Shown: piece by piece, positions 1 through 64,000 of the stretch
Numbering within the stretch: position 1 is the stretch's first letter
Layout: the number at the start of each line of letters is the position of its first letter
Origin: an uncultured Gammaproteobacteria bacterium
GTDB taxonomy: Bacteria > Pseudomonadota > Gammaproteobacteria > UBA9214
Assembly (NCBI GenBank): GCA_963763115.1
Contig: CAVXNM010000016.1
Coordinates: forward strand, 1,592-65,591
Length of the DNA: 64,000 nucleotides
Reading direction: 5' to 3'
Notes under the pieces: model-generated
Told to the model about the DNA's origin: nothing
The model's input: only the letters and a program-made list of their open reading frames with translations
Database searches by the model: none
Position numbers and translations under genes: made by a program

Positions 1-389
1 GCACTGTTCGGAAATACCCCCGTCGCGACCGCCGTACCCCAGCTCACCCCGTCGGCGCTCACGTAAAACGCATAACTCTTCACCCGCCCGTTGATCCCAC
101 CGTCCTGGCGCGGCAGATAACGGAACCCGTTCAGCGCGTACACCGCCCCCAGATCGATATCCAGCCGGTGCGGGTGTGCCGGCGCCGACCCCAGCCAGTG
201 CGTGTGCCAGAGCGTGTTCACGTCGCCGTCAAACGCATTGACCGCCGCCCCGTTCTCGCCCACCAGCTCCTCACTGTCGACCGCCTTCAGCGTCCAGCCC
301 GCTTGCGGGATGACAGCTGCAGCCACTGGGGCTACTTGAAGAACCAGCACTAGGGGGATCAGAAGGACAAACGTGCTCAACTGCTGCAT
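1..389 (-). CDS. Secreted discoidin (F5/8 type C, CBM32-like) domain protein, runs off window start
   Basis: Not in ORF track; manual translation from ATG at 389: MQQLSTFVLLIPLVLVLQVAPVAAA (signal peptide) then VDSEELVGENGAAVNAFDGDVNTLWHT...IDLGAVYALNGFRYLPRQDG...YVSADGVSWG, typical F5/8C motifs. Confidence 0.85.
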   Translation of the reverse strand, partial: MQQLSTFVLLIPLVLVLQVAPVAAAVIPQAGWTLKAVDSEELVGENGAAVNAFDGDVNTLWHTHWLGSAPAHPHRLDIDLGAVYALNGFRYLPRQDGGINGRVKSYAFYVSADGVSWGTAVATGVFPNS

Positions 390-683
390 CGGTACACCTG
401 CGACGCTCTAATGGCGCGTCAGCATACTTTTTCGGGTTATTGTGTCTTTAACTCGGCAACCACTGAGGAAAGACCGCTACTGGATTACCACTTTACGTTA
501 TTATGCCGCCCGGATCCATCACGCTGCGGACATGGGCGTCGGACCAAGCCCGAACTCTCGTCGAACAACAGACACCCCAGTATAGCTCACCGGCCAGCAG
601 GCTGCTTCGCACCTAAAATCCAGCAACCCATGACAACCATTTGTAAATAAGAATATTCCTACACGGGCGCAGGCATCTGTCGG

Positions 684-1382
684 CTATGCGGATCCAAGAT
701 CTTTCTTGAGTTTGTCGTACCTGCTGAACACGCTTCCCTTCGACAAGTACTTCCTCAGGCACACGGTTTCATAGGTGGAGAACTTGTCCGTATCGATGGA
801 ATGGAACCAGGCGTCCTCTTGAATTTCAATGATATCCAGCTTTTCAAGGAACTCTTCATTGATCTGTTCCCTCGGAATGATGACCGCGCCGCTATCATCG
901 CAAACCGCTATTGTGCCTTCGTAGCGTTGCCGCAATTCCGCCAACAGCTCCGGGTCTGGTGGTGTTTCGTTTTTCACGTTATAACACCCGATCGGTGTAA
1001 AACCCCGGGACCAGGCAGGCCAGTTCCACTGGCGCAGGTCACTGTGGTCACGCAACAGTCCGTTGACTATAACTGCAGCGGCATTCCTGTACAGGATCAG
1101 GAATTTTGTCACCAGCTGACCGAACACGGCGTAATCGCCGCAGTCGATTGCTTCGACAACGACGACATCGCCGGGCTGTACATCCTGAAGCTGTTCATGA
1201 AGCTCCCAGTTGCTTGAATTGTAGGCATAGGCAAATCGAACCCGTCCGGTGCGGAAATGACCGAAGTTGATCGGCTTGACATGTGGCAGTGCACCGGTCT
1301 TTCCCAGACAATCGGAAACCTGCGAGGTTGAAATGCGGTTATTCTGGATTCGCTTGACGATCTCTTCTTCAACGGCTGTCAT
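684..1382 (-). CDS. RraA / HMG-CHA aldolase family protein
   Basis: STSQVSDCLGK, PGDVVVVEA, AVFGQL, IVNGLLRD, DDSGAVIIP motifs of the RraA-like fold. Confidence 0.8.
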   Translation of the reverse strand: MTAVEEEIVKRIQNNRISTSQVSDCLGKTGALPHVKPINFGHFRTGRVRFAYAYNSSNWELHEQLQDVQPGDVVVVEAIDCGDYAVFGQLVTKFLILYRNAAAVIVNGLLRDHSDLRQWNWPAWSRGFTPIGCYNVKNETPPDPELLAELRQRYEGTIAVCDDSGAVIIPREQINEEFLEKLDIIEIQEDAWFHSIDTDKFSTYETVCLRKYLSKGSVFSRYDKLKKDLGSA

Positions 1383-1469
1383 GGTACTAGTCCCCTGTTG
1401 TAGATAGTGGCAAACAGTTAACCCGGCGCACCGGGTATGTGCCGAGTTATCACAGTGACATGGCTTGGC

Positions 1470-2850
1470 TCAGGATATTAGACTGTTCAGACCTGCGACT
1501 AACACGTCAATATCCTGCCGTTGCGTCCGAAAATTTGTCACACAGGCACGCAAACACGGCGTCTTATTTTGTAAATGGGTCCGTGAAATCCACGCAACAT
1601 GATCGCGGGCGAGATCTTTGACCAGGTCGTCTAACGAAATATTCTTTTCCATAATCCTGGCGTGAGTGAAGCAAACCACAGGCAACGCCGTCTTATTCAG
1701 AACGTCCCAGCCGCTTTTCCGCAACTCATTGCGAAGGTATTCACCCATGCCAGCCTGGTGCTCCAGTCGGTCCGCAATCCCCGGAAGACCCAGCTCAGCC
1801 AGCATGATAAACACCTTCAGCCCGGTAAAGCGCCTGCCCCACTGCATCGTCGTGAGAAAATGATAAACCCGGCCATCGTCCTGGCGCTTGGGCACGTAGG
1901 CGGCTTCGGTTGTGAACGCCTGCATCACAGCAGTTCGGTGCTTGCAGAAGAACATTCCCGTCGCGGCTGATACGGACAGCCATTTGTGCGCATCAAACGT
2001 CAGGGAATCCGCCTGCTCGATGCCCGCCAGTTCCGGTCGCAGGCGATCGGAAAGCGCCGCCGCACCGCCCCACGCGGCGTCCGCATGAAACCATACATCA
2101 TGCCTCTGACAAAAGTCGGCTATCCTGTCCAGCGGATCTATGACACCGGCGTTGGGCGTACCGGCTGTACCTACCACCATTAACGGTGCAGAGCCTTCGG
2201 CGCGATCTGTCTCGAACTGCTTTTCCAGCTGTTGCAAATCCATGCACAGCACGGCGTCTGTCGGAACCAGTCTCAGAGCTTCCCGCCCCAGACCCGAGAT
2301 ATGGGCGATCTTCTCGAAGGAATGATGCGCCTCTTCAGACACGTAGATCAGCGGCTGTGCCTCTAATGCACGCAAGCCGTTTGTTCCGTACTCCGGAAAT
2401 CTGTGTGTGAGCGCGGCTATCACCGCGGTCTGGTTTGCCTCGGAGCCCCCGTTTGTGAAATTGGCTATGCCGGTCGTCGGCATCAAAGCCGAACCGTGGG
2501 GCCAATACGGTCAGGGTATATTGTTCGATCTCGTTAGCCGCAGGCGCCAGATCCCAGGTGGCAAGCTGCGGGTTGTACAGGGCGGCCAGTGCATCGCCAA
2601 TGACCGAGGAAAGGTCGGTGCCGGGCCTGAACAGACCCAGGTGTCTGGGGTGGTTACTGTGGGCATTCCACGCGCGCAGCATGAACACAACATCCTGGAA
2701 AACCTGAGAAATTGCAGCGGGTTGTTGGAAATCATAGCGGTGCAGAAATGCCCTGATTTCCGCCGGTGTGACGTCCGATGTGAGCGGAATTTCGCGAACG
2801 TCTGAATAGAACTTATCGATTTCTTCTTTGAGTTCTTCGGTGACACTCAT
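1470..2850 (-). pseudogene. Group II PLP-dependent decarboxylase (aromatic amino acid/DAB decarboxylase-like); one frameshift near 2485 as sequenced
   Basis: ORF 2335-2850 gives N-terminus (HPRHLGLF, YNPQLATW), ORF 1470-2486 gives FTNGGSEAN, GTAGT, HADAAWGG, DAHKWL (PLP lysine). Confidence 0.85.
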
Positions 2851-3000
2851 CTACTTAATTACTCAGTACTATCTGACGACATAGTACTATATACCACAGT
2901 ATATTAAAGTAAACTTGAGAGTTGCATAAAAAAATCCCTGCCCGGATTCGCCCTAACCCTGTTGTTTAGGGGTTACATGGCTGGCAACGGCTCTGTTGCT

Positions 3001-3069
3001 CCGACCTTGGCCGATGCCATCCTCGACCGCCTGGTACACAGTACCTATCGGCTGACACTCAAGGGCGAG
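3001..3069 (+). mobile_element. IS21-family IstB C-terminal remnant
   Basis: Translates to PTLADAILDRLVHSTYRLTLKGE, the conserved IstB C-terminal motif. Confidence 0.7.
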
Positions 3070-3074
3070 CCGGG

Positions 3075-3390
3075 CGGAGCGTCAAGAATGTATGCCGCGA
3101 GCACGGCGTGTCGGAGGCGACGGACTACAAACCGGAAGGCGAGGTTCGGCGGCATGGAGGCGGCCGATATCAAGCGGCTGAAGCATCTCGAGGAGGAGAA
3201 CCGGCACCTGAAGCAGATGTTCGCCGATCTGAGCCTCGAGAATCGCACCCTGAAGGACGTGATCAGAAAAAAGCTCCAAGGCCAGCAGAAAAGCGAGAAC
3301 TGGTGGACTGCATGGTTACAACCCACGACATGAGCATTCGCCGCAGCTGTCAGGCGGTAGAGTTGAGCCGCAGCGTCTACCACAGTTATC
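3075..3390 (+). mobile_element. IS3-family (IS407-like) transposase remnant, orfA/orfB junction
   Basis: VCREHGVSEAT...FGGMEAADIKRLKHLEEENRHLKQMFADLSLEN, A6G slippery site, then orfB start KRELVDCM...SIRRSCQAVELSRS. Confidence 0.8.
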
Positions 3391-3628
3391 AAATAGCAAA
3401 ACTCGAGGGGGATACTGCCCGTGTGTTGCAAATATTCGCATGAACCGTATGATATTTGTATTAGACAATATTACGAACAATCTGTTTGTGCGATGACCCG
3501 CGTCCTACAACCCTTCCGCCTCCTCAATCGCTCTGGCCGCCTGACTTCATCGTCGCCAACAGGCGGTCATCTGCTATCTGATCGAAGAGCACCCTGTAAT
3601 CAACGATCAAATCTAAGGACAGCGACTT

Positions 3629-3810
3629 GTGTTTACTGACGAGCAGCGGATACGACTAGTCGTGAAAGCCAAGGTCCTTGGTCGCCTGTTACTTCATGAA
3701 CTCGAGACGCTCGTCGCGCCCTATGCGCTTCTCGCCGGGCACCGTAAGCTCAATTCGAAGAAGTGGACCTATGCCAGAAAGGGACAGGGTCAAACCCGCG
3801 TCGTGCAACA
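3629..3810 (+). mobile_element. Degraded integrase-core/IS transposase fragment
   Basis: TDEQRIRLVVKAKVLGRLLLHELETLV..LLA.HRKL..KKWTY resembles the region preceding rve domains in such transposases. Confidence 0.55.
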
Positions 3811-4007
3811 GAACACGGTCCAAAAAAACCCTGAAATGGCATGACATAGAACAGGCACTGGATCGAGAGAGTGTTGAGTTTTGCACTCTACGGAGTAACC
3901 GCTGTTCAATAGTCTTGGACTTCAGAGAAGAGCGCTTTTATTGTTCTTTATGCTTCATTTATTGTTCTTAATGGTCGATTTGCCTTCCCGATATAGGAAT
4001 TTATAGT

Positions 4008-4976
4008 ATGAATGAGTTCTTTATTCACCGTTCATTCTGTCCAGCCTGTCGATCAGCCGACGTGCGTACTCTAAAAAGTTGCTCATACACGGAATCGCCT
4101 CTCAAAGAATATTTGCACGATTTCTATAAAGACTTGGGTCCCGGGATTCCTTTAGAATTTCTTGACGGTAGTGAATTTGTCCTTGATGAATGCAGCAACT
4201 GTGGTTTGGTGTATCAGAATCAAGTCCCCGATAATTTTCTCCTTAAGAAACTCTATGACGAATGGATCGATCCCGAGATAATCCACGAGATGTATAAAAA
4301 GAATTTTAGAGCGCGCTATTTCTTTTGGCTTGCTAAAGAAACAACCCGGATTCTTGAGCATTTGGATAAACCACCCGCTTCTATTAGCTTCCTCGATTTC
4401 GGCATGGGATGGGGAAATTGGTGCATGATTGCCAAGGGATTCGGCTGTGACGTTTATGGTACGGACCTGGCGGATACCCGAATGGATCAAGCGCGTGAGC
4501 TGGGTGTCAAACCGGTGCCTTGGGAGGAACTCGGCAACCATAAGTTTGACGTCATCAACGCCGAACAAGTTTTCGAACACCTAACTGATCCGCTTGAAAC
4601 GTTGATGTATCTTAAAACCGCATTGAAACCTGAAGGTATTATCCGAATCAACGTTCCTCCGGGCTGGGACGTAAAAAGAAGATTGGATAGCTGGAATTGG
4701 CAGGCGCAGGAAGGCGATCCTGACTGGTTGAACATGGTCGCCCCCTTGCAACACATTAATTGTTATAACTATAACGCACTCTTAACTATGGGTACGGTAG
4801 CGGGTCTCAATGTTGTAGAGACTGCCAAATTAGACGAAGATAATACAAGAAGATCGGTTTGCGACAAATTAAAACAAGCGATTAAACCGATGTATTACGC
4901 CATTCGTCCCTCAAAGCGACACTCGAATTCACTTGAGCGATCTGGGTGCATAGTCCTCAGAGGTGGACCCCGGTAG
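4008..4976 (+). CDS. Class I SAM-dependent methyltransferase with N-terminal Zn-ribbon
   Basis: CPAC/CSNC pairs, FLDFGMGWG motif I, EQVFEHL. Confidence 0.85.
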   Translation: MNEFFIHRSFCPACRSADVRTLKSCSYTESPLKEYLHDFYKDLGPGIPLEFLDGSEFVLDECSNCGLVYQNQVPDNFLLKKLYDEWIDPEIIHEMYKKNFRARYFFWLAKETTRILEHLDKPPASISFLDFGMGWGNWCMIAKGFGCDVYGTDLADTRMDQARELGVKPVPWEELGNHKFDVINAEQVFEHLTDPLETLMYLKTALKPEGIIRINVPPGWDVKRRLDSWNWQAQEGDPDWLNMVAPLQHINCYNYNALLTMGTVAGLNVVETAKLDEDNTRRSVCDKLKQAIKPMYYAIRPSKRHSNSLERSGCIVLRGGPR

Positions 4977-5113
4977 CCGGACAGGGATGAAGAAAGTTTA
5001 AGTGTCTTCTGCGAAGAGAGTCAATGTGATGACAGGAGTAGAAGATGAAGAGGAAACGTCGTAATCATTCAGCGAGTTTCAAGGCGAAAGTAGCAATGGC
5101 TGCAATCCGGGGT
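4959..5113 (+). mobile_element. IS3-family left end and truncated orfA
   Basis: IRL-like AGGTGGACCCCGGTAGCCGGACA (4961-4983), RBS AGGAG, ATG 5045: MKRKRRNHSASFKAKVAMAAIRG then abrupt loss of similarity. Confidence 0.7.
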
Positions 5114-5121
5114 CCATTTCT

Positions 5122-6657
5122 ATGAATCTGCATTACACGATGATGGCCCACTGGCCTCCGCTGGCGTGGCTGGCTGAATGTTCTGTTGGCGACGCGACTA
5201 TCCGCGTATTTCATGGAAACCGGGTCGAAACACGGGAAAACTGGTTTTGTGAAGCCGTTTGGGCCGGGGACTTTCCGGCAGGCGACCTCGACAAAACCGA
5301 CATCGTGGCAGGAACCGGCGGCCGAATCCGTGAACACGGCCTGTGTTTCGTTTCCCCGGGCTCGAATATCAACCGCCTGCATTCCCTCCTGACAGGCGTT
5401 ACAACGCTCGTTTCCAATTCCCTGATTTGTTTACTGGCACGGGTCGATGCCCGGCCGGATCTCGCCTACCTGGCATATTCGACCGACTATGGCGAATACA
5501 AACATACCGTGTTTGGCGACCATTCTATTGAATTTCCCAGCACCGCCGGACCGGTGCAGTTAACGTATGTCGCTAATCTGCATTGGGACGGTGATCGGCT
5601 CAGCGAGCGTGAAAAATCCTATAGCACCCCTGAGCTTGGCAGTTTCAGCGACTACTCGGCGTTCATGCATCGCTCAATGGAGTCATTCGCAGCCAACGCC
5701 ATGCACCGTGAACGATCACACCCTTTGAAACTGGTATGCGGTATGTCGAATGGTTACGATTCGCCGGCGGTGGCCGCCCTGGCTCATGCAGTGGAAGGTT
5801 TCGAGACCTTCACCCTGGCCACTGACCGGCAGGGTACCGATGACAGCGGTGAGGCCATCGCTGCGGCTCTCGGGATTCCGTGTCACGTCCTTGCACGTGA
5901 TAGCCGGTTTACCTCTCCGCTTGCCGAGGTGCCTTTCCTCGCCGCCTCCGGCAGCGTCGGCGATCTGGCCTTCAAACCGGCTGAAACACTGTTGCAGAAT
6001 TCAGTACTCCTCACAGGTTTTGGTGGTGACCTCATATGGGACAAGAAGACCCCGCCGTCCGAAAAAATCCCGATTGGCGACGGGAGCATGCTGGGCTCTT
6101 CGGAGTACCGGCTCTGGAACGGATACATCAATTGCGCCGTGCCTTTCTGGGGCATAAGACAACTGGATGACATCATCCGCATCAGCAACTCCCCTGAGAT
6201 GAAGCCCTGGGACATAGAGGGGGACTACAGCAGACCGACCTGTCGTCGCATTGTCGAAACTGCCGGCGTATCCCGGTCCATGTTCGGCTATGGCAAACAG
6301 GGCGTATCGGCTGTACCGCGTGCCAGACCAGAGTATCTGAGCCCGGCGTCACTGGAAGATCTGCTGGCTTGGCTGATGGAGCAAGGTGGCCAAATGCATG
6401 ATCGCCGCATCTCTCTGCCGCGACCGGCGCTGGGTCGCTTTCTGGATCGCATCGCCATTCCGTTGACGGATATCGCGGGCATCCTGGATCGAATACGCCG
6501 GCGTCGCGGTTTCAGATGGCTGACCGCCCCGGCACGCGCTTTCAAAGAAAAGGTCACAGGACCGTATTATCACCATAGTTACTATATACACTGGGCGATT
6601 GATCGTGCCAAACGGCGCTACGACAATTCCGTGCCTGCCGACGCCCCCGAACTCTAG
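5122..6657 (+). CDS. Asparagine-synthetase-like (adenine nucleotide alpha-hydrolase) protein
   Basis: PP-loop-like MSNGYDS, LTGFGGDLIW; no N-terminal Cys1. Confidence 0.6.
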   Translation: MNLHYTMMAHWPPLAWLAECSVGDATIRVFHGNRVETRENWFCEAVWAGDFPAGDLDKTDIVAGTGGRIREHGLCFVSPGSNINRLHSLLTGVTTLVSNSLICLLARVDARPDLAYLAYSTDYGEYKHTVFGDHSIEFPSTAGPVQLTYVANLHWDGDRLSEREKSYSTPELGSFSDYSAFMHRSMESFAANAMHRERSHPLKLVCGMSNGYDSPAVAALAHAVEGFETFTLATDRQGTDDSGEAIAAALGIPCHVLARDSRFTSPLAEVPFLAASGSVGDLAFKPAETLLQNSVLLTGFGGDLIWDKKTPPSEKIPIGDGSMLGSSEYRLWNGYINCAVPFWGIRQLDDIIRISNSPEMKPWDIEGDYSRPTCRRIVETAGVSRSMFGYGKQGVSAVPRARPEYLSPASLEDLLAWLMEQGGQMHDRRISLPRPALGRFLDRIAIPLTDIAGILDRIRRRRGFRWLTAPARAFKEKVTGPYYHHSYYIHWAIDRAKRRYDNSVPADAPEL

Positions 6658-7892
6658 CGCGTGCCTGCCACGACACCCAGGTATAACTGTTCGAGCCGGT
6701 TATTGATTTTTTCGGTGTCGAATTCGGCCTCAACCTTCTGTCTGGCATTTCTGCCCATTCCGGGCCATTGTTCCGGATGGTCGCACAAATGGATCAACCG
6801 TTCACTCAGACGCTCCACATCAGCTTCCGGGACAAGATAACCAGTTACACCGTCTTCCACCAGTTCCGGGATACCGCTGTGCCAGGTACTCAGGACCGGT
6901 AGCCCGGTAGCCATCGCCTCTTTAAGAACATTCGGAATACCTTCCTGGTCACCATCCTCAGTAGTGACGCTCGGCGCTATCAATATATGCGAGTCGCGCA
7001 GCAATTGCGTCACTTCATCATGGTCGCACCAGCCTAACAGGGTGACCGAATCCCGCAACCGGTATTTGTCGATCGAACTTTCCACCTGGTCTCGAAGTTC
7101 ACCGTCGCCCACAAGGGTGAAGTGAATATCACGCCCCGCGCTCCGGGCTTCTGCCAGCGCTTCGATGGCGTATACCCAGCCCTTTTTGCTCACGAGTCGC
7201 CCGATTCCGAGTAGCCGGGTGACTTCTTCTTTGCTCTTATGACGCTCGGAAAAGATAAAGCGCCCGCAGTCTATTCCGGAATGCAGTATTTCCATCCTGT
7301 CGGCGGGACAACCCGCGCTCAACAGTCTGTCTGCGAGGCTCTTGCTTACCGGAAGGAAAAGACTGCCGTTACGAAACAACTGATCGTAGTAAGACGGTGT
7401 GTCTGCAAGCACCCTGTTGACATCGTAGCCACGGAACGAGGTAATAATCCTGCCATTCGTGGCTCGAAGTTCCTTCAATTTCAGCGCACGCGGCCCCAGT
7501 GTGCCGAACTGGCAGTGGATAACGTCGTAAGGCCCGCGGTCCGCCAGTGCAAGGGCCCAATACAGCAGCCGCATATTCAAGCCCGTCCGCCCGTCATTGG
7601 ATACAGCCATCGCCCTTAGCACCAGGCCGGGCCGCCGCCATACACCCCGGCTCAGGGTAAGACCGATGGCCTTTAACAGGCGCTCCAGATAGCTGGCTGG
7701 GACATCGGAAAAAAACCGTGTTTTAGCCAGTAAGCCGTAACTGGCGATCTGCGGGTGGCACTTGTCGGTTGGGAACCGTTGTGCGGCATAGATATCGACT
7801 TCGTGTCCGCGATCGATCATCCCAGTGATCTGATTCAGGATAAACGGCTGGGACAGCGCAGGAAATTCGTTGAGGAAAAACGCGATTCTCAT
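6654..7892 (-). CDS. GT4 glycosyltransferase (WcaL/AmsK-like)
   Basis: FPALSQPFILNQI, HCQFG, IGRLVSKKG, EGIPNVLKEAMA, HSGIPELV. Confidence 0.9.
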   Translation of the reverse strand: MRIAFFLNEFPALSQPFILNQITGMIDRGHEVDIYAAQRFPTDKCHPQIASYGLLAKTRFFSDVPASYLERLLKAIGLTLSRGVWRRPGLVLRAMAVSNDGRTGLNMRLLYWALALADRGPYDVIHCQFGTLGPRALKLKELRATNGRIITSFRGYDVNRVLADTPSYYDQLFRNGSLFLPVSKSLADRLLSAGCPADRMEILHSGIDCGRFIFSERHKSKEEVTRLLGIGRLVSKKGWVYAIEALAEARSAGRDIHFTLVGDGELRDQVESSIDKYRLRDSVTLLGWCDHDEVTQLLRDSHILIAPSVTTEDGDQEGIPNVLKEAMATGLPVLSTWHSGIPELVEDGVTGYLVPEADVERLSERLIHLCDHPEQWPGMGRNARQKVEAEFDTEKINNRLEQLYLGVVAGTR

Positions 7893-7923
7893 AAATTCAT
7901 ATCACGGCGTTTTGCCTGCACTG

Positions 7924-8880
7924 TCAGTTTCGTGCCATGGCCCGTTTGATGCTGCCCAGCCGGTATGCCACATTTCTGTCATAGAACCAGCGAAGCGGGG
8001 AATAACAGTAGCCAAAGGCCTTGTAGATCCGCAAATAATCCAGCGTTGACTCTGATACGGCCGATCCATTCGATACATAGCAGTACATCTTGTTACAGAA
8101 ATACAGATTGCCTTCGGCGCGCAATACGGGGCAGTCATTGGGCAGCAGTTGACACAGAACGTCCAGAAGGTAAAGGCTGTCTTCAACCCAGTCTTCAATC
8201 GGCACCGTGGCACCGCGATTAGCGCTATGACGTCGAAAACCGGCCTTTACCTCCGCCACATCTGCTCTTCCGTAGTTAGCGACCAGGGTAAAGGTTGGCA
8301 CAAGGTCATCAAAAAGATTCTTCTTCGAACAGAATCCGCCGACTTCTTTCAGCCTGGCTGTATTGTACAAGGTACTGCACAGGTACAGCGTTGTCGTTCC
8401 CTTGAACCATCCACGAATGAAATCGGTTGCGGATCGTGCTGTAGCCCTGTTCGCGTATTCATTGCGCACATTATCGTGCTCATCAATAATGCGCACACCG
8501 GTAAAAATTGCGCCTACCGATTGACCTGGTTTGAGTGACGAGATACAGGCCTCAACGAAATCTTCGTCAATCATATCGTCGTCATGAAACAGAAGGAAAT
8601 AATCGCCTCTGGCCTGATTCAGGCAGTAGTTGAAGTTATTGTTTGGACCTATATTGGTTTCCTGGCGAAAATAGCGTAATCGCGGGTCCTCGATCGAGCG
8701 AACCAGTTCCGGTGTTTCATCGCTTGAACAATTATCCGATACGATAACCTCGACGTTGCGGTAGGTTTGATTCAGCGACCGTTCAATAACTTTCCGCAGG
8801 TTGCGTGCTGCACGGTTATAAGTGGGAATCCCTATGCTGACCAGAGGATCACTAGTCTTGTACATCGGTGTTATCCGCAT
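7924..8880 (-). CDS. GT2 glycosyltransferase
   Basis: VSIGIPTYNRA, SDNCSSDET, FHDDD. Confidence 0.9.
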   Translation of the reverse strand: MRITPMYKTSDPLVSIGIPTYNRAARNLRKVIERSLNQTYRNVEVIVSDNCSSDETPELVRSIEDPRLRYFRQETNIGPNNNFNYCLNQARGDYFLLFHDDDMIDEDFVEACISSLKPGQSVGAIFTGVRIIDEHDNVRNEYANRATARSATDFIRGWFKGTTTLYLCSTLYNTARLKEVGGFCSKKNLFDDLVPTFTLVANYGRADVAEVKAGFRRHSANRGATVPIEDWVEDSLYLLDVLCQLLPNDCPVLRAEGNLYFCNKMYCYVSNGSAVSESTLDYLRIYKAFGYCYSPLRWFYDRNVAYRLGSIKRAMARN

Positions 8881-9613
8881 GATTCACGCCGTCACGATAC
8901 TTAACGATGCGGGCTGGATTTCCCGCCGCAATTGCACCCGCCGGTATGTCCTTTGTCACCACAGCGCCCGCCGCGACAACCGCCCCTTCCCCGATTGTTA
9001 CACCACTCAGTATTATGGCTCCTGTACCGATCCACGCATCGTTATGTACCGTGACAGCGCCTTTTGAGGTAAGCGGCTGCCGGCGGATTGGCAGGTCAGG
9101 TGCTGTCCCATGGTCATAGGAATATATCGCCACATTCGCAGCAATCATCACACCTTCGCCGATCAGGATCGGCTCAACATACGCCGTGAGCCGGCACCCG
9201 GCGTGGATACTGGATCCGGCGGCCGCGGTAATATGGCCGCACTGTCCCGTTTCAAGAATTGCACCTGTGTGTACTGCCACTTTGTCCGCCAGGGTTACCG
9301 GCCCCCCCTGCTCACTTTCGATGATCGCAACGTGGGGGGCCACGTACACGTTCCGCCCCAGACGAAGGTCTGAATGATGAATCGTCGCAGTGGCATCGAT
9401 GTAACCCCGTGGCGTCTGATAGGCCAGAGACACCTGACCAAGATGTGACGGCGCCGCCCAGGCGGCGAGTCTGCTGGCAAATCGCCCGAGCGGGCCCGTC
9501 CCGCTCCAGCGCATCCAGAATCCTATCCAGCCCCTGGCGAGCCGCCCTGGTTCCTGCGCGGCGCCAGCACACCTTATTCGTCGCACTGAAGGCTCTGGCC
9601 GGTTCACTGGCAA
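8852..9613 (-). CDS. Hexapeptide-repeat (LbH) O-acyltransferase
   Basis: IGEGVMIAANV, WIGTGAIILSGVTIGEGAVVAAGAVVTKD, GNPAR. Confidence 0.9.
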   Translation of the reverse strand: MPVNRPEPSVRRIRCAGAAQEPGRLARGWIGFWMRWSGTGPLGRFASRLAAWAAPSHLGQVSLAYQTPRGYIDATATIHHSDLRLGRNVYVAPHVAIIESEQGGPVTLADKVAVHTGAILETGQCGHITAAAGSSIHAGCRLTAYVEPILIGEGVMIAANVAIYSYDHGTAPDLPIRRQPLTSKGAVTVHNDAWIGTGAIILSGVTIGEGAVVAAGAVVTKDIPAGAIAAGNPARIVKYRDGVNHADNTDVQD

Positions 9614-9628
9614 AACCGTATACCGCGA

Positions 9629-11465
9629 TCAGCGTCCATGACGCTGTTCCCAAAGGGCAAGGCTGAGCAGCGGCCACAGACCCCATCCGAAATCACGCCG
9701 CCCCTCCAGATGTTGCTGATACAAGGCGCGCAGTGCTCTCCTGTCAACGGCAACACCTGCCAGGTGGTCCCTCGTCAGCAATACGTCTTCCATGAACGGC
9801 CGAAGCGATGTGCGCAGCCATTTGCCCATGGGCGGTTCAAACCCTCTTTTGTCAGACGTCTGAAATTTCAAACGTCTAGCCAGACTTTTGCGGAGAGGAA
9901 TCTTCCCTGTTCCCTGTGCCGGACTAAAGCAATCGCGCCAATCAACCTGGACAGCAACATCGATGACTTCTCTGTCGAGCAGCGGGACACGCACTTCCAG
10001 ACCATTATACATACTGGCCCGATCCACCTTGAGCAGAACACCCGTGAGATGACTGAGAAACTCGTTCCAGCGTAGCCATTGGGCGGCACAGTCCGCGTCG
10101 CTGCTGTCAAAGTCATAAGCATGGTAGTCAACGGGCCACGTGGACATTTGCGGGAATACTTTTTTCAGCCACGGTTCCGGGAGGTGGCTGTGCATGGCAC
10201 GTTGCCAGGCCCCTACCGAGTCATAGCGATGACTATCTGTTTGCGGCCAGCGCGCCAAACGGCGCACGAGCTGCCTCGCACGTCGCCCCTGCCGGGAATG
10301 GCGGAAATCCTCCACACCCGCCATCAAGGTTCCAAAGCGTCGCGCATATCCCCAGAATAATTCGTCACCCCCATCACCGGAAAGCATAACGGTAAACTGC
10401 TGCCGCGCAAGCCGCGACACCAGCAGGGTGGGAAAAATAGAAAAATCGCCAAACGGTTCGCCGCAGGCACTGACGACATCGTCCAGCATGTCCACCGCAT
10501 CATCGGGGACCACGTGCACTACCGTCTGTTCTATGCCCAGCTCGCGTGCATAACGAATCGCATCCTGGGACTCATCTGTTCTGTCACCACCCGTACCGAT
10601 GGTGAACGCCCGCATTTCAGTTTCACAGGCTTCCCGCATCTTGGCACAGACCAGTGGTGAATCAATGCCTCCGGACAGGAACGCCCCTATCGGCACATCA
10701 CTCACCAGTTGCCGTTTGACCGCGCCGCTGATTGCTGAATCCACGGCATCCAGGGCCTCCCGCCCGGTAAGGGTCGGCACCTGATAGCGTGGGAAATCAT
10801 AGTAATGGCCCCTGGAGATGCGCCCTGTGCGGATCAACCTCAAGCCAGCTGCCTGGTTCCAGCATAAAAGTATCTTCAAGAATACCAAAAGGCGCGGGAA
10901 CGCTAGCCAGATGCAGATATAAACTGGCTGCCGCAGGTGAAAAACCAAGCCCGTCGCTCCATGGGTGGGCGAGTAACTGGTCATATTGCGACCCGAATAC
11001 CAGACCTGCTGGATGCTTCAGGTAATAAAGCGGTTTGATGCCGGCATGGTCCCTGGCCAGTAGCAGCGTCTTCTCTCGAACATCATAGAAGGCCAGCGCG
11101 AACATGCCGTTAAACCTGTTCAGCGCATCGCGTCCCCATTCTGCCAAGGCATAAAGGACAACTTCCGAGTCACTGCGGGAACGAAACCTGACTCCCCGCC
11201 GCTCCAGTTGGCAGCGCAGCCCGGCAAAATTGTAGACTTCGCCATTGAACACCAGGACGTATCGACCATCCGCGGAAACCATCGGCTGATGGCCCGCGGC
11301 AGACAGGTCAAGAATGGCCAGGCGGCGGAATACGAGATGGCAGTACTCGTCCTGCCAGGCGCCGGCGTCATCCGGACCGCGGCGGACCATGAGTTCGCTG
11401 ATAACCTCCCAGTTCGCAGCACTCGGCCCGCCGTTAAAGCGCAACTCTCCCGCTATTCCACACAT
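9629..11465 (-). pseudogene. asnB: Asparagine synthase (glutamine-hydrolysing), AsnB-type amidotransferase; frameshift near 10830 as sequenced
   Basis: MCGIAG N-terminus, RRGPD, FNGEVYN, RDHAGIKPLY in ORF 10797-11465; LSGGIDS, SGDGGDELF, KVDRASM, EVRVPLLD in ORF 9629-10984. Confidence 0.88.
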
Positions 11466-11492
11466 AACATCGATCTGATACTCAAACGCGGT

Positions 11493-13395
11493 TCACACAG
11501 ACTTGTTTGCCACAGGCGAAATATCGGTCGAAGAATACTGAAATAAAGTAAAAATGTCATAGAGCATACCGTGCTGTCGTCGGCGTTGTTCTGCGGAGGT
11601 GTTGCTCGACAGCAGGTTCTCCAGTTTGCTGCGGTCAATAAGCGCCCATAGTGGTGATTCGGTTTGATCGAAACAGAGGCTGCGAAACTGCTCCAGTCCG
11701 GTTTCGAGCAGATCGGATCGCTCCTCGCCTTTGGTGTTCGTGAATACCGGTCTGTATTGCCGCCCGTTACCATTCTGTGCAACTTCCGCGCTGCGCGTAT
11801 TGGCAGAGACCGATTGGCGCGATCCACGAAGTGTTCGAAAATGAGCCCGGATACGGTTTGCGGATGCCACGGCATTTCAAACGGAACATCACCAAGTTCA
11901 GGGACGAGACGGGCAAGCAGTTCCTTGGGAATGCGCTCACAGTAACGTTGATAGGCAGGCACACCAAAGGCCGCTCTGGCGTAGGGTCGGGTGGCGAGCG
12001 GCGCAAATACATCGATGAATGCCGATATCTGGCGAAAATTACTGCCCCCCCACCGGCGCAGGCGGTCGCGCAGGTAAAAAACCGTGTTGAGATCTTTTGT
12101 CGCAAATCCCATCCCGGTCGCCTCCCGCGCGAAATCGCGAATGTAGTCGGCTGCCACGTGGACGACATCGGGATGCAGCAGATCTGCCCGCGGTTTGACG
12201 ACCGTGTTGATCATGTTTGTAGTGTAGTCATTCGGCGCTGTGCTCAAAGAGGTAATAGAAGCGCCGGTCTTTCAGGTAGAACGGACGGGCAATTTCTCCG
12301 CCAATACCGTACAGGTGTATTCTCAGACGGTCTATTTGCTGCGGGTGTCCGATCGCATTGGCGATGTTGGCAAGCGTCACCATGCCGTCCGTCTGCCCGA
12401 GGAGGCGCCGGCTTGCCGTCGCCCACTGAGCCAGTACCGCGGCGTTGTCCAGTTCCTGTTCATTCGGAGCACGATGAGGAATAACTCCCGCGCGGTGTGG
12501 CAGATTCAACCTTTTTGCAACGGCAGTACCAATGGTGACGTCCGGACTGGAAAGCGGCCCGGACGAAAAGTATTCCGCGGAAATACCATTGCGCACCAGG
12601 AGCGCCGCCAGCAGCCGTGAATCACGCCCGGCAGTGATCGGACATTCGATAACGCTGTCATAAGCCGACAGGCCACGACAGATCTGCGACAAGTGCCTGC
12701 GCGAGATCATCGGCTTCGCGGCCAGCAAAATTCTGCTGCGGCAGCCGTGAAAGCTCCTCCAGAGAAAAGTACTTTTTGCGTTGCGGTTCGCCGCAGCCTG
12801 TCTTCCAGCGCCAGATCTCCCCTGCCGGAAACACGCGGATCCCATCTCGCAGCGTCCGGTCACCTGCCGTCCAGCCCAGCCCCAGACAGTACATTGCGCC
12901 GACGGTATCAAGGCTCCGTCTGGAACGGATGCGACTGATCAATTCGACGCTGTTACTCAAAATTACGCCCTGCTGCGTCTGGCAATAGAAGAGCTGGAAC
13001 ATGCCCAGGGCGTCAACCATAATTTCAATGCTGGCCGGGTCATGGCGCACACGCGCAACACAAAACTGGCCTTCAAGCACCTGTGGTAACGACTGCCAGT
13101 GTTGTGCGAGCTTCTCAGCATCAAACGCCTGGAATTCTGCCGTTGCAACCACAGGAACGCCATCATACAAGACGGTTTCTTCGGGTGTCTGATAGACGTA
13201 ACGACGCAGCTTTGCTGGTTTCTTGCCGGCATGCAGTCCAGCGACAAATGCCGTGTCCCCAGCTGGGTACGAGCTTTCGATGTCAAGGTAAGGATATATG
13301 GCCCGCATTTCCCTCAGCAGAGCCGGAATGCGGTCTCTCATCGCTGAATCGAGCTCCCAGCCAATTACAAACAGATTCATACTTCTCGGCTCCAC
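11493..13395 (-). pseudogene. Asparagine-synthetase-related protein, about 3 frameshifts as sequenced
   Basis: Consecutive ORFs 12658-13395 (Ntn-like LEGQFCVA, DALGMFQLFY), 12228-12911 (PITAGRDSR, GIGGEIAR), 11453-12247 and 11493-11870 form one reading path. Confidence 0.65.
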
Positions 13396-13763
13396 GAAAA
13401 GGCGAGCCCCATGTTACACGAGGATTTTGTGCAAAAATACCGGCGCTAACTGGTCCCCTCCCTTCGCCACACTGTCTCGGCAGCAGTCCATTCGTGCTCG
13501 ATAACAAGACGCCTTGCAGACTGCCATCCTTCTGATCTTATGCGACGCAAAGACACGGCGTGCTGTTTGGGCTCTACGGTACGGAATGACTGCGTGATTG
13601 CCCCGGTCAGATTTGGGCGCGACAGACAGGAAACCGCTGCGACCCGGCTATATCGTTGCGGTCAAGAATGTTCTCGGAAAAACGCTGTTACTAAGCCCGA
13701 ATAAGTTGGCATACGGGTATCTGCAACACGGGGTAACTTGTCCGGCCACGCGGACTTCATGGG

Positions 13764-15122
13764 CTACATGTTGCGAGGATGGGGTTCGAGTGCATCGAAC
13801 CAGACATTCGCCATCTTCGCATAGCCCGTAGTATTGGGATGTAACTGATCGCTCAGATCGTCCGGATAGATCAGGGCGCCGTGCTGGTCGACAACAATGA
13901 TATCATCGCCATTCGCGATGCGGGTGGTGGCCATGGACTGGACAGCGTTGTTCAAGGTGGTCACATCGGGATTAAGCGGATTCTGGTCAATGATAAGCGC
14001 CAATATCACGGTTACATGATTGCCGCCGGCACTCTGTTCCCACTGATCAATCTCGTTCAGAATGTCGGCTATATCGACTTCGGTAGTCTGACTGAGATTG
14101 TTCGTTCCCGCGTGTAGCAGAACGATATCAGCCGGGTTTGCATTCAGCCAGGCACGGACGCCATCGGTTGGAAAACCCGTCTGGCCATATGCGATCTCAG
14201 TAGCATTCCACCCGCCATGACCTTCATGGTTAACATCGAAATCGGGCAGGGCGCTCGAACCGCTGCTCAGGCTGCCGACAAAATCGAAAGTGAAGCCAGA
14301 CCCTGTTAGTAAATCATACAGCGGTCTGCGGTATCCGAACCTTTCGTCGAGCGGTAGCACGGTGGGACCAATCACCCCGTCCGTAATGGAATCACCCAAC
14401 GGCATAATGGCCTCATCCACAACAACCTCTTGTGTCGCGCTCGCGCTTCCCCCGTCCGGATCAGTCACCTGGTAGGTAAAAGTATCAAGCCCTCTGGCGC
14501 CACTGGTGGCAGGCTGATACGAGAATGCACCCGTTGTGGCATTGGTGATGGTCACTGTGCCGTTCTTGGCGGTCGTAACAGGGCCCAGCCCTCCTGAGCC
14601 GTCTGCATTCAGGCTGTACATCAGCAAATTGGGACTTTCCACATCGGTTGCGGTCAAGGTCCCTGTTAACAGCTGCGCCTGCCGCGTGTTCGAACAACCT
14701 CCAGTGGCCTGGGGTGGGTCATTGATCGAATTGATAACCACTGCCACGTCTGCGACGTTGGAATCTGCGAGGCCATCATTCGCTTTAAAGCTAAAGCTGT
14801 CTGTGCCATTGGCGTTCGGATCGGGCGTATACCGGTAAGCGCCGGTGGTCGGATCAGTAATACTGGCTGTCCCCTTGCCCGCATTAGTAACGATACTGTA
14901 CGTCAATGGATCGCCGTCGGTGTCCGTCGCGTCAAGTTTACCGGTGGCGGAGGTATCCTCATTGGTCGACAAGGTACCCGCGGTCGCCACCGGTGCAGAC
15001 TCGACAGTGGTGCCACCGCCGTCACTGCCACCACCCCCACCGCCGCAAGCGGCCAACGCACTCGCGACCAGCAGCACGGCAAAAAAATGAACATGCGAGG
15101 TATTATTCCTGGTAGGGCTCAT
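13764..15122 (-). CDS. Lipoprotein with two cadherin-like/Big_9 repeats and a C-terminal SGNH/GDSL hydrolase
   Basis: Lipobox ALAAC + Gly run; TNEDT..DTDGDPLTY..YTP..NGTDSFSFKANDG repeats; GDSIT, EGHGG, AGTNN, DQLHP. Confidence 0.85.
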   Translation of the reverse strand: MSPTRNNTSHVHFFAVLLVASALAACGGGGGGSDGGGTTVESAPVATAGTLSTNEDTSATGKLDATDTDGDPLTYSIVTNAGKGTASITDPTTGAYRYTPDPNANGTDSFSFKANDGLADSNVADVAVVINSINDPPQATGGCSNTRQAQLLTGTLTATDVESPNLLMYSLNADGSGGLGPVTTAKNGTVTITNATTGAFSYQPATSGARGLDTFTYQVTDPDGGSASATQEVVVDEAIMPLGDSITDGVIGPTVLPLDERFGYRRPLYDLLTGSGFTFDFVGSLSSGSSALPDFDVNHEGHGGWNATEIAYGQTGFPTDGVRAWLNANPADIVLLHAGTNNLSQTTEVDIADILNEIDQWEQSAGGNHVTVILALIIDQNPLNPDVTTLNNAVQSMATTRIANGDDIIVVDQHGALIYPDDLSDQLHPNTTGYAKMANVWFDALEPHPRNM

Positions 15123-15855
15123 GCACTTCCGCCTCCTATTCTTCGATTCTGATCGTTCATTCTGAACACTGCCCCTGCACAGCCGATGGCTTGGCCCATA
15201 AATCCAATAAGGCAGGTAATCTTCCCCAGACGAAACAGTCGCGCTTACGCGGCAGCACAGAAGTTCTTATAGAAACATCTTCAATACTTAGTGAAAACAC
15301 AATTGGCAAGAATTATACCAGCATTTACGACCGACTGGCATTCCGCTGCGCCACACGGCCACAGGTAATTTAGCACCGACTATTCGCATGGACAGTGGCA
15401 CGGCAAGCTGACGTTCAACCGACTTAACCGGGCCCTTGACCGATCCTCAGCAAGGGTTGTGTAAATCCTGCCGACAGACAACCCTCTAAGATCTCCTTGT
15501 GCGGATTGCCGGGCGTCGTCTAACGACGCCGAGGCGTCAAAATCCGCCGATATTACTTTAATATAATCAATCAGATAGTAGGACCACAACGTCCAGCAGG
15601 CTTCGCCCGGGCGGCGGGATCCAATAGAAACACGGGCGTCCGATTGCGCGTCAATTTATCCGGCAAGCAGGCTCACGCAAGGCGAACTCTAGGTGTCCGG
15701 ACGAAATTGTAAATATGTAAGCTTTTCCGACTGCCCGGTCTGTTTTGCTGGCAAATGGCGTGCCTGTGGCCACTGAATGGTCATGGTTAACCGCAGTCGG
15801 CGGACACCACCCTCAAAAATGCATTCACCCAAGGATGACTATGACAGTTTCGCCG

Positions 15856-16911
15856 TCACGGGACTCGTGAGAAAAGAATACGCTCAATGACGTCGCGATA
15901 CACTTTGGCAAATCGCTCGCGGGTATGGTGCTCTTGTGCATATTCCCATGCCCGCCTGCTCATTATCGCCAGCTCCGCCGCTGGGCGTTCGGCAATATCC
16001 CGCACGACCTGCCTGATTTCGTCGATTGAACTATGCTGCAAGACGACACCAAAGTCGTCAGAGACATCCACGCTTGATTCACGGCTCACGATGGGAATGA
16101 GACCCGCGTGCATGCATTGCACAACTGACCCTCCACCCGCCTCGGAACACGAGGCATAAACAAGTCCGGCACATTTGCTAACCAGCTCAGCAAATTGCTC
16201 ACTGCCTACGTCCACCCATCCCGTGACGCGGATATTGTCAGTTTCGTAAAGTTCTTTGCGGAAAGCCTTTTTGAATTCCTTGTCTGCATCGACGGGTCCG
16301 CATACGATGAGCTGATATTCGGGCATTTCGACAAATGCTTCCAGGACAAGATCGAGCCCTTTGTGCACAAGCCCCCAACCTCCGAACCACAGAAAGTTTT
16401 TCCTGCACTGGTTAAAATCCTTTTCGCTGTCGAATGGAAAATGGTGCGTGGCACTGATTGGCACTCTATGAATCGGTTTCCCCGCAAAGCGGTAGGAATC
16501 GACGGTAAACTGGTTACCCAGGGTAGTGATATGATCGGCGAATCGAATGCTGGCATCCGGCTGAATCAGTTTTACCGGCTGCAAGACTGAGCCTTTCCTG
16601 TTTTTTAGCTGTTCCAGCCGGCGATACTGCGCGCCATTATTCACCAGCCAATGCGCGTAGACTGCGTGCAGAATCTTTATGCAATCGCCATTGACCAGCG
16701 GTGCCAGACGCCCAAATCCGTCCAGGGCTCCAACGAAAACCTGATAATCCTTTTCGGGGATGAAGGTGCGGTTATGAAAATTAATAACATCCACCGAATA
16801 GCCCAGATCGAGGAATGTCTTGCCTATCTGGAAGCCTTCCCAGTCACAGGTGTGAGTAGTGCCGATGTCGGCCTCACTCTTACACAGAAACGGGGCCAGC
16901 ACATTCGCCAC
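15856..16911 (-). CDS. GT4-like glycosyltransferase (true start may be ATG 17038 with a frameshift)
   Basis: HKGLDLVLEAF, SCSEAGGGSVVQCMHAGLIP; frame is open upstream to about 17035. Confidence 0.8.
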   Translation of the reverse strand: MANVLAPFLCKSEADIGTTHTCDWEGFQIGKTFLDLGYSVDVINFHNRTFIPEKDYQVFVGALDGFGRLAPLVNGDCIKILHAVYAHWLVNNGAQYRRLEQLKNRKGSVLQPVKLIQPDASIRFADHITTLGNQFTVDSYRFAGKPIHRVPISATHHFPFDSEKDFNQCRKNFLWFGGWGLVHKGLDLVLEAFVEMPEYQLIVCGPVDADKEFKKAFRKELYETDNIRVTGWVDVGSEQFAELVSKCAGLVYASCSEAGGGSVVQCMHAGLIPIVSRESSVDVSDDFGVVLQHSSIDEIRQVVRDIAERPAAELAIMSRRAWEYAQEHHTRERFAKVYRDVIERILFSRVP

Positions 16912-17050
16912 CAGGACACGGCCTCTGCGTTCGCCAGCGACCTTCGGTTCAAGTGTTACGACTCGTTCTTCTTGTCTTTCTGGCGGATCGAGAATAGGCG
17001 TGATATATCGAAGCCAGCTTCCTGCGAAAGCTGCTCATAGCGACCGTGCA

Positions 17051-18388
17051 TCAGCCATGAACCGCCACCGCCTGCGTGAGCAATTGCGTCTCCCACTTCA
17101 ACATCGGCCGGACGACACCCATCATGGCGCCGCCCCACGAACCCCGGGCCGAATCGCCTTCTCCCGGATCAAACACCTGGAAAGCGGCTGCATCGCGGGC
17201 AAGGAAATGGGGGCGGAAGGGTGCGGGCGTCATCATTGCGGGTTCGATATATACAGTACCCTCAGACAGGAAATTTCCTGGTATCCACGCAGTGCTTCTA
17301 TACAGACCGGCCGGGCGCGGAACGTTCTTCCAGGAGGTGTCCTGCTCGAGCGTTGTAAACAGACAGGTACCGTCTTCATTGTAGATGTTAAAATTGGGAA
17401 GCAGCACGCTCCCGCCCTGCAACACCTCATATTCCATGTCGATGGCTACAGGTTGGCGAATGTCCACAAAATCCAGGGTCTCCCCGTCGTGCGAACGCAC
17501 GCGCACCGCACGCAGTCGCACGACATCATCACCGGGTGCTGAAGCCGGATCCCAGCCACGTTCGGGCGTTGTCCCCAGTCCAGTGCTGAGATAGGCGTTG
17601 ACGACTTCGTTAGTCTGACCGTCTTTGCTGACGTAACCATTCTCGAGCAGCAGGGCGCGTGAGCACATCCGGGTAATTGCCGGCATGCTGTGAGACACAA
17701 ACAGTATGGTCGTTCCCAACTGACCTACGTCCTGCATCTTATTTATACATTTCTTCTGAAATGCCGAATCCCCAACCGCCAGCACCTCATCGACAATCAG
17801 GATTTCCGGCTCCAGATGAGCCGCAACGGCAAACGCCAGGCGCACACGCATTCCGCTGGAATAGCGTTTTACAGGAGTATCTATAAACTTCTCAATACCG
17901 GAAAAGTCCACGATACTATCGAATTTATTGTCCACCTCTTTCTTTCTCATGCCGAGAATCGTGCCATTGAGGTAAACATTCTCGCGTCCGGTAAGTTCCG
18001 GGTGGAAACCCGTCCCGACCTCGAGCAGGCTGGAGATTCGGCCTCTTATTTCGACACGCCCCGTCGTTGGCGGTGTGATCCGGGCCAGTATCTTCAGCAA
18101 GGTTGATTTGCCGGCGCCGTTGATCCCGATAATGCCCAGGATCTCTCCTCGCTGCAGAGTGAAGGAAATATCCTTCAATGCCCATATTACATTATCGGAC
18201 GTCTCTCTCTTCTCAAGATCCACATCATCGAAGCTGTACAGCGCTCGATACTTCCGGTAGTTTTCCAACGGGCTTTTTACAAATGAAAACACAGTCTGCG
18301 CAAACGTATCCTGTGTCTCGTTTTCGAATCCGATGCGGAAAAGTTTACTGACGTTTTCTACTTTGACTGCTATATCGTTTTCGCTCAT
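17051..18388 (-). CDS. wzt: Polysaccharide ABC transporter ATP-binding protein with C-terminal Wzt_C domain
   Basis: GINGAGKST, YSSGMRVRLAF, DEVLAVGD, ~170-aa C-terminal extension. Confidence 0.92.
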   Translation of the reverse strand: MSENDIAVKVENVSKLFRIGFENETQDTFAQTVFSFVKSPLENYRKYRALYSFDDVDLEKRETSDNVIWALKDISFTLQRGEILGIIGINGAGKSTLLKILARITPPTTGRVEIRGRISSLLEVGTGFHPELTGRENVYLNGTILGMRKKEVDNKFDSIVDFSGIEKFIDTPVKRYSSGMRVRLAFAVAAHLEPEILIVDEVLAVGDSAFQKKCINKMQDVGQLGTTILFVSHSMPAITRMCSRALLLENGYVSKDGQTNEVVNAYLSTGLGTTPERGWDPASAPGDDVVRLRAVRVRSHDGETLDFVDIRQPVAIDMEYEVLQGGSVLLPNFNIYNEDGTCLFTTLEQDTSWKNVPRPAGLYRSTAWIPGNFLSEGTVYIEPAMMTPAPFRPHFLARDAAAFQVFDPGEGDSARGSWGGAMMGVVRPMLKWETQLLTQAVAVHG

Positions 18389-18437
18389 GGCCCCTGGCAT
18401 CGTGAATATGGAAAAGGCAACGTGGAGGTTTGTTCAC

Positions 18438-19286
18438 TCAGATTACGTCCACCACGAGACGTTCCGTTCTTTTGAAGTAGAGTGCGCCGCTTACCAGCAG
18501 CAACGCAGTTGTCACGATGCCGGGCACAATATACTGCCAGAGCATATCAGTACCTACAACCGCGGCGCGAAAACCTTCTATTACACCCACAATAGGATTC
18601 AACGAGTACAGAATCCGGTAGGGCTCGGGAATCGCTGACGCAGAATAGACGATGGGCGCACTGTACATCAGCATGCGGATGACGAAGTTCATGGCAAATT
18701 TCACATCCCTGAAACGTATTGATAACGACGACAGCCACAGTCCCACTGCAAGGGGCACTGCCATCATCATCAGAATGAACAGCGGGAGAAAAACAATATT
18801 CCAGGTGAGGCTCACTTTGTAGTAAACCGCCACGAAGATAACGATGATCATCGAAATCACGAAATCAACCATACGTGTCAGCACGGGCGTCACCGGGAAC
18901 AACAGCCGAGGAAAATACACCTTTCCCAGCATCGCCTGCCCACTGACCAGGCTCTCGCTGGACGCCGTCATCGCAGTCGACATATAGGTCCAGGGCAGGA
19001 TTGCCACAGTCGAAAACAGGAGATAAGGAATCCCGTCAGACGGGACTTTTGCCACTTTTCCGAAAATAAACGTAAATATAACAATTTGGACCAGTGGCTG
19101 CAGAATTGCCCATCCAAAACCAAGAATGGTTTGCGCGTACAGCACTTTTATATCCCGCCAGACAAGAAAATAGAACAGGTCCCGGTACTGTCTGAGCTCC
19201 TTGAAATCTATAAGCTGCCAGCCGCTTGGCGGAGTAATGACGGTGACCGGCACAGTCCCTTGCAATGTGGGTGATTTGTCGTTCAT
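18438..19286 (-). CDS. wzm: Polysaccharide ABC transporter permease
   Basis: RDIKVLYAQTILGFGWAILQP, KVYFPR, LNPIVGVIEGFR; adjacent to wzt. Confidence 0.92.
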   Translation of the reverse strand: MNDKSPTLQGTVPVTVITPPSGWQLIDFKELRQYRDLFYFLVWRDIKVLYAQTILGFGWAILQPLVQIVIFTFIFGKVAKVPSDGIPYLLFSTVAILPWTYMSTAMTASSESLVSGQAMLGKVYFPRLLFPVTPVLTRMVDFVISMIIVIFVAVYYKVSLTWNIVFLPLFILMMMAVPLAVGLWLSSLSIRFRDVKFAMNFVIRMLMYSAPIVYSASAIPEPYRILYSLNPIVGVIEGFRAAVVGTDMLWQYIVPGIVTTALLLVSGALYFKRTERLVVDVI

Positions 19287-19503
19287 CGGCTATCCCGTTT
19301 TCAACGCTTCCACGAAACTTATGTTCCGGGGCAACGCATTTTACTGCACCCGGGCGTCAGACACCTGCCCATTGCAACAGCCGTCCCCGCGGAGACGACT
19401 GCTGTCACCCTGAATATTAAAGGCAAATCAATGCCTTTGTAACGACTGGTACGGCCGGGATCTTGAGTTGCCTGCGCCTTTGGCTGTCATGCCGAGGCCG
19501 GCA

Positions 19504-20277
19504 CTACCAGACTTTCCAGGGGGCCTCGCCGCTCTGCCACAGCTCCTCGAGCACATGTTTATCGCGCAGCGTATCCATGGGCTGCCAGAATCCGCTGTGC
19601 CGGTAAGCGGCCAATTCACCGCTGACCGCGAGCGTCTCCATAGGCTGCTTCTCCCAGCTGACGGAATCGCCTTCAATGTAGTCCAGGACACCTGGTTCGA
19701 GCACAAAATAACCGCTGTTGACCCAGGCACCGTCGCCATCAGGCTTTTCCTTGAATGACGACACCCGGTTCTCGTTTCGCCCAAGCTTGAAGGCGCCGAA
19801 ACGGCCTGGTGGTTGTGCCGCCGTGAGTGTGGCCAATACACCTTGAGCTTTGTGAAACGCTATGAGATTTGCAATATTCACGTTGGAAACACCGTCGCCA
19901 TAGGTGAAACAGAAGGTTTCATCTCTGATAAACTCACCTACCCGCTTCAGCCTGCCCCCCGTCATCGTTGCGTCCCCGGTTTCCACGAGCGTGACCCGCC
20001 AGGGGTCCACGCAGCTGTTGTGAATCTCCACCTCGTTATTCTTCAGGTCGAACGTCACGTCGGCGCACTGGAGGTGATAATCGGCGAAGTACTGCTTGAC
20101 CACGTGTGACTTATAGCCACAGCAGATAATGAAGTCGTTGATCCCGTAAGCTGAATAGGTCTTCATGATATGCCAGAGAATCGGTTTTCCGCCTATCTCC
20201 ACCATGGGCTTGGGTTTGACGCTACTTTCCTCACTGATTCGCGTCCCGAACCCTCCCGCCAGAATGACTGCCTTCAC
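19504..20277 (-). CDS. rfbF: Glucose-1-phosphate cytidylyltransferase
   Basis: [49 protein letters not shown]. Confidence 0.95.
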
Positions 20278-20718
20278 CGGATTGCTCCTTATGGTCTTTT
20301 CCAGGCATGGCCGCCTGGACAGACACGTTTAATACCATTGGCTCCAGAATATTAGGATTCGATTATATTACATGCGCAAGTCGTGATTTTACGTCCACGC
20401 TCGAGAACACCCGCCAGCAACTGTCGGAACGGCTCTACGGTTTAAGTGCCAACAGCGAAGCTGTACTGTGACATTTTATCTTGCTTCAACCCAATGAGTG
20501 GGGTAATCTCCACGCGATACTGTTAAATCGTACCATAGCGTCATGATATTGATAAGCTTTTCTGCGTAACGTTGATACACAAAGAATCTTAGTCATTTAC
20601 TCATTTAAGGAAATCAGCTTTATCGGCCGCTATTGGCTGAGTGCCAGGCGTATTCGGTCTATTCGACTGAAATACGAATTAAATTCAAAGGCTTAACGAT
20701 CCAAACGAGGTTGCAAAT

Positions 20719-20883
20719 ATGAGTCGACTAGTTAGCGTCAGGGTCTTCCTGCTCATGGCAATCGCCACCCTGATAGCAGGCTGCGGTGGTAGTGGTGGCG
20801 GCGATAACACCCCCAGCACCCCACCTGCCACCGGCAGCAGCAACTGGGACACCATGGTGTGGGACCAGGACAATTGGTCATAA
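20719..20883 (+). CDS. 54-aa lipoprotein with C-terminal Trp-Asp motif
   Basis: Below ORF-track cutoff; RBS GAGG, MSRLVSVRVFLLMAIATLIAGC|GGSGGGDNTPSTPPATGSSNWDTMVWDQDNWS*. Confidence 0.8.
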   Translation: MSRLVSVRVFLLMAIATLIAGCGGSGGGDNTPSTPPATGSSNWDTMVWDQDNWS

Positions 20884-20945
20884 CCTGACCGACAATATTC
20901 GAGTTATCTATCACTGAACAGATTGAATACAGAGAGGTACCCGTC

Positions 20946-21776
20946 TTGAAGAAATCACTGTTTTCCACGAGCATTGCCGTCCTGTTGGCCTCCACTGGGC
21001 ACTGCAACATTGGCGGCAACTGTAACCATCCCCAATACTTTCACGTCCGGTACGCCGGCGGTCGCGGCGCAGGTCAACGATAATTTCACCGCCGTAGCAG
21101 ACGCGGTAAACGCCAATGACAGCGCAATCACAGCGCTTCAGGCAGGCAGTGGCACTAGCTGCGCCGGTCAGGATGCGACCGATATCATGGTCCAGATTGG
21201 ATCCGTGTGTATCGACAAGTACGAGTCCAGCGTGTGGGACAGTGCCGCGGGCGGCGGTACTCAGTATGATGGCGTCGGATCGCCTTACCCCTGTGTCGCC
21301 GACGGCAGTGACTGTGGCAAACCTGCCCCATCTATGCCCGCAGTCAAGCCGGCGTGACTCCCTCGGCAAATATTGCCTGGTCCCAGGCGGTGCAGGCCTG
21401 CGCCAACGTCGGCAAACGGCTGCCCACAGCTGCCGAGTGGCAATTGGCTGCCTCGGGAACCCCGTCTGGCGTTAATGCTGATCCGGCCGCCGGTTGCAAC
21501 ACTGGCTCCGGAGCAGTTTCCACGACCGGCCTTGCAGGCACACGTGCGAGTCCAGCGGCGGTGCAGCCGATATGGTCGGTAACGTGTTGGAATGGGCAGC
21601 GGATCTCGTGGTCAATTACGGTGGCACCAGTAATACCAGTACCGATAACATGAAGGTCCTCTCTTTCGGTGATGACTACCTCAATTCAACTGCTCATGCC
21701 GAGTACAAAAGGTGTCTATGTGATCAACAACCCAATCACACCGGTAGGGTCGATTGGCTTCCGCTGCGTGCGTTAA
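20946..21776 (+). pseudogene. Secreted FGE-sulfatase/C-type-lectin-fold protein with tail-fibre-like N-terminus; about 4 frameshifts as sequenced
   Basis: RBS GAGAGG, TTG start MKKSLFSTSIAVLLA; IPNTFTSGTPAVAAQVNDNF; CIDKYE, WSQAVQAC..GKRLPTAAEW, DMVGNVLEW, terminal SIGFRCVR*. Confidence 0.75.
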
Positions 21777-21880
21777 CTCAGCGCGAGCTGCGACTGGTTG
21801 CGTGGTGCCGGAGCCCGGCACCACGCTACCAGCCTTACCGTCGACACCACAAAACAGCCGCTCGGTACACGAATTTCCGT

Positions 21881-23197
21881 TCAGGACGCTTGAATCTTAC
21901 CGGGCCGGGAAAAGTATTCGTTCTGCTCCAGCCGCAAGCGGTCGCACAGGCGCCCAGACGGCAATTCCACATCGTTGTAGCTAATCACTTCGTCCTTTGA
22001 AAGGTTGCGCTTCAGTCGGCAGCCTTCGGCAAGCCCCATGGGAAGCAGCTTCTCCCGGGCGACAATATCTGAATTTTCAGCCTGCCCATAGGTCATGTAA
22101 CATCCCAGACCATCCAGTACCTCAGATTCCTTCAGGTCTTTCTTGGCGGTTGTGATCACGTCGACCCGCGGCCGGTCGATGGGCGTTATGGCAGCATCTC
22201 CAAACAGGACAGCCCTCGCCACAGTGTTGGGAACCTCAAAATGACACAAATGGTAAGGGGTATAGAAGCAATAAAGCGGGCCCTCACCCAGTTTATAGAG
22301 GTTTAGATAGTGTTGCTGCGCGGGATGATCGTGGGTACCGAGCACGAAAACGCCTGCCCCTGGTTCCGCGCCCACCACGTAATCTACAATCCCGGACCCC
22401 TCGGTCACAGCATCAAGAGGATAGCGCTTGACGGCGTCGGCAAGCGGCGTGCCCGACGGGACTACAGGGCCAAACATGCCCCGCTTCGCCACCTTCATCC
22501 CGGTCGCATTCGCTACTATGGCCTGCTCGAATGATATCTTTGTCCCATCGGCAAAAGACGTAACCATATGCGGCTTCTGTTTCCATGTGCGGGCAAATGC
22601 CTGCTGCGTTGTCGGGTTCCTGTAAGGATCATGCAGGCCCTTTATGTTGCCGCACATCACCGGCCTTACGCCAATGCCCTTGACAAACCGGTACAGGTTC
22701 ATGATTACGCCCGGCTGGTCTCCATCAGCATTGGTGATGACAACGCCCCGCTTGTCTGCCTTCACCTTCAGTATGGGGCCAACCGTCCCGTCCAGTTCGG
22801 CATTCATCATGATGACATGTTTGCGGTGCTCGATGGCGCTGAGTACCACCTGGGCTCCGTACTCTACAGTCCCCGTCACTTCAATGATGGCGTCAATACC
22901 GGTGGCTTCGCATAGCAGGAACGGGTCTTCTGCAACCGCTGCGCGGCGCCGCGAAATTGCGTCTTCCAGCTGGCCGACGGTAGCAACCTCACAGATATCG
23001 TCGACACCGGCCTCCAGATAAGCGCGCCTGGCGCCATCAATATGCCGATTTGCGATGGCAACCAGATCCATTCCCGCAAAGGCAGAACTGAACTGGAGCG
23101 CTATACCCCGCCCCATGAACCCGGCTCCGACCATCGCCACCCTCACCGGATCGCCGGCTTCGTGGCGCTTGCGGAGAGCAGCATCGACTATTACCAC
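21881..23197 (-). CDS. NAD(P)-dependent oxidoreductase (homoserine-dehydrogenase-like) with C-terminal SAF domain
   Basis: GAGFMG, DGDQPG, FADGTK, YTPYHLCHFE, LDGLGCY, LPMGLAEG. Confidence 0.85.
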   Translation of the reverse strand: MVIVDAALRKRHEAGDPVRVAMVGAGFMGRGIALQFSSAFAGMDLVAIANRHIDGARRAYLEAGVDDICEVATVGQLEDAISRRRAAVAEDPFLLCEATGIDAIIEVTGTVEYGAQVVLSAIEHRKHVIMMNAELDGTVGPILKVKADKRGVVITNADGDQPGVIMNLYRFVKGIGVRPVMCGNIKGLHDPYRNPTTQQAFARTWKQKPHMVTSFADGTKISFEQAIVANATGMKVAKRGMFGPVVPSGTPLADAVKRYPLDAVTEGSGIVDYVVGAEPGAGVFVLGTHDHPAQQHYLNLYKLGEGPLYCFYTPYHLCHFEVPNTVARAVLFGDAAITPIDRPRVDVITTAKKDLKESEVLDGLGCYMTYGQAENSDIVAREKLLPMGLAEGCRLKRNLSKDEVISYNDVELPSGRLCDRLRLEQNEYFSRPGKIQAS

Positions 23198-23229
23198 GGT
23201 AACTTCCTCGCTAAACTGATTCAGCGGGT

Positions 23230-23760
23230 TTATGCGCCGAAATCAGGCCAGCCTGCGTCCTTCTCGGAGATAACCTCGACCGGACGCGACCATACGATAC
23301 CAAACGCAGGGTCGTTCCAACGCAAGCCCCGCTCCGCCCCCGGCGTATAGGCTTCCGATACCAGGTAAGTTACTTCAGTGTTGTCCTCCAGGGTGATAAA
23401 CCCGTGAGCAAAACCCGCCGGGACATACAGCATATTATAGTTGTCGGCCGTCAGTTCCACAGCGGTCCACCGTTTAAAGGTCAATGAGTCCGGCCGCAGA
23501 TCCACAATCACATCGTATATCCCGCCCCTGCTGCATCGCACCAGCTTGGTTTCCTCGTAAGGCGCGGCCTGGTAGTGCATTCCCCTCAGGGTACCTGCCC
23601 TGGTATTGAAGGAGGTATTCGCCTGTACGACTGTGGATACCAGGTTGTGCTGCTCGAACTCCTTCTGGCACCAGACTCTGGCAAAGAAACCACGGCTGTC
23701 TTCAAGCTTGTCCAGTTCAATGCGGTAGGCACCCTGAAGTTCCGTCTGGTGGAACTTCAC
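23230..23760 (-). CDS. rfbC: NDP-4-keto-6-deoxyhexose 3,5-epimerase (RmlC/RfbC family)
   Basis: DSRGFFAR, GTLRGMHYQ, VPAGFAHGF, RWNDP; GTG start at 23760. Confidence 0.9.
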   Translation of the reverse strand: MKFHQTELQGAYRIELDKLEDSRGFFARVWCQKEFEQHNLVSTVVQANTSFNTRAGTLRGMHYQAAPYEETKLVRCSRGGIYDVIVDLRPDSLTFKRWTAVELTADNYNMLYVPAGFAHGFITLEDNTEVTYLVSEAYTPGAERGLRWNDPAFGIVWSRPVEVISEKDAGWPDFGA

Positions 23761-23761
23761 C

Positions 23762-24804
23762 CTACTGCCACTCCAGATGGCTGTTGAGGCGGCCCTGTTC
23801 ACGGTGTTGCGCAATGACCTTCAGCCGGATCAGCTGGGAATTGCGGAAATCCCCGTCGTTGAACCGCATGAATTCCAAACGTTCTGCCAGATCTTCAATA
23901 GCCGTTTTCAGGGTCATCTGCGGCTGGTGATCCGCTGCGAGTTTCTCGTACAGGCTGAAATCAACCTGATATGAACGCTTATCCGCCGGCGCATCCGTAT
24001 TGATCGATACCGACACACCGGGAATGATCTCCGCGACCGCCTCTGCAAGATCGCGTACCTGGTAGTTCCAGCGTTGCTTCCTGAGTTCAGCGCGAGGAAA
24101 CGCCCACCGTTCGCGCTATCGCGATGGATTGCCCAGTCCATCGCCAGAGCCATGTCCCTGACATGAATCAGGGGCCGCCACGGCGTGCCGTCACTGAGGA
24201 CGGTTATCTGTTTGGATGCAATCGCGCCCGCAACAAAATCGTTTAAAACAAGGTCCAGTCGCAACCGGTCGCTGGCTCCACAGGCGGTCGCAAATCGGAG
24301 ACAGGTCACTACGAAACCGTCATCAGCCAGTTTATTCAGTTCTTCCTCCATGCCGATCTTCGACTTCGCGTAGGCAGTCAGCGGATTCAGCGGCGCCTGT
24401 TCGTCACGCGCCTCACCTTCGGCGAACCCATAGACGCTGCAGCTGGATGCAAACACAAAGCGGCTCACACCTGCTGCTTTAGCTTGTCTCGCCAGTTCGA
24501 TACTCGCCTGAAAGTTAATATCGTGCGTAACTTCCTTGAATCTATCGCCCATCGGGTCATTGGAAATTGCCGCCAGGTGCACAACAGCATCGACGCCTGC
24601 AAAAAGGCCCTGCGGCAGCTTTCTCAGGTCGGCGAAATGTTGAACGTCCAGCCGGTTTTCGGGAAAGACAGTGACACCTGTCAGGCAATGGGCAAAATAG
24701 CCGGTGTCAATGCCAATCAGTACCGCCCCCGGAGTCGAACGCCGCAGCCGTTCCAGCAGGACTGGTCCAACGTAGCCCATATTCCCCGTAATCAAAATCT
24801 TCAT
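23762..24804 (-). pseudogene. NAD-dependent epimerase/dehydratase; frameshift near 24065 as sequenced
   Basis: MKILITGNMGYVG, SSCSVYG, YAKSK, RLRLDLVLN; C-terminus continues in ORF 23762-24016 (DKRSYQVDF). Confidence 0.85.
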
Positions 24805-24892
24805 AGCCGCAGCCCCCAATGTAGTACCCGAATACAGTGACAAAGCAACCTTCCAGTATACTGAATCTTGTTAGATTCGTCGCATTTCACTC

Positions 24893-25810
24893 TCATGTTG
24901 CATTGCTTCTATACCAGTCTGCTGTCTGCTTCAATCCCTCGAGCAGCAACGTCTTCGGCTTCCAGCCTGACAGGTGGCAGGCCTGAGCAACATCGGCGAC
25001 GCGCACTCTCTCAAATGGACGATCGGCAAGGCTCCCGAACTCCGGCCGCAAGCCAGGCTCTATAATGTCTGCCAGTTGTTCGACGATGTGACGTACAAAC
25101 GTCAACTGCCCTGAACCAACATCGATTGCCTTACCGTCTATTCCCTGCGTGCAGGCAAGTGTAAGATACGCATCGACAACATCGTCAACATACACCCAGT
25201 CAACCTCACGTGTGCCGCTCATCAGCTGCGGCAACTGCCCCCGCAGCAGAGATAGTGTTGTATAGGGGATCAGTTTAGAATGGTCCTTCTGATTCGGGCC
25301 ATATACCATGAACAACCGCGCTGTAACCACGGGGGTACCATAAAGTGCATGAAACATCCGGGCGTATGCACTTGCCGCACTCTTTGCAGCTGCATAAGGG
25401 GATACAGGGCTAACCGTCTCGGCATCGCCCTCGGCCTCCTCAAGCGATCCTGTCAGTACAACTTTTGGCACCCCGTATTCGGTAGCAGCGACAAGCAGAT
25501 TCACAGTACTCAACAGATTACCGCGCAATGCCGGCAGCACAAACTGTATTTCACGCTTACCGGACACGAAACTCGCCAGATGGAAAATAATATCTGGTGC
25601 AACGGATTCCACAACCCGTCTGGTAGCGCCCTCGTCCTCCAGTTCCGCCTGCCACCATCTGAAAACTCTCCCCCTGCTCCGCGGGGCACGCGAGACGCCA
25701 TGCACAATAGCCCCGAGCTGGTTTAATCGATCACACAGGTGCGAGCCGATAAATCCGCTCGCACCTGTTACCAGTATCGTTCTCTGGCTGAACGATGTAC
25801 TGTCAAACAT
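24893..25810 (-). CDS. NAD-dependent epimerase/dehydratase
   Basis: TGASGFIG, YAAAK, VYGPNQ. Confidence 0.88.
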   Translation of the reverse strand: MFDSTSFSQRTILVTGASGFIGSHLCDRLNQLGAIVHGVSRAPRSRGRVFRWWQAELEDEGATRRVVESVAPDIIFHLASFVSGKREIQFVLPALRGNLLSTVNLLVAATEYGVPKVVLTGSLEEAEGDAETVSPVSPYAAAKSAASAYARMFHALYGTPVVTARLFMVYGPNQKDHSKLIPYTTLSLLRGQLPQLMSGTREVDWVYVDDVVDAYLTLACTQGIDGKAIDVGSGQLTFVRHIVEQLADIIEPGLRPEFGSLADRPFERVRVADVAQACHLSGWKPKTLLLEGLKQTADWYRSNAT

Positions 25811-25874
25811 GAGTCCTCCATAATTGCCCTTATCTGCAATCCAGCGGAAGCAGCATTCGGACAACAGACGTAAT

Positions 25875-27179
25875 TCAGTTTTCCTTTAACAGGTCACAGC
25901 GCAGCAGCGCCTCTGCGGCATTCCGGATTTCAGAAAATGGCTCCCCCGAGCGTTCGGCTATCCGCAGCAGATCATGTTCTCCGTCTGATAAATTTAACGT
26001 CCAAAGCAATGCCATTTCTTTCAGTTTTGCTCCGGCCGTGGCTCCCACATTGCCGTATAGCCCACGTTTACCGAGCTGTGGTTCACACTTCGGATTCTTA
26101 TTCCAATAGGTCTTATTATTTTCAAGCACATCGAAGACATCGAGAAACGTCGCAAACGATTGCGCCAGGTATTCCGGTTTCACCAAGTCCAGATTATCCG
26201 CAGAGGTATGGTACTCCGGGTACTGTCCGTGACTACTTCTTGACAGGCTTCCTACGGCGAGGTTAAATCCTGGCGAGCAATACTGGCGTTCGTCATAGCC
26301 ATATGGATAGAAGTCTACTTCGCGAAACCCCTGGCGCAACTGCCCGAGCACATGCAAGACCGCACGATCTATTTCCGCCGTTCCACGCCTGCTTTTTTTA
26401 TAAGTAAAGGCACCACCATCACCCACGCATGTCACAACAAGCCCGTGCTTTATATTTTTTGTTCGGTCCTCGTTCAGAGCCAGCCAGGTAATCGAGCCGA
26501 TTGTTCCTGGAATAAACAGGAACCGATACGAATAGCGCGACTGCCGGCTCGCAAGATAATCCGCCAGGTACGTTGTAAGCGCAATGCCGGACAGGTTGTC
26601 ATTGCATAGCGACGGATGACAGACATGGCAAGATAACAGCACTTCTTCGTCCGTTTCACCCGGAATATACAATTCACCATACGTTAGATAGCCGGGCTCC
26701 AATGTCGAGTCAATAACGACCTCATACTCGCCGGCTGGCAGCGATTCGGCCTGACTATGTGGGACACAGAACCCCCAATTCTCCTTGTAATAAGACGTGC
26801 GGTAAGGCACCCAATCCGGATGTTCCGGGAGTGAAAAAAGGTGTTGCCGTAATTCATCAAGTGTCACTGTTTTATGAACAGGGATGCTGTAATTAAGCAC
26901 GTGAAGATTGCTCGCTTTGAAATCCGCAATTTTCGCGCCTTTTGGAGTGATGATGTACGCATCATCGATATTCCACTCACGTGGTACGACCCAGTCGAAT
27001 ACGGGTGTGCCACTGGACACTTCGTTCACCGTAAGTGGGACTATCTCCCTGATGCGCTCAAGCGTGTGTCGCACTCCATTTCCGGTTATGCTCCGGCACA
27101 CAGGGTAAAGCTCTTCTATCAGCGCATACATACGCTGGCCGATACTGTCTGAGCAGAGGGATTCGGTGTTGTCGCTCAT
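25875..27179 (-). CDS. DUF4910 aminopeptidase-like polysaccharide biosynthesis protein
   Basis: CRSITGNGVR, PYRTSYY, HPSLCNDNLSG, GYDERQYCSPG, YHTSADN, CEPQLGKRGLY. Confidence 0.88.
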   Translation of the reverse strand: MSDNTESLCSDSIGQRMYALIEELYPVCRSITGNGVRHTLERIREIVPLTVNEVSSGTPVFDWVVPREWNIDDAYIITPKGAKIADFKASNLHVLNYSIPVHKTVTLDELRQHLFSLPEHPDWVPYRTSYYKENWGFCVPHSQAESLPAGEYEVVIDSTLEPGYLTYGELYIPGETDEEVLLSCHVCHPSLCNDNLSGIALTTYLADYLASRQSRYSYRFLFIPGTIGSITWLALNEDRTKNIKHGLVVTCVGDGGAFTYKKSRRGTAEIDRAVLHVLGQLRQGFREVDFYPYGYDERQYCSPGFNLAVGSLSRSSHGQYPEYHTSADNLDLVKPEYLAQSFATFLDVFDVLENNKTYWNKNPKCEPQLGKRGLYGNVGATAGAKLKEMALLWTLNLSDGEHDLLRIAERSGEPFSEIRNAAEALLRCDLLKEN

Positions 27180-27245
27180 TAGCCACCTCACAGTTCACGG
27201 CCCCCGGGTCAATGAAGGGATTCCTGTTGTGTACGTCCTGCCTGC

Positions 27246-28487
27246 TCAGTAGACCTGCAATTCCGGGATAGGTACCACAAACCGGCCACCCCATTCCCGA
27301 ATGTGCGCCATTTGTCGCATGATTTCTTCTTTCAAATTCCAGGGTAGAATCAACACATAATCCGGCTTGGTTTCGCTGATCCTTTCCGGTGGAAAAATCG
27401 GCAAATGCGTACCTGGCAGAAAAAGGCCTTGTTTGTGGGGACTCAAGTCCACTGTGTAGTCGATAAAATCGTTGCGGATACCGCAGTAGTTAAGCAGTGT
27501 GTTACCTTTGGCCGGCGCACCGTACCCGACAATTGTCCTGCCTTCGGTCTTTGCCTCAATTAGAAACGAAAGCAGTCTACGCTTTGTCTCCTTGACCCTT
27601 TCGGCATAGCTTGTGTAAATACCTGTGTCTGTAAATCCCGCTCGAATCTCCAGTTCGCGTAGATTGTTCACGGACTCAAGCACCGGCCTGCTGTCGTCCG
27701 AATCGTGCCTGGCATAGATGCGCAACGAGCCACCGTGGGTCGGGATTTCCTCAACGTCGAAGATGACCAGGCCAAACGCGGCAAACACCTTTTCGACGGT
27801 AACGAGTGAAAAATAGGAAAAATGCTCGTGATAAATCGTGTCAAACTGGTTGAATTCTATTAGTTGTTTTAGGTGCGGGAACTCCATCGTTATAATTCCC
27901 CGCGGCGCCAGAAGAATTTTCATGCCCTGGACAAAGTCATTGAGATCGGGGACATGCGCCAGGACATTGTTTCCGACAAGCAGGTCCGCCTCGATGCCGT
28001 CCGCAACCATATCGGTTGCTGTGTTTACACCAAAGAATTTCACCAGCGAAGGTATACCGAGTTCTTCCGCCGCTCTTGCGACATTGGCGCACGGTTCAAC
28101 GCCCAGAATCCTGGCTCCGATTGGAACAAAATTCTTCAAGAGATACCCGTCATTGCTGGCGATCTCTACCACTTGCGATTCATTGTTGATGCTGAAGCGC
28201 TCAGTCACTTTCAATGAATATTGCCGTGCATGCTCGAGCCAGCTTTCTGAATATGATGAAAAATATGCGTATTCATCACTGAAAATCGCATCCGCCGCCT
28301 GAAACTGCTCCAGCTGAACCAGCCAACACTGCTCACAAACGTAGGCATGCAGTGGATAGAATGGCTCCATGGAACTGAGCTTTTCCAGCTTGATATTGTC
28401 GTTGGAAACCGGTGACATCCCCAAGTCGGCGACCGAAACGTGCAGCGGGCTGGCGCAAAACCGGCACTTTCTTTCTTGAACGACCAT
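27246..28487 (-). CDS. NDP-sugar C-methyltransferase-like SAM-dependent methyltransferase
   Basis: CRFC/CEQC Zn site, EIASNDG, NVLAHVPD, FDTIYHEH, YGAPAKGNTLLNY, LPWN. Confidence 0.9.
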   Translation of the reverse strand: MVVQERKCRFCASPLHVSVADLGMSPVSNDNIKLEKLSSMEPFYPLHAYVCEQCWLVQLEQFQAADAIFSDEYAYFSSYSESWLEHARQYSLKVTERFSINNESQVVEIASNDGYLLKNFVPIGARILGVEPCANVARAAEELGIPSLVKFFGVNTATDMVADGIEADLLVGNNVLAHVPDLNDFVQGMKILLAPRGIITMEFPHLKQLIEFNQFDTIYHEHFSYFSLVTVEKVFAAFGLVIFDVEEIPTHGGSLRIYARHDSDDSRPVLESVNNLRELEIRAGFTDTGIYTSYAERVKETKRRLLSFLIEAKTEGRTIVGYGAPAKGNTLLNYCGIRNDFIDYTVDLSPHKQGLFLPGTHLPIFPPERISETKPDYVLILPWNLKEEIMRQMAHIREWGGRFVVPIPELQVY

Positions 28488-28566
28488 CAGTCGATCTCCT
28501 TTTATGCTCTACCTATGTATAGACTTTTCGTTATCAGCAAAGTCAGAAAGCCAGCGCACGCAGCAG

Positions 28567-29775
28567 TCACCTGATCAACTCACAAATCTGCTGGAACGCA
28601 TACTCACTGAATGACATGGCGCATGTGAATGCCGGTGACACAGCATTAAGTATATGGAATGACTTGCTGTCCCCTTCCAGCCTGAAATCCATTTCCAGTT
28701 TCCTCGAGCGCGTATCCAGCAACTGTGCACGTATCCCCGGCTCTCCCCACCGAGTGTAGTATTCTGACCGGACATCACTGACCATTTCAGCGGCGAGCGC
28801 TACAAGATGTGGCCGATACATTTTCTGCATCTCATTCCAGGCGAGCTTCCTGAACTCAAAATCATTGCGGATAAAAAGCTCCGCTTCCCGACCCAGCACT
28901 TCCATAAGCTCCCCAATACGAAAGTTCTCGAATCCTTTGTACTGCTCTCTCCAGAAGCAGGGTATTGCGGTTGGCCCTATCTTGGTATGCCCACGAAGAG
29001 TGACAGTATGGTGCACCCCGAGAAACGGGTTACGAAGATCAGGAACGGGGTAAATATTGGTGTTCAAAGGTTTTGCGGTATCGCTCGCATATAGATACAA
29101 GCCCTTGAAGGGCAGGATCCGGTAGTGTTGCGAAAACCCGTAATCCTTTGCAATCTTGTCGGCGTATAAACCGGCGGCATTGATAACGTAGCCGGCGCTG
29201 ATATCTCCTTTAGTAGTTCTCACAACCCCATCTTTCATACCCAGATATTCAGTGCTGTTAAGCATGCGTATACCAACTTGCTTCGCTTTGGAAACAAATG
29301 AGTCCATTAACTCCCGCGGATCAACGCTGGCCGTGGTTGGCGAAAACAATGCATATTGGTGTGTACATACACGGGGCTCTATTTCTTTTGCTTCTGTCTC
29401 GGTGATCTTGTAGAGATCCACCTCATTCACCTGCGCCCTTGACAGAAGTTCATCCAGCACCGGCAACTCGTCAGCGTTCTTTGCAACGACCAGCTTTCCG
29501 CACCGGTTGATACCTAAATTATTTTCAGCGCAGAAATCAGTCAGGCGCCGATTGCCATCTCTGGTTAACCGCGCTTTAAGGCTATTTGCCGTGTAATAGA
29601 AGCCAGCATGCAGAACACCACTGTTTCGGCCGCTCGCATGTTCGCCGTAGCGCTCCTCTTTCTCGATTGTCGTGACCTGGGCATCGGGGAAACGGCGTTT
29701 TGATTCGAGGGCAAGATTTACACCAATGACACCACCACCGATAACCAGGAAATCACTTGTAACGTTACCCACCAA
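28567..29775 (-). CDS. lhgO: L-2-hydroxyglutarate oxidase family FAD oxidoreductase
   Basis: IGGGVIG, HASGRNSGVLHAG, YPVPD..PFLGVH, GIRAQ, NAVSPAFT. Confidence 0.85.
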   Translation of the reverse strand: MVGNVTSDFLVIGGGVIGVNLALESKRRFPDAQVTTIEKEERYGEHASGRNSGVLHAGFYYTANSLKARLTRDGNRRLTDFCAENNLGINRCGKLVVAKNADELPVLDELLSRAQVNEVDLYKITETEAKEIEPRVCTHQYALFSPTTASVDPRELMDSFVSKAKQVGIRMLNSTEYLGMKDGVVRTTKGDISAGYVINAAGLYADKIAKDYGFSQHYRILPFKGLYLYASDTAKPLNTNIYPVPDLRNPFLGVHHTVTLRGHTKIGPTAIPCFWREQYKGFENFRIGELMEVLGREAELFIRNDFEFRKLAWNEMQKMYRPHLVALAAEMVSDVRSEYYTRWGEPGIRAQLLDTRSRKLEMDFRLEGDSKSFHILNAVSPAFTCAMSFSEYAFQQICELIR

Positions 29776-29884
29776 TGCCCCCTATTCGATACTTTGCCAG
29801 TACGCAATTATCAACTGATTTGATTCGAGTTCGCTGCCGGTAGCAGCCGCTTGCCTGTGGAGGCGATTCTCCACGAAACCTCAC

Positions 29885-30320
29885 GCTGATCCATGTTTAG
29901 TATAGAAGATATAGACGCCCCCTCCTACCCTGAGGGTTACCATGGCTGATGGATGTCTCAGCGGTCTGAGGGCATCAGAGCATACAGGAGGCGTCTATGA
30001 ATCGGAACATAGTTTATGCCGGGATCGATGTCGATGACGTGCGTTCCCACGGTTGTGGATTGGATCCGCGCACGTGCGAGGTGCTGGACTTCCACTGTCG
30101 TCCGACATTGAAGCGCTGGCGGTGGCACCCAGGTATCGAGACTCGGTCAAGGCGTTGACCTGTTACAAGGGCATCAAGCATCTGTTCGCCTTGACGATGA
30201 TCACCGAGATCGGTGATGTGAAACGTTTCGCCCATCCGCGGCAGTTGGTTTCCTGGGTCGGTATGGACATACGGGAATACGCGTCGGGGGGCAAATCACA
30301 CCGCTTTGGCATCACCCGGC
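29885..30320 (+). mobile_element. IS110-family element remnant (non-coding left end + internally deleted transposase)
   Basis: ATG 29997 MNRNIVYAGIDVDD (RuvC-like start) joined to KGIKHLFALTMITEIGDVKRFAHPRQLVSWVGM..REYASGG (Tnp domain with catalytic Ser region). Confidence 0.8.
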
Positions 30321-30407
30321 GGAAACTACGTATGGCCGGGGTGCAGGGGGTGTCACCGTGCTGTTGTCCGTCTACAGTACAAACACGACATGCCCGGCCG
30401 TCCATGG

Positions 30408-30582
30408 CATGTCTGGTTTAGACCCGACTCCAGACCTTTAGCCTTTTCATATCCAGCTTTCAGACCTGCCCGGCATACCCTTGAGCACCCCGATCAGCCG
30501 CCACGCGATCCGCTCCAGCACCTGCGCCTGGTCGGCATCACCCTTGAGTCGGGCCCGCTCCATCTCGGCGATCACGTCCCAC
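30408..30582 (-). repeat. Copy 1 of small-ORF + palindromic-site module (5'-truncated ORF)
   Basis: WDVIAEMERARLKGDADQAQVLERIAWRLIGVLKG then GCTAAAGGTCTGGA...CCAGACAT; homologous to 35602-35814. Confidence 0.75.
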
Positions 30583-30646
30583 CCCGGGAAGCCAACGAAC
30601 AGACCCCGCCCATGTGACGGGGTTCCTTTTGTCCGTTGCAGGAACG

Positions 30647-31261
30647 TTAGGGATCATTATTCTGTAATATCATGGGACATTCTTTAATTTTTGCGTCAGG
30701 ACATACTTTACTCAATATTATATTTAGAGTGGGTGTCCGACTGAGCACGAATTTGTTTAGCAAGTGTTCGGCACACGATGCATGCTTCGCTGCTTGGAAA
30801 AATACGCGGGTAGCGCTATATGCATCCTTCTTCAAATACTCACGTCCACGATCGGGCTTTATCCCGCTTTGATGTTGTTTGATCGCTTCCCCGAAAGGTT
30901 CTAACTTTTTCTCCATATCTGCGTATTGCGAAAGGAAGAAAGTAAGATGCGCTGCTATCATGACATTAATTGGCATGATGCGTGCCATAGCAGGTTCTAG
31001 GGAGGGTATAAGTTTGGGTCGTTGCCAAACCAACTTCTCCGCAATAAATGCTGCGCGATCATCTGAATTGGTAAAACTTTTCTCGTCAGCTAGATCGTTG
31101 AGCAATCTGGCAGCTATGCGAACTGGCACAAGCGTTGATACAATCAGCATTGAGGCGGAAAGATCCTCACGTCGTTCAACCCTAAAAGCCACAATTAAAG
31201 CAGCCAACAGAGCAATGACGCCGCCTAGGACTGATCCGATTAGCGTCTGCCAATCTTTCAA
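30647..31261 (-). CDS. Hypothetical membrane-anchored protein, putative integron gene cassette
   Basis: N-terminal TM WQTLIGSVLGGVIALLAALIVA; stop TAA lies in CCCTAAC (R''-like); attI-like sequence upstream. Confidence 0.65.
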   Translation of the reverse strand: MKDWQTLIGSVLGGVIALLAALIVAFRVERREDLSASMLIVSTLVPVRIAARLLNDLADEKSFTNSDDRAAFIAEKLVWQRPKLIPSLEPAMARIMPINVMIAAHLTFFLSQYADMEKKLEPFGEAIKQHQSGIKPDRGREYLKKDAYSATRVFFQAAKHASCAEHLLNKFVLSRTPTLNIILSKVCPDAKIKECPMILQNNDP

Positions 31262-31523
31262 AAATGCGGCTAAAAGGTCGATGGCTAAATCCCTCTCTTA
31301 GGGTTCTTACAAGTATAAATGTCGTTCAAATAAGCGTAGCCACCCGGCCAGCACACCAGCCGACCGGGCGACTACGCGCGCCTGTAGGCATCCCTAGTGC
31401 CGGCACGGGAGCGAAGGCGCTGTAGCGTTACCACTACGGGGGGAAGCATAGCCTAAAGTAACTGGCGGGACTAAAGGTTAAGGTATTGAGGGGTTGTAAA
31501 TTAGGGAAGAAATATCCAGATTA

Positions 31524-32588
31524 CTAACTCATGAGAGAAATACCTCGTCTGTATTCAGTGAAAATCTCAGTACACGTGAGATCCTTTCCAATCTGAACAC
31601 CAGTTAGATAGCCGCTGTTGAGTAATCTTACAACTTCATTCTCTATAATATTACAATCATGTTCTGAAAATCCTAATGCAGTTGCATAGACCCGTGCATG
31701 TACAACCGTATTTTTCTGTTCACCTACATTTGGATTAATAAGATCCATATTGAGCTTATGGAACGCAAAACCGAGGAATACAATAATTTCTGCCTCAGCT
31801 ATACAACGGCGAATAGAAACGATATCGCTTGATGATGTATCAGTCCCCTCAGTAAATGTTTTTATCTGATGTGCTAGCTCCAATAACTGTGCACCACTGG
31901 GTTCATGCCCATACGCAATAGCATTCTCATTCATTTGCCAAGGCAAATAGCCTGCAACACCATAAGGGTGATAGATATTGACTCGTGCTATTAATTCACA
32001 CGCACGATTACCATCAATTCCATAATAGTTTTGTAATGCATGATACAAATAATGTTCAATGCAGCGGTCATAGTTGAAAATGATTAGAGAGATCAAATCA
32101 AGACGCTGCTCCAAACTTTCAAGCCGACAGTTTTCTACAAGAATCTGAAAGAATTTGTTATACCAAGTACTAGATAGTGACTCGAATTTTAAGTGTGACT
32201 TCGTGGGATCATCCTCAATATACAATGTACTTCTTCGCTCCGCTTGTAATATCGAACGAACAATTGCTAGTTTGCCGCATAGTTCGATATTTTTATCACC
32301 GCTGTGTGCATCAATAAAATTGTCAATTGACATTGCTTGTGGCATTGCATCTCTAATCCGCCATCCAACATGTAGAAATGGATTTATATCGCCGGGTTGT
32401 CCATTAGGCTTGCGCACATGTAACCGAAGTGCATTTACTATAGTTATGTCACCACTTAATTGGTCACGGTAATCGAACCTTATATCCAACAGGCTGGAGA
32501 TGACTTTTTTCAGCTGTTCACCAGCAGGCAATCCAACCTCAGTGCTCGCCCCAGCTCCTACAATTAGCAACAATTTGCTATGTGACAT
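31524..32588 (-). CDS. SIR2-like (SIR2_2) domain protein, candidate anti-phage NADase
   Basis: IVGAGAS..GLP, IIFNYD, YHPYG, FLGFAF motifs; visibly AT-rich. Confidence 0.75.
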   Translation of the reverse strand: MSHSKLLLIVGAGASTEVGLPAGEQLKKVISSLLDIRFDYRDQLSGDITIVNALRLHVRKPNGQPGDINPFLHVGWRIRDAMPQAMSIDNFIDAHSGDKNIELCGKLAIVRSILQAERRSTLYIEDDPTKSHLKFESLSSTWYNKFFQILVENCRLESLEQRLDLISLIIFNYDRCIEHYLYHALQNYYGIDGNRACELIARVNIYHPYGVAGYLPWQMNENAIAYGHEPSGAQLLELAHQIKTFTEGTDTSSSDIVSIRRCIAEAEIIVFLGFAFHKLNMDLINPNVGEQKNTVVHARVYATALGFSEHDCNIIENEVVRLLNSGYLTGVQIGKDLTCTEIFTEYRRGISLMS

Positions 32589-32701
32589 TCCGCCACCAAA
32601 TTGATCCTAGGAAAATACATAATTTTTCACCTAAGTCTTCACCCGAGAACACTTCAAGCGCAAAAAAACAACTCGTTGGTGGCTTGAGTTGCTGATTCTA
32701 A

Positions 32702-32735
32702 TGGTAGGCGCGATTGGTTTTGAACCAACGATCCC
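32702..32735 (-). repeat. tRNA-Val 3'-end fragment (att-site remnant)
   Basis: Minus strand GGGATCGTTGGTTCAAAACCAATCGCGCCTACCA = T-arm, acceptor 3' strand and CCA resembling gammaproteobacterial tRNA-Val(GAC); no 5' half. Confidence 0.7.
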
Positions 32736-33004
32736 GGTCAAGAAAAGCCACCTGTCCGGCTGGATCATATCAACCGGGAGACTACCCATCCTATACGGGA
32801 AAATACCTACTAGACGGTTGAGGCGCACCTGACAGATTCCCACGACCCACCTTGCCAGACTCCCCGGCATGGACCTATCCAAGATGACCCGCCATGAGAT
32901 CGAGGCACTATTGCGGCTGCTGGCAGAAATGGAGCGCGAGTAACTAGCGTTGCTGATGTAGGATCGGTGGGAGGCAGAACTACAAGGGCAGCCACATGGT
33001 TTGT

Positions 33005-33042
33005 GCTAAAGGTCCGGAATCGGCCAACTACGGAGCTTTAGC
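33005..33042. repeat. Palindromic site GCTAAAGGTCCG-N14-CGGAGCTTTAGC
   Basis: 14-bp CTAAAGGTCCGGAA identical in inverted orientation to 35625-35638. Confidence 0.7.
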
Positions 33043-33349
33043 GAACACTGATATTCAATTACGAGTGCGGCATAGGGGCATGGGCACTGTCATGTTTTGC
33101 CAGTGCAGTGGTACAAATAAAGGAAAATGCAAGAAACAGTCCTAGATATTTCATGTTCCTACGCTCCGGTATCAGGCTTTATATTTAAACCGTGATCTTG
33201 TCAAATCTCTTGGCTGACAACTCATACGGTACTTTGATGGGAGGGGTACCAGAATCTTGTCATGGAGACCGTTTGGACTGGTCGGGGACAAGGCTAGTCT
33301 GCTAGGCTGCGGTATCTAACTGTTAGTCCAAGTCCTCCTAGAGAAAAGT

Positions 33350-34351
33350 ATGTACACAGATGAAGATCTCGATTACGCAGTAAAAAAAGGAATATTTACG
33401 GGCGAATCCGTTGGGGAATTTCGAGCTCAATTGTCCTCAACAAAAAACACACCTTCTGTGGACGAGGAGAATTTCCGTCTAATTACAGGTTTTAATGACA
33501 TATTTGTAGTAATCGCCTGTATGTTGCTGCTTTTCTCTTCAAAGTGGGTGCTGAGCACAATTAATGAGTCCCTGGGTTCGCTTGTATTTACCGTAATGGC
33601 ATGGGGTTTGGCCGAGTTTTTTGTGCTAAGAAGAAAAATGGCGTTACCGGCAATAGTATTGCTGTTGTCTTTTGTTGGTGGTGTGTTCGGGTTAAGCCTG
33701 AGCCTGTTTCACTCTCTGTCGGAAACATCATTAATTGTTGCTGCCGCGCTAGCAGCCATTGCTGCATATTTTCATTGGCGACGATTCAAGGTGCCGATTA
33801 CCGTCGCTACGGGTACAGCAGCAGCCATAGGCTTTCTTATCGCGTCAATCCTGTCAATATTCCCTGGTGCAAAAGACTGGCTAGATGTCATTCTCTTTAT
33901 ATGTGGTGTTGTAACATTCGTATTTGCCATGTATTGGGATGCTTCAGATCTAAACAGGACAACCCGTCGATCTGATGTGTCCTTCTGGCTCCATCTTTTG
34001 TCTGCCCCCCTTATTATTCACCCTGTTTTCTCAAATCTGGGTATCCTGGATGGGAAGGAAAGTTTGAGTAGCATGGCTATAGTTATCATCCTGTATTTTC
34101 TAATGACGTTCGTGTCCGTTGTCGTTGACAGGCGTGCTTTCATGGTTTCATCGCTGATCTATGTGCTTTACGCTCTTTCAAGTCTTCTAAAAGTTTATGG
34201 GGTTGTTGGCTACAGCTTTGCTTTGACAGGTGTAATTATTGGATCTGCGCTTTTATTGTTGTCAGCATTCTGGCATCCAGCCAGAACAAAATTATTAGCT
34301 CTATTATCCCCGTCAATTCAGAACCATGTACCTGGTATTAACAATAACTGA
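33350..34351 (+). CDS. Multi-pass membrane protein, putative integron gene cassette
   Basis: About 10 hydrophobic segments, DEENFRLITGFNDIF, RRSDVSFWLHL; GTTAGTC at 33322 and attC-like half-site at 34364-34393. Confidence 0.8.
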   Translation: MYTDEDLDYAVKKGIFTGESVGEFRAQLSSTKNTPSVDEENFRLITGFNDIFVVIACMLLLFSSKWVLSTINESLGSLVFTVMAWGLAEFFVLRRKMALPAIVLLLSFVGGVFGLSLSLFHSLSETSLIVAAALAAIAAYFHWRRFKVPITVATGTAAAIGFLIASILSIFPGAKDWLDVILFICGVVTFVFAMYWDASDLNRTTRRSDVSFWLHLLSAPLIIHPVFSNLGILDGKESLSSMAIVIILYFLMTFVSVVVDRRAFMVSSLIYVLYALSSLLKVYGVVGYSFALTGVIIGSALLLLSAFWHPARTKLLALLSPSIQNHVPGINNN

Positions 34352-34658
34352 CTGCGCGACCAAACCTGACAAGGCACTGTTGTCGGATAAATTATGTACT
34401 GCCGCTAACTTTCCCGTTTACGATGTTTGGCGCATATGCCGAGCCAAGGGATAAGCCACTGATTCTATGCAATGCTGAATCAGCATCTATCCGGAAAAAG
34501 GCTGTTCTCGGGAAAGATCGTCAAACAGCAGGCTGGCTTTGGTAAGCTTAACGCGTACTCTCTGGGACAAACCAGACCTTCCCTAATTGTGATATCCCTA
34601 CGAGTGCGGGGTGCATGAACGGGGATAACCGGCCAAAATAAGAACTTTAGACGCAAAC

Positions 34659-34679
34659 AAAAACGGCCCCGAAGGGCCG
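34659..34679 (-). terminator. Rho-independent terminator
   Basis: Minus strand CGGCCC-TTCG-GGGCCG-TTTTT. Confidence 0.7.
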
Positions 34680-34695
34680 ACTCTTAGTGAAGTTG

Positions 34696-34850
34696 TTAGG
34701 TTGTTTTCTTACGCCTTGATATTCCTATCAGCCCCAGCAGACCACTGCCGAAAAAACCACACGATTGCAGGTACCGGTACCGCGCTGACATCGCTTAAAT
34801 GAACAGCCCGGGCGAAGACGCTGTAGTCCTTGCCGAGGATGTCCTGGGAT
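34696..34850 (-). pseudogene. Orphan 3' end of a VPLPA-CTERM (exosortase-sorted) protein
   Basis: Manual translation SQDILGKDYSVFARAVHLSDVSAVPVPAIVWF/FGSGLLGLIGISRRKKTT* (one extra T in T-run); no start codon. Confidence 0.75.
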
Positions 34851-34858
34851 ATATGTGT

Positions 34859-35275
34859 TTATTGCCAGCCGATCACCTCATAGCCGCGCTCGCGCAGGCA
34901 ACGGGCAACGAAATTCTTGAATATCGGTGATGTCTCGGTCGCCTGCATGCCACCACTCACAGTGCCGGCAGCTGCACCGGCGGCTGCACCAGCCAGTGCG
35001 CGCTGACCTGCGTTACCACTTACCAGGCCCCACGCGCCTGCGGCGGCACCACCGACCGCAGCGCCACCAACGGCTTTTTTACCCACCTCACTGTCTTTGT
35101 TCTCGGCGACACCACTGGAGTGTGCCAACTGTTTGCAGGCAGCGACATCCTGTTCGGCCTGCACCTGTCCGACACTCTGCATATGGCTGTTGGGATAGAG
35201 CACCGGCATGGGTGGTGCACTGGCACATCCAACCAGTAACCCTCCCAGGACAATGCCGGTGGACTTTAATCTCAT
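34859..35275 (-). CDS. Glycine-zipper lipoprotein
   Basis: Lipobox LVGC, QDVAAC, GGAAVGGAAAGA..AGAAAGAAAG, CLRERGY. Confidence 0.85.
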   Translation of the reverse strand: MRLKSTGIVLGGLLVGCASAPPMPVLYPNSHMQSVGQVQAEQDVAACKQLAHSSGVAENKDSEVGKKAVGGAAVGGAAAGAWGLVSGNAGQRALAGAAAGAAAGTVSGGMQATETSPIFKNFVARCLRERGYEVIGWQ

Positions 35276-35544
35276 GCGGCGTCTTCCACTGTTGCCTGTA
35301 TCGTGTGTACATCGCGTTGGGGGAAAAGTATGGAAATACCCTCTTTGTCAAAACACTGTTAGAGAGTATAGGAAAAGTAAACGCCTTTTTCATCACTCGT
35401 CAACGGTTCATCCAAGTGTAACGAAGTGATCTGCGCCCTGCCACGACCCCGAAATACTGTCCCATACCGCACAACACTATCCAATTGTTCGCGTTCGTTC
35501 GTACCACTTGCGCGGCTACCCCTGGCATCAGGTCAAGCGGAATC

Positions 35545-35639
35545 ATGGCGCTCCCTTTTGGGTCGTTCTTGTTCGTTTAGCGACTGTTAATATAAGCACC
35601 AGCTAAACGGCGACTTTGGGTCGTTTCCGGACCTTTAGT
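35545..35639. repeat. Two tandem degenerate palindromic sites
   Basis: TTTGGGTCGTT...TTTAG repeated at about 57-bp period; second copy matches 33005-33042 and 30408-30442. Confidence 0.65.
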
Positions 35640-35814
35640 GTTTCCTTATCTGGCATTCAGACCCGCCTGACAGGCACCCATCAAGCACCCTACACAACCG
35701 CCACGCTATCCGCTCCAACCGTTGCGCCATATCATCATCACCCTGGAGCCTGGTGCGTTCCATTTCTGCGATCACTTCCCACCATGCCTGCTGTATCTCT
35801 TTGCGTGCGTCCAT
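35635..35814 (-). CDS. Small hypothetical protein (59 aa), copy 2 of repeated module
   Basis: MDARKEIQQAWWEVIAEMERTRLQGDDDMAQRLERIAWRLCRVLDG; paralogous fragments at 30460-30582 and 36718-36759. Confidence 0.6.
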   Translation of the reverse strand: MDARKEIQQAWWEVIAEMERTRLQGDDDMAQRLERIAWRLCRVLDGCLSGGSECQIRKH

Positions 35815-36013
35815 GTCGCCATGATGGCAAGACGAGGAAGTTGGGTCTGTATACATTGCCGGATGGGAGTGTAGGAAAGGACCGTATTGAAAATGACCCG
35901 AAGACTCGGCGCTTCCGATGCTGCAAGGTCATTGGGCGTATCTTAATCAACGGGTCAAGCTGCTACATCTAACCTAGGACAGATGTGTGAGTATCCGCCA
36001 GTGGGAAAACTAC

Positions 36014-36316
36014 TTATTCTGTCAAACTGCCCAATTGACCGCCAAACTGCTTCGAGGTCAGTGGCGCATGATCCGGCACAATGGCAGAAATTAAGTCAAT
36101 GTGTCTTGCTCGGTGAGCGTGTACCCTTTGTCCAATCAAGAAGTAAATGACAATGGTACAGACGAACATCGATAGTAAGGTTGCAGGCCAGTACCACGTT
36201 ATCAGGAAATAAATAACTACGTAGAAAACCACACTCAGGCTGACTGCCTGAGATATCAGAATGAACTTTTCCATACGCCCCCAAGGCCGTGGATGTACTG
36301 CAAGTCTAACCCTCAA
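36014..36316 (-). CDS. Small hypothetical membrane protein
   Basis: Two hydrophobic segments; no recognised motif. Confidence 0.35.
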   Translation of the reverse strand: MRVRLAVHPRPWGRMEKFILISQAVSLSVVFYVVIYFLITWYWPATLLSMFVCTIVIYFLIGQRVHAHRARHIDLISAIVPDHAPLTSKQFGGQLGSLTE

Positions 36317-36965
36317 TTCATGACATAGATATTACGGGAATCACTTAGACCAGCCTGTGACTGCGAAGGCGTGGCGATCCGGGGCGGGGTCATGGGGTAA
36401 TTGGCGGGAGCGAGGCGGGGAGGGTAGATTCTAGGACAGAGACCGCCACATGGATCGATCCTTATCATCCGAATTGAATGGAGAACAGGGTGGAAATATA
36501 TCTCCCGAAAAAGAGAGACGGGCACATGGCAATAGCGAAGATATGAAAGAGGGGGGGTGCCCCTACTTCATGGCGCACTGATAAAAGCCACAATCTCGCG
36601 GGTCCTTCTCGGTTCAAATAATTACGGGTAAACGGACGCGAGGGCATCTCACAGAGATAGGTGATTTGACGATTTCCTTCACTAATCTACCCTGTCGCTA
36701 ACGCGCAGAGCGCAAGGCACCTCCCACATCACCTGCTGTATATCTCTGCGCATGTCCATGGTGGCAGCATGGCGGGTTGGAATGATCTGGTCTGTCAGAT
36801 ACGTCTGATTGTGGTGTGAGGCGGTGCTGGCTGTCTAGTAAAGTCGCGGAGTGTGCAGGAGCGCAGATTGTGCCGAAATTGATATTTTTATCTTTGATTT
36901 TCCGTACCAGCGTCCGTACGGTTTTCGATTACTCGGTGGGAAATCGCGTAACTTATTGTTTTGAT

Positions 36966-37042
<77 letters not shown>

Positions 37043-37044
37043 AT

Positions 37045-38013
37045 TCAATATGTGCGATTGACGGAAAAATCCGCGAGGCTGTACAGGGCCTCTTTGTATC
37101 TGGATGCCGGCAACGGCTCCAGTGCCGCAATGGCCTGATCGGCCTCCCGTTGCGCAGCCTGCGCAGTGTACGGGATGCTTCCAGTTGATTCAATGACGGC
37201 GAGCACGGCTGTCAGGTTTTCATGCCCGCCGTTCTCGATCGCCGTGCGGATGAGCTGCGCTTCTTCCGGCGTGCCCAGGTGCATGGCGCGAAGCAGCGGC
37301 AGTGTTGGCTTGCCCTCGGCGAGGTCATCCCCGAGGTTTTTGCCGGTATCCCCGGGTGAAGCGTTGTAATCCAGGACGTCGTCGATCAGCTGGAAGGCGA
37401 TGCCGAGGTGCAATCCATAGCCGGCCAGAGCGGTTTCGACCGCCTCCGGCTGTCTGCCCAGGATCGCACCGATCTGCGCGGCGGCCTCGAAGAGCCTGGC
37501 GGTCTTGCGACTAATCACTTCCATGTAGCGCGCTTCTGTGGTGTTCGCCTCGTGGCAGTTGAGCAACTGCAGCACTTCTCCCTCAGCGATGGTGTTGGTC
37601 GTGTGCGACATGAGTTCCATGATGTGCATGTCGTTGGCCTCGACCATCATTTCGAAGGCGCGCGAATAGAGAAAATCCCCGACCAGGACGCTGGCCTCGT
37701 TGCCCCACACGGCGTTGGCGGTCTTGTTGCCGCGGCGCAAGAGCGAGGCGTCGACGACATCATCATGCAGCAGCGTGGCGGTGTGGATGAATTCGACCAC
37801 CGCGGCCAGGTTGATATGCTGGTTGCCCTGGTATTGGCTGGCGCGGGCGGAAAGCAGGACCAGCAGCGGGCGCAGCCGCTTGCCGCCGCTGTTTATAATG
37901 TAATTTGAAAGCTGGTTGATCAGGGTTACATCGCTGTACAGGCGTGACCTGATCAATGCATCGACTGCCGCCACGTCGTCTGACACGAGTGCACGCAACG
38001 CCTCGATGCTCAT
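37045..38013 (-). CDS. ispB: Octaprenyl diphosphate synthase
   Basis: GGKRLRP, LLHDDVVD, FQLIDDVLD, GDDLAEGKPT. Confidence 0.95.
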   Translation of the reverse strand: MSIEALRALVSDDVAAVDALIRSRLYSDVTLINQLSNYIINSGGKRLRPLLVLLSARASQYQGNQHINLAAVVEFIHTATLLHDDVVDASLLRRGNKTANAVWGNEASVLVGDFLYSRAFEMMVEANDMHIMELMSHTTNTIAEGEVLQLLNCHEANTTEARYMEVISRKTARLFEAAAQIGAILGRQPEAVETALAGYGLHLGIAFQLIDDVLDYNASPGDTGKNLGDDLAEGKPTLPLLRAMHLGTPEEAQLIRTAIENGGHENLTAVLAVIESTGSIPYTAQAAQREADQAIAALEPLPASRYKEALYSLADFSVNRTY

Positions 38014-38221
38014 TGTAACATTTTGATTGTAAATGACTTCCTGCATTTCTGTGTATTTATGGCCGGATTGGCCGCGTGATGTTCTGTTTATTAGATGGAC
38101 TGGTTAGTTTAACGATCTTGTTCGTCACGCACCAGAAGGTATTTGATTGACCTTGAACAGGGCAATCATTAAAATGAGCGGCCTTTTTCTGAATACTGGT
38201 GATACAGCTGGAGTTTCCGAC

Positions 38222-38530
38222 ATGTATGCCGTGATAAAAACCGGTGGTAAGCAGTACCGGGTCTCGCAGGGAGATACCTTGAGGGTTGAGAAACTGAACG
38301 CCGGTGAGGGTGAGTCCGTGGAGTTCGAGCGGGTCCTGATGATTGGTGCGGACGACGATATCAAGATCGGCGCACCCTACCTGGACGGCAGCCGCGTGAC
38401 CGCCAGGGTGAAAAGCCATGGCCGTGCTGACAAGGTGGACATCGTCAAGTTCAAACGACGCAAGCATCACATGAAGCGGATGGGACATCGTCAGAGCTAC
38501 ACCGAAGTGGAGATCACGGGCATCTCGTGA
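38222..38530 (+). CDS. rplU: 50S ribosomal protein L21
   Basis: [21 protein letters not shown]. Confidence 0.97.
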
Positions 38531-38556
38531 TGGTCCGCGTTTAAGAGGATACTTAC

Positions 38557-38814
38557 ATGGCACACAAGAAGGCAGGCGGCAGTACACGTAACGGCCGCGA
38601 TTCTGAATCGAAGCGCTTGGGCGTCAAATGCTACGGTGGTGAGTCGGTGATCGCCGGCAATATCATCATTCGACAGCGGGGCACGCGTTTCCACGCCGGC
38701 AGCAACGTTGGCTGCGGACGGGACCATACCCTGTTCGCCAAGAGTGACGGCACCGTGCGTTTTGTCGAGCGTGGTGCCAAAAAACGCAAGTACGTGGAAG
38801 TGGTCGCCGGCTGA
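38557..38814 (+). CDS. rpmA: 50S ribosomal protein L27
   Basis: [24 protein letters not shown]. Confidence 0.98.
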
Positions 38815-38839
38815 GCCTGAGATCCTGATGGATTGAACG

Positions 38840-38863
38840 ACCCCGCCCCCGTGCGGGGTTTTT
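38840..38863 (+). terminator. Rho-independent terminator after rpmA
   Basis: ACCCCGC-CCCCGT-GCGGGGT-TTTT. Confidence 0.75.
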
Positions 38864-38952
38864 CATTTAGGGGAAGGAAAAATCGCTTGCCCATGTGATG
38901 TATCGGGGCGGTGCGGTGTTTCTCCTGTCAAGTGTTTAATATCCATACCTGA

Positions 38953-40005
<1,053 letters not shown>

Positions 40006-40049
40006 CGTTATCCTGCCCGACGGTAGGGTCGTGGCATGGATTTCTGGCG

Positions 40050-41180
40050 ATGATGTCGAAACAGGTAAAAACAAGCGAATGCAGACGCTGGGTCATCAAG
40101 ATCGGCAGCGCCCTGCTGACGGACAATGGTCGCGGCTTGGCGCTGGGTGCGATCGACGGTTGGGTGGAACAGATCGCCAAATTGCGCCAGCAGGGCCGTG
40201 AATTGCTGCTGGTCTCGTCCGGCGCGGTGGCCGAGGGCATGACGCGTCTGGGATGGGTCCGTCGCCCGCACGCCCTGTATGAACTGCAGGCGGCGGCGGC
40301 CGTTGGCCAGATGGGGCTGGTCCAGGCCTATGAGTCACGATTCCAGCGATACGGATTGCACACCGCGCAGGTGCTGCTCACCCACGATGATCTCGCCGAC
40401 CGCCAGCGATACCTGAATGCCCGCAGCACCCTGCGCACGCTACTCAGACTGGGCGTGGTGCCGGTCGTGAATGAAAACGATACCGTGGCAACCGAGGAAA
40501 TCCGTTTCGGCGACAACGACACCCTGGCCGCACTGGTGGCCAATCTGGTGGAGGCCGATCTGCTGGTCCTGCTGACTGATCAGCCCGGAATGTATGACAA
40601 GGACCCGCGCCGGGATGCGCAGGCCTCGCTGCTGCCCGAGGCGCAGGCCGGTGACGCGTCACTGGAGGCCATGGCGGGCGATACCGGCGGGGTGCTCGGG
40701 CGGGGCGGTATGTTGACCAAGGTACGGGCGGCGGCGCGCGCGGCGCGCTCCGGGACGCTGACGGTGATCGCTTCGGGCCTGGAAGAAAAAATCCTTCAGC
40801 GCCTGGCCTCGGGCGAGACACTCGGCACCCGCCTGTTTCCGGCTGCTGCGCCACTGGCTGCACGCAAGCAATGGCTCGCCGGACGGCTCCAGGTGCGCGG
40901 ACGCCTGACGCTTGATAGCGGCGCCGTCAGCGTGCTGCGGGCGGCGGGCAGGAGTCTGCTGCCTGTCGGTGTGACCCGGGTGGATGGTGATTTCGATCGC
41001 GGTGACCTGGTGGTGTGTTATGGCCCCGGCGGCGAGGAAACCGCCCGTGGCCTGGTGAATTACAGTGGTGAGGAATCACGCAGGATCATCGGGCAACCCA
41101 GCCACCGCATCGAAGAGATCCTGGGGTATGTGGATGAGCCGGAGCTGATACACCGCGACAACCTGGTCCTGATGGGTTAG
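40050..41180 (+). CDS. proB: Glutamate 5-kinase
   Basis: [31 protein letters not shown] domain. Confidence 0.97.
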
Positions 41181-41191
41181 GTGCAGAAATG

Positions 41192-41218
41192 AAAAAGCCG
41201 GTCAGGGACCGGCTTTTT
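41192..41218. terminator. Bidirectional terminator between proB and rpsT
   Basis: AAAAAGCCGGTC-AGG-GACCGGCTTTTT. Confidence 0.85.
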
Positions 41219-41242
41219 CGAGTCTGCAACCGCATCTGATCA

Positions 41243-41503
41243 TCAGAGGGCGTGGATATGCTGATTGAGGCGGCTCTTGTGGCGGGCGGCCTTGTTGTGA
41301 TGAATCAGACCCTTGCCTACCGCGCTGTCGATAACCGGTACTGCCTTGCGATAGGCCTGCGTGGCGGCTTCTGCATCGCCGCTGCGGATCGCTGCAAAAA
41401 CCTTCTTGATCGATGTGCGCAGTTCCGAGCGTTGACTGGCATTGCGCTGACGGCGGTTTTCCGCCTGGCGCGCGCGCTTGGTTGCTTGTGCTGAATTGGC
41501 CAA
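41243..41503 (-). CDS. rpsT: 30S ribosomal protein S20
   Basis: [26 protein letters not shown]. Confidence 0.97.
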
Positions 41504-41760
41504 AGTACGACTCCTGACTCGGGTAGTTCAAAGGCGGGGTACTATGCGGATTTTCGTGTGATTTGTCAATCTTGTGCGGACAGAAGGACAGCGCTATGAG
41601 CTGGCGGGAGTTGCGGATCGGGATGCATTGAACCAAACCTGTGCGCGGGGTGTGTCCTGCTGTTAAGCTACTGTTTTTCAAATGGCCTTTGTAACCGCAC
41701 AATCAATCCTCCTGTTATGATTACCCAGCCTGCTGCGACCCGGCTGCGGCGCTCCCGTGT

Positions 41761-43341
41761 ATGACTCGCAAGTTACTGAAAAACACAATAATTGTTGGCT
41801 CGATGACGCTGGTGTCCAGAGTGCTGGGCTTGGTGCGCGACATGGTGTTTGCCTGGTTCGGCGCCACAGCCGGCATGGATGCCTTTTTCGTCGCCTTCAA
41901 GATACCGAATTTCCTGCGTCGCCTGTTTGCCGAAGGCGCTTTTTCTCAAGCCTTTGTACCGATCATCTCCGAGTACAAGGAAAAGCGCTCTCATGACGCG
42001 GTCCAGGATCTGGTCAACCGGGTAGCCGGTACGCTCGGCGGGGTGCTCATCCTGATTACCGTGGTGGGTGTGCTGGCCAGTCCGGTAGTGATTACGGTGT
42101 TTGCCCCTGGATTCCTGTACGAGGATAGCGTCAGATTCGATCTGGCCTCGCACATGCTGCGTATCACGTTCCCCTATATTCTGTTTGTTTCACTGGTCGC
42201 CTTCGCGGCCGGTATTCTCAACACCTATGGCCGCTTTGCCACTCCGTCGTTCGCGCCGGTGTGGTTGAACGTCATCATGATCGGTGCCGCACTCCTGGTC
42301 GCTCCCCGGCTTGAGCAGCCGGTGCTGGCGCTGGCGGGCGGGGTGCTTGTCGCCGGGCTGGTGCAAATGTTGTATCTCCTGCCGTCTCTGCGGCGCATCG
42401 GCTTGCTGCCGCGGCCCCGCTGGGGTTTCCGGGACGAGGGCGTGCGGCGCATCATGAGACTCATGCTGCCGGGCATATTCGGGTCCTCGGTCGCCCAGAT
42501 CAACCTGCTGCTCGACACCCTGATCGCCTCTTTCCTGGTGACCGGCAGCGTAACGTGGCTGTACTACTCCGACCGCCTGGTGGAATTCCCCCTCGGTGTT
42601 TTCGCCATCGCCCTATCGACGGTCATCCTCCCGAGCCTCTCGCGCAGTCATGCCAACGCCTCTGAAGAGGCGTTTTCCGCTACCCTCGACTGGGGACTGC
42701 GTCTGGTGCTGTTGATCGGCATCCCTTCGATGATCGGCCTGATCATTCTGGCGCGGCCCGTGCTGGCCGCGTTGTTCATGTATCATGACTTCACCACCTG
42801 GGATGTGCGCATGGCGGGTCTGAGTCTGATGACGATGTCGTTCGGATTGCCTGCCTTCATGCTCATCAAGGTGCTGGCTCCGGCATTCTACTCTCGCAAG
42901 GATCCGCGCACGCCGGTACGCATTGCGGTGATCTCCCTGGTGACCAACCTCGTGTTCAACCTGGCTATCGTGATCCCGATGGTGCGACTGGGGGTGCCCG
43001 GACCGCATGCCGGGCTGGCGCTCGCGACCTCCATTGCCGCCTATGTCAATGCCGGCCTCCTGTTCCGGGTTCTCTACCGTAAGCGGATTTTCCGGCCACG
43101 TCCCGGCTGGCGGAAATATCTCCTGCAGATCGGTTCGTCCGCCGCCGTGATGGCCGGTGTGTTGTGGTGGGGAGCTCCGGCTCTGGAGGAATGGGCCGCC
43201 TGGTCGGCCGGCGAGCGCAGCCTCGTTCTTCTGGCCTGCGTGTGCGCGGGATCGGCGGTCTACTTTCTTGCGCTGCGCGCCGGCGGTCTGCAGGTTTCAA
43301 CGCTGTGGGTTACCGAACATGCTGCCGGGGAGGGCGCATGA
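41761..43341 (+). CDS. murJ: Lipid II flippase MurJ
   Basis: SRVLGLVRD, PNFLRRLFAEGAFSQAFVP, DRLVEFPLGVF. Confidence 0.97.
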   Translation: MTRKLLKNTIIVGSMTLVSRVLGLVRDMVFAWFGATAGMDAFFVAFKIPNFLRRLFAEGAFSQAFVPIISEYKEKRSHDAVQDLVNRVAGTLGGVLILITVVGVLASPVVITVFAPGFLYEDSVRFDLASHMLRITFPYILFVSLVAFAAGILNTYGRFATPSFAPVWLNVIMIGAALLVAPRLEQPVLALAGGVLVAGLVQMLYLLPSLRRIGLLPRPRWGFRDEGVRRIMRLMLPGIFGSSVAQINLLLDTLIASFLVTGSVTWLYYSDRLVEFPLGVFAIALSTVILPSLSRSHANASEEAFSATLDWGLRLVLLIGIPSMIGLIILARPVLAALFMYHDFTTWDVRMAGLSLMTMSFGLPAFMLIKVLAPAFYSRKDPRTPVRIAVISLVTNLVFNLAIVIPMVRLGVPGPHAGLALATSIAAYVNAGLLFRVLYRKRIFRPRPGWRKYLLQIGSSAAVMAGVLWWGAPALEEWAAWSAGERSLVLLACVCAGSAVYFLALRAGGLQVSTLWVTEHAAGEGA

Positions 43342-43398
43342 GACAGTACACATCAGCTTTAAACCCGACGGTTTTTAACACAATCCGGCAGGATCGCC

Positions 43399-44325
43399 AT
43401 GGAACTGGTTCGCGGCATTCATAATCTGCGTCCCCGTCACCGGGGATGTGCCGCCACCATCGGTAATTTCGATGGCGTGCACCTCGGACATCAGGCGGTG
43501 CTCGGGCAATTGTCGGAATATGCCGTTGCCCGGCAGCTGCCGGTGGCGGTCATCACCTTCGAGCCGCAGCCGCGTGAATTCTTTACCCCGGAATGCGTGC
43601 CTCCGCGGCTCACGCGACTGAGGGAGAAGGTGGAGGTACTGCGCCGGTTTGGCGTGGACCGGGTGCTTTGCCTGCGCTTCGGTGACTACCTGGCCGGCCT
43701 GCCGCCGGAGGAATTTATCCGTATCATCCTGCTGCAAGGTCTGGAGGTGAAGTATCTCGTGGTTGGGGATGATTTTCGCTTCGGCAGGGACCGGGCCGGG
43801 AATTTCGCACTGCTCGAGCGCTCCGGGGCCGCCCATGGATTCCCGGTCGTGAACATGCACACTTTCAATGTCAACGGAGCCCGTGTCAGCAGCACGCGCG
43901 TGCGCGAGGCGCTGGAGGCCGGCGATCTGGCGGGGGCCGAACGGCTGCTGGGACGGCCCTACCGCATGAGCGGCCGGGTGGCGCATGGCGACAAGCGCGG
44001 CCGGACAATCGGGTTCCCGACGGCAAACATTTTTCTGCACCGCACGGCCACGCCGGTGCAAGGTGTGTACGCGGTGGAATTGTTCGGCATCGAGGGCGAA
44101 CCCGTGCGGGGTGTGGCCAATGTCGGAAACCGTCCGACCGTGGACGGCACGCGCAGTCTGCTGGAGGTCCACCTGTTCGATTTCCACCGGGAGATCTACG
44201 GCTGTCACGTGCAGGTCGAGTTCCTGCACAAGCTCAGAGCCGAACGGCGTTTCGAGAGCTTCGATGCCCTGAAACACCAGATCGAGGAGGATGCCGCCCA
44301 GGCGCGTGTCTGGTTTGAGGAATGA
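43399..44325 (+). CDS. ribF: Riboflavin kinase/FAD synthetase
   Basis: IGNFDGVHLGHQ, VSSTRVR, GRTIGFPTAN. Confidence 0.97.
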   Translation: MELVRGIHNLRPRHRGCAATIGNFDGVHLGHQAVLGQLSEYAVARQLPVAVITFEPQPREFFTPECVPPRLTRLREKVEVLRRFGVDRVLCLRFGDYLAGLPPEEFIRIILLQGLEVKYLVVGDDFRFGRDRAGNFALLERSGAAHGFPVVNMHTFNVNGARVSSTRVREALEAGDLAGAERLLGRPYRMSGRVAHGDKRGRTIGFPTANIFLHRTATPVQGVYAVELFGIEGEPVRGVANVGNRPTVDGTRSLLEVHLFDFHREIYGCHVQVEFLHKLRAERRFESFDALKHQIEEDAAQARVWFEE

Positions 44326-44444
44326 TTCAGTGCAGAGTCCTGGTGGCTGCCGGATGTTAATATGATTTTTTTTAGTGGTTGTTATCAATTGTCTTGTTAA
44401 TTGTTTATAACTCTGAGCTCTTTGCGTCTTTGCGGTGAAAAAAC

Positions 44445-47291
44445 GTGGCTGATTACAAAAAAACCCTGAATCTTCCCAATACGGCCTTTCCCATGAAAGG
44501 CAATCTGCCCCTGCGCGAACCGGAGATTCTGCAGCGCTGGGCCGCCATGGACCTCTACGGCATGCTGCGCGCGGCCTGCCGGGGGCGCCCGCGATTCGTG
44601 TTGCATGACGGGCCGCCCTATGCCAACGGCGACATCCATATCGGTCATGCCGTCAACAAGGTCCTGAAGGACATCATCGTCAAGAGCAAAACGCTCAGCG
44701 GATTCGATGCACCCTATATTCCCGGTTGGGACTGCCACGGTCTGCCGATCGAGCTGAATGTCGAAAGGAAAATCGGCAAGCCCGGCGTGAAAGTCGATGC
44801 CGCCACGTTCAGGAGCGCCTGCCGCGAATACGCCAGCAAGCAGGTGGACGGGCAGCGTCGGGATTTCATCCGCCTGGGGGTGGTGGGGGACTGGCAACAT
44901 CCCTATCTCACCATGCAGTACCGCGTGGAGGCCGACATCATCCGGGCGCTGGGTGCGATTGTCGAGAACCGTCATTTGACCAAGGGCTACAAGCCGGTCC
45001 ACTGGTGTACGGATTGCGGATCCGCCCTGGCGGAGGCCGAGGTGGAATATGAAGACAAGGATTCCTTCGCCATTGATGTGCGTTTCCCGGTAGTGAACGA
45101 GCAGGCCTTGCTGACGCGCTGTCACCATGTCGAGGGTCATTGCGGGGAAGGTCCGCTCTCGGTCGTGATCTGGACCACCACTCCGTGGACACTGCCGGCC
45201 AACCGCGCGGTCGCGCTCAATCCGGAGCTGGACTATGTCGTGGTGCAGTGCGATACCGGCCACGGACAGGAGCGGCTGCTGCTGGCCGATGCGCTGCTCA
45301 AGGACGCCATGGGGCGTTACAACGCAGAGAAATACCAGGTTCTGGCCTATTGCAGGGGCAGCGAGCTGGAAGGCGTGAAACTGGCGCATCCGTTTTACCA
45401 GCGCGAGGTGCCGGTTATACTCGGTGAGCATGTCACCACCGAGGCCGGTACCGGCGCCGTTCATACAGCACCCGGTCATGGTCAGGAAGACTACATCGTC
45501 GGCAAGCGTTACCGGCTGCCGATCGACAACCCGGTCGGAGGCGATGGCCGGTTTCTTCCGGACACCGAACTGTTTGCCGGACAGCATGTCTTCATGGCCA
45601 ACAATTCCGTAATCGAGGTTCTGAAGGGACGCGCCGCGCTGGTACATGAGGAAAAGCTGCGTCACAGTTACCCCCACTGCTGGCGGCACAAGACGCCGAT
45701 CATATTCCGCGCCACGCCGCAGTGGTTCATCAGCATGGAGCATAACCACCTGCGCACGGCGGCAATGAGCGAGATCCGGCAGGTTGAATGGAAACCGGAA
45801 TGGGGACAGGCGCGCATCGCCGGCATGGTGGAGAACCGCCCGGACTGGTGCATCTCGCGCCAGCGGACCTGGGGTGTGCCGATTCCCCTGTTCGTCCACC
45901 GGGAAAGTGGCGAACTGCACCGGGACAGCGTCAGCCACATCGAGGCCATCGCCCGGCGCGTCGAGGAGCGGGGTCTCGATGCGTGGCATGAACTGGATCC
46001 GGCAGACCTGCTCGGTGAAGATGCCGCCGATTACGAGAAGATCACTGACACGCTGGACGTGTGGTTCGATTCCGGCGTGACTCACTTTGCCGTGCTGCGG
46101 CGGCGTGAGGATCTCGCGTTTCCGGCCGACCTCTATCTCGAAGGCTCCGATCAGCATCGCGGCTGGTTCCAGTCATCGCTGCTCACCGCGGTCGCCATGT
46201 GCGGCATGGCGCCCTACAAGGAGGTGCTGACCCACGGCTTTACCGTCGATGCCGGCGGCCAGAAAATGTCCAAATCCCGGGGCAATGTGGTGGCCCCCCA
46301 GAAAGTGGTGAATGCCCTCGGCGCCGATATTCTGCGTCTATGGGTGGCCGCAACCGATTACCGCGGCGAGATGACGGTCTCGGACGAGATCCTGAAACGC
46401 ACCGGTGACGCCTATCGCCGCCTGCGCAACACCGCCCGTTTCCTGCTCGCGAACCTGAATGGTTTTGAACCCGCCCGGGATCTGCTGGAATCGCAGGAGT
46501 TGCTGGGTCTGGACCGCTGGACCCTCGATCGTACCCGACTGCTGCAGGAACAGGTGCAACAGGCCTATAACGATTATGAATTCCACCGCATCTATCAGCT
46601 GGTGCACAACTTCTGCGCGGTGGATATGGGCAGCTTTTATCTGGATATCATCAAGGACCGTCAATACACGACACGGACCGACAGCATCCCGCGGCGTTCC
46701 GCCCAGACGGCGATGTACCATGTGGTCGAGGCGCTGGTGCGCTGGTTCGCACCGATTATGAGTTTCACAGCGGAGGAGATCTGGCGGCACATCCCGGGGC
46801 AGCGTGCCGAATCGGTTTTCCTGGCCACCTGGTATGAGTTGCCATCCGCCGGATATACGGAATCCGAACTCCAGCGGCACATGGACGCCGGTTTCTGGGA
46901 GCGGGTCATCACGGTGCGTGATGCCGTCAGCAAGGAGCTGGAAAAGCTGCGGGTTGGCGGCGCGATCGGCTCATCACTCGATGCCGAGGTCGACCTCTAT
47001 GCCGATGAGGAGACCGCCGCGCTGCTGCGTCTCCTGGAGGATGAGCTGCGCTTCGTGCTGATCACGTCCTATGCCCGCGTTCATGACGTTGCCGCCCGTC
47101 CCGATGACGCGGTCGAAGCAGGCGTTCCCGGGTTGCAGTTGTGGCTGCGGGCGACACCATCGGCACATGCCAAGTGCGTGCGCTGCTGGCATCATCGCGA
47201 GGATGTTGGCGTAAACACGGAACACCCCGAACTCTGCGGGCGTTGCGTGGAGAACGTTGCGGGTCGCGGTGAGCAACGCCGTTACGCCTGA
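44445..47291 (+). CDS. ileS: Isoleucine--tRNA ligase
   Basis: [21 protein letters not shown]-terminal CVRCW/CGRC Zn finger. Confidence 0.98.
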
Positions 47292-47315
47292 AGCCCTGGT
47301 CTGGAGTAAACGCGA

Positions 47316-47792
47316 ATGAAATGGTTCTGGCTTGCCGGTGTGGTGCTGATCCTGGATCAAGGCAGCAAATGGATCGCCGATTCACTGCTGGGTCCGCATG
47401 ACGTCACCCCGCTGCTGCCGTTCCTCGCCCTGCGCAAGGCCTATAATCCGGGCGCAGCCTTCAGCTTCCTGAGCGATGCCTCCGGCTGGCAACGCTGGTT
47501 TTTCTCCGGGCTTGCTGTGCTGGTTATCGGTGTGCTCATGGCCTGGTTGCGGCGACTTCCCAGGGGGCAGGATCGCATGGCGCTTGCACTGGCGCTGATA
47601 ATCGGCGGGGCGGCGGGCAACCTGGTCGACCGGTTGCTCTACGGTCATGTCATCGATTTCATCGACCTGTACTACGGGGTCTGGCACTGGCCCACCTTCA
47701 ATATCGCCGATTCGGCCATCACACTTGGCGCGGCGTTGTTAATCCTGGATGCCATCATGGGGCACAGGGATAATGCCCCGGTAAGGCAATGA
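47316..47792 (+). CDS. lspA: Lipoprotein signal peptidase II
   Basis: DQGSK, NPGAAFSF, GNLVDR, FNIAD. Confidence 0.97.
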   Translation: MKWFWLAGVVLILDQGSKWIADSLLGPHDVTPLLPFLALRKAYNPGAAFSFLSDASGWQRWFFSGLAVLVIGVLMAWLRRLPRGQDRMALALALIIGGAAGNLVDRLLYGHVIDFIDLYYGVWHWPTFNIADSAITLGAALLILDAIMGHRDNAPVRQ

Positions 47793-48280
47793 GCGACGTC
47801 CAGGGGACGGGTATGAACAGGCGTGTGCGAAATCCTATCGCTGCGGGCAGCACGGTCACCCTGCATTTATCCCTGGCACTGGAAGACGGCCGGGTTGCCG
47901 AAAGTACCTTCGATGGCGAGCCGCACACCTTCACCGTGGGGGACGGCTCGCTGTTGTCCGGCCTGGAACTGTCACTCTACGGGCTGCGTCCGGGCGATAC
48001 CCAGCACCTGGTACTGCATCCCGCACAGGCCTTCGGCCTGCGTGATCCGGCCAGGATCCATCCCGTGTCGCGCGCGGCATTCACTGACGACATCAGCCTG
48101 GAGCCGGGCCTGATCATCGGCTTTACCGACACCGGGGGCGAGGAAATACCCGGGACCGTTCTGTCCATAACCGATGCGGCCGTCGAGGTGGACTTCAATC
48201 ACCCGCTGGCGGGCCATGCCATTACTTTTGACGTGGAAATCATCGACGTGATCCCGGGGGTTGGCGATAATGCTGATTGA
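47789..48280 (+). CDS. fkpB: FKBP-type peptidyl-prolyl isomerase (SlpA/FkpB)
   Basis: VDFNHPLAG; position between lspA and ispH. Confidence 0.92.
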
Positions 48281-48293
48281 TGATCAATTACCC

Positions 48294-49226
48294 ATGCAAA
48301 TCCTGTTAGCCAATCCCCGGGGGTTCTGCGCCGGCGTCGACCGCGCGATCGAGATCGTCGATCGCGCGCTGGAACTGTTCGGCGCACCGATCTACGTCCG
48401 GCATGAAGTGGTGCATAACCGCCATGTCGTCGAAGGGCTGCGCGCGCGCGGTACGGTGTTCGTCAATGAACTCGATGAGGTTCCGGACGGCGCCACCGTC
48501 ATCTTCAGCGCGCACGGCGTCTCGCGGTCGGTGCACGAGGAAGGGGCGCGCCGCGGCCTGCGCGTGTTCGATGCGACCTGCCCGCTGGTGACCAAGGTGC
48601 ATCTCGAGGTCAGCCGCCACGCGCGGGAAGGACGCGAGTGCATCCTGATCGGGCACAAGGGGCATCCGGAGGTGGAAGGCACCATGGGCCAGTACGACAC
48701 CTCCCACGGCGGGGCCATGTATCTGGTTGAGATGCCGCATGACGTTGCGCAGCTTGCGGTAATGCACCCGGAGAATCTCGCGTTCGTCACCCAGACTACC
48801 CTGTCGGTCGATGACACCGCGTGCGTGATCGACAGTCTGCGGAATCGGTTTCCTCACATCCAGGGACCCCGAAAGGATGATATCTGCTATGCCACCCAGA
48901 ACCGGCAGGATGCCGTCAAGGCGCTGGCCGGGAAATGCGATGTCTTTCTGGTGGTGGGTTCACCCAACAGTTCCAACTCCAACCGGCTGCGAGAGATCGC
49001 GGAGAAGCAGGGCATACCCGCTTACCTCGTCGATGAAGCGAACGAGATCCTCGCGGAGTGGGTGCAGGGCAGGCAGAGTATCGGCGTGACCGCCGGCGCT
49101 TCCGCCCCGCAGGCGCTGGTCGACGGCGTGGTCGACCGGCTGCGCACCTGGGGCGGGGAAGTGGTGGTGGAGTCACAGGGACGTCAGGAGAGAGTGACCT
49201 TTTCCCTACCGCGGGCGCTGCAATAG
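48294..49226 (+). CDS. ispH: 4-hydroxy-3-methylbut-2-enyl diphosphate reductase
   Basis: [30 protein letters not shown]. Confidence 0.97.
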
Positions 49227-49419
49227 GGTTCGCGGGATAATACAACAGCATGTAGCCTCGTGTCGTCAGCGATGGATTGAGACTCTCGAACGAGTCGTGA
49301 ACCCAGAATGCGTAGGGTGGGGAATATCCGGCAATTGTTTCCCGTGTTTAGCGAGATACTCTGGTGCGACAAGTGAAGAAGGGCAAATGCGGTGTATATA
49401 CTCCTTGGAGGCGTCCGGA

Positions 49420-49839
49420 TTATTTCCAGCAGTCTTCTGTACCGAGGGAGCCACCACTGACAGACCTTGTCCCCTGTGAAGTCAGCTTGAAGGTATGGCA
49501 TTTATCCTTCTCCTGACCGTTTTTGGGTGTGGCGGTCACCGCAAATTGCATATTGTCAGTTTCAGCACCAACGATGGCTAGCGTGTAATAGCCCTTTGCC
49601 GTGTCGGTATGGAAAATATCTGCAGCGGTCACACCGTCGTAGGTGCCCTTGTCCGAGTAATATCGTTCGAGGCGATCCGCTAGTTCCAGCAGTTCGCCCA
49701 TGCCCTCGGCGCGACGCGACTTCATGACCTGATCGCGGTAAGCGGGGTATCCGAAGGCGACGATAATACCGATAATCGCCACCACAATCATTGCCTCAAT
49801 GAGAGTGAAACCGCGAATCAGTCTTTCCATTACAGCCAT
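49420..49839 (-). CDS. pilE: Type IV minor pilin PilE
   Basis: GFTLIEAMIVVAIIGI, SRRAEG, C-terminal disulfide (DKC...CW). Confidence 0.9.
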   Translation of the reverse strand: MAVMERLIRGFTLIEAMIVVAIIGIIVAFGYPAYRDQVMKSRRAEGMGELLELADRLERYYSDKGTYDGVTAADIFHTDTAKGYYTLAIVGAETDNMQFAVTATPKNGQEKDKCHTFKLTSQGTRSVSGGSLGTEDCWK

Positions 49840-49893
49840 CCTGTTGGTGTCTGCCTTTCGGTTTACCAAGGCAGAGAGGGTTACCGTCAAACA

Positions 49894-49925
49894 TACCCCG
49901 GCGGGTTTATCGACTCGCCGGGGTA
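49894..49925 (-). terminator. Stem-loop between pilY1 and pilE
   Basis: TACCCCGGCGGGT...ACTCGCCGGGGTA; weak U-tract on minus strand. Confidence 0.45.
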
Positions 49926-49931
49926 CGGTCG

Positions 49932-52900
49932 TCAGGGCTGCAGGTCAATCCAGGACCGGCGCTGGTTCTTGATGTACTGGGGCTTCATACCCTCCTCGAG
50001 GTCCAAAGCCTCCACGTCCCGGTTCGGGGTTGAATCATTACCGCTGTTAACGCCGGGTGGTAGGTTCAGGTCATCGAGATTGACGTAGGGCAGGATCGAA
50101 TCCAGCAATGCGATATTCGGATTGTCGGCCAGCATCTGGGCCAGCTCAAGAAGCGCCTGATTGCAGGAGTCCTGGATAGAATCACTGCAGTTTTGCACAG
50201 CCTGCAATGCCTGGAAATAGGCAACGAGCTGGTCTTCGGGGATGCTCTTGTCAATGATTCGATTGACTTCGCCGGGGTTGGCGCCGCTTGCCTCGATCTG
50301 GAGGCGCGAATAGTAGTTGTTGCCGCCATAGCACGGGGTGCTGGAGGGATTGCCGGTGCCGAGGTTGACGTCCGCATTGCGAATATCATCTGCCAGCCTG
50401 CCGTAATGCCAGTAGATGTCGGCTTCGTAGAGCAGCCCGCTTTGGTTAGGTCCAGGTGCATCGCGCATTAGAATTGTGCCGTTAGGTTTGCCATTCTTAT
50501 AATCAGCAACGAATGCCTTGGCAAAGGTGCCGCCCTTGCGAACCCCGTTTTTGTCTACAAGCAGGTCGATTGCGGGTTGGAGCGTATAGCTGGTGGGGCT
50601 AGTGGCATCGAGCAGTTGCAGCGTCAGGGCGCCGTTGCGCCAGCGAAACCCGGTTAATGCAGGGTGTTGGGGATAGTTCGGGTTCCAGGTGATATGCCAG
50701 TTCTTGGCCGGGTCCTGGAGATAGGTAGTGTTGTTTACAGGGGGGTCAGGTACCACCCCTGGGTCTGTAATACCTCCACAGCTCGCGTCGGCACCCGTTG
50801 TATAGGTATTATTGTTAATTTTCGGGGCGATGCTTTCAGCCGCGGTGAGAACGGCGGCGTCCGTGTAACACACTTTGTCGTCGGGCCGGTGCAGCCCGAG
50901 CACGCATTGCGAGCGTGTGCCAACAATGCCGAGATCAAGGATGGAACGCTGTTCGAAACTGATACGCAATGTCGGATTCGGACTGTCCTTCGGACAAACA
51001 GTATCATCCGGTGTTCCATCGGCAAATGTACCATTGGCGATGCTAATCAGAGTAAACACCAGTGGCTTATCTCCATGATATGTGTCGTGCAGCTCTGCAG
51101 GCGTGTCTCCGCCTTCAAGCTGACTCGTGATCATGTCCTGGTAGTCCTCGACCTTCCAGGTGCGGCAACCGATCTGCAGGATGCCGGCCGTGGAGAGGTC
51201 AGCGTTGGCCAGCGTCACGATGAATGGCTTTGTCTCATCGATTGGTGATCCACCCAGCAAGACCTCGGACTTTGGATCGATGCTCGACTCTTTGCAGTTA
51301 ATAAGTACGTTGTTGCTGTCGTAAACCTTCGTGTAGAAGGGTCCAAAAGGTTCACTATCGGACGGACAGGTTCCATTACTCGGGCTGACGTCTGAGGTCG
51401 GATGGTCCGTCCGGGTGAGGGTGTCATATGCGCGATTGAGTTCCGCATCCAGGCTGGTGACAACGCAACCATAGAGTGTGCCATTACTCGCATTAACCGG
51501 AGTGCTTCCGCTTGGACATGCCCCTTTGACGGGCGGGAAGGGCGTGCCATTCTTGCTGGTCAGGCCGCGACGCGGTTCGAGTTCAAACAGGTCGACATAG
51601 GTGATGCCATGGATATCACTGTAGGCGTGCACGAGTCCATCGACGGATTTGCCGTAACCGTCATTTTCCGGGATGTTATAGCCCTCGCTCATATAGGCAA
51701 TATTGTTGGGCGCCTTCGATCCGCCCACCGGACTGTCGGTTACCACGTCGATGTGGCCGTTGAAAAACGGGCCGCCGGGTTCGATCTGGGGCAGCTTCAA
51801 CTTGAGGCCGTTGATATACATGATGTCGATGGCGGGGCCGAGACGGGCGATCGCCGGTTGGGATATGACGCCTTCACCCAGATCCAGCCCGACCGGCGCC
51901 TTCAGTACCCCATTGACACTGATCCTGTCATCATCATTCAACTGGTCGTCACCACTCAGGTTGAGGGCAACACCACCGTAATCGCCCTCACGATCCGTGC
52001 CGACGCTGTCGCCGCCTGTGAGGTAATCGAGCGACATCAGCCAGCTGTCGCCCTCCAGGTCGGTGGTGAGCTGGTTGGTATCGGGATCGATGTTGGTTCC
52101 GGTCGGATTGTTCGCGACAAACGTCACCCGCCCGGCGCGAAGCTGTGGCGGGCCCCCGATAAGCCGCTCGTTGGGTCCCAGGGTCACCTTCCAGCCCTTG
52201 AGCGCCGTGCAGGTATTGTCACCGACCGGACAAATGTATTCGTAGTTCCCGGCCAGTAACGGGTCGCTGGAGACATAACGGACGGTTTCCGTATTCGACG
52301 TGGTCGTGGTCGAGGTGCTACTGTCGGGATTGGTGACTGTCGTCGTGCTGGAAAAGGTTTCCGTGGCCTCTCCCAGCTGCTGTTCAAGGATGGTCGATCC
52401 GGTCGCCTGGTCCCAGATGCCGTAGACTGCCTGTGCCGGGTAATTCGTGTCAGCCGCATCCGTCAGGCTGCTGGCGTTACCCGTGGCAAAATAGACCATG
52501 TAGCCGCCATTGGGGTGTTCCCCGATTTCAGGGGCGGTGGTGATAGGCTGGTTTGGACTGCCGTCGTATACCCTGGTGACCACCACATTTCCGAAGTCTG
52601 GACTGGCGGGGTCCAGACTGGTGAAATCAAATTTCCACATATCTCCCTTGGTGTCACCGGCATACACATAGTCCCCGACCTGGTCATTGTTGAAGTCAAT
52701 CAGCGTGGCTTCCGACAGCCCGGCATTCGCATCGCTGTCGAGGGTGTTAATGCTAGTGACGGCATTCGTCCTGAGATTGATGAGCAGCAGCTTGGCGCGT
52801 CCCGCGCCATAGCCATTGCCGGTAATGACATACCAGTCACCGCCCGCCATGCCATAGATGGTCGGCCTGCCGATGATATAGCCGAATTCGGAACTCGACT

Positions 52901-53954
52901 TCTCAAACAGGATGCTGTGATTCCCGGGGGTCTCGCTGGTGACGTCAAGGGCAAACAGGCCCTTGCCTCCGGCGCCCAGCCCCCCCGTGAGAATGGTTTC
53001 CCAGTTTGCATCGATCTTCGCCGAGGCAGCAGTCAACCGGCCATCGACGAAATAGGTGTGCTGGTAGGGAGGAGGTACCGCGAGTTTCGGCAGACTGCTG
53101 ATCAGCATGGAAGGGATATAGGCGTATACCTCGGAACCGTCCTTTTCGGAGAATACATGCAACATGCCATCATTGGCGCCAACGGCAACAAGCCCGGGGC
53201 GAAAAGCCGTAGTGTAGGTGTCCTTGAAAGTCTGAAAGGCGGTGTCAGCGTAATTCTCCACGGGCTGCCCGATGTATACCGGGCTGGAGTCGACGATATC
53301 GCCCAACAGGCTGAAGCGGCTGCGCAGTGTGCCGTTAGGCTGGTTCTTTTCATTGGTATGATCACCGCGGATGTAATTCAGGACCGTACTCTCGGTTTCG
53401 TTGTTATTGTAGGCGGCGGGATCCAGGGCCTGTTGCTGCGCGGTAGTCAGATTACTCCAGGTAAACGCTACCTTGGTAGTGCCGTTGTACGTATAGATCT
53501 GACGTCCGGTCTTCCAGTAATCCGTATATACCGCACAGGTAGCGTCTGGACATTCCTGAGCATAAAAGGTGGCACGTGCCGTCCAGTTGTGAGGGCTGGG
53601 GTCGTCGGCGGTATAGTCGTTGCCGATGGAGGCTTCGCCCCAGTCCCATAACTTGGTCTTTTCGGCATCCGAAAGGGGGTTGAGACCCACCAGTGACTCG
53701 TCAGTGGTCGTGCGAACGCCCTGCGAATCGATGTTGTATTCGATGACATCGCCCTGATAGGCACCGTTTTCCAGCCACGGACGGTAGGCCCGGTTATTGG
53801 GCGTCGCCAGGTCGGCGCTTTTCAAACCGTAGGGGGCTAGCGTCACCAGAGGCTGGGTGCTGGGATCGAAGTTGAAGACGGCATACGCCAGGGTGCTGAT
53901 TACCATAAGCAGTGCGGTCGCCTTTAGGTACCGTGTTTTTTTGCGCGTAGTCAT
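49932..53954 (-). CDS. pilY1: PilY1/PilC type IV pilus tip protein with ~600-aa insert near C-terminus
   Basis: LGDIVDSSP, GANDGMLHVF, YFVDG, GGKGLFALDVT, DFNNDQVGD Ca loop, terminal RRSW. Confidence 0.88.
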   Translation of the reverse strand: MTTRKKTRYLKATALLMVISTLAYAVFNFDPSTQPLVTLAPYGLKSADLATPNNRAYRPWLENGAYQGDVIEYNIDSQGVRTTTDESLVGLNPLSDAEKTKLWDWGEASIGNDYTADDPSPHNWTARATFYAQECPDATCAVYTDYWKTGRQIYTYNGTTKVAFTWSNLTTAQQQALDPAAYNNNETESTVLNYIRGDHTNEKNQPNGTLRSRFSLLGDIVDSSPVYIGQPVENYADTAFQTFKDTYTTAFRPGLVAVGANDGMLHVFSEKDGSEVYAYIPSMLISSLPKLAVPPPYQHTYFVDGRLTAASAKIDANWETILTGGLGAGGKGLFALDVTSETPGNHSILFEKSSSEFGYIIGRPTIYGMAGGDWYVITGNGYGAGRAKLLLINLRTNAVTSINTLDSDANAGLSEATLIDFNNDQVGDYVYAGDTKGDMWKFDFTSLDPASPDFGNVVVTRVYDGSPNQPITTAPEIGEHPNGGYMVYFATGNASSLTDAADTNYPAQAVYGIWDQATGSTILEQQLGEATETFSSTTTVTNPDSSTSTTTTSNTETVRYVSSDPLLAGNYEYICPVGDNTCTALKGWKVTLGPNERLIGGPPQLRAGRVTFVANNPTGTNIDPDTNQLTTDLEGDSWLMSLDYLTGGDSVGTDREGDYGGVALNLSGDDQLNDDDRISVNGVLKAPVGLDLGEGVISQPAIARLGPAIDIMYINGLKLKLPQIEPGGPFFNGHIDVVTDSPVGGSKAPNNIAYMSEGYNIPENDGYGKSVDGLVHAYSDIHGITYVDLFELEPRRGLTSKNGTPFPPVKGACPSGSTPVNASNGTLYGCVVTSLDAELNRAYDTLTRTDHPTSDVSPSNGTCPSDSEPFGPFYTKVYDSNNVLINCKESSIDPKSEVLLGGSPIDETKPFIVTLANADLSTAGILQIGCRTWKVEDYQDMITSQLEGGDTPAELHDTYHGDKPLVFTLISIANGTFADGTPDDTVCPKDSPNPTLRISFEQRSILDLGIVGTRSQCVLGLHRPDDKVCYTDAAVLTAAESIAPKINNNTYTTGADASCGGITDPGVVPDPPVNNTTYLQDPAKNWHITWNPNYPQHPALTGFRWRNGALTLQLLDATSPTSYTLQPAIDLLVDKNGVRKGGTFAKAFVADYKNGKPNGTILMRDAPGPNQSGLLYEADIYWHYGRLADDIRNADVNLGTGNPSSTPCYGGNNYYSRLQIEASGANPGEVNRIIDKSIPEDQLVAYFQALQAVQNCSDSIQDSCNQALLELAQMLADNPNIALLDSILPYVNLDDLNLPPGVNSGNDSTPNRDVEALDLEEGMKPQYIKNQRRSWIDLQP

Positions 53955-53971
53955 GATGCGATCTCCAGGAA

Positions 53972-54487
53972 TTAGGGAGCTGTGGCTGACTGGTAAACGG
54001 TTTGCACCGTGCGTCTGGCGCCCCGGCTGGTATCGGCCTGAGCCGTCACCAGGAAGTCATAGTGTATGCAACCGGCTTTTGTCTCACCCTTACCCAGGCT
54101 TTTGCCGCAATCATCATCGATACCCTGTCCGACATACTCGACGATGTAACGGGCATCGGGCACGTCAGTCGGAGTGCATGTCGTGATACTGCTGGGCCAA
54201 TTGAGTGGCGAAGGATCCACCAGGGTGGCTTGCGGGTAATAGCAGGCTTTCTTTGCGCCCCCTATCATTGATTGTAAATCCAGCTCCGCAGCATTGACGA
54301 CCACTTCGGCATTGTTCAATGCGGCCGTTTGGAACTGATTGTTGCCGGCCATCATGTTTTCAAGGCGCGAGCTATTCATTCCGAAGACGCCCAGGATAGT
54401 CAGGATCAGCAGAAAGATCAGCGCCATGAACAGCGCGGCGCCATTCTGGCGCGAAGAAATGCCGGTTTTGATCGTTGCTTTTGGCAT
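53972..54487 (-). CDS. pilX: Type IV minor pilin PilX
   Basis: QNGAALFMALIFLLILTILG (no Glu5), LENMMAGN. Confidence 0.88.
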   Translation of the reverse strand: MPKATIKTGISSRQNGAALFMALIFLLILTILGVFGMNSSRLENMMAGNNQFQTAALNNAEVVVNAAELDLQSMIGGAKKACYYPQATLVDPSPLNWPSSITTCTPTDVPDARYIVEYVGQGIDDDCGKSLGKGETKAGCIHYDFLVTAQADTSRGARRTVQTVYQSATAP

Positions 54488-54489
54488 GA

Positions 54490-55494
54490 TTAGCTTGCTC
54501 CAATGCGGTTGCGCAGTTTCACCGTCGTTTGATAGAGCTGGCGGCGATAATGATCTGTTGCGGTGGGTGTGAAGCTGACGTCCCCAATACTGTAGGTATT
54601 AGTATTGGTATAACCGGTTTCCGGGCACTCGGCGCGAGTGAGCACCCAGATGCGGGCGGAAACCACCTGGTCCCAGTTGGGGGTGGTAGCGGTGTTGGTG
54701 CTGATCGCGTCGGCATCAAGATACTGCTCTACCGAGAGGTCGCCGGTGGTGTCCACGCCGTACTGCACCTGAAGTTGTTCGATGCCCGAGGCGATTTCCT
54801 CGGGTGTTCCCGGTTCACCACTGTCATCTAGCCCCACTCGAAACAGGGAAGGGACGGAAGCATTGGCGCCGCCGTAGCTGCAAGTCTGGCTGGAATTGCC
54901 AGTGTAATAGGCATGGGCAACCAGTTCGGCGTCCCTGTCATTGGGTTGTGGCGTCGGTTGCGCGTCCCCCGGGAAGATGCGCGCCTTTTTTGGATCGGTC
55001 GGATTGGAACGCAAGTAAAGGCGGCCCGCATCAATTGATGGTGTGGTAATACCGCCAACCTCCCAGGGCGCGGCATAGCGGACCACCAGTACATCACCCT
55101 GCAGGTAATTGGTGATGCAGTTGTAACCTGTTGCGGTGTCGTTGAGTCCATAAATGGGTCTGTTCACCATTGTTCCCCAGTCCGTGCTTCCCGTCGCACA
55201 GGTGTCGGCGCCGGTTGGCACAGACAATGACCAGGTGGTTTTCTCGACTCTCAAGGCGCCGCCCAGGTAGCCCGCCCGGCGCAGGTCCTGGGCAAGGGTA
55301 TTCAGCACATAACGCCCATTCTCCTGTTGCCGCCCCAGGGCGTTCTGTATGGTGAAGCTTTTCTTGGAACTGAGGAAGATCTGCCCGATGCCTGCCAGCA
55401 GGATGAGTGTGATGACCAGCGCCACCATCAGTTCGACCAGGCTGAAACCACGGTTGAGGTCGTGCAGTCTGAAGTTGTCGTTTCCGATGTTCAT
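54490..55494 (-). CDS. pilW: Type IV minor pilin PilW
   Basis: GFSLVELMVAL, DLRRAGY, GIEQLQVQYGVD, TVKLRN. Confidence 0.9.
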   Translation of the reverse strand: MNIGNDNFRLHDLNRGFSLVELMVALVITLILLAGIGQIFLSSKKSFTIQNALGRQQENGRYVLNTLAQDLRRAGYLGGALRVEKTTWSLSVPTGADTCATGSTDWGTMVNRPIYGLNDTATGYNCITNYLQGDVLVVRYAAPWEVGGITTPSIDAGRLYLRSNPTDPKKARIFPGDAQPTPQPNDRDAELVAHAYYTGNSSQTCSYGGANASVPSLFRVGLDDSGEPGTPEEIASGIEQLQVQYGVDTTGDLSVEQYLDADAISTNTATTPNWDQVVSARIWVLTRAECPETGYTNTNTYSIGDVSFTPTATDHYRRQLYQTTVKLRNRIGAS

Positions 55495-55496
55495 GT

Positions 55497-56024
55497 TCAA
55501 TCCGTGTAGCTCAGGCGAAAACAGCGAAGATCGTCTTTACTGAGTGGTGGGCAATTGGTGCCGGTGGCGCCCGTGCGCGCCTCATCCCAGTAGACCGTGA
55601 TGATATGGGTAAGAACGTCGCAGGCCGGGGTCGAGGCCGTGTCGCATTGAGTGATTTCGCTTGCGCCACCGGGCAGTTTTTCTACGCTGTCGCGCCACTC
55701 GGTGAGGTCGGTCAGCGCAGCGCCGGTGGCGCTCGTATCCTCCGGGGCTTGATTCAGGCTGATGACATATTCATCTGCCGCCACACCCTTGGGGTTGGCG
55801 CGCATGCGGTCGGTGATGTCATAGGCGGCTTCGGTGACCAGCGTGCGGATATTTGCCATCTGGTTGGAGCGCAGGCCCGTGGTCTGCAGCGCGGCCAGTC
55901 CCAGCAGGCCGATGGACAGGACCAGCAAGGCAATCAGTACCTCGAGAAGGGTGAAGCCGCACTGGTGATTTTTCTGTGTGGATATTCCGCTTGGCATCGT
56001 CGTCATTACCCTGTTCAACTGCAT
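55497..56024 (-). CDS. pilV: Type IV minor pilin PilV
   Basis: GFTLLEVLIALLVLSIGLLGLAALQ, DRMRAN. Confidence 0.9.
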   Translation of the reverse strand: MQLNRVMTTMPSGISTQKNHQCGFTLLEVLIALLVLSIGLLGLAALQTTGLRSNQMANIRTLVTEAAYDITDRMRANPKGVAADEYVISLNQAPEDTSATGAALTDLTEWRDSVEKLPGGASEITQCDTASTPACDVLTHIITVYWDEARTGATGTNCPPLSKDDLRCFRLSYTD

Positions 56025-56584
56025 GCGGCCGGCGCGACCTCGGTGTGTCCCTGTAGTGTGATGGTCACCGTGCGAGCCTGTTTTTTCTCGCAGTTCTTGA
56101 CTTTGAGCGTGAATTCAACTTCCTCAACAGTGTCATTGGAGCAGGTGCCGGACAGGTGGGTGCCGGACAATCCGGTCGGGAGAAAGCACACCTTGCCGGC
56201 ATCGGTTGTCAAGGTACTCCCGGCGGAAAGGCCTGGATGGGTCGCAATGATGCAGTCTTCCGTCATAAGACATTTTCCCGTGTCAATGTTATCGGGTGCA
56301 TTATCTCCGTCCGGGTCAGAAAAAACGATCCAGCCCTTTGTCCAGGTATCCTTGCCGGTGCAATCCGCCTGGTTATCGCTTGCACAGGCCACTATATTCG
56401 CGCCGCGCTTCAAGGCTTCGCTGCGTGCGAGCTGGATGGTGGATACCAGGTCATTGGTCTGAGCCGTCACGCGGTTGTTCTTGATAAAGGACTGGAACGC
56501 CGGAACTCCCGCGGCCAGCAAAATGGTGAGCACGACGATGGTGATCAGTAATTCCACCAGAGTGAATCCGGGTTCTCTATCCAT
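56015..56584 (-). CDS. fimT: FimT/FimU (GspH-like) minor pilin
   Basis: GFTLVELLITI, ARSEALKR, WTKGWIVF. Confidence 0.88.
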   Translation of the reverse strand: MDREPGFTLVELLITIVVLTILLAAGVPAFQSFIKNNRVTAQTNDLVSTIQLARSEALKRGANIVACASDNQADCTGKDTWTKGWIVFSDPDGDNAPDNIDTGKCLMTEDCIIATHPGLSAGSTLTTDAGKVCFLPTGLSGTHLSGTCSNDTVEEVEFTLKVKNCEKKQARTVTITLQGHTEVAPAACS

Positions 56585-56989
56585 TTTCAATGTATTATAA
56601 ACCTCGCTAATCAAAGTTATCCGCTATCAGATAAGCGGCTGATATTACCCGACAGTCGGTCTGGTTGCCTTGGATAATTTGCCAAATTACTGGCGGCTTT
56701 TGCCGGAGACTACGCATGGAGTCTGGCTGGATTATAAAAATCTCAAGGTCGTTTACCCGTCAGCCGGAAGTGGACATGAAGGGGGGGCGCTGCGGCTGTA
56801 TCGTGTTAACCCCTGATCCCGGGCCCCACTGTATATTGAGGTTCCACCCATAGGGGCGGACTTGCCCGCGAATCTGTTGATAATGTACACCTGTTCGCGG
56901 ACATACCCAAAGCGTACAAAAGCCCGCTCCTAGAGTTAGATCCGTTTCGGATTTTTCGAAGCGCCCTTGAGGCGAGTGATACCTGATTG

Positions 56990-58087
56990 ATGGACTGTAT
57001 CGTGGTGGGTGGTGGTCTGTTAGGTCTGCTGACCGCGCGCGGGCTGAGCCATGCCGGTGCGAAGGTCATCCTGCTGGAACGCGGAGAGACCGGTCGTGAA
57101 TCATCCTGGGCCGGAGGAGGCATCGTGTCGCCCCTGGTTCCCTGGGAATATCCGGATGCGGTTTCGACGCTGGTCAGCTGGAGTCAGCAACACTATCCGG
57201 TTCTGGCCCGGGAGCTGCGGGAAGAGACCGGTATCGACGTTGAGTGGATCCGATGCGGCCTGCTGATGGTCGATTTAGAACCTGACCCGCTGATAGAGGC
57301 ATGGGCGGAAAGGCGCGATTGCCGATTGCAGTCCCTGGACGGGATTCAGACAAAGTCACTGGAACCGGCACTGAGGGATGGAATCCGGTCTTCGATCCTG
57401 CTGCCTGACGTGGGCCAGATCCGCAACCCGCGACTCTGCAAGGCAGTGCGCAGGTCACTGGATCTGCAAGGTGTTACGATCCATGAGAACACGCCTGTCC
57501 TCGGCTTCATGACTCAGGACGGGACCATTCAGGGGGTCAGGACGGCGACCGGGGAATACCCTGCGGATCGGGTAATAATCACCGCTGGCGCCTGGAGTGC
57601 GCAACTGCTCAGAGAAACCGGGCTGGATCTTCCCGTTAATCCGGTGCGTGGTCAGATGGTTCAGTTTAAGGCCACACCGGGATTGCTCAAGCATATCGTT
57701 CTCTATAAGAACCATTATCTAATCCCGCGTCTTGATGGTCTCATTCTCTCCGGCAGTACCCTGGAATACACCGATTTCGACAAAGGGACGACCCGGGAGG
57801 CACGCGATGAACTGGCGCGAGCGGCAACCACCCTCGTTCCGGCATTGTCCGAGTGCGAACCCGTCAGACAGTGGGCCGGGTTGCGTCCCGGATCACCGGA
57901 CGGCGTACCCTTTATCGGCGAGCATCCTCGGATTCAGGGACTGTTCGTGAATGCCGGGCACTTCCGCAATGGTGTGGTGATGGCACCGGCGTCGGTTCAA
58001 CTTCTGCTGGAGTTGCTGCAGAAACAATCCGGATTCACGGATGCATCTCCCTATGCGATTGATAAATATATTGAATCGACCGATTGA
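56990..58087 (+). CDS. thiO: Glycine oxidase ThiO
   Basis: VGGGLLG, SSWAGGGI, PVRGQM, WAGLRP, GHFRNG. Confidence 0.88.
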   Translation: MDCIVVGGGLLGLLTARGLSHAGAKVILLERGETGRESSWAGGGIVSPLVPWEYPDAVSTLVSWSQQHYPVLARELREETGIDVEWIRCGLLMVDLEPDPLIEAWAERRDCRLQSLDGIQTKSLEPALRDGIRSSILLPDVGQIRNPRLCKAVRRSLDLQGVTIHENTPVLGFMTQDGTIQGVRTATGEYPADRVIITAGAWSAQLLRETGLDLPVNPVRGQMVQFKATPGLLKHIVLYKNHYLIPRLDGLILSGSTLEYTDFDKGTTREARDELARAATTLVPALSECEPVRQWAGLRPGSPDGVPFIGEHPRIQGLFVNAGHFRNGVVMAPASVQLLLELLQKQSGFTDASPYAIDKYIESTD

Positions 58088-58134
58088 GGCAGCCGGCGTA
58101 GACGCTGGGCTGGATTGCGGATTATACTTTGTCT

Positions 58135-58575
58135 ATGGAAAAAACCATCCATAGACAGATGCTTAGCCAACATCAGCTGGCCGGTCTGCTGAAGCATCAC
58201 GATATACTGCCGACCCGGCAACGGCTGATGATCGCACGTGTCCTGTTTAATCGTATCCAGCACCTCTGTGCCGACCAGGTAATGCACTATGTCAATGACG
58301 GCAGTGACCATGTTTCCAAGGCTACGGTCTATAACACACTGGGTTTGTTCGCACGCAATGGTCTGATCCGCGAGGTTATCGTAGACCCGACGCGGGTGTT
58401 TTACGACCCGAACACCAGCAATCATCACCATTTCTACAATGTCGATACCGGCGAGCTCAGGGACATCGAGGCTTCCGAACTTGCCATTGAAACGTTGCCT
58501 GAACTGCCGGCAGGGACAATTGCCGACGGTGTAGACGTCATCATCCGCGTGCGCAACGCCGCCCCGGAACACTGA
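58135..58575 (+). CDS. Fur-family transcriptional regulator (Irr-like)
   Basis: PTRQR, VSKATVYNTL, HHHFYNVDTGEL; no CxxC motifs. Confidence 0.88.
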   Translation: MEKTIHRQMLSQHQLAGLLKHHDILPTRQRLMIARVLFNRIQHLCADQVMHYVNDGSDHVSKATVYNTLGLFARNGLIREVIVDPTRVFYDPNTSNHHHFYNVDTGELRDIEASELAIETLPELPAGTIADGVDVIIRVRNAAPEH

Positions 58576-58644
58576 ATCCGTCCTGGCCGGGTCCGGTCAT
58601 TTTTGCTTCCTGAACCGCCGTCGTTTTATACTGCCACGCCGCGC

Positions 58645-58720
<76 letters not shown>

Positions 58721-58844
58721 TTTAATAGCATGACACATGGGCAGAGATGCGTAGCATGTCGGTTGGACGATCCATGCCCGCTTTTGTGGCACCTCTTGTC
58801 ATGAGGCATCAGGATTCGTGTAGCCAGCGTCGTACATTCAGGAG

Positions 58845-59204
58845 ATGACTGTAATGTCGCCAATACTTGCGGTTGAATACCGGATAAAAGTCGGGGAGGA
58901 CGAACTGAAGGAGGAAAGCGTTCCCCTGCATAACCCGGAGGAGATGTTTGCCTTCGTGGCGCCCGGTGGAGGATGCGAGCTGATTCCTTCCGAGGTGGAG
59001 GAGATCAGGATGGTGTTTCTCAAACCGCAGCACCCGAATGCCCGGAATCCGCTTGCCGATGTGCCGGTAACCCTGCAGCTTGGTATGGTGTTCTTCAGCG
59101 GCCCCCTGTCCGAGGTGGTTCAGACGGCGGAGCAACTACTCGACAGGGCCGGCCGGGGCGAGCTGTCCGGATCCTTCCTCACCGTGATCGGTGCGGGTTC
59201 CTGA
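58845..59204 (+). CDS. Hypothetical protein
   Basis: RBS AGGAG, genome-typical codon usage, 119 aa; no recognised family. Confidence 0.65.
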   Translation: MTVMSPILAVEYRIKVGEDELKEESVPLHNPEEMFAFVAPGGGCELIPSEVEEIRMVFLKPQHPNARNPLADVPVTLQLGMVFFSGPLSEVVQTAEQLLDRAGRGELSGSFLTVIGAGS

Positions 59205-59313
59205 CGGAGTGTCGCAGTACAGGCAATAAGGGAGCCTCTGTCGTCTTAGCCCCGCACTGCATAGCGGTACGCTGTCGCCGCGGCGATGAGTGCCGATTCA
59301 CTCCTTGCCGGCG

Positions 59314-59724
59314 TCAACTTCCCCAGCACGTCGCAACATCCGGAGCCGAACCTGTATAACCTTTGGTGCCTTGTGCAGTGAGCGTTAATTTGGTGCATTT
59401 GCTGTCTTTTGCCTGCACGTCAACCGCTGTTGCCGTCAGTTTATAACTTGACGCGGTAATGGCACTGGGTGCGAGGGTGTAATAGCCTTTCTCCGATTGA
59501 GCGGCAACTCTGGCTTCGCAGCCTTCGTAAGTGGCCAGATCGGAACGACAGGATTCCATCACCATGGCCGCGTGGTTCAGAGCCGCTATGCCATCCGCGC
59601 GGCGTGTTTTCTGCATGTAGCCCAGATACGACGGGTAACCGATGCCGACGATGATGGCGATGACTGCCACCACCACCATCAGTTCTATCAACGAAAAACC
59701 CCTTTCTGAATTCATGATGCTCAT
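59314..59724 (-). CDS. pilE: Second type IV minor pilin PilE
   Basis: GFSLIELMVVVAVIAI, TRRADG, DSKC...CW. Confidence 0.9.
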   Translation of the reverse strand: MSIMNSERGFSLIELMVVVAVIAIIVGIGYPSYLGYMQKTRRADGIAALNHAAMVMESCRSDLATYEGCEARVAAQSEKGYYTLAPSAITASSYKLTATAVDVQAKDSKCTKLTLTAQGTKGYTGSAPDVATCWGS

Positions 59725-59731
59725 CCCCTTT

Positions 59732-62700
59732 CTACTGGTCTTTCCAGGAGGTGCGCTTTACCGGGTTGTACAGGTCAATATCTTTCACCTTCTCCGTACC
59801 CACAATTAACACCGGGTGATCACCATCCGTAAACACCAGGGTCGGCTCTGGCTGGATGCCGCCACGCACCAGGTTATGGCGACGATCATCCAGGGTAAGG
59901 TTGTTCAGATCACCGATACCATCGAGATTATGCTTCGGTTTGGCGTCATAGACACTCACTGCATACAATCGCCCAAGGCCCTGACTGGGTGCACATGAGT
60001 CGGCATTTCCCGTATTCGGCTTGAATGTGGTGAACAGTACCAGTCCATCAATCGTCTTGGACCGTGCCATAACCTTTTCACCATCTTCCAGATTGATATA
60101 CCAGCCTGACTTGGAAGTCAGGTCGGGAGCAAGATCAGCTGTTACATCCTGCAGATCCGTCTCGGTCAGTACCGTATAAGTCGTCGGTGGCGTATAAACA
60201 TCACCCGTAAACAACATATAGTAACGGTCCTGCGTAACCGTACTGAGTGGATGTGCCCGATACCCGGAACCCAATCCAATGGCGTAATTAACCTGCCCGT
60301 TACGCACGATCAATGAAACGTCAGGTTCCTCATAGAAACGGCGGTGTTCATCGGTTCCAGCTACCTGCCAGATCGGCGATTACGCCACCGGTAATCACCG
60401 TATCGCTGCCACTGTTGTCCAGATCAAAGCGCCACAGCTGTCCGCCGACATCCACAGCGAACATGATATCGGTATAACCATCGGAATTGATATCACCTGA
60501 CACCACCGTGGCCGGGAAGCTGTATTCCATATCCGCCGATACCAGGTTCGCGCCCGATCCGGTGCCGCCAGCCCACCAGAGTCGTGCACCGGTGCTGGCA
60601 TCGACCATGTAGATTGCCCGTCCCTTATTGTCGACACCGGCGTTTTCCGTGTCCTGGTTGGTGTCGTATCCGCCGCCGAAGAGCAGTACGGTCCTGGGCG
60701 AACCACTACTCTTGATCCGGGCCGTTTGCGGGCGTGACCAGGTCTGGGCGAGTTCCGCGAAATTACCCTCGGGACTCCTCCCTTGATTATCCATTTCAGC
60801 TTCGGGGCGCTGCGGTCGGTGACATCCAGGGCATAATAGTTAAGGCCGCCGCGCCGCATCCCGGCATAAAGATAGGCAAACTCCCCGGTTTCCGTCGTTC
60901 CGCTCGCGTCCTCCAGGACACCATTATTGTTGGCGTCGTTTGCCCACACCGTGATTGGCCCATCCAGCCCGTAGGGATGGTTAACTGCAGCGGAGTTGGT
61001 ATATAAAACATCCAGATTCGGCAATAGTTCCTGCGGGATGAAGGAGAAGTATTCGGTGCCGTCCCGGGTATTAAGGGCATGCAGCATGCCTTCATTCGTT
61101 GCCGCAAAGAGCGCGATATCGGGGTTGGCGTCCGTGCCGCCATAGTTCACCACCACAGGATTGCTGTGCAAGGGATCACCCATATGATGCCGTGCATCGG
61201 TCGTCGACCCATCCTGATTTTCATCGAAGACATCAACGCCACGCGCCCACTGTATTAACTCGGTGCGATAGGCATCGGCCATGCCGGCGTTGCCAAGCAG
61301 GGTCTTTGTCAGCAAGGCATTCGACTCATCGAACTTGTTGGCGGCGGTTATCAGCGAGACATTATTCGGTGCAGCGGCGCTGGTGTAGGTATAGATCTTG
61401 CGAGGAAGCGTCTGCCGACTGGCGGCTCCGCCCTTGGCAACATCGTCTCCATCCGGTGCGTCGGCGGCTTGCGTCCAGACACTGGTCGCCAGTGTGCTGA
61501 AGAATCCGGTTGATGCGTCTACCGCAGGATTGTCATTCGCATCGACAATCTCCGGCGGCGTATCACCCAGCTGGTAACGCTTTACATTGCCTGCCCACTC
61601 CGGGTTTCTGTTCGGGCGAAACAGGGCGAAATATAACTCGTTGCGATTGGTCAGACGATTGAAGGCATTCACCGGAACAGCCGGTGCAACAAAGGTGGTA
61701 TTAACGGCGAGAATTTCGCTGATGATTTGGGTAAATGCATTGGTGAGCCCAACGGTATTATCCGCCGTGTAGTATTTGCCACCGCCCTTTCTCGCGGCAT
61801 CCGACAGCAACTGCTGGTTGGTGGTAAAGCCGATCATGTAGGAGGACACCACCTGATCACCTTCGATATCCGGGCGCTGGTCCCGCTCGAAGAGGTATTG
61901 CGTCACTTCATCCAGGCAGTCGTCATTATTGTTGAAGTCGCAGGTGCCAGCCAGGGTGGTGAGTCCAGGTAGTGCCTTGATAAGGTTGTCTGCATCGTAA
62001 TCATAGGTCGGCTCGCCGTCGGTCAGCATTACAATGAAATTCTGCTGGCACTGGTATTCTACCGGACTCTGGTATTTTGAATTGTTGCCCGCAAGCAGTA
62101 CCCCCGGAGTGTTGGTGCCCGGGCTGGTCGCGTTACCGAACTGAACTCCCTCGCCCCGAAAGAAACGGGTAGCCTCGTACATGGTTTCAGCCAGCGGCGT
62201 GTAGCCTCCCGGCGTCAGTGCATTCACTGCGGCTTTGAGAGTGTCTCTGGTGCTGGCGTTCACTTGCGTCATGGGGTACATGAAATAGCCGCCTTTATTT
62301 TGCTCCATGTTTTTATCGTCAAAGCGCATCAGGCCGGCATTGATCCCGGAGGTACTGTCGATCATGCTGTTGAATACATTCTGTACTGTCTCGAGGCGAG
62401 TATTCGTGGTGACTACCCCGGGCTGATCATTGATATAATTCAGATAATTGCCGGAATATAAGGTGTAAGTGCGTTCCGGTATTATTCCAGTTGATCGCGC
62501 CGGTGTGCATTACTGCGAAATGGACCTCCGCTGTCTTCATCTGCCGGGTAATAGTTGCTGTTCGTGCCGTCTCCATGCAAACCCAAGTCCGCACTGCACT
62601 CCACGAGATTGCTGTATATTTCGGTGCCCAGGTTGCCCCAGCTATCAGGATTACACCCGTGTCGTTTGCATCTGCCAGGGTTGTAGCTCGCCAGCTTGCC

Positions 62701-63097
62701 GAGATAGATGCCCGATCCGGTGGATAGCGGTGCCCATGAATCCTGGCAGACGTTTAAATGATCGGCCAGAGAACCAGTTGTACTTGAACAGCTTGGTATT
62801 GCTGCAGCCTCGGCTGCCTAGCTGCCTCATGCTTGGGTCGTCCCAGTAGATACGGCTGGCATCGCAAGAGCCGGTATAGGTCTGGGTCGGATCATAGGTA
62901 CCCGTGGTAGACTGCACGTCCGTGTCCATGCTTCCCGAGGTGTCAATGATGAAGAGTACGTTCGGTCGAATATCCGTTGAGAAATCAATGTCGCCAAGAT
63001 AGATCTCGGTGTCATCCGCCCTCAAGGAGAGGCTCGTTAGCGCAGCAAACACCAAGGTGAGCAGCGAGAGCCGTAACTTTGCGTTCAACGTAATCAT
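59732..63097 (-). pseudogene. pilY1: Second PilY1 with N-terminal vWA domain; several frameshifts as sequenced
   Basis: ADDTEIY, FIIDTSGSM (MIDAS), TPLAE, LTDGEP, MGDPLHS, TNEGMLHA, GGGYD, DINSDGYTD, terminal KRTSW across ORFs 62651-63244, 60395-62365, 60348-60794, 59732-60313. Confidence 0.85.
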
Positions 63098-63129
63098 AAC
63101 CAGAATCCTCTTTGTGATACCGTTACCGG

Positions 63130-63447
63130 TTAGAAGAGCCACAAACGTACGATTTGTTTTGTTTTGGTGTCGAAAATTACGACTCCACCGGCCCAGCTCC
63201 GTTGTATCCGCTTGTTTGCGCGTACCGGCTCCCCATTGACCCATACGCTCGTCTCAGGCGTAATCTCCAGCCTCGTGAACGGACAGTCGGTGCAACTTCT
63301 GGCTAACACATACCCGTCACCGGGCCCATGAACTGTCACGTTAATCTCAGTGGCCTCGATCGCGTCCTGGATGTTAATGAGTTCCGCATTAACGCCCGGA
63401 AAGCACAACACGCCCAGAGTTATGATGAATAATCTTACGAACCGCAT
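63130..63447 (-). CDS. Small secreted CxxC protein between pilX and pilY1
   Basis: RBS AGGAG, signal peptide MRFVRLFIITLGVLCFPGVNA, SCTDC. Confidence 0.7.
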   Translation of the reverse strand: MRFVRLFIITLGVLCFPGVNAELINIQDAIEATEINVTVHGPGDGYVLARSCTDCPFTRLEITPETSVWVNGEPVRANKRIQRSWAGGVVIFDTKTKQIVRLWLF

Positions 63448-63535
63448 AGCCAGTCTCCTTGCATAATTGCATAAACGGCACAAGTGATTTGCCGTTTGTC
63501 TGCACTGTTCAGTGGTCTTTATCATTGGAATCGCT

Positions 63536-64000
63536 CTACGGTGAACGCAGATAGGGTGCAACCTTGCTCGCCGTTTGTGTGTGGGTAGCAGAGGCGTTGA
63601 TTGATGCGATTTCTCCCGAGCTGATTATCGTAAAGGGATAACTGCGAAAGTCCTCGATGGAATATCCTCCGATCGGAATAGTCGGTGTTCCTACGGTAAT
63701 GGTTGCATCGCTGGTTATGGCAAATCGGGCATCAGCATGATCCACTGAAAAAGTACGTGAGGGGGGTGTGTTACCAGCTGGTGTGTTGACTGCTGCCACA
63801 AGGGCGGTATCGTCTGCCAGCATGCCTTCTATCGCTGTCTCGGCGGCTTGAAACACCAGCATCTGATACTGGCTGTTGCTCGCCATGTTCTTCTCCATAA
63901 CAACTGAGCGCATACCGCTGACCACAATGAGGGCGGCTACCATCAGTATGATGAGCCCTACGAGGAGAACGGCCCCACCCTGGTGTTGATGGCCAGCTAC
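63536..64000 (-). CDS. pilX: Second PilX (5' end beyond window)
   Basis: HQGGAVLLVGLIILMVAALIVVSGM, MEKNMASN, FQAAE. Confidence 0.8.
   Translation of the reverse strand, partial: VAGHQHQGGAVLLVGLIILMVAALIVVSGMRSVVMEKNMASNSQYQMLVFQAAETAIEGMLADDTALVAAVNTPAGNTPPSRTFSVDHADARFAITSDATITVGTPTIPIGGYSIEDFRSYPFTIISSGEIASINASATHTQTASKVAPYLRSP

Follow-up and report, generated by a model that had tools for sequence, protein, structure and literature searches.

The analyzed window spans 64,000 nucleotides of a contig from an uncultured gammaproteobacterium and contains a cassette of two plus-strand genes inserted against the direction of a glycan operon, at the positions claimed in a preliminary description of this DNA. 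Both neighboring genes lie on the minus strand, a nucleotidyl transferase gene at 19504-20277 and a DRL oxidoreductase gene at 21881-23197, and the surrounding cluster, which encodes glycosyltransferases, an ABC-2 exporter, and sugar-nucleotide enzymes, runs opposite to the cassette. No promoter or terminator consensus was found at the cassette, and each of the cassette motifs is present once in the 4.0-Mb genome.

Gene 1 (20719..20883, plus strand) is preceded by a ribosome-binding-like GAGGT at 20707-20711 and encodes a 54-aa lipoprotein, a predicted anchor whose architecture is kept among relatives. As initially described, it is made up of a lipobox, a linker, and an end motif: a signal is followed by the lipobox I-A-G-C22 (20773..20784, plus strand) with Gly at +2, a linker of Gly, Pro, Thr, and Ser, and then NWDTMVWDQDNWS directly before the stop codon, giving a W-x4-W-x4-W end. 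This C-terminal triple-Trp tag, W43-D-x3-W48-D-x3-W53-S (20845..20880, plus strand), is a predicted fiber-docking loop, based on a tag alignment and on a phage tail hub motif. Against the genome's own background, the chance of an open reading frame (ORF) with a W-x4-W-x4-W end is 0.0003 per 300 nt.

Gene 2 (20946..21776, plus strand) encodes a secreted fiber protein of approximately 275 aa once four breaks are discounted, runs from a TTG at 20946 to a TAA at 21776, and is likewise preceded by GAGGT (20934-20938). In the window it appears as four pieces over three frames, in which the signal peptide, IPNTFTSGTPAVAAQVNDNF, GNVLEW, and IGFRC are all present. The signal peptide (20946..21015, plus strand) is of Sec type without a lipobox and is broken at about 20997 in the window, its assignment resting on the sequence, on the homolog P0001, and on contigs from sequencing runs. 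A 37-aa N-terminal module follows (21022..21132, plus strand), delimited by profile and modeled by AlphaFold2 as an extended arm plus a helix, and is the predicted trimer base that would bind the tag; a short helix sits between it and the tip. The tip (21148..21773, plus strand) has an FGE-sulfatase/C-type-lectin (CLec) fold, identified by Pfam and run contigs, and is split into three reading-frame pieces. Two gene 2 pieces match the Pfam family FGE-sulfatase (PF03781), one at 31.1 bits, over the cut-off, and the other at 19.6 bits, under it. P0002, an intact gene 2 homolog, gave FGE-fold structure matches, over short stretches only, to FGE, SUMF2, and EgtB structures. The non-lipoprotein signal peptide and the FGE/CLec domain attributed to this gene at the outset are therefore both seen.

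The preliminary description proposed repair of the frameshifts from reads, and contigs of public short-read runs show offsetting indels at all four breaks. A -1 indel at 20996/7 is found in contigs of all four public short-read DNA runs, a -5 indel at 21321-21327 and a +1 indel at 21542 are each found in contigs of two runs, and a +2 indel at 21694 is found in one run, in a single contig of depth 3.1. By arithmetic, these sum to a net -3, leaving 275 codons and a stop. P0001, which comes from another assembly and is 99% identical, is continuous across breaks 1 to 3, though not across break 4, and two of the four indels recur in RNA-library contigs. The four frameshifts are likely to be assembly errors, with the fourth held less firmly. 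RNA-library contigs (three runs, depth 2-3, with DNA carry-over uncontrolled) cover 20604-20799, 20899-21081, 21359-21515, and 21410-21559. More apparent frameshifts occur elsewhere in the window, at 9632-13413 and 23230-24870 (minus strand), where asparagine-synthase-like genes lie in overlapping pieces and an epimerase gene runs into the next gene; this is consistent with an indel-prone assembly. In contigs of run X5, the tip stretch at 21237-21376 is swapped for other letters between conserved flanks, as in alleles or paralogs whose loop has diverged.

Relatives of gene 2 have in common only the signal peptide and the 37-aa module, then a helix. AlphaFold2 modeled the module as an extended arm and one helix (residues 17-44 of 46) with a pLDDT of 95, and its profile matched 9,443 clusters (50% identity, cellular and viral) at an E value of ≤0.001. 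A crude signal-peptide test was passed by 120 of 130 complete cellular module proteins, whose C-terminal parts fall into 47 clusters. Pfam matches were obtained for 13 of the 122 proteins scanned among the 150 best representatives: 4 to FGE, 4 to the S74 chaperone, 2 to Lcl_C, and 1 each to a phage tail repeat, RCC1, and a Toprim chimera. The FGE/CLec tip is present in gene 2 as described but is only one among many exchangeable tips. Module and tag are without a convincing match to any Pfam, NCBIfam, or PHROG model. When profiles of the module, the tag, and the hubs were searched against PDB sequences, nothing reached an E value of <0.01, and a structure search of the 46-aa module against 48,161 chains returned nothing above a Z score of 5.0, with the fiber-type entries 9J1L, 5EFV, and 8EAP within noise. 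An ESM Atlas search gave no usable match, and a word-index search with the 54-aa gene 1 protein retrieved only itself.

Linkage of the tag and the module was examined in both directions. In the forward direction, 58 of 79 module genome loci have an ORF with a W-x4-W-x4-W end at most 300 nt upstream on the same strand; the tag lies further upstream in 1 of the rest, within 3.5 kb downstream in 8, and is not found in 12. For the reverse direction, a search by tag DNA pattern alone gave 120 loci, from which 12 chance matches in tiny frames and 13 loci near a contig end were dropped. A module gene comes next after the tag in 84 of the resulting 95 metagenome tag ORFs, all with at least 250 nt downstream, and 5 of the 11 ORFs without an adjoining module gene have only 300 nt of sequence beyond. 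Among 401 genomes of the class drawn evenly, of which 400 were scored, the module occurs in 32, the tag pattern in 20, and both in 16; with the source genome left out, the tag pattern occurs in 15 of 31 module genomes versus 4 of 368 others. These tag counts are a floor, since the pattern omits TAG stops and longer tails, and the contingency overstates independence because genomes are related. At the best locus of each of 29 other class genomes, the tag lies 89-171 nt upstream in 21, as a one-residue-longer variant in 2, and downstream in 1, with no tag within 1.5 kb in 5. Hosts of module loci include many Gammaproteobacteria, Zeta-, Alpha-, and Betaproteobacteria, Desulfobacterota-type bacteria, Nitrospirota, and Planctomycetota, and the N-terminal piece is matched in none of 60 relatives. 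The co-occurrence of lipoprotein and module families that had been put forward as a check is thus found from either side, and, at the level of sequence, these results show that tag and module are passed on together, as two genes or one fused gene. Tag lipoproteins at three loci (L215, L235, and L239) are followed by 1.4-3 kb of unrelated genes without a module gene; the partner may be elsewhere in the genome.

An alignment of 118 tags shows no variation at the three Trp positions (W22, W27, and W32). The non-redundant tag ORFs number 147; a crude lipobox test is passed by 110, of which 103 are short lipoproteins, and truncated ORFs, near-misses, and secreted Ig-like proteins are among those that fail it. 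By the Lol sorting rule, Gly rather than Asp at +2 of gene 1 points to the outer membrane, and the same position is Gly in 86 of the 110 relatives and Asp in 3. Tag and module are also found on one chain: in P0054, P0055, P0058, and P0059, a signal and the tag share the protein with an IPTL-CTERM-like membrane segment and with modules, two or three per chain. Three modules stand in tandem in P0053, P0054, P0055, and P0154, which fits a trimer, as do the tips of 6 of the 122 scanned relatives, which are of the S74 chaperone or Lcl_C type. An AlphaFold2 model of the fused P0054 gave the modules a pLDDT of 81-94 and the tag one below 50 and offered no docking support, in a weak test with a 43-row alignment of which 4 rows carried the tag. 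The fused forms resemble midcut-by-XrtH (NCBIfam NF033207) and IPTL-CTERM (TIGR04174) proteins in their order of signal, IPTL-like segment, and second hydrophobic segment, but score 20-26 bits, under the 45-bit cut-off. The source genome itself has no NF033207 match, and true midcut-by-XrtH members at two loci (L348 and L349) carry neither tag nor module. A tandem array of five midcut-by-XrtH genes over the family cut-off was seen in another genome (G055:C23:129320-132725).

Several other tag arrangements were seen. At eight mostly Lysobacterales-type loci (L039, L057, L066, L072, L076, L079, L081, and L089), the tag ends a secreted Ig-like protein encoded downstream of the fiber gene, and the Ig-like tag proteins of this set have an IF-x2-GFE motif after the signal peptide. 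Many copies of the Trp motif occur at L157, L398/L399, and L181, where a viral ORF of 827 aa contains four, a single contig has six matches, and a long VNWDQ repeat is present; such multi-copy proteins are possibly multi-fiber scaffolds.

The module had been likened to phage tail-fiber attachment ends, and by sequence this likeness holds, as the module forms the N terminus of phage proteins whose genes come directly behind those of tail hubs. In 80 of 80 viral loci it begins 2-3 residues after Met, without a signal peptide, and in none of them is a terminal tag found upstream. In 62 of the 80, the module gene directly follows, at a gap of 8-15 nt, a hub-like gene (a 540-aa virion gene), and 60 of these 62 hubs have an internal triple-aromatic loop, W-G-x3-W-G-x2/3-W, 50-60 aa from the C terminus. 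One viral module gene (L100) matches the tail fiber family phrog_4492; in annotated phages, tblastn gave no module match and a profile search matched one gene. Two viral module genes directly after hubs (L424 and L429) have a signal-peptide-like N terminus. Such an N terminus was also seen in 2 of 80 phage fiber-type genes, p64 of Mx8 (L509:21887-22960) and one relative, and Mx8 p64, L424, and L429 are possible intermediates between virion and exported forms. Homology of Mx8-type fiber N termini to the module was not supported: despite a by-eye likeness, their hhalign score of 8.2 did not reach the 12.9 of the highest-scoring of 50 shuffled controls.

In a separate viral scan, 84 of 120 loci had the exact W-D-x3-W-D-x3-W at a distance of 45-60 aa from the stop. 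Among 80 motif loci with long flanks, 52 of 78 motif ORFs are at least 450 aa long, typically lying between an adaptor-sized gene and ejection-type genes, and one motif ORF matches annotated tubular tail B/stabilization proteins. The exact motif is present in tubular tail B of phiGT1 (gp15) and in p52 of Mx8. These belong with the P22 gp10-like hubs (tubular tail B, "phage stabilization protein") of phiGT1, Mx8, and many uncultured podophages, which carry it about 50 aa before the C terminus; in one subgroup, the next gene starts with the module. By comparison, the loop in the cassette would have been cut out, moved to a C terminus, and given a lipobox. No solved structure showing the binding role of this particular hub loop was found. 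A module gene is detectable in only 3 of the 120 viral loci with the tag-like motif, from which it follows that the hub loop serves other fiber bases too. At three viral loci (L498, L502, and L505), a gene ending in WDQSLWDQANWS stands directly before the module gene, which is the cellular layout without export signals; at L505, an SU10-type adaptor gene is followed by a tandem pair of module genes, and a pectate-lyase-like tip is present.

A structural precedent for the proposed joint is provided by phage Pa223, in which the three Trp residues of the Fiber Attachment Loop of hub gp59 act as a plug of pseudo-threefold symmetry that sits in the base of a single trimeric fiber, gp60 (bioRxiv 10.1101/2025.06.11.659172). 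Aromatic fiber-attachment loops are described for the Pa193 and P7-1 baseplates as well (PMC11042391, PMC13338283). Pa223 resembles the cassette in placing three evenly spaced Trp on one anchoring chain, its loop reading W-D-x5-W-D-x5-W-G, but differs in belonging to a virion rather than a cell, in a Trp spacing of 7 versus 5, and in a loop that is internal (residues 354-387 of 513). Pa223 gp59 matched the profile of module-preceding hubs weakly (18.7 bits) and outside the loop, and the module profile did not match Pa223 gp60. By analogy, we regard Pa223 as a precedent for the joint and not as a proven homolog.

Together, these data suggest, with a probability of about 70%, that the cassette is a two-part tether, in which the terminal three Trp of the lipoprotein would plug into the base of a secreted, probably trimeric fiber and thereby hold an exchangeable tip out from the envelope. 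Counting against this reading are the module loci with no tag nearby, the tags with no adjoining module gene, the rarity of module genes at the viral motif loci, the differences from Pa223, and, for surface exposure, the lack of a recurrent transporter gene. The mechanism starts from a lipoprotein that joins a lipobox, a flexible linker, and the tag, and from a fiber that joins a signal peptide, the module, and a tip. Tag and module travel as a unit, in two genes or one fused, and the same module opens phage proteins that follow tail hubs, whose loop about 50 aa before the C terminus has the same Trp spacing. By analogy with the Pa223 structure, one tag would bind one trimer with one Trp per chain, a 1:3 joint in which the tag loop hangs on the lipid by the flexible linker. 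The lipid would then anchor the complex in the outer membrane, and the surface would be reached through a general export machine, most probably type II secretion; this guess follows from the presence of GspL in the source genome and from a survey of 79 loci, in which the cassette has no recurrent transporter gene as a neighbor. A broader proposal, to which we give even odds, is that the fiber-attachment loop of podophage hubs has been turned into a portable 12-residue docking tag, carried on lipids, exosortase-type anchors, or giant repeat proteins, that displays thousands of tail-fiber-based trimers.

The same linkage of tag and module would be expected if the tag bound the module to assist its folding or export, either by seeding trimer formation in the periplasm or by passing the trimer on to the secretion machine, with the fiber then released or active in the periplasm. 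Some tag carriers lack a lipobox (about 26 complete ORFs fail the crude test, many as near-misses), those of Lysobacterales type combine an ordinary signal peptide with an Ig-like domain, and there is no dedicated transporter, all of which would agree with such a role. Several membrane-retention devices nevertheless bear the tag, namely, a lipid, the IPTL-CTERM-like segment, and very large Ig/cadherin-repeat lipoproteins, a variety that suits a permanent mount. In phages, moreover, the loop belongs to the hub structure itself, and we consider the folding or export role unlikely.

The remaining explanations turn on the kinship with phages and on the tip fold. The close match of both halves to virion parts, together with the patchy distribution of the cassette (the N-terminal piece in 0 of 60 relatives; the module in 32 of 400 class genomes), could reflect an antiphage decoy, in which the cell's tag captures phage fiber subunits or its module occupies hub loops, leaving virions without working fibers. 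Phage tails assemble in the cytoplasm, however, whereas both halves are exported; the two halves would also saturate each other, the tips are diverse binding folds, and the FGE type sits in glycan clusters, making this very improbable. There is a similarly small chance that gene 2 is a target of a diversity-generating retroelement (DGR), with the lipoprotein as a bystander or accessory. The DGR targets Mtd and TvpA have the FGE-type CLec fold, gene 2 shares this tip fold and the terminal GFRC, one contig has a substitution cluster at 21689-21715, and the genome has 17 reverse-transcriptase matches. Against this, gene 2 has neither a template repeat nor a linked reverse transcriptase: no second copy of its 3' end was found in the genome (blastn word size 7; genome 88% complete), none of the 17 matches (PF00078) lies on contig C16, the intact ones are frames of 445-477 aa, and most relatives have non-FGE tips. 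The DGR association raised in the preliminary description was therefore not borne out. Finally, the four frameshifts and the existence of phage homologs could mark a decaying prophage remnant or pseudogene without a cellular role, but the frame is restored in other runs, the cellular copies, unlike the 80 from phages, have acquired signal peptides and lipoboxes, and no phage structural family was found among 39 long window ORFs scanned (15 of them without a Pfam match at 1e-8). That explanation is largely refuted already and retains next to no probability.

The 17 reverse-transcriptase matches lie on contigs C89, C90, C25, C30, C52, C61, C33, and C85 of the source genome and cluster on C89 and C90. 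Several are identical in score and 445-477 aa long, which we take to be the size range of group II intron reverse transcriptases, and they look like a group II intron expansion.

Regarding what the tether would hold, among loci of 7 kb or longer, 5 of 8 FGE-tipped cassettes adjoin homologs of the glycan genes of the window, versus 0 of 53 with other tips, a count that places L065 among the FGE-tipped loci (4 of 7 versus 1 of 54 before this reassignment) and in which the glycan-linked loci are kin, two of the five being near-identical. This adjacency suggests binding to the cell's own polysaccharide. In what is the weakest step of the mechanism, the FGE/lectin-fold tip would bind the polysaccharide of the surrounding gene cluster and act as a matrix or cell-cell cross-linker. 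The same cluster contains a lipoprotein-like gene (13764-15122, minus strand) whose product combines Big_9/cadherin repeats with a GDSL domain, homologs of which adjoin the cassette at four loci (L013, L014, L048, and L065); at L036, the homolog itself ends in the Trp tag.

Among cellular systems, the mosaic adhesive trimer (MAT) fibers of Bdellovibrio are described as having a signal peptide, a constant N-terminal domain, swapped tips, S74 chaperones, a likeness to phage fibers, and a surface location (PMC10769870). The first five of these features are shared with the cassette fiber, and a surface location is predicted for it. That account gives the MAT N-terminal domain as β-rich and of about 130 aa and leaves the surface partner open, whereas the base of the cassette fiber is a 37-aa arm-plus-helix with a candidate anchor gene adjacent, a contrast drawn from the MAT description. 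The cassette would thus offer a concrete answer to how phage-like fibers without a membrane domain stay on the cell, a question left open for MAT fibers (PMC10769870).

A further likeness is to surface structures that pair an anchor or stalk with a variable end: type V pili combine a lipoprotein anchor with a variable tip, and trimeric autotransporter adhesins combine a trimeric stalk with a head. The cassette differs from both in that family scans matched no pilin fold or translocator domain and in that its anchor is a separate 12-residue tag. No curated family was found for the cellular pair, nor any published account of it in open-license PMC and bioRxiv texts; judged from sequence, the pair is real and widespread, appears to be undescribed, and would form an anchor-plus-fiber cassette built from podophage tail parts. 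The tether reading would give a role to a module present in some 9,400 clusters and to tiny lipoproteins, both without a curated family, and it predicts where the fiber binds in a large class of podophage hubs. If true, it would also reveal a widespread surface-display system that has no name, a peptide-tag coupling pair of natural origin with 1:3 stoichiometry, and an undescribed way of displaying binding proteins.
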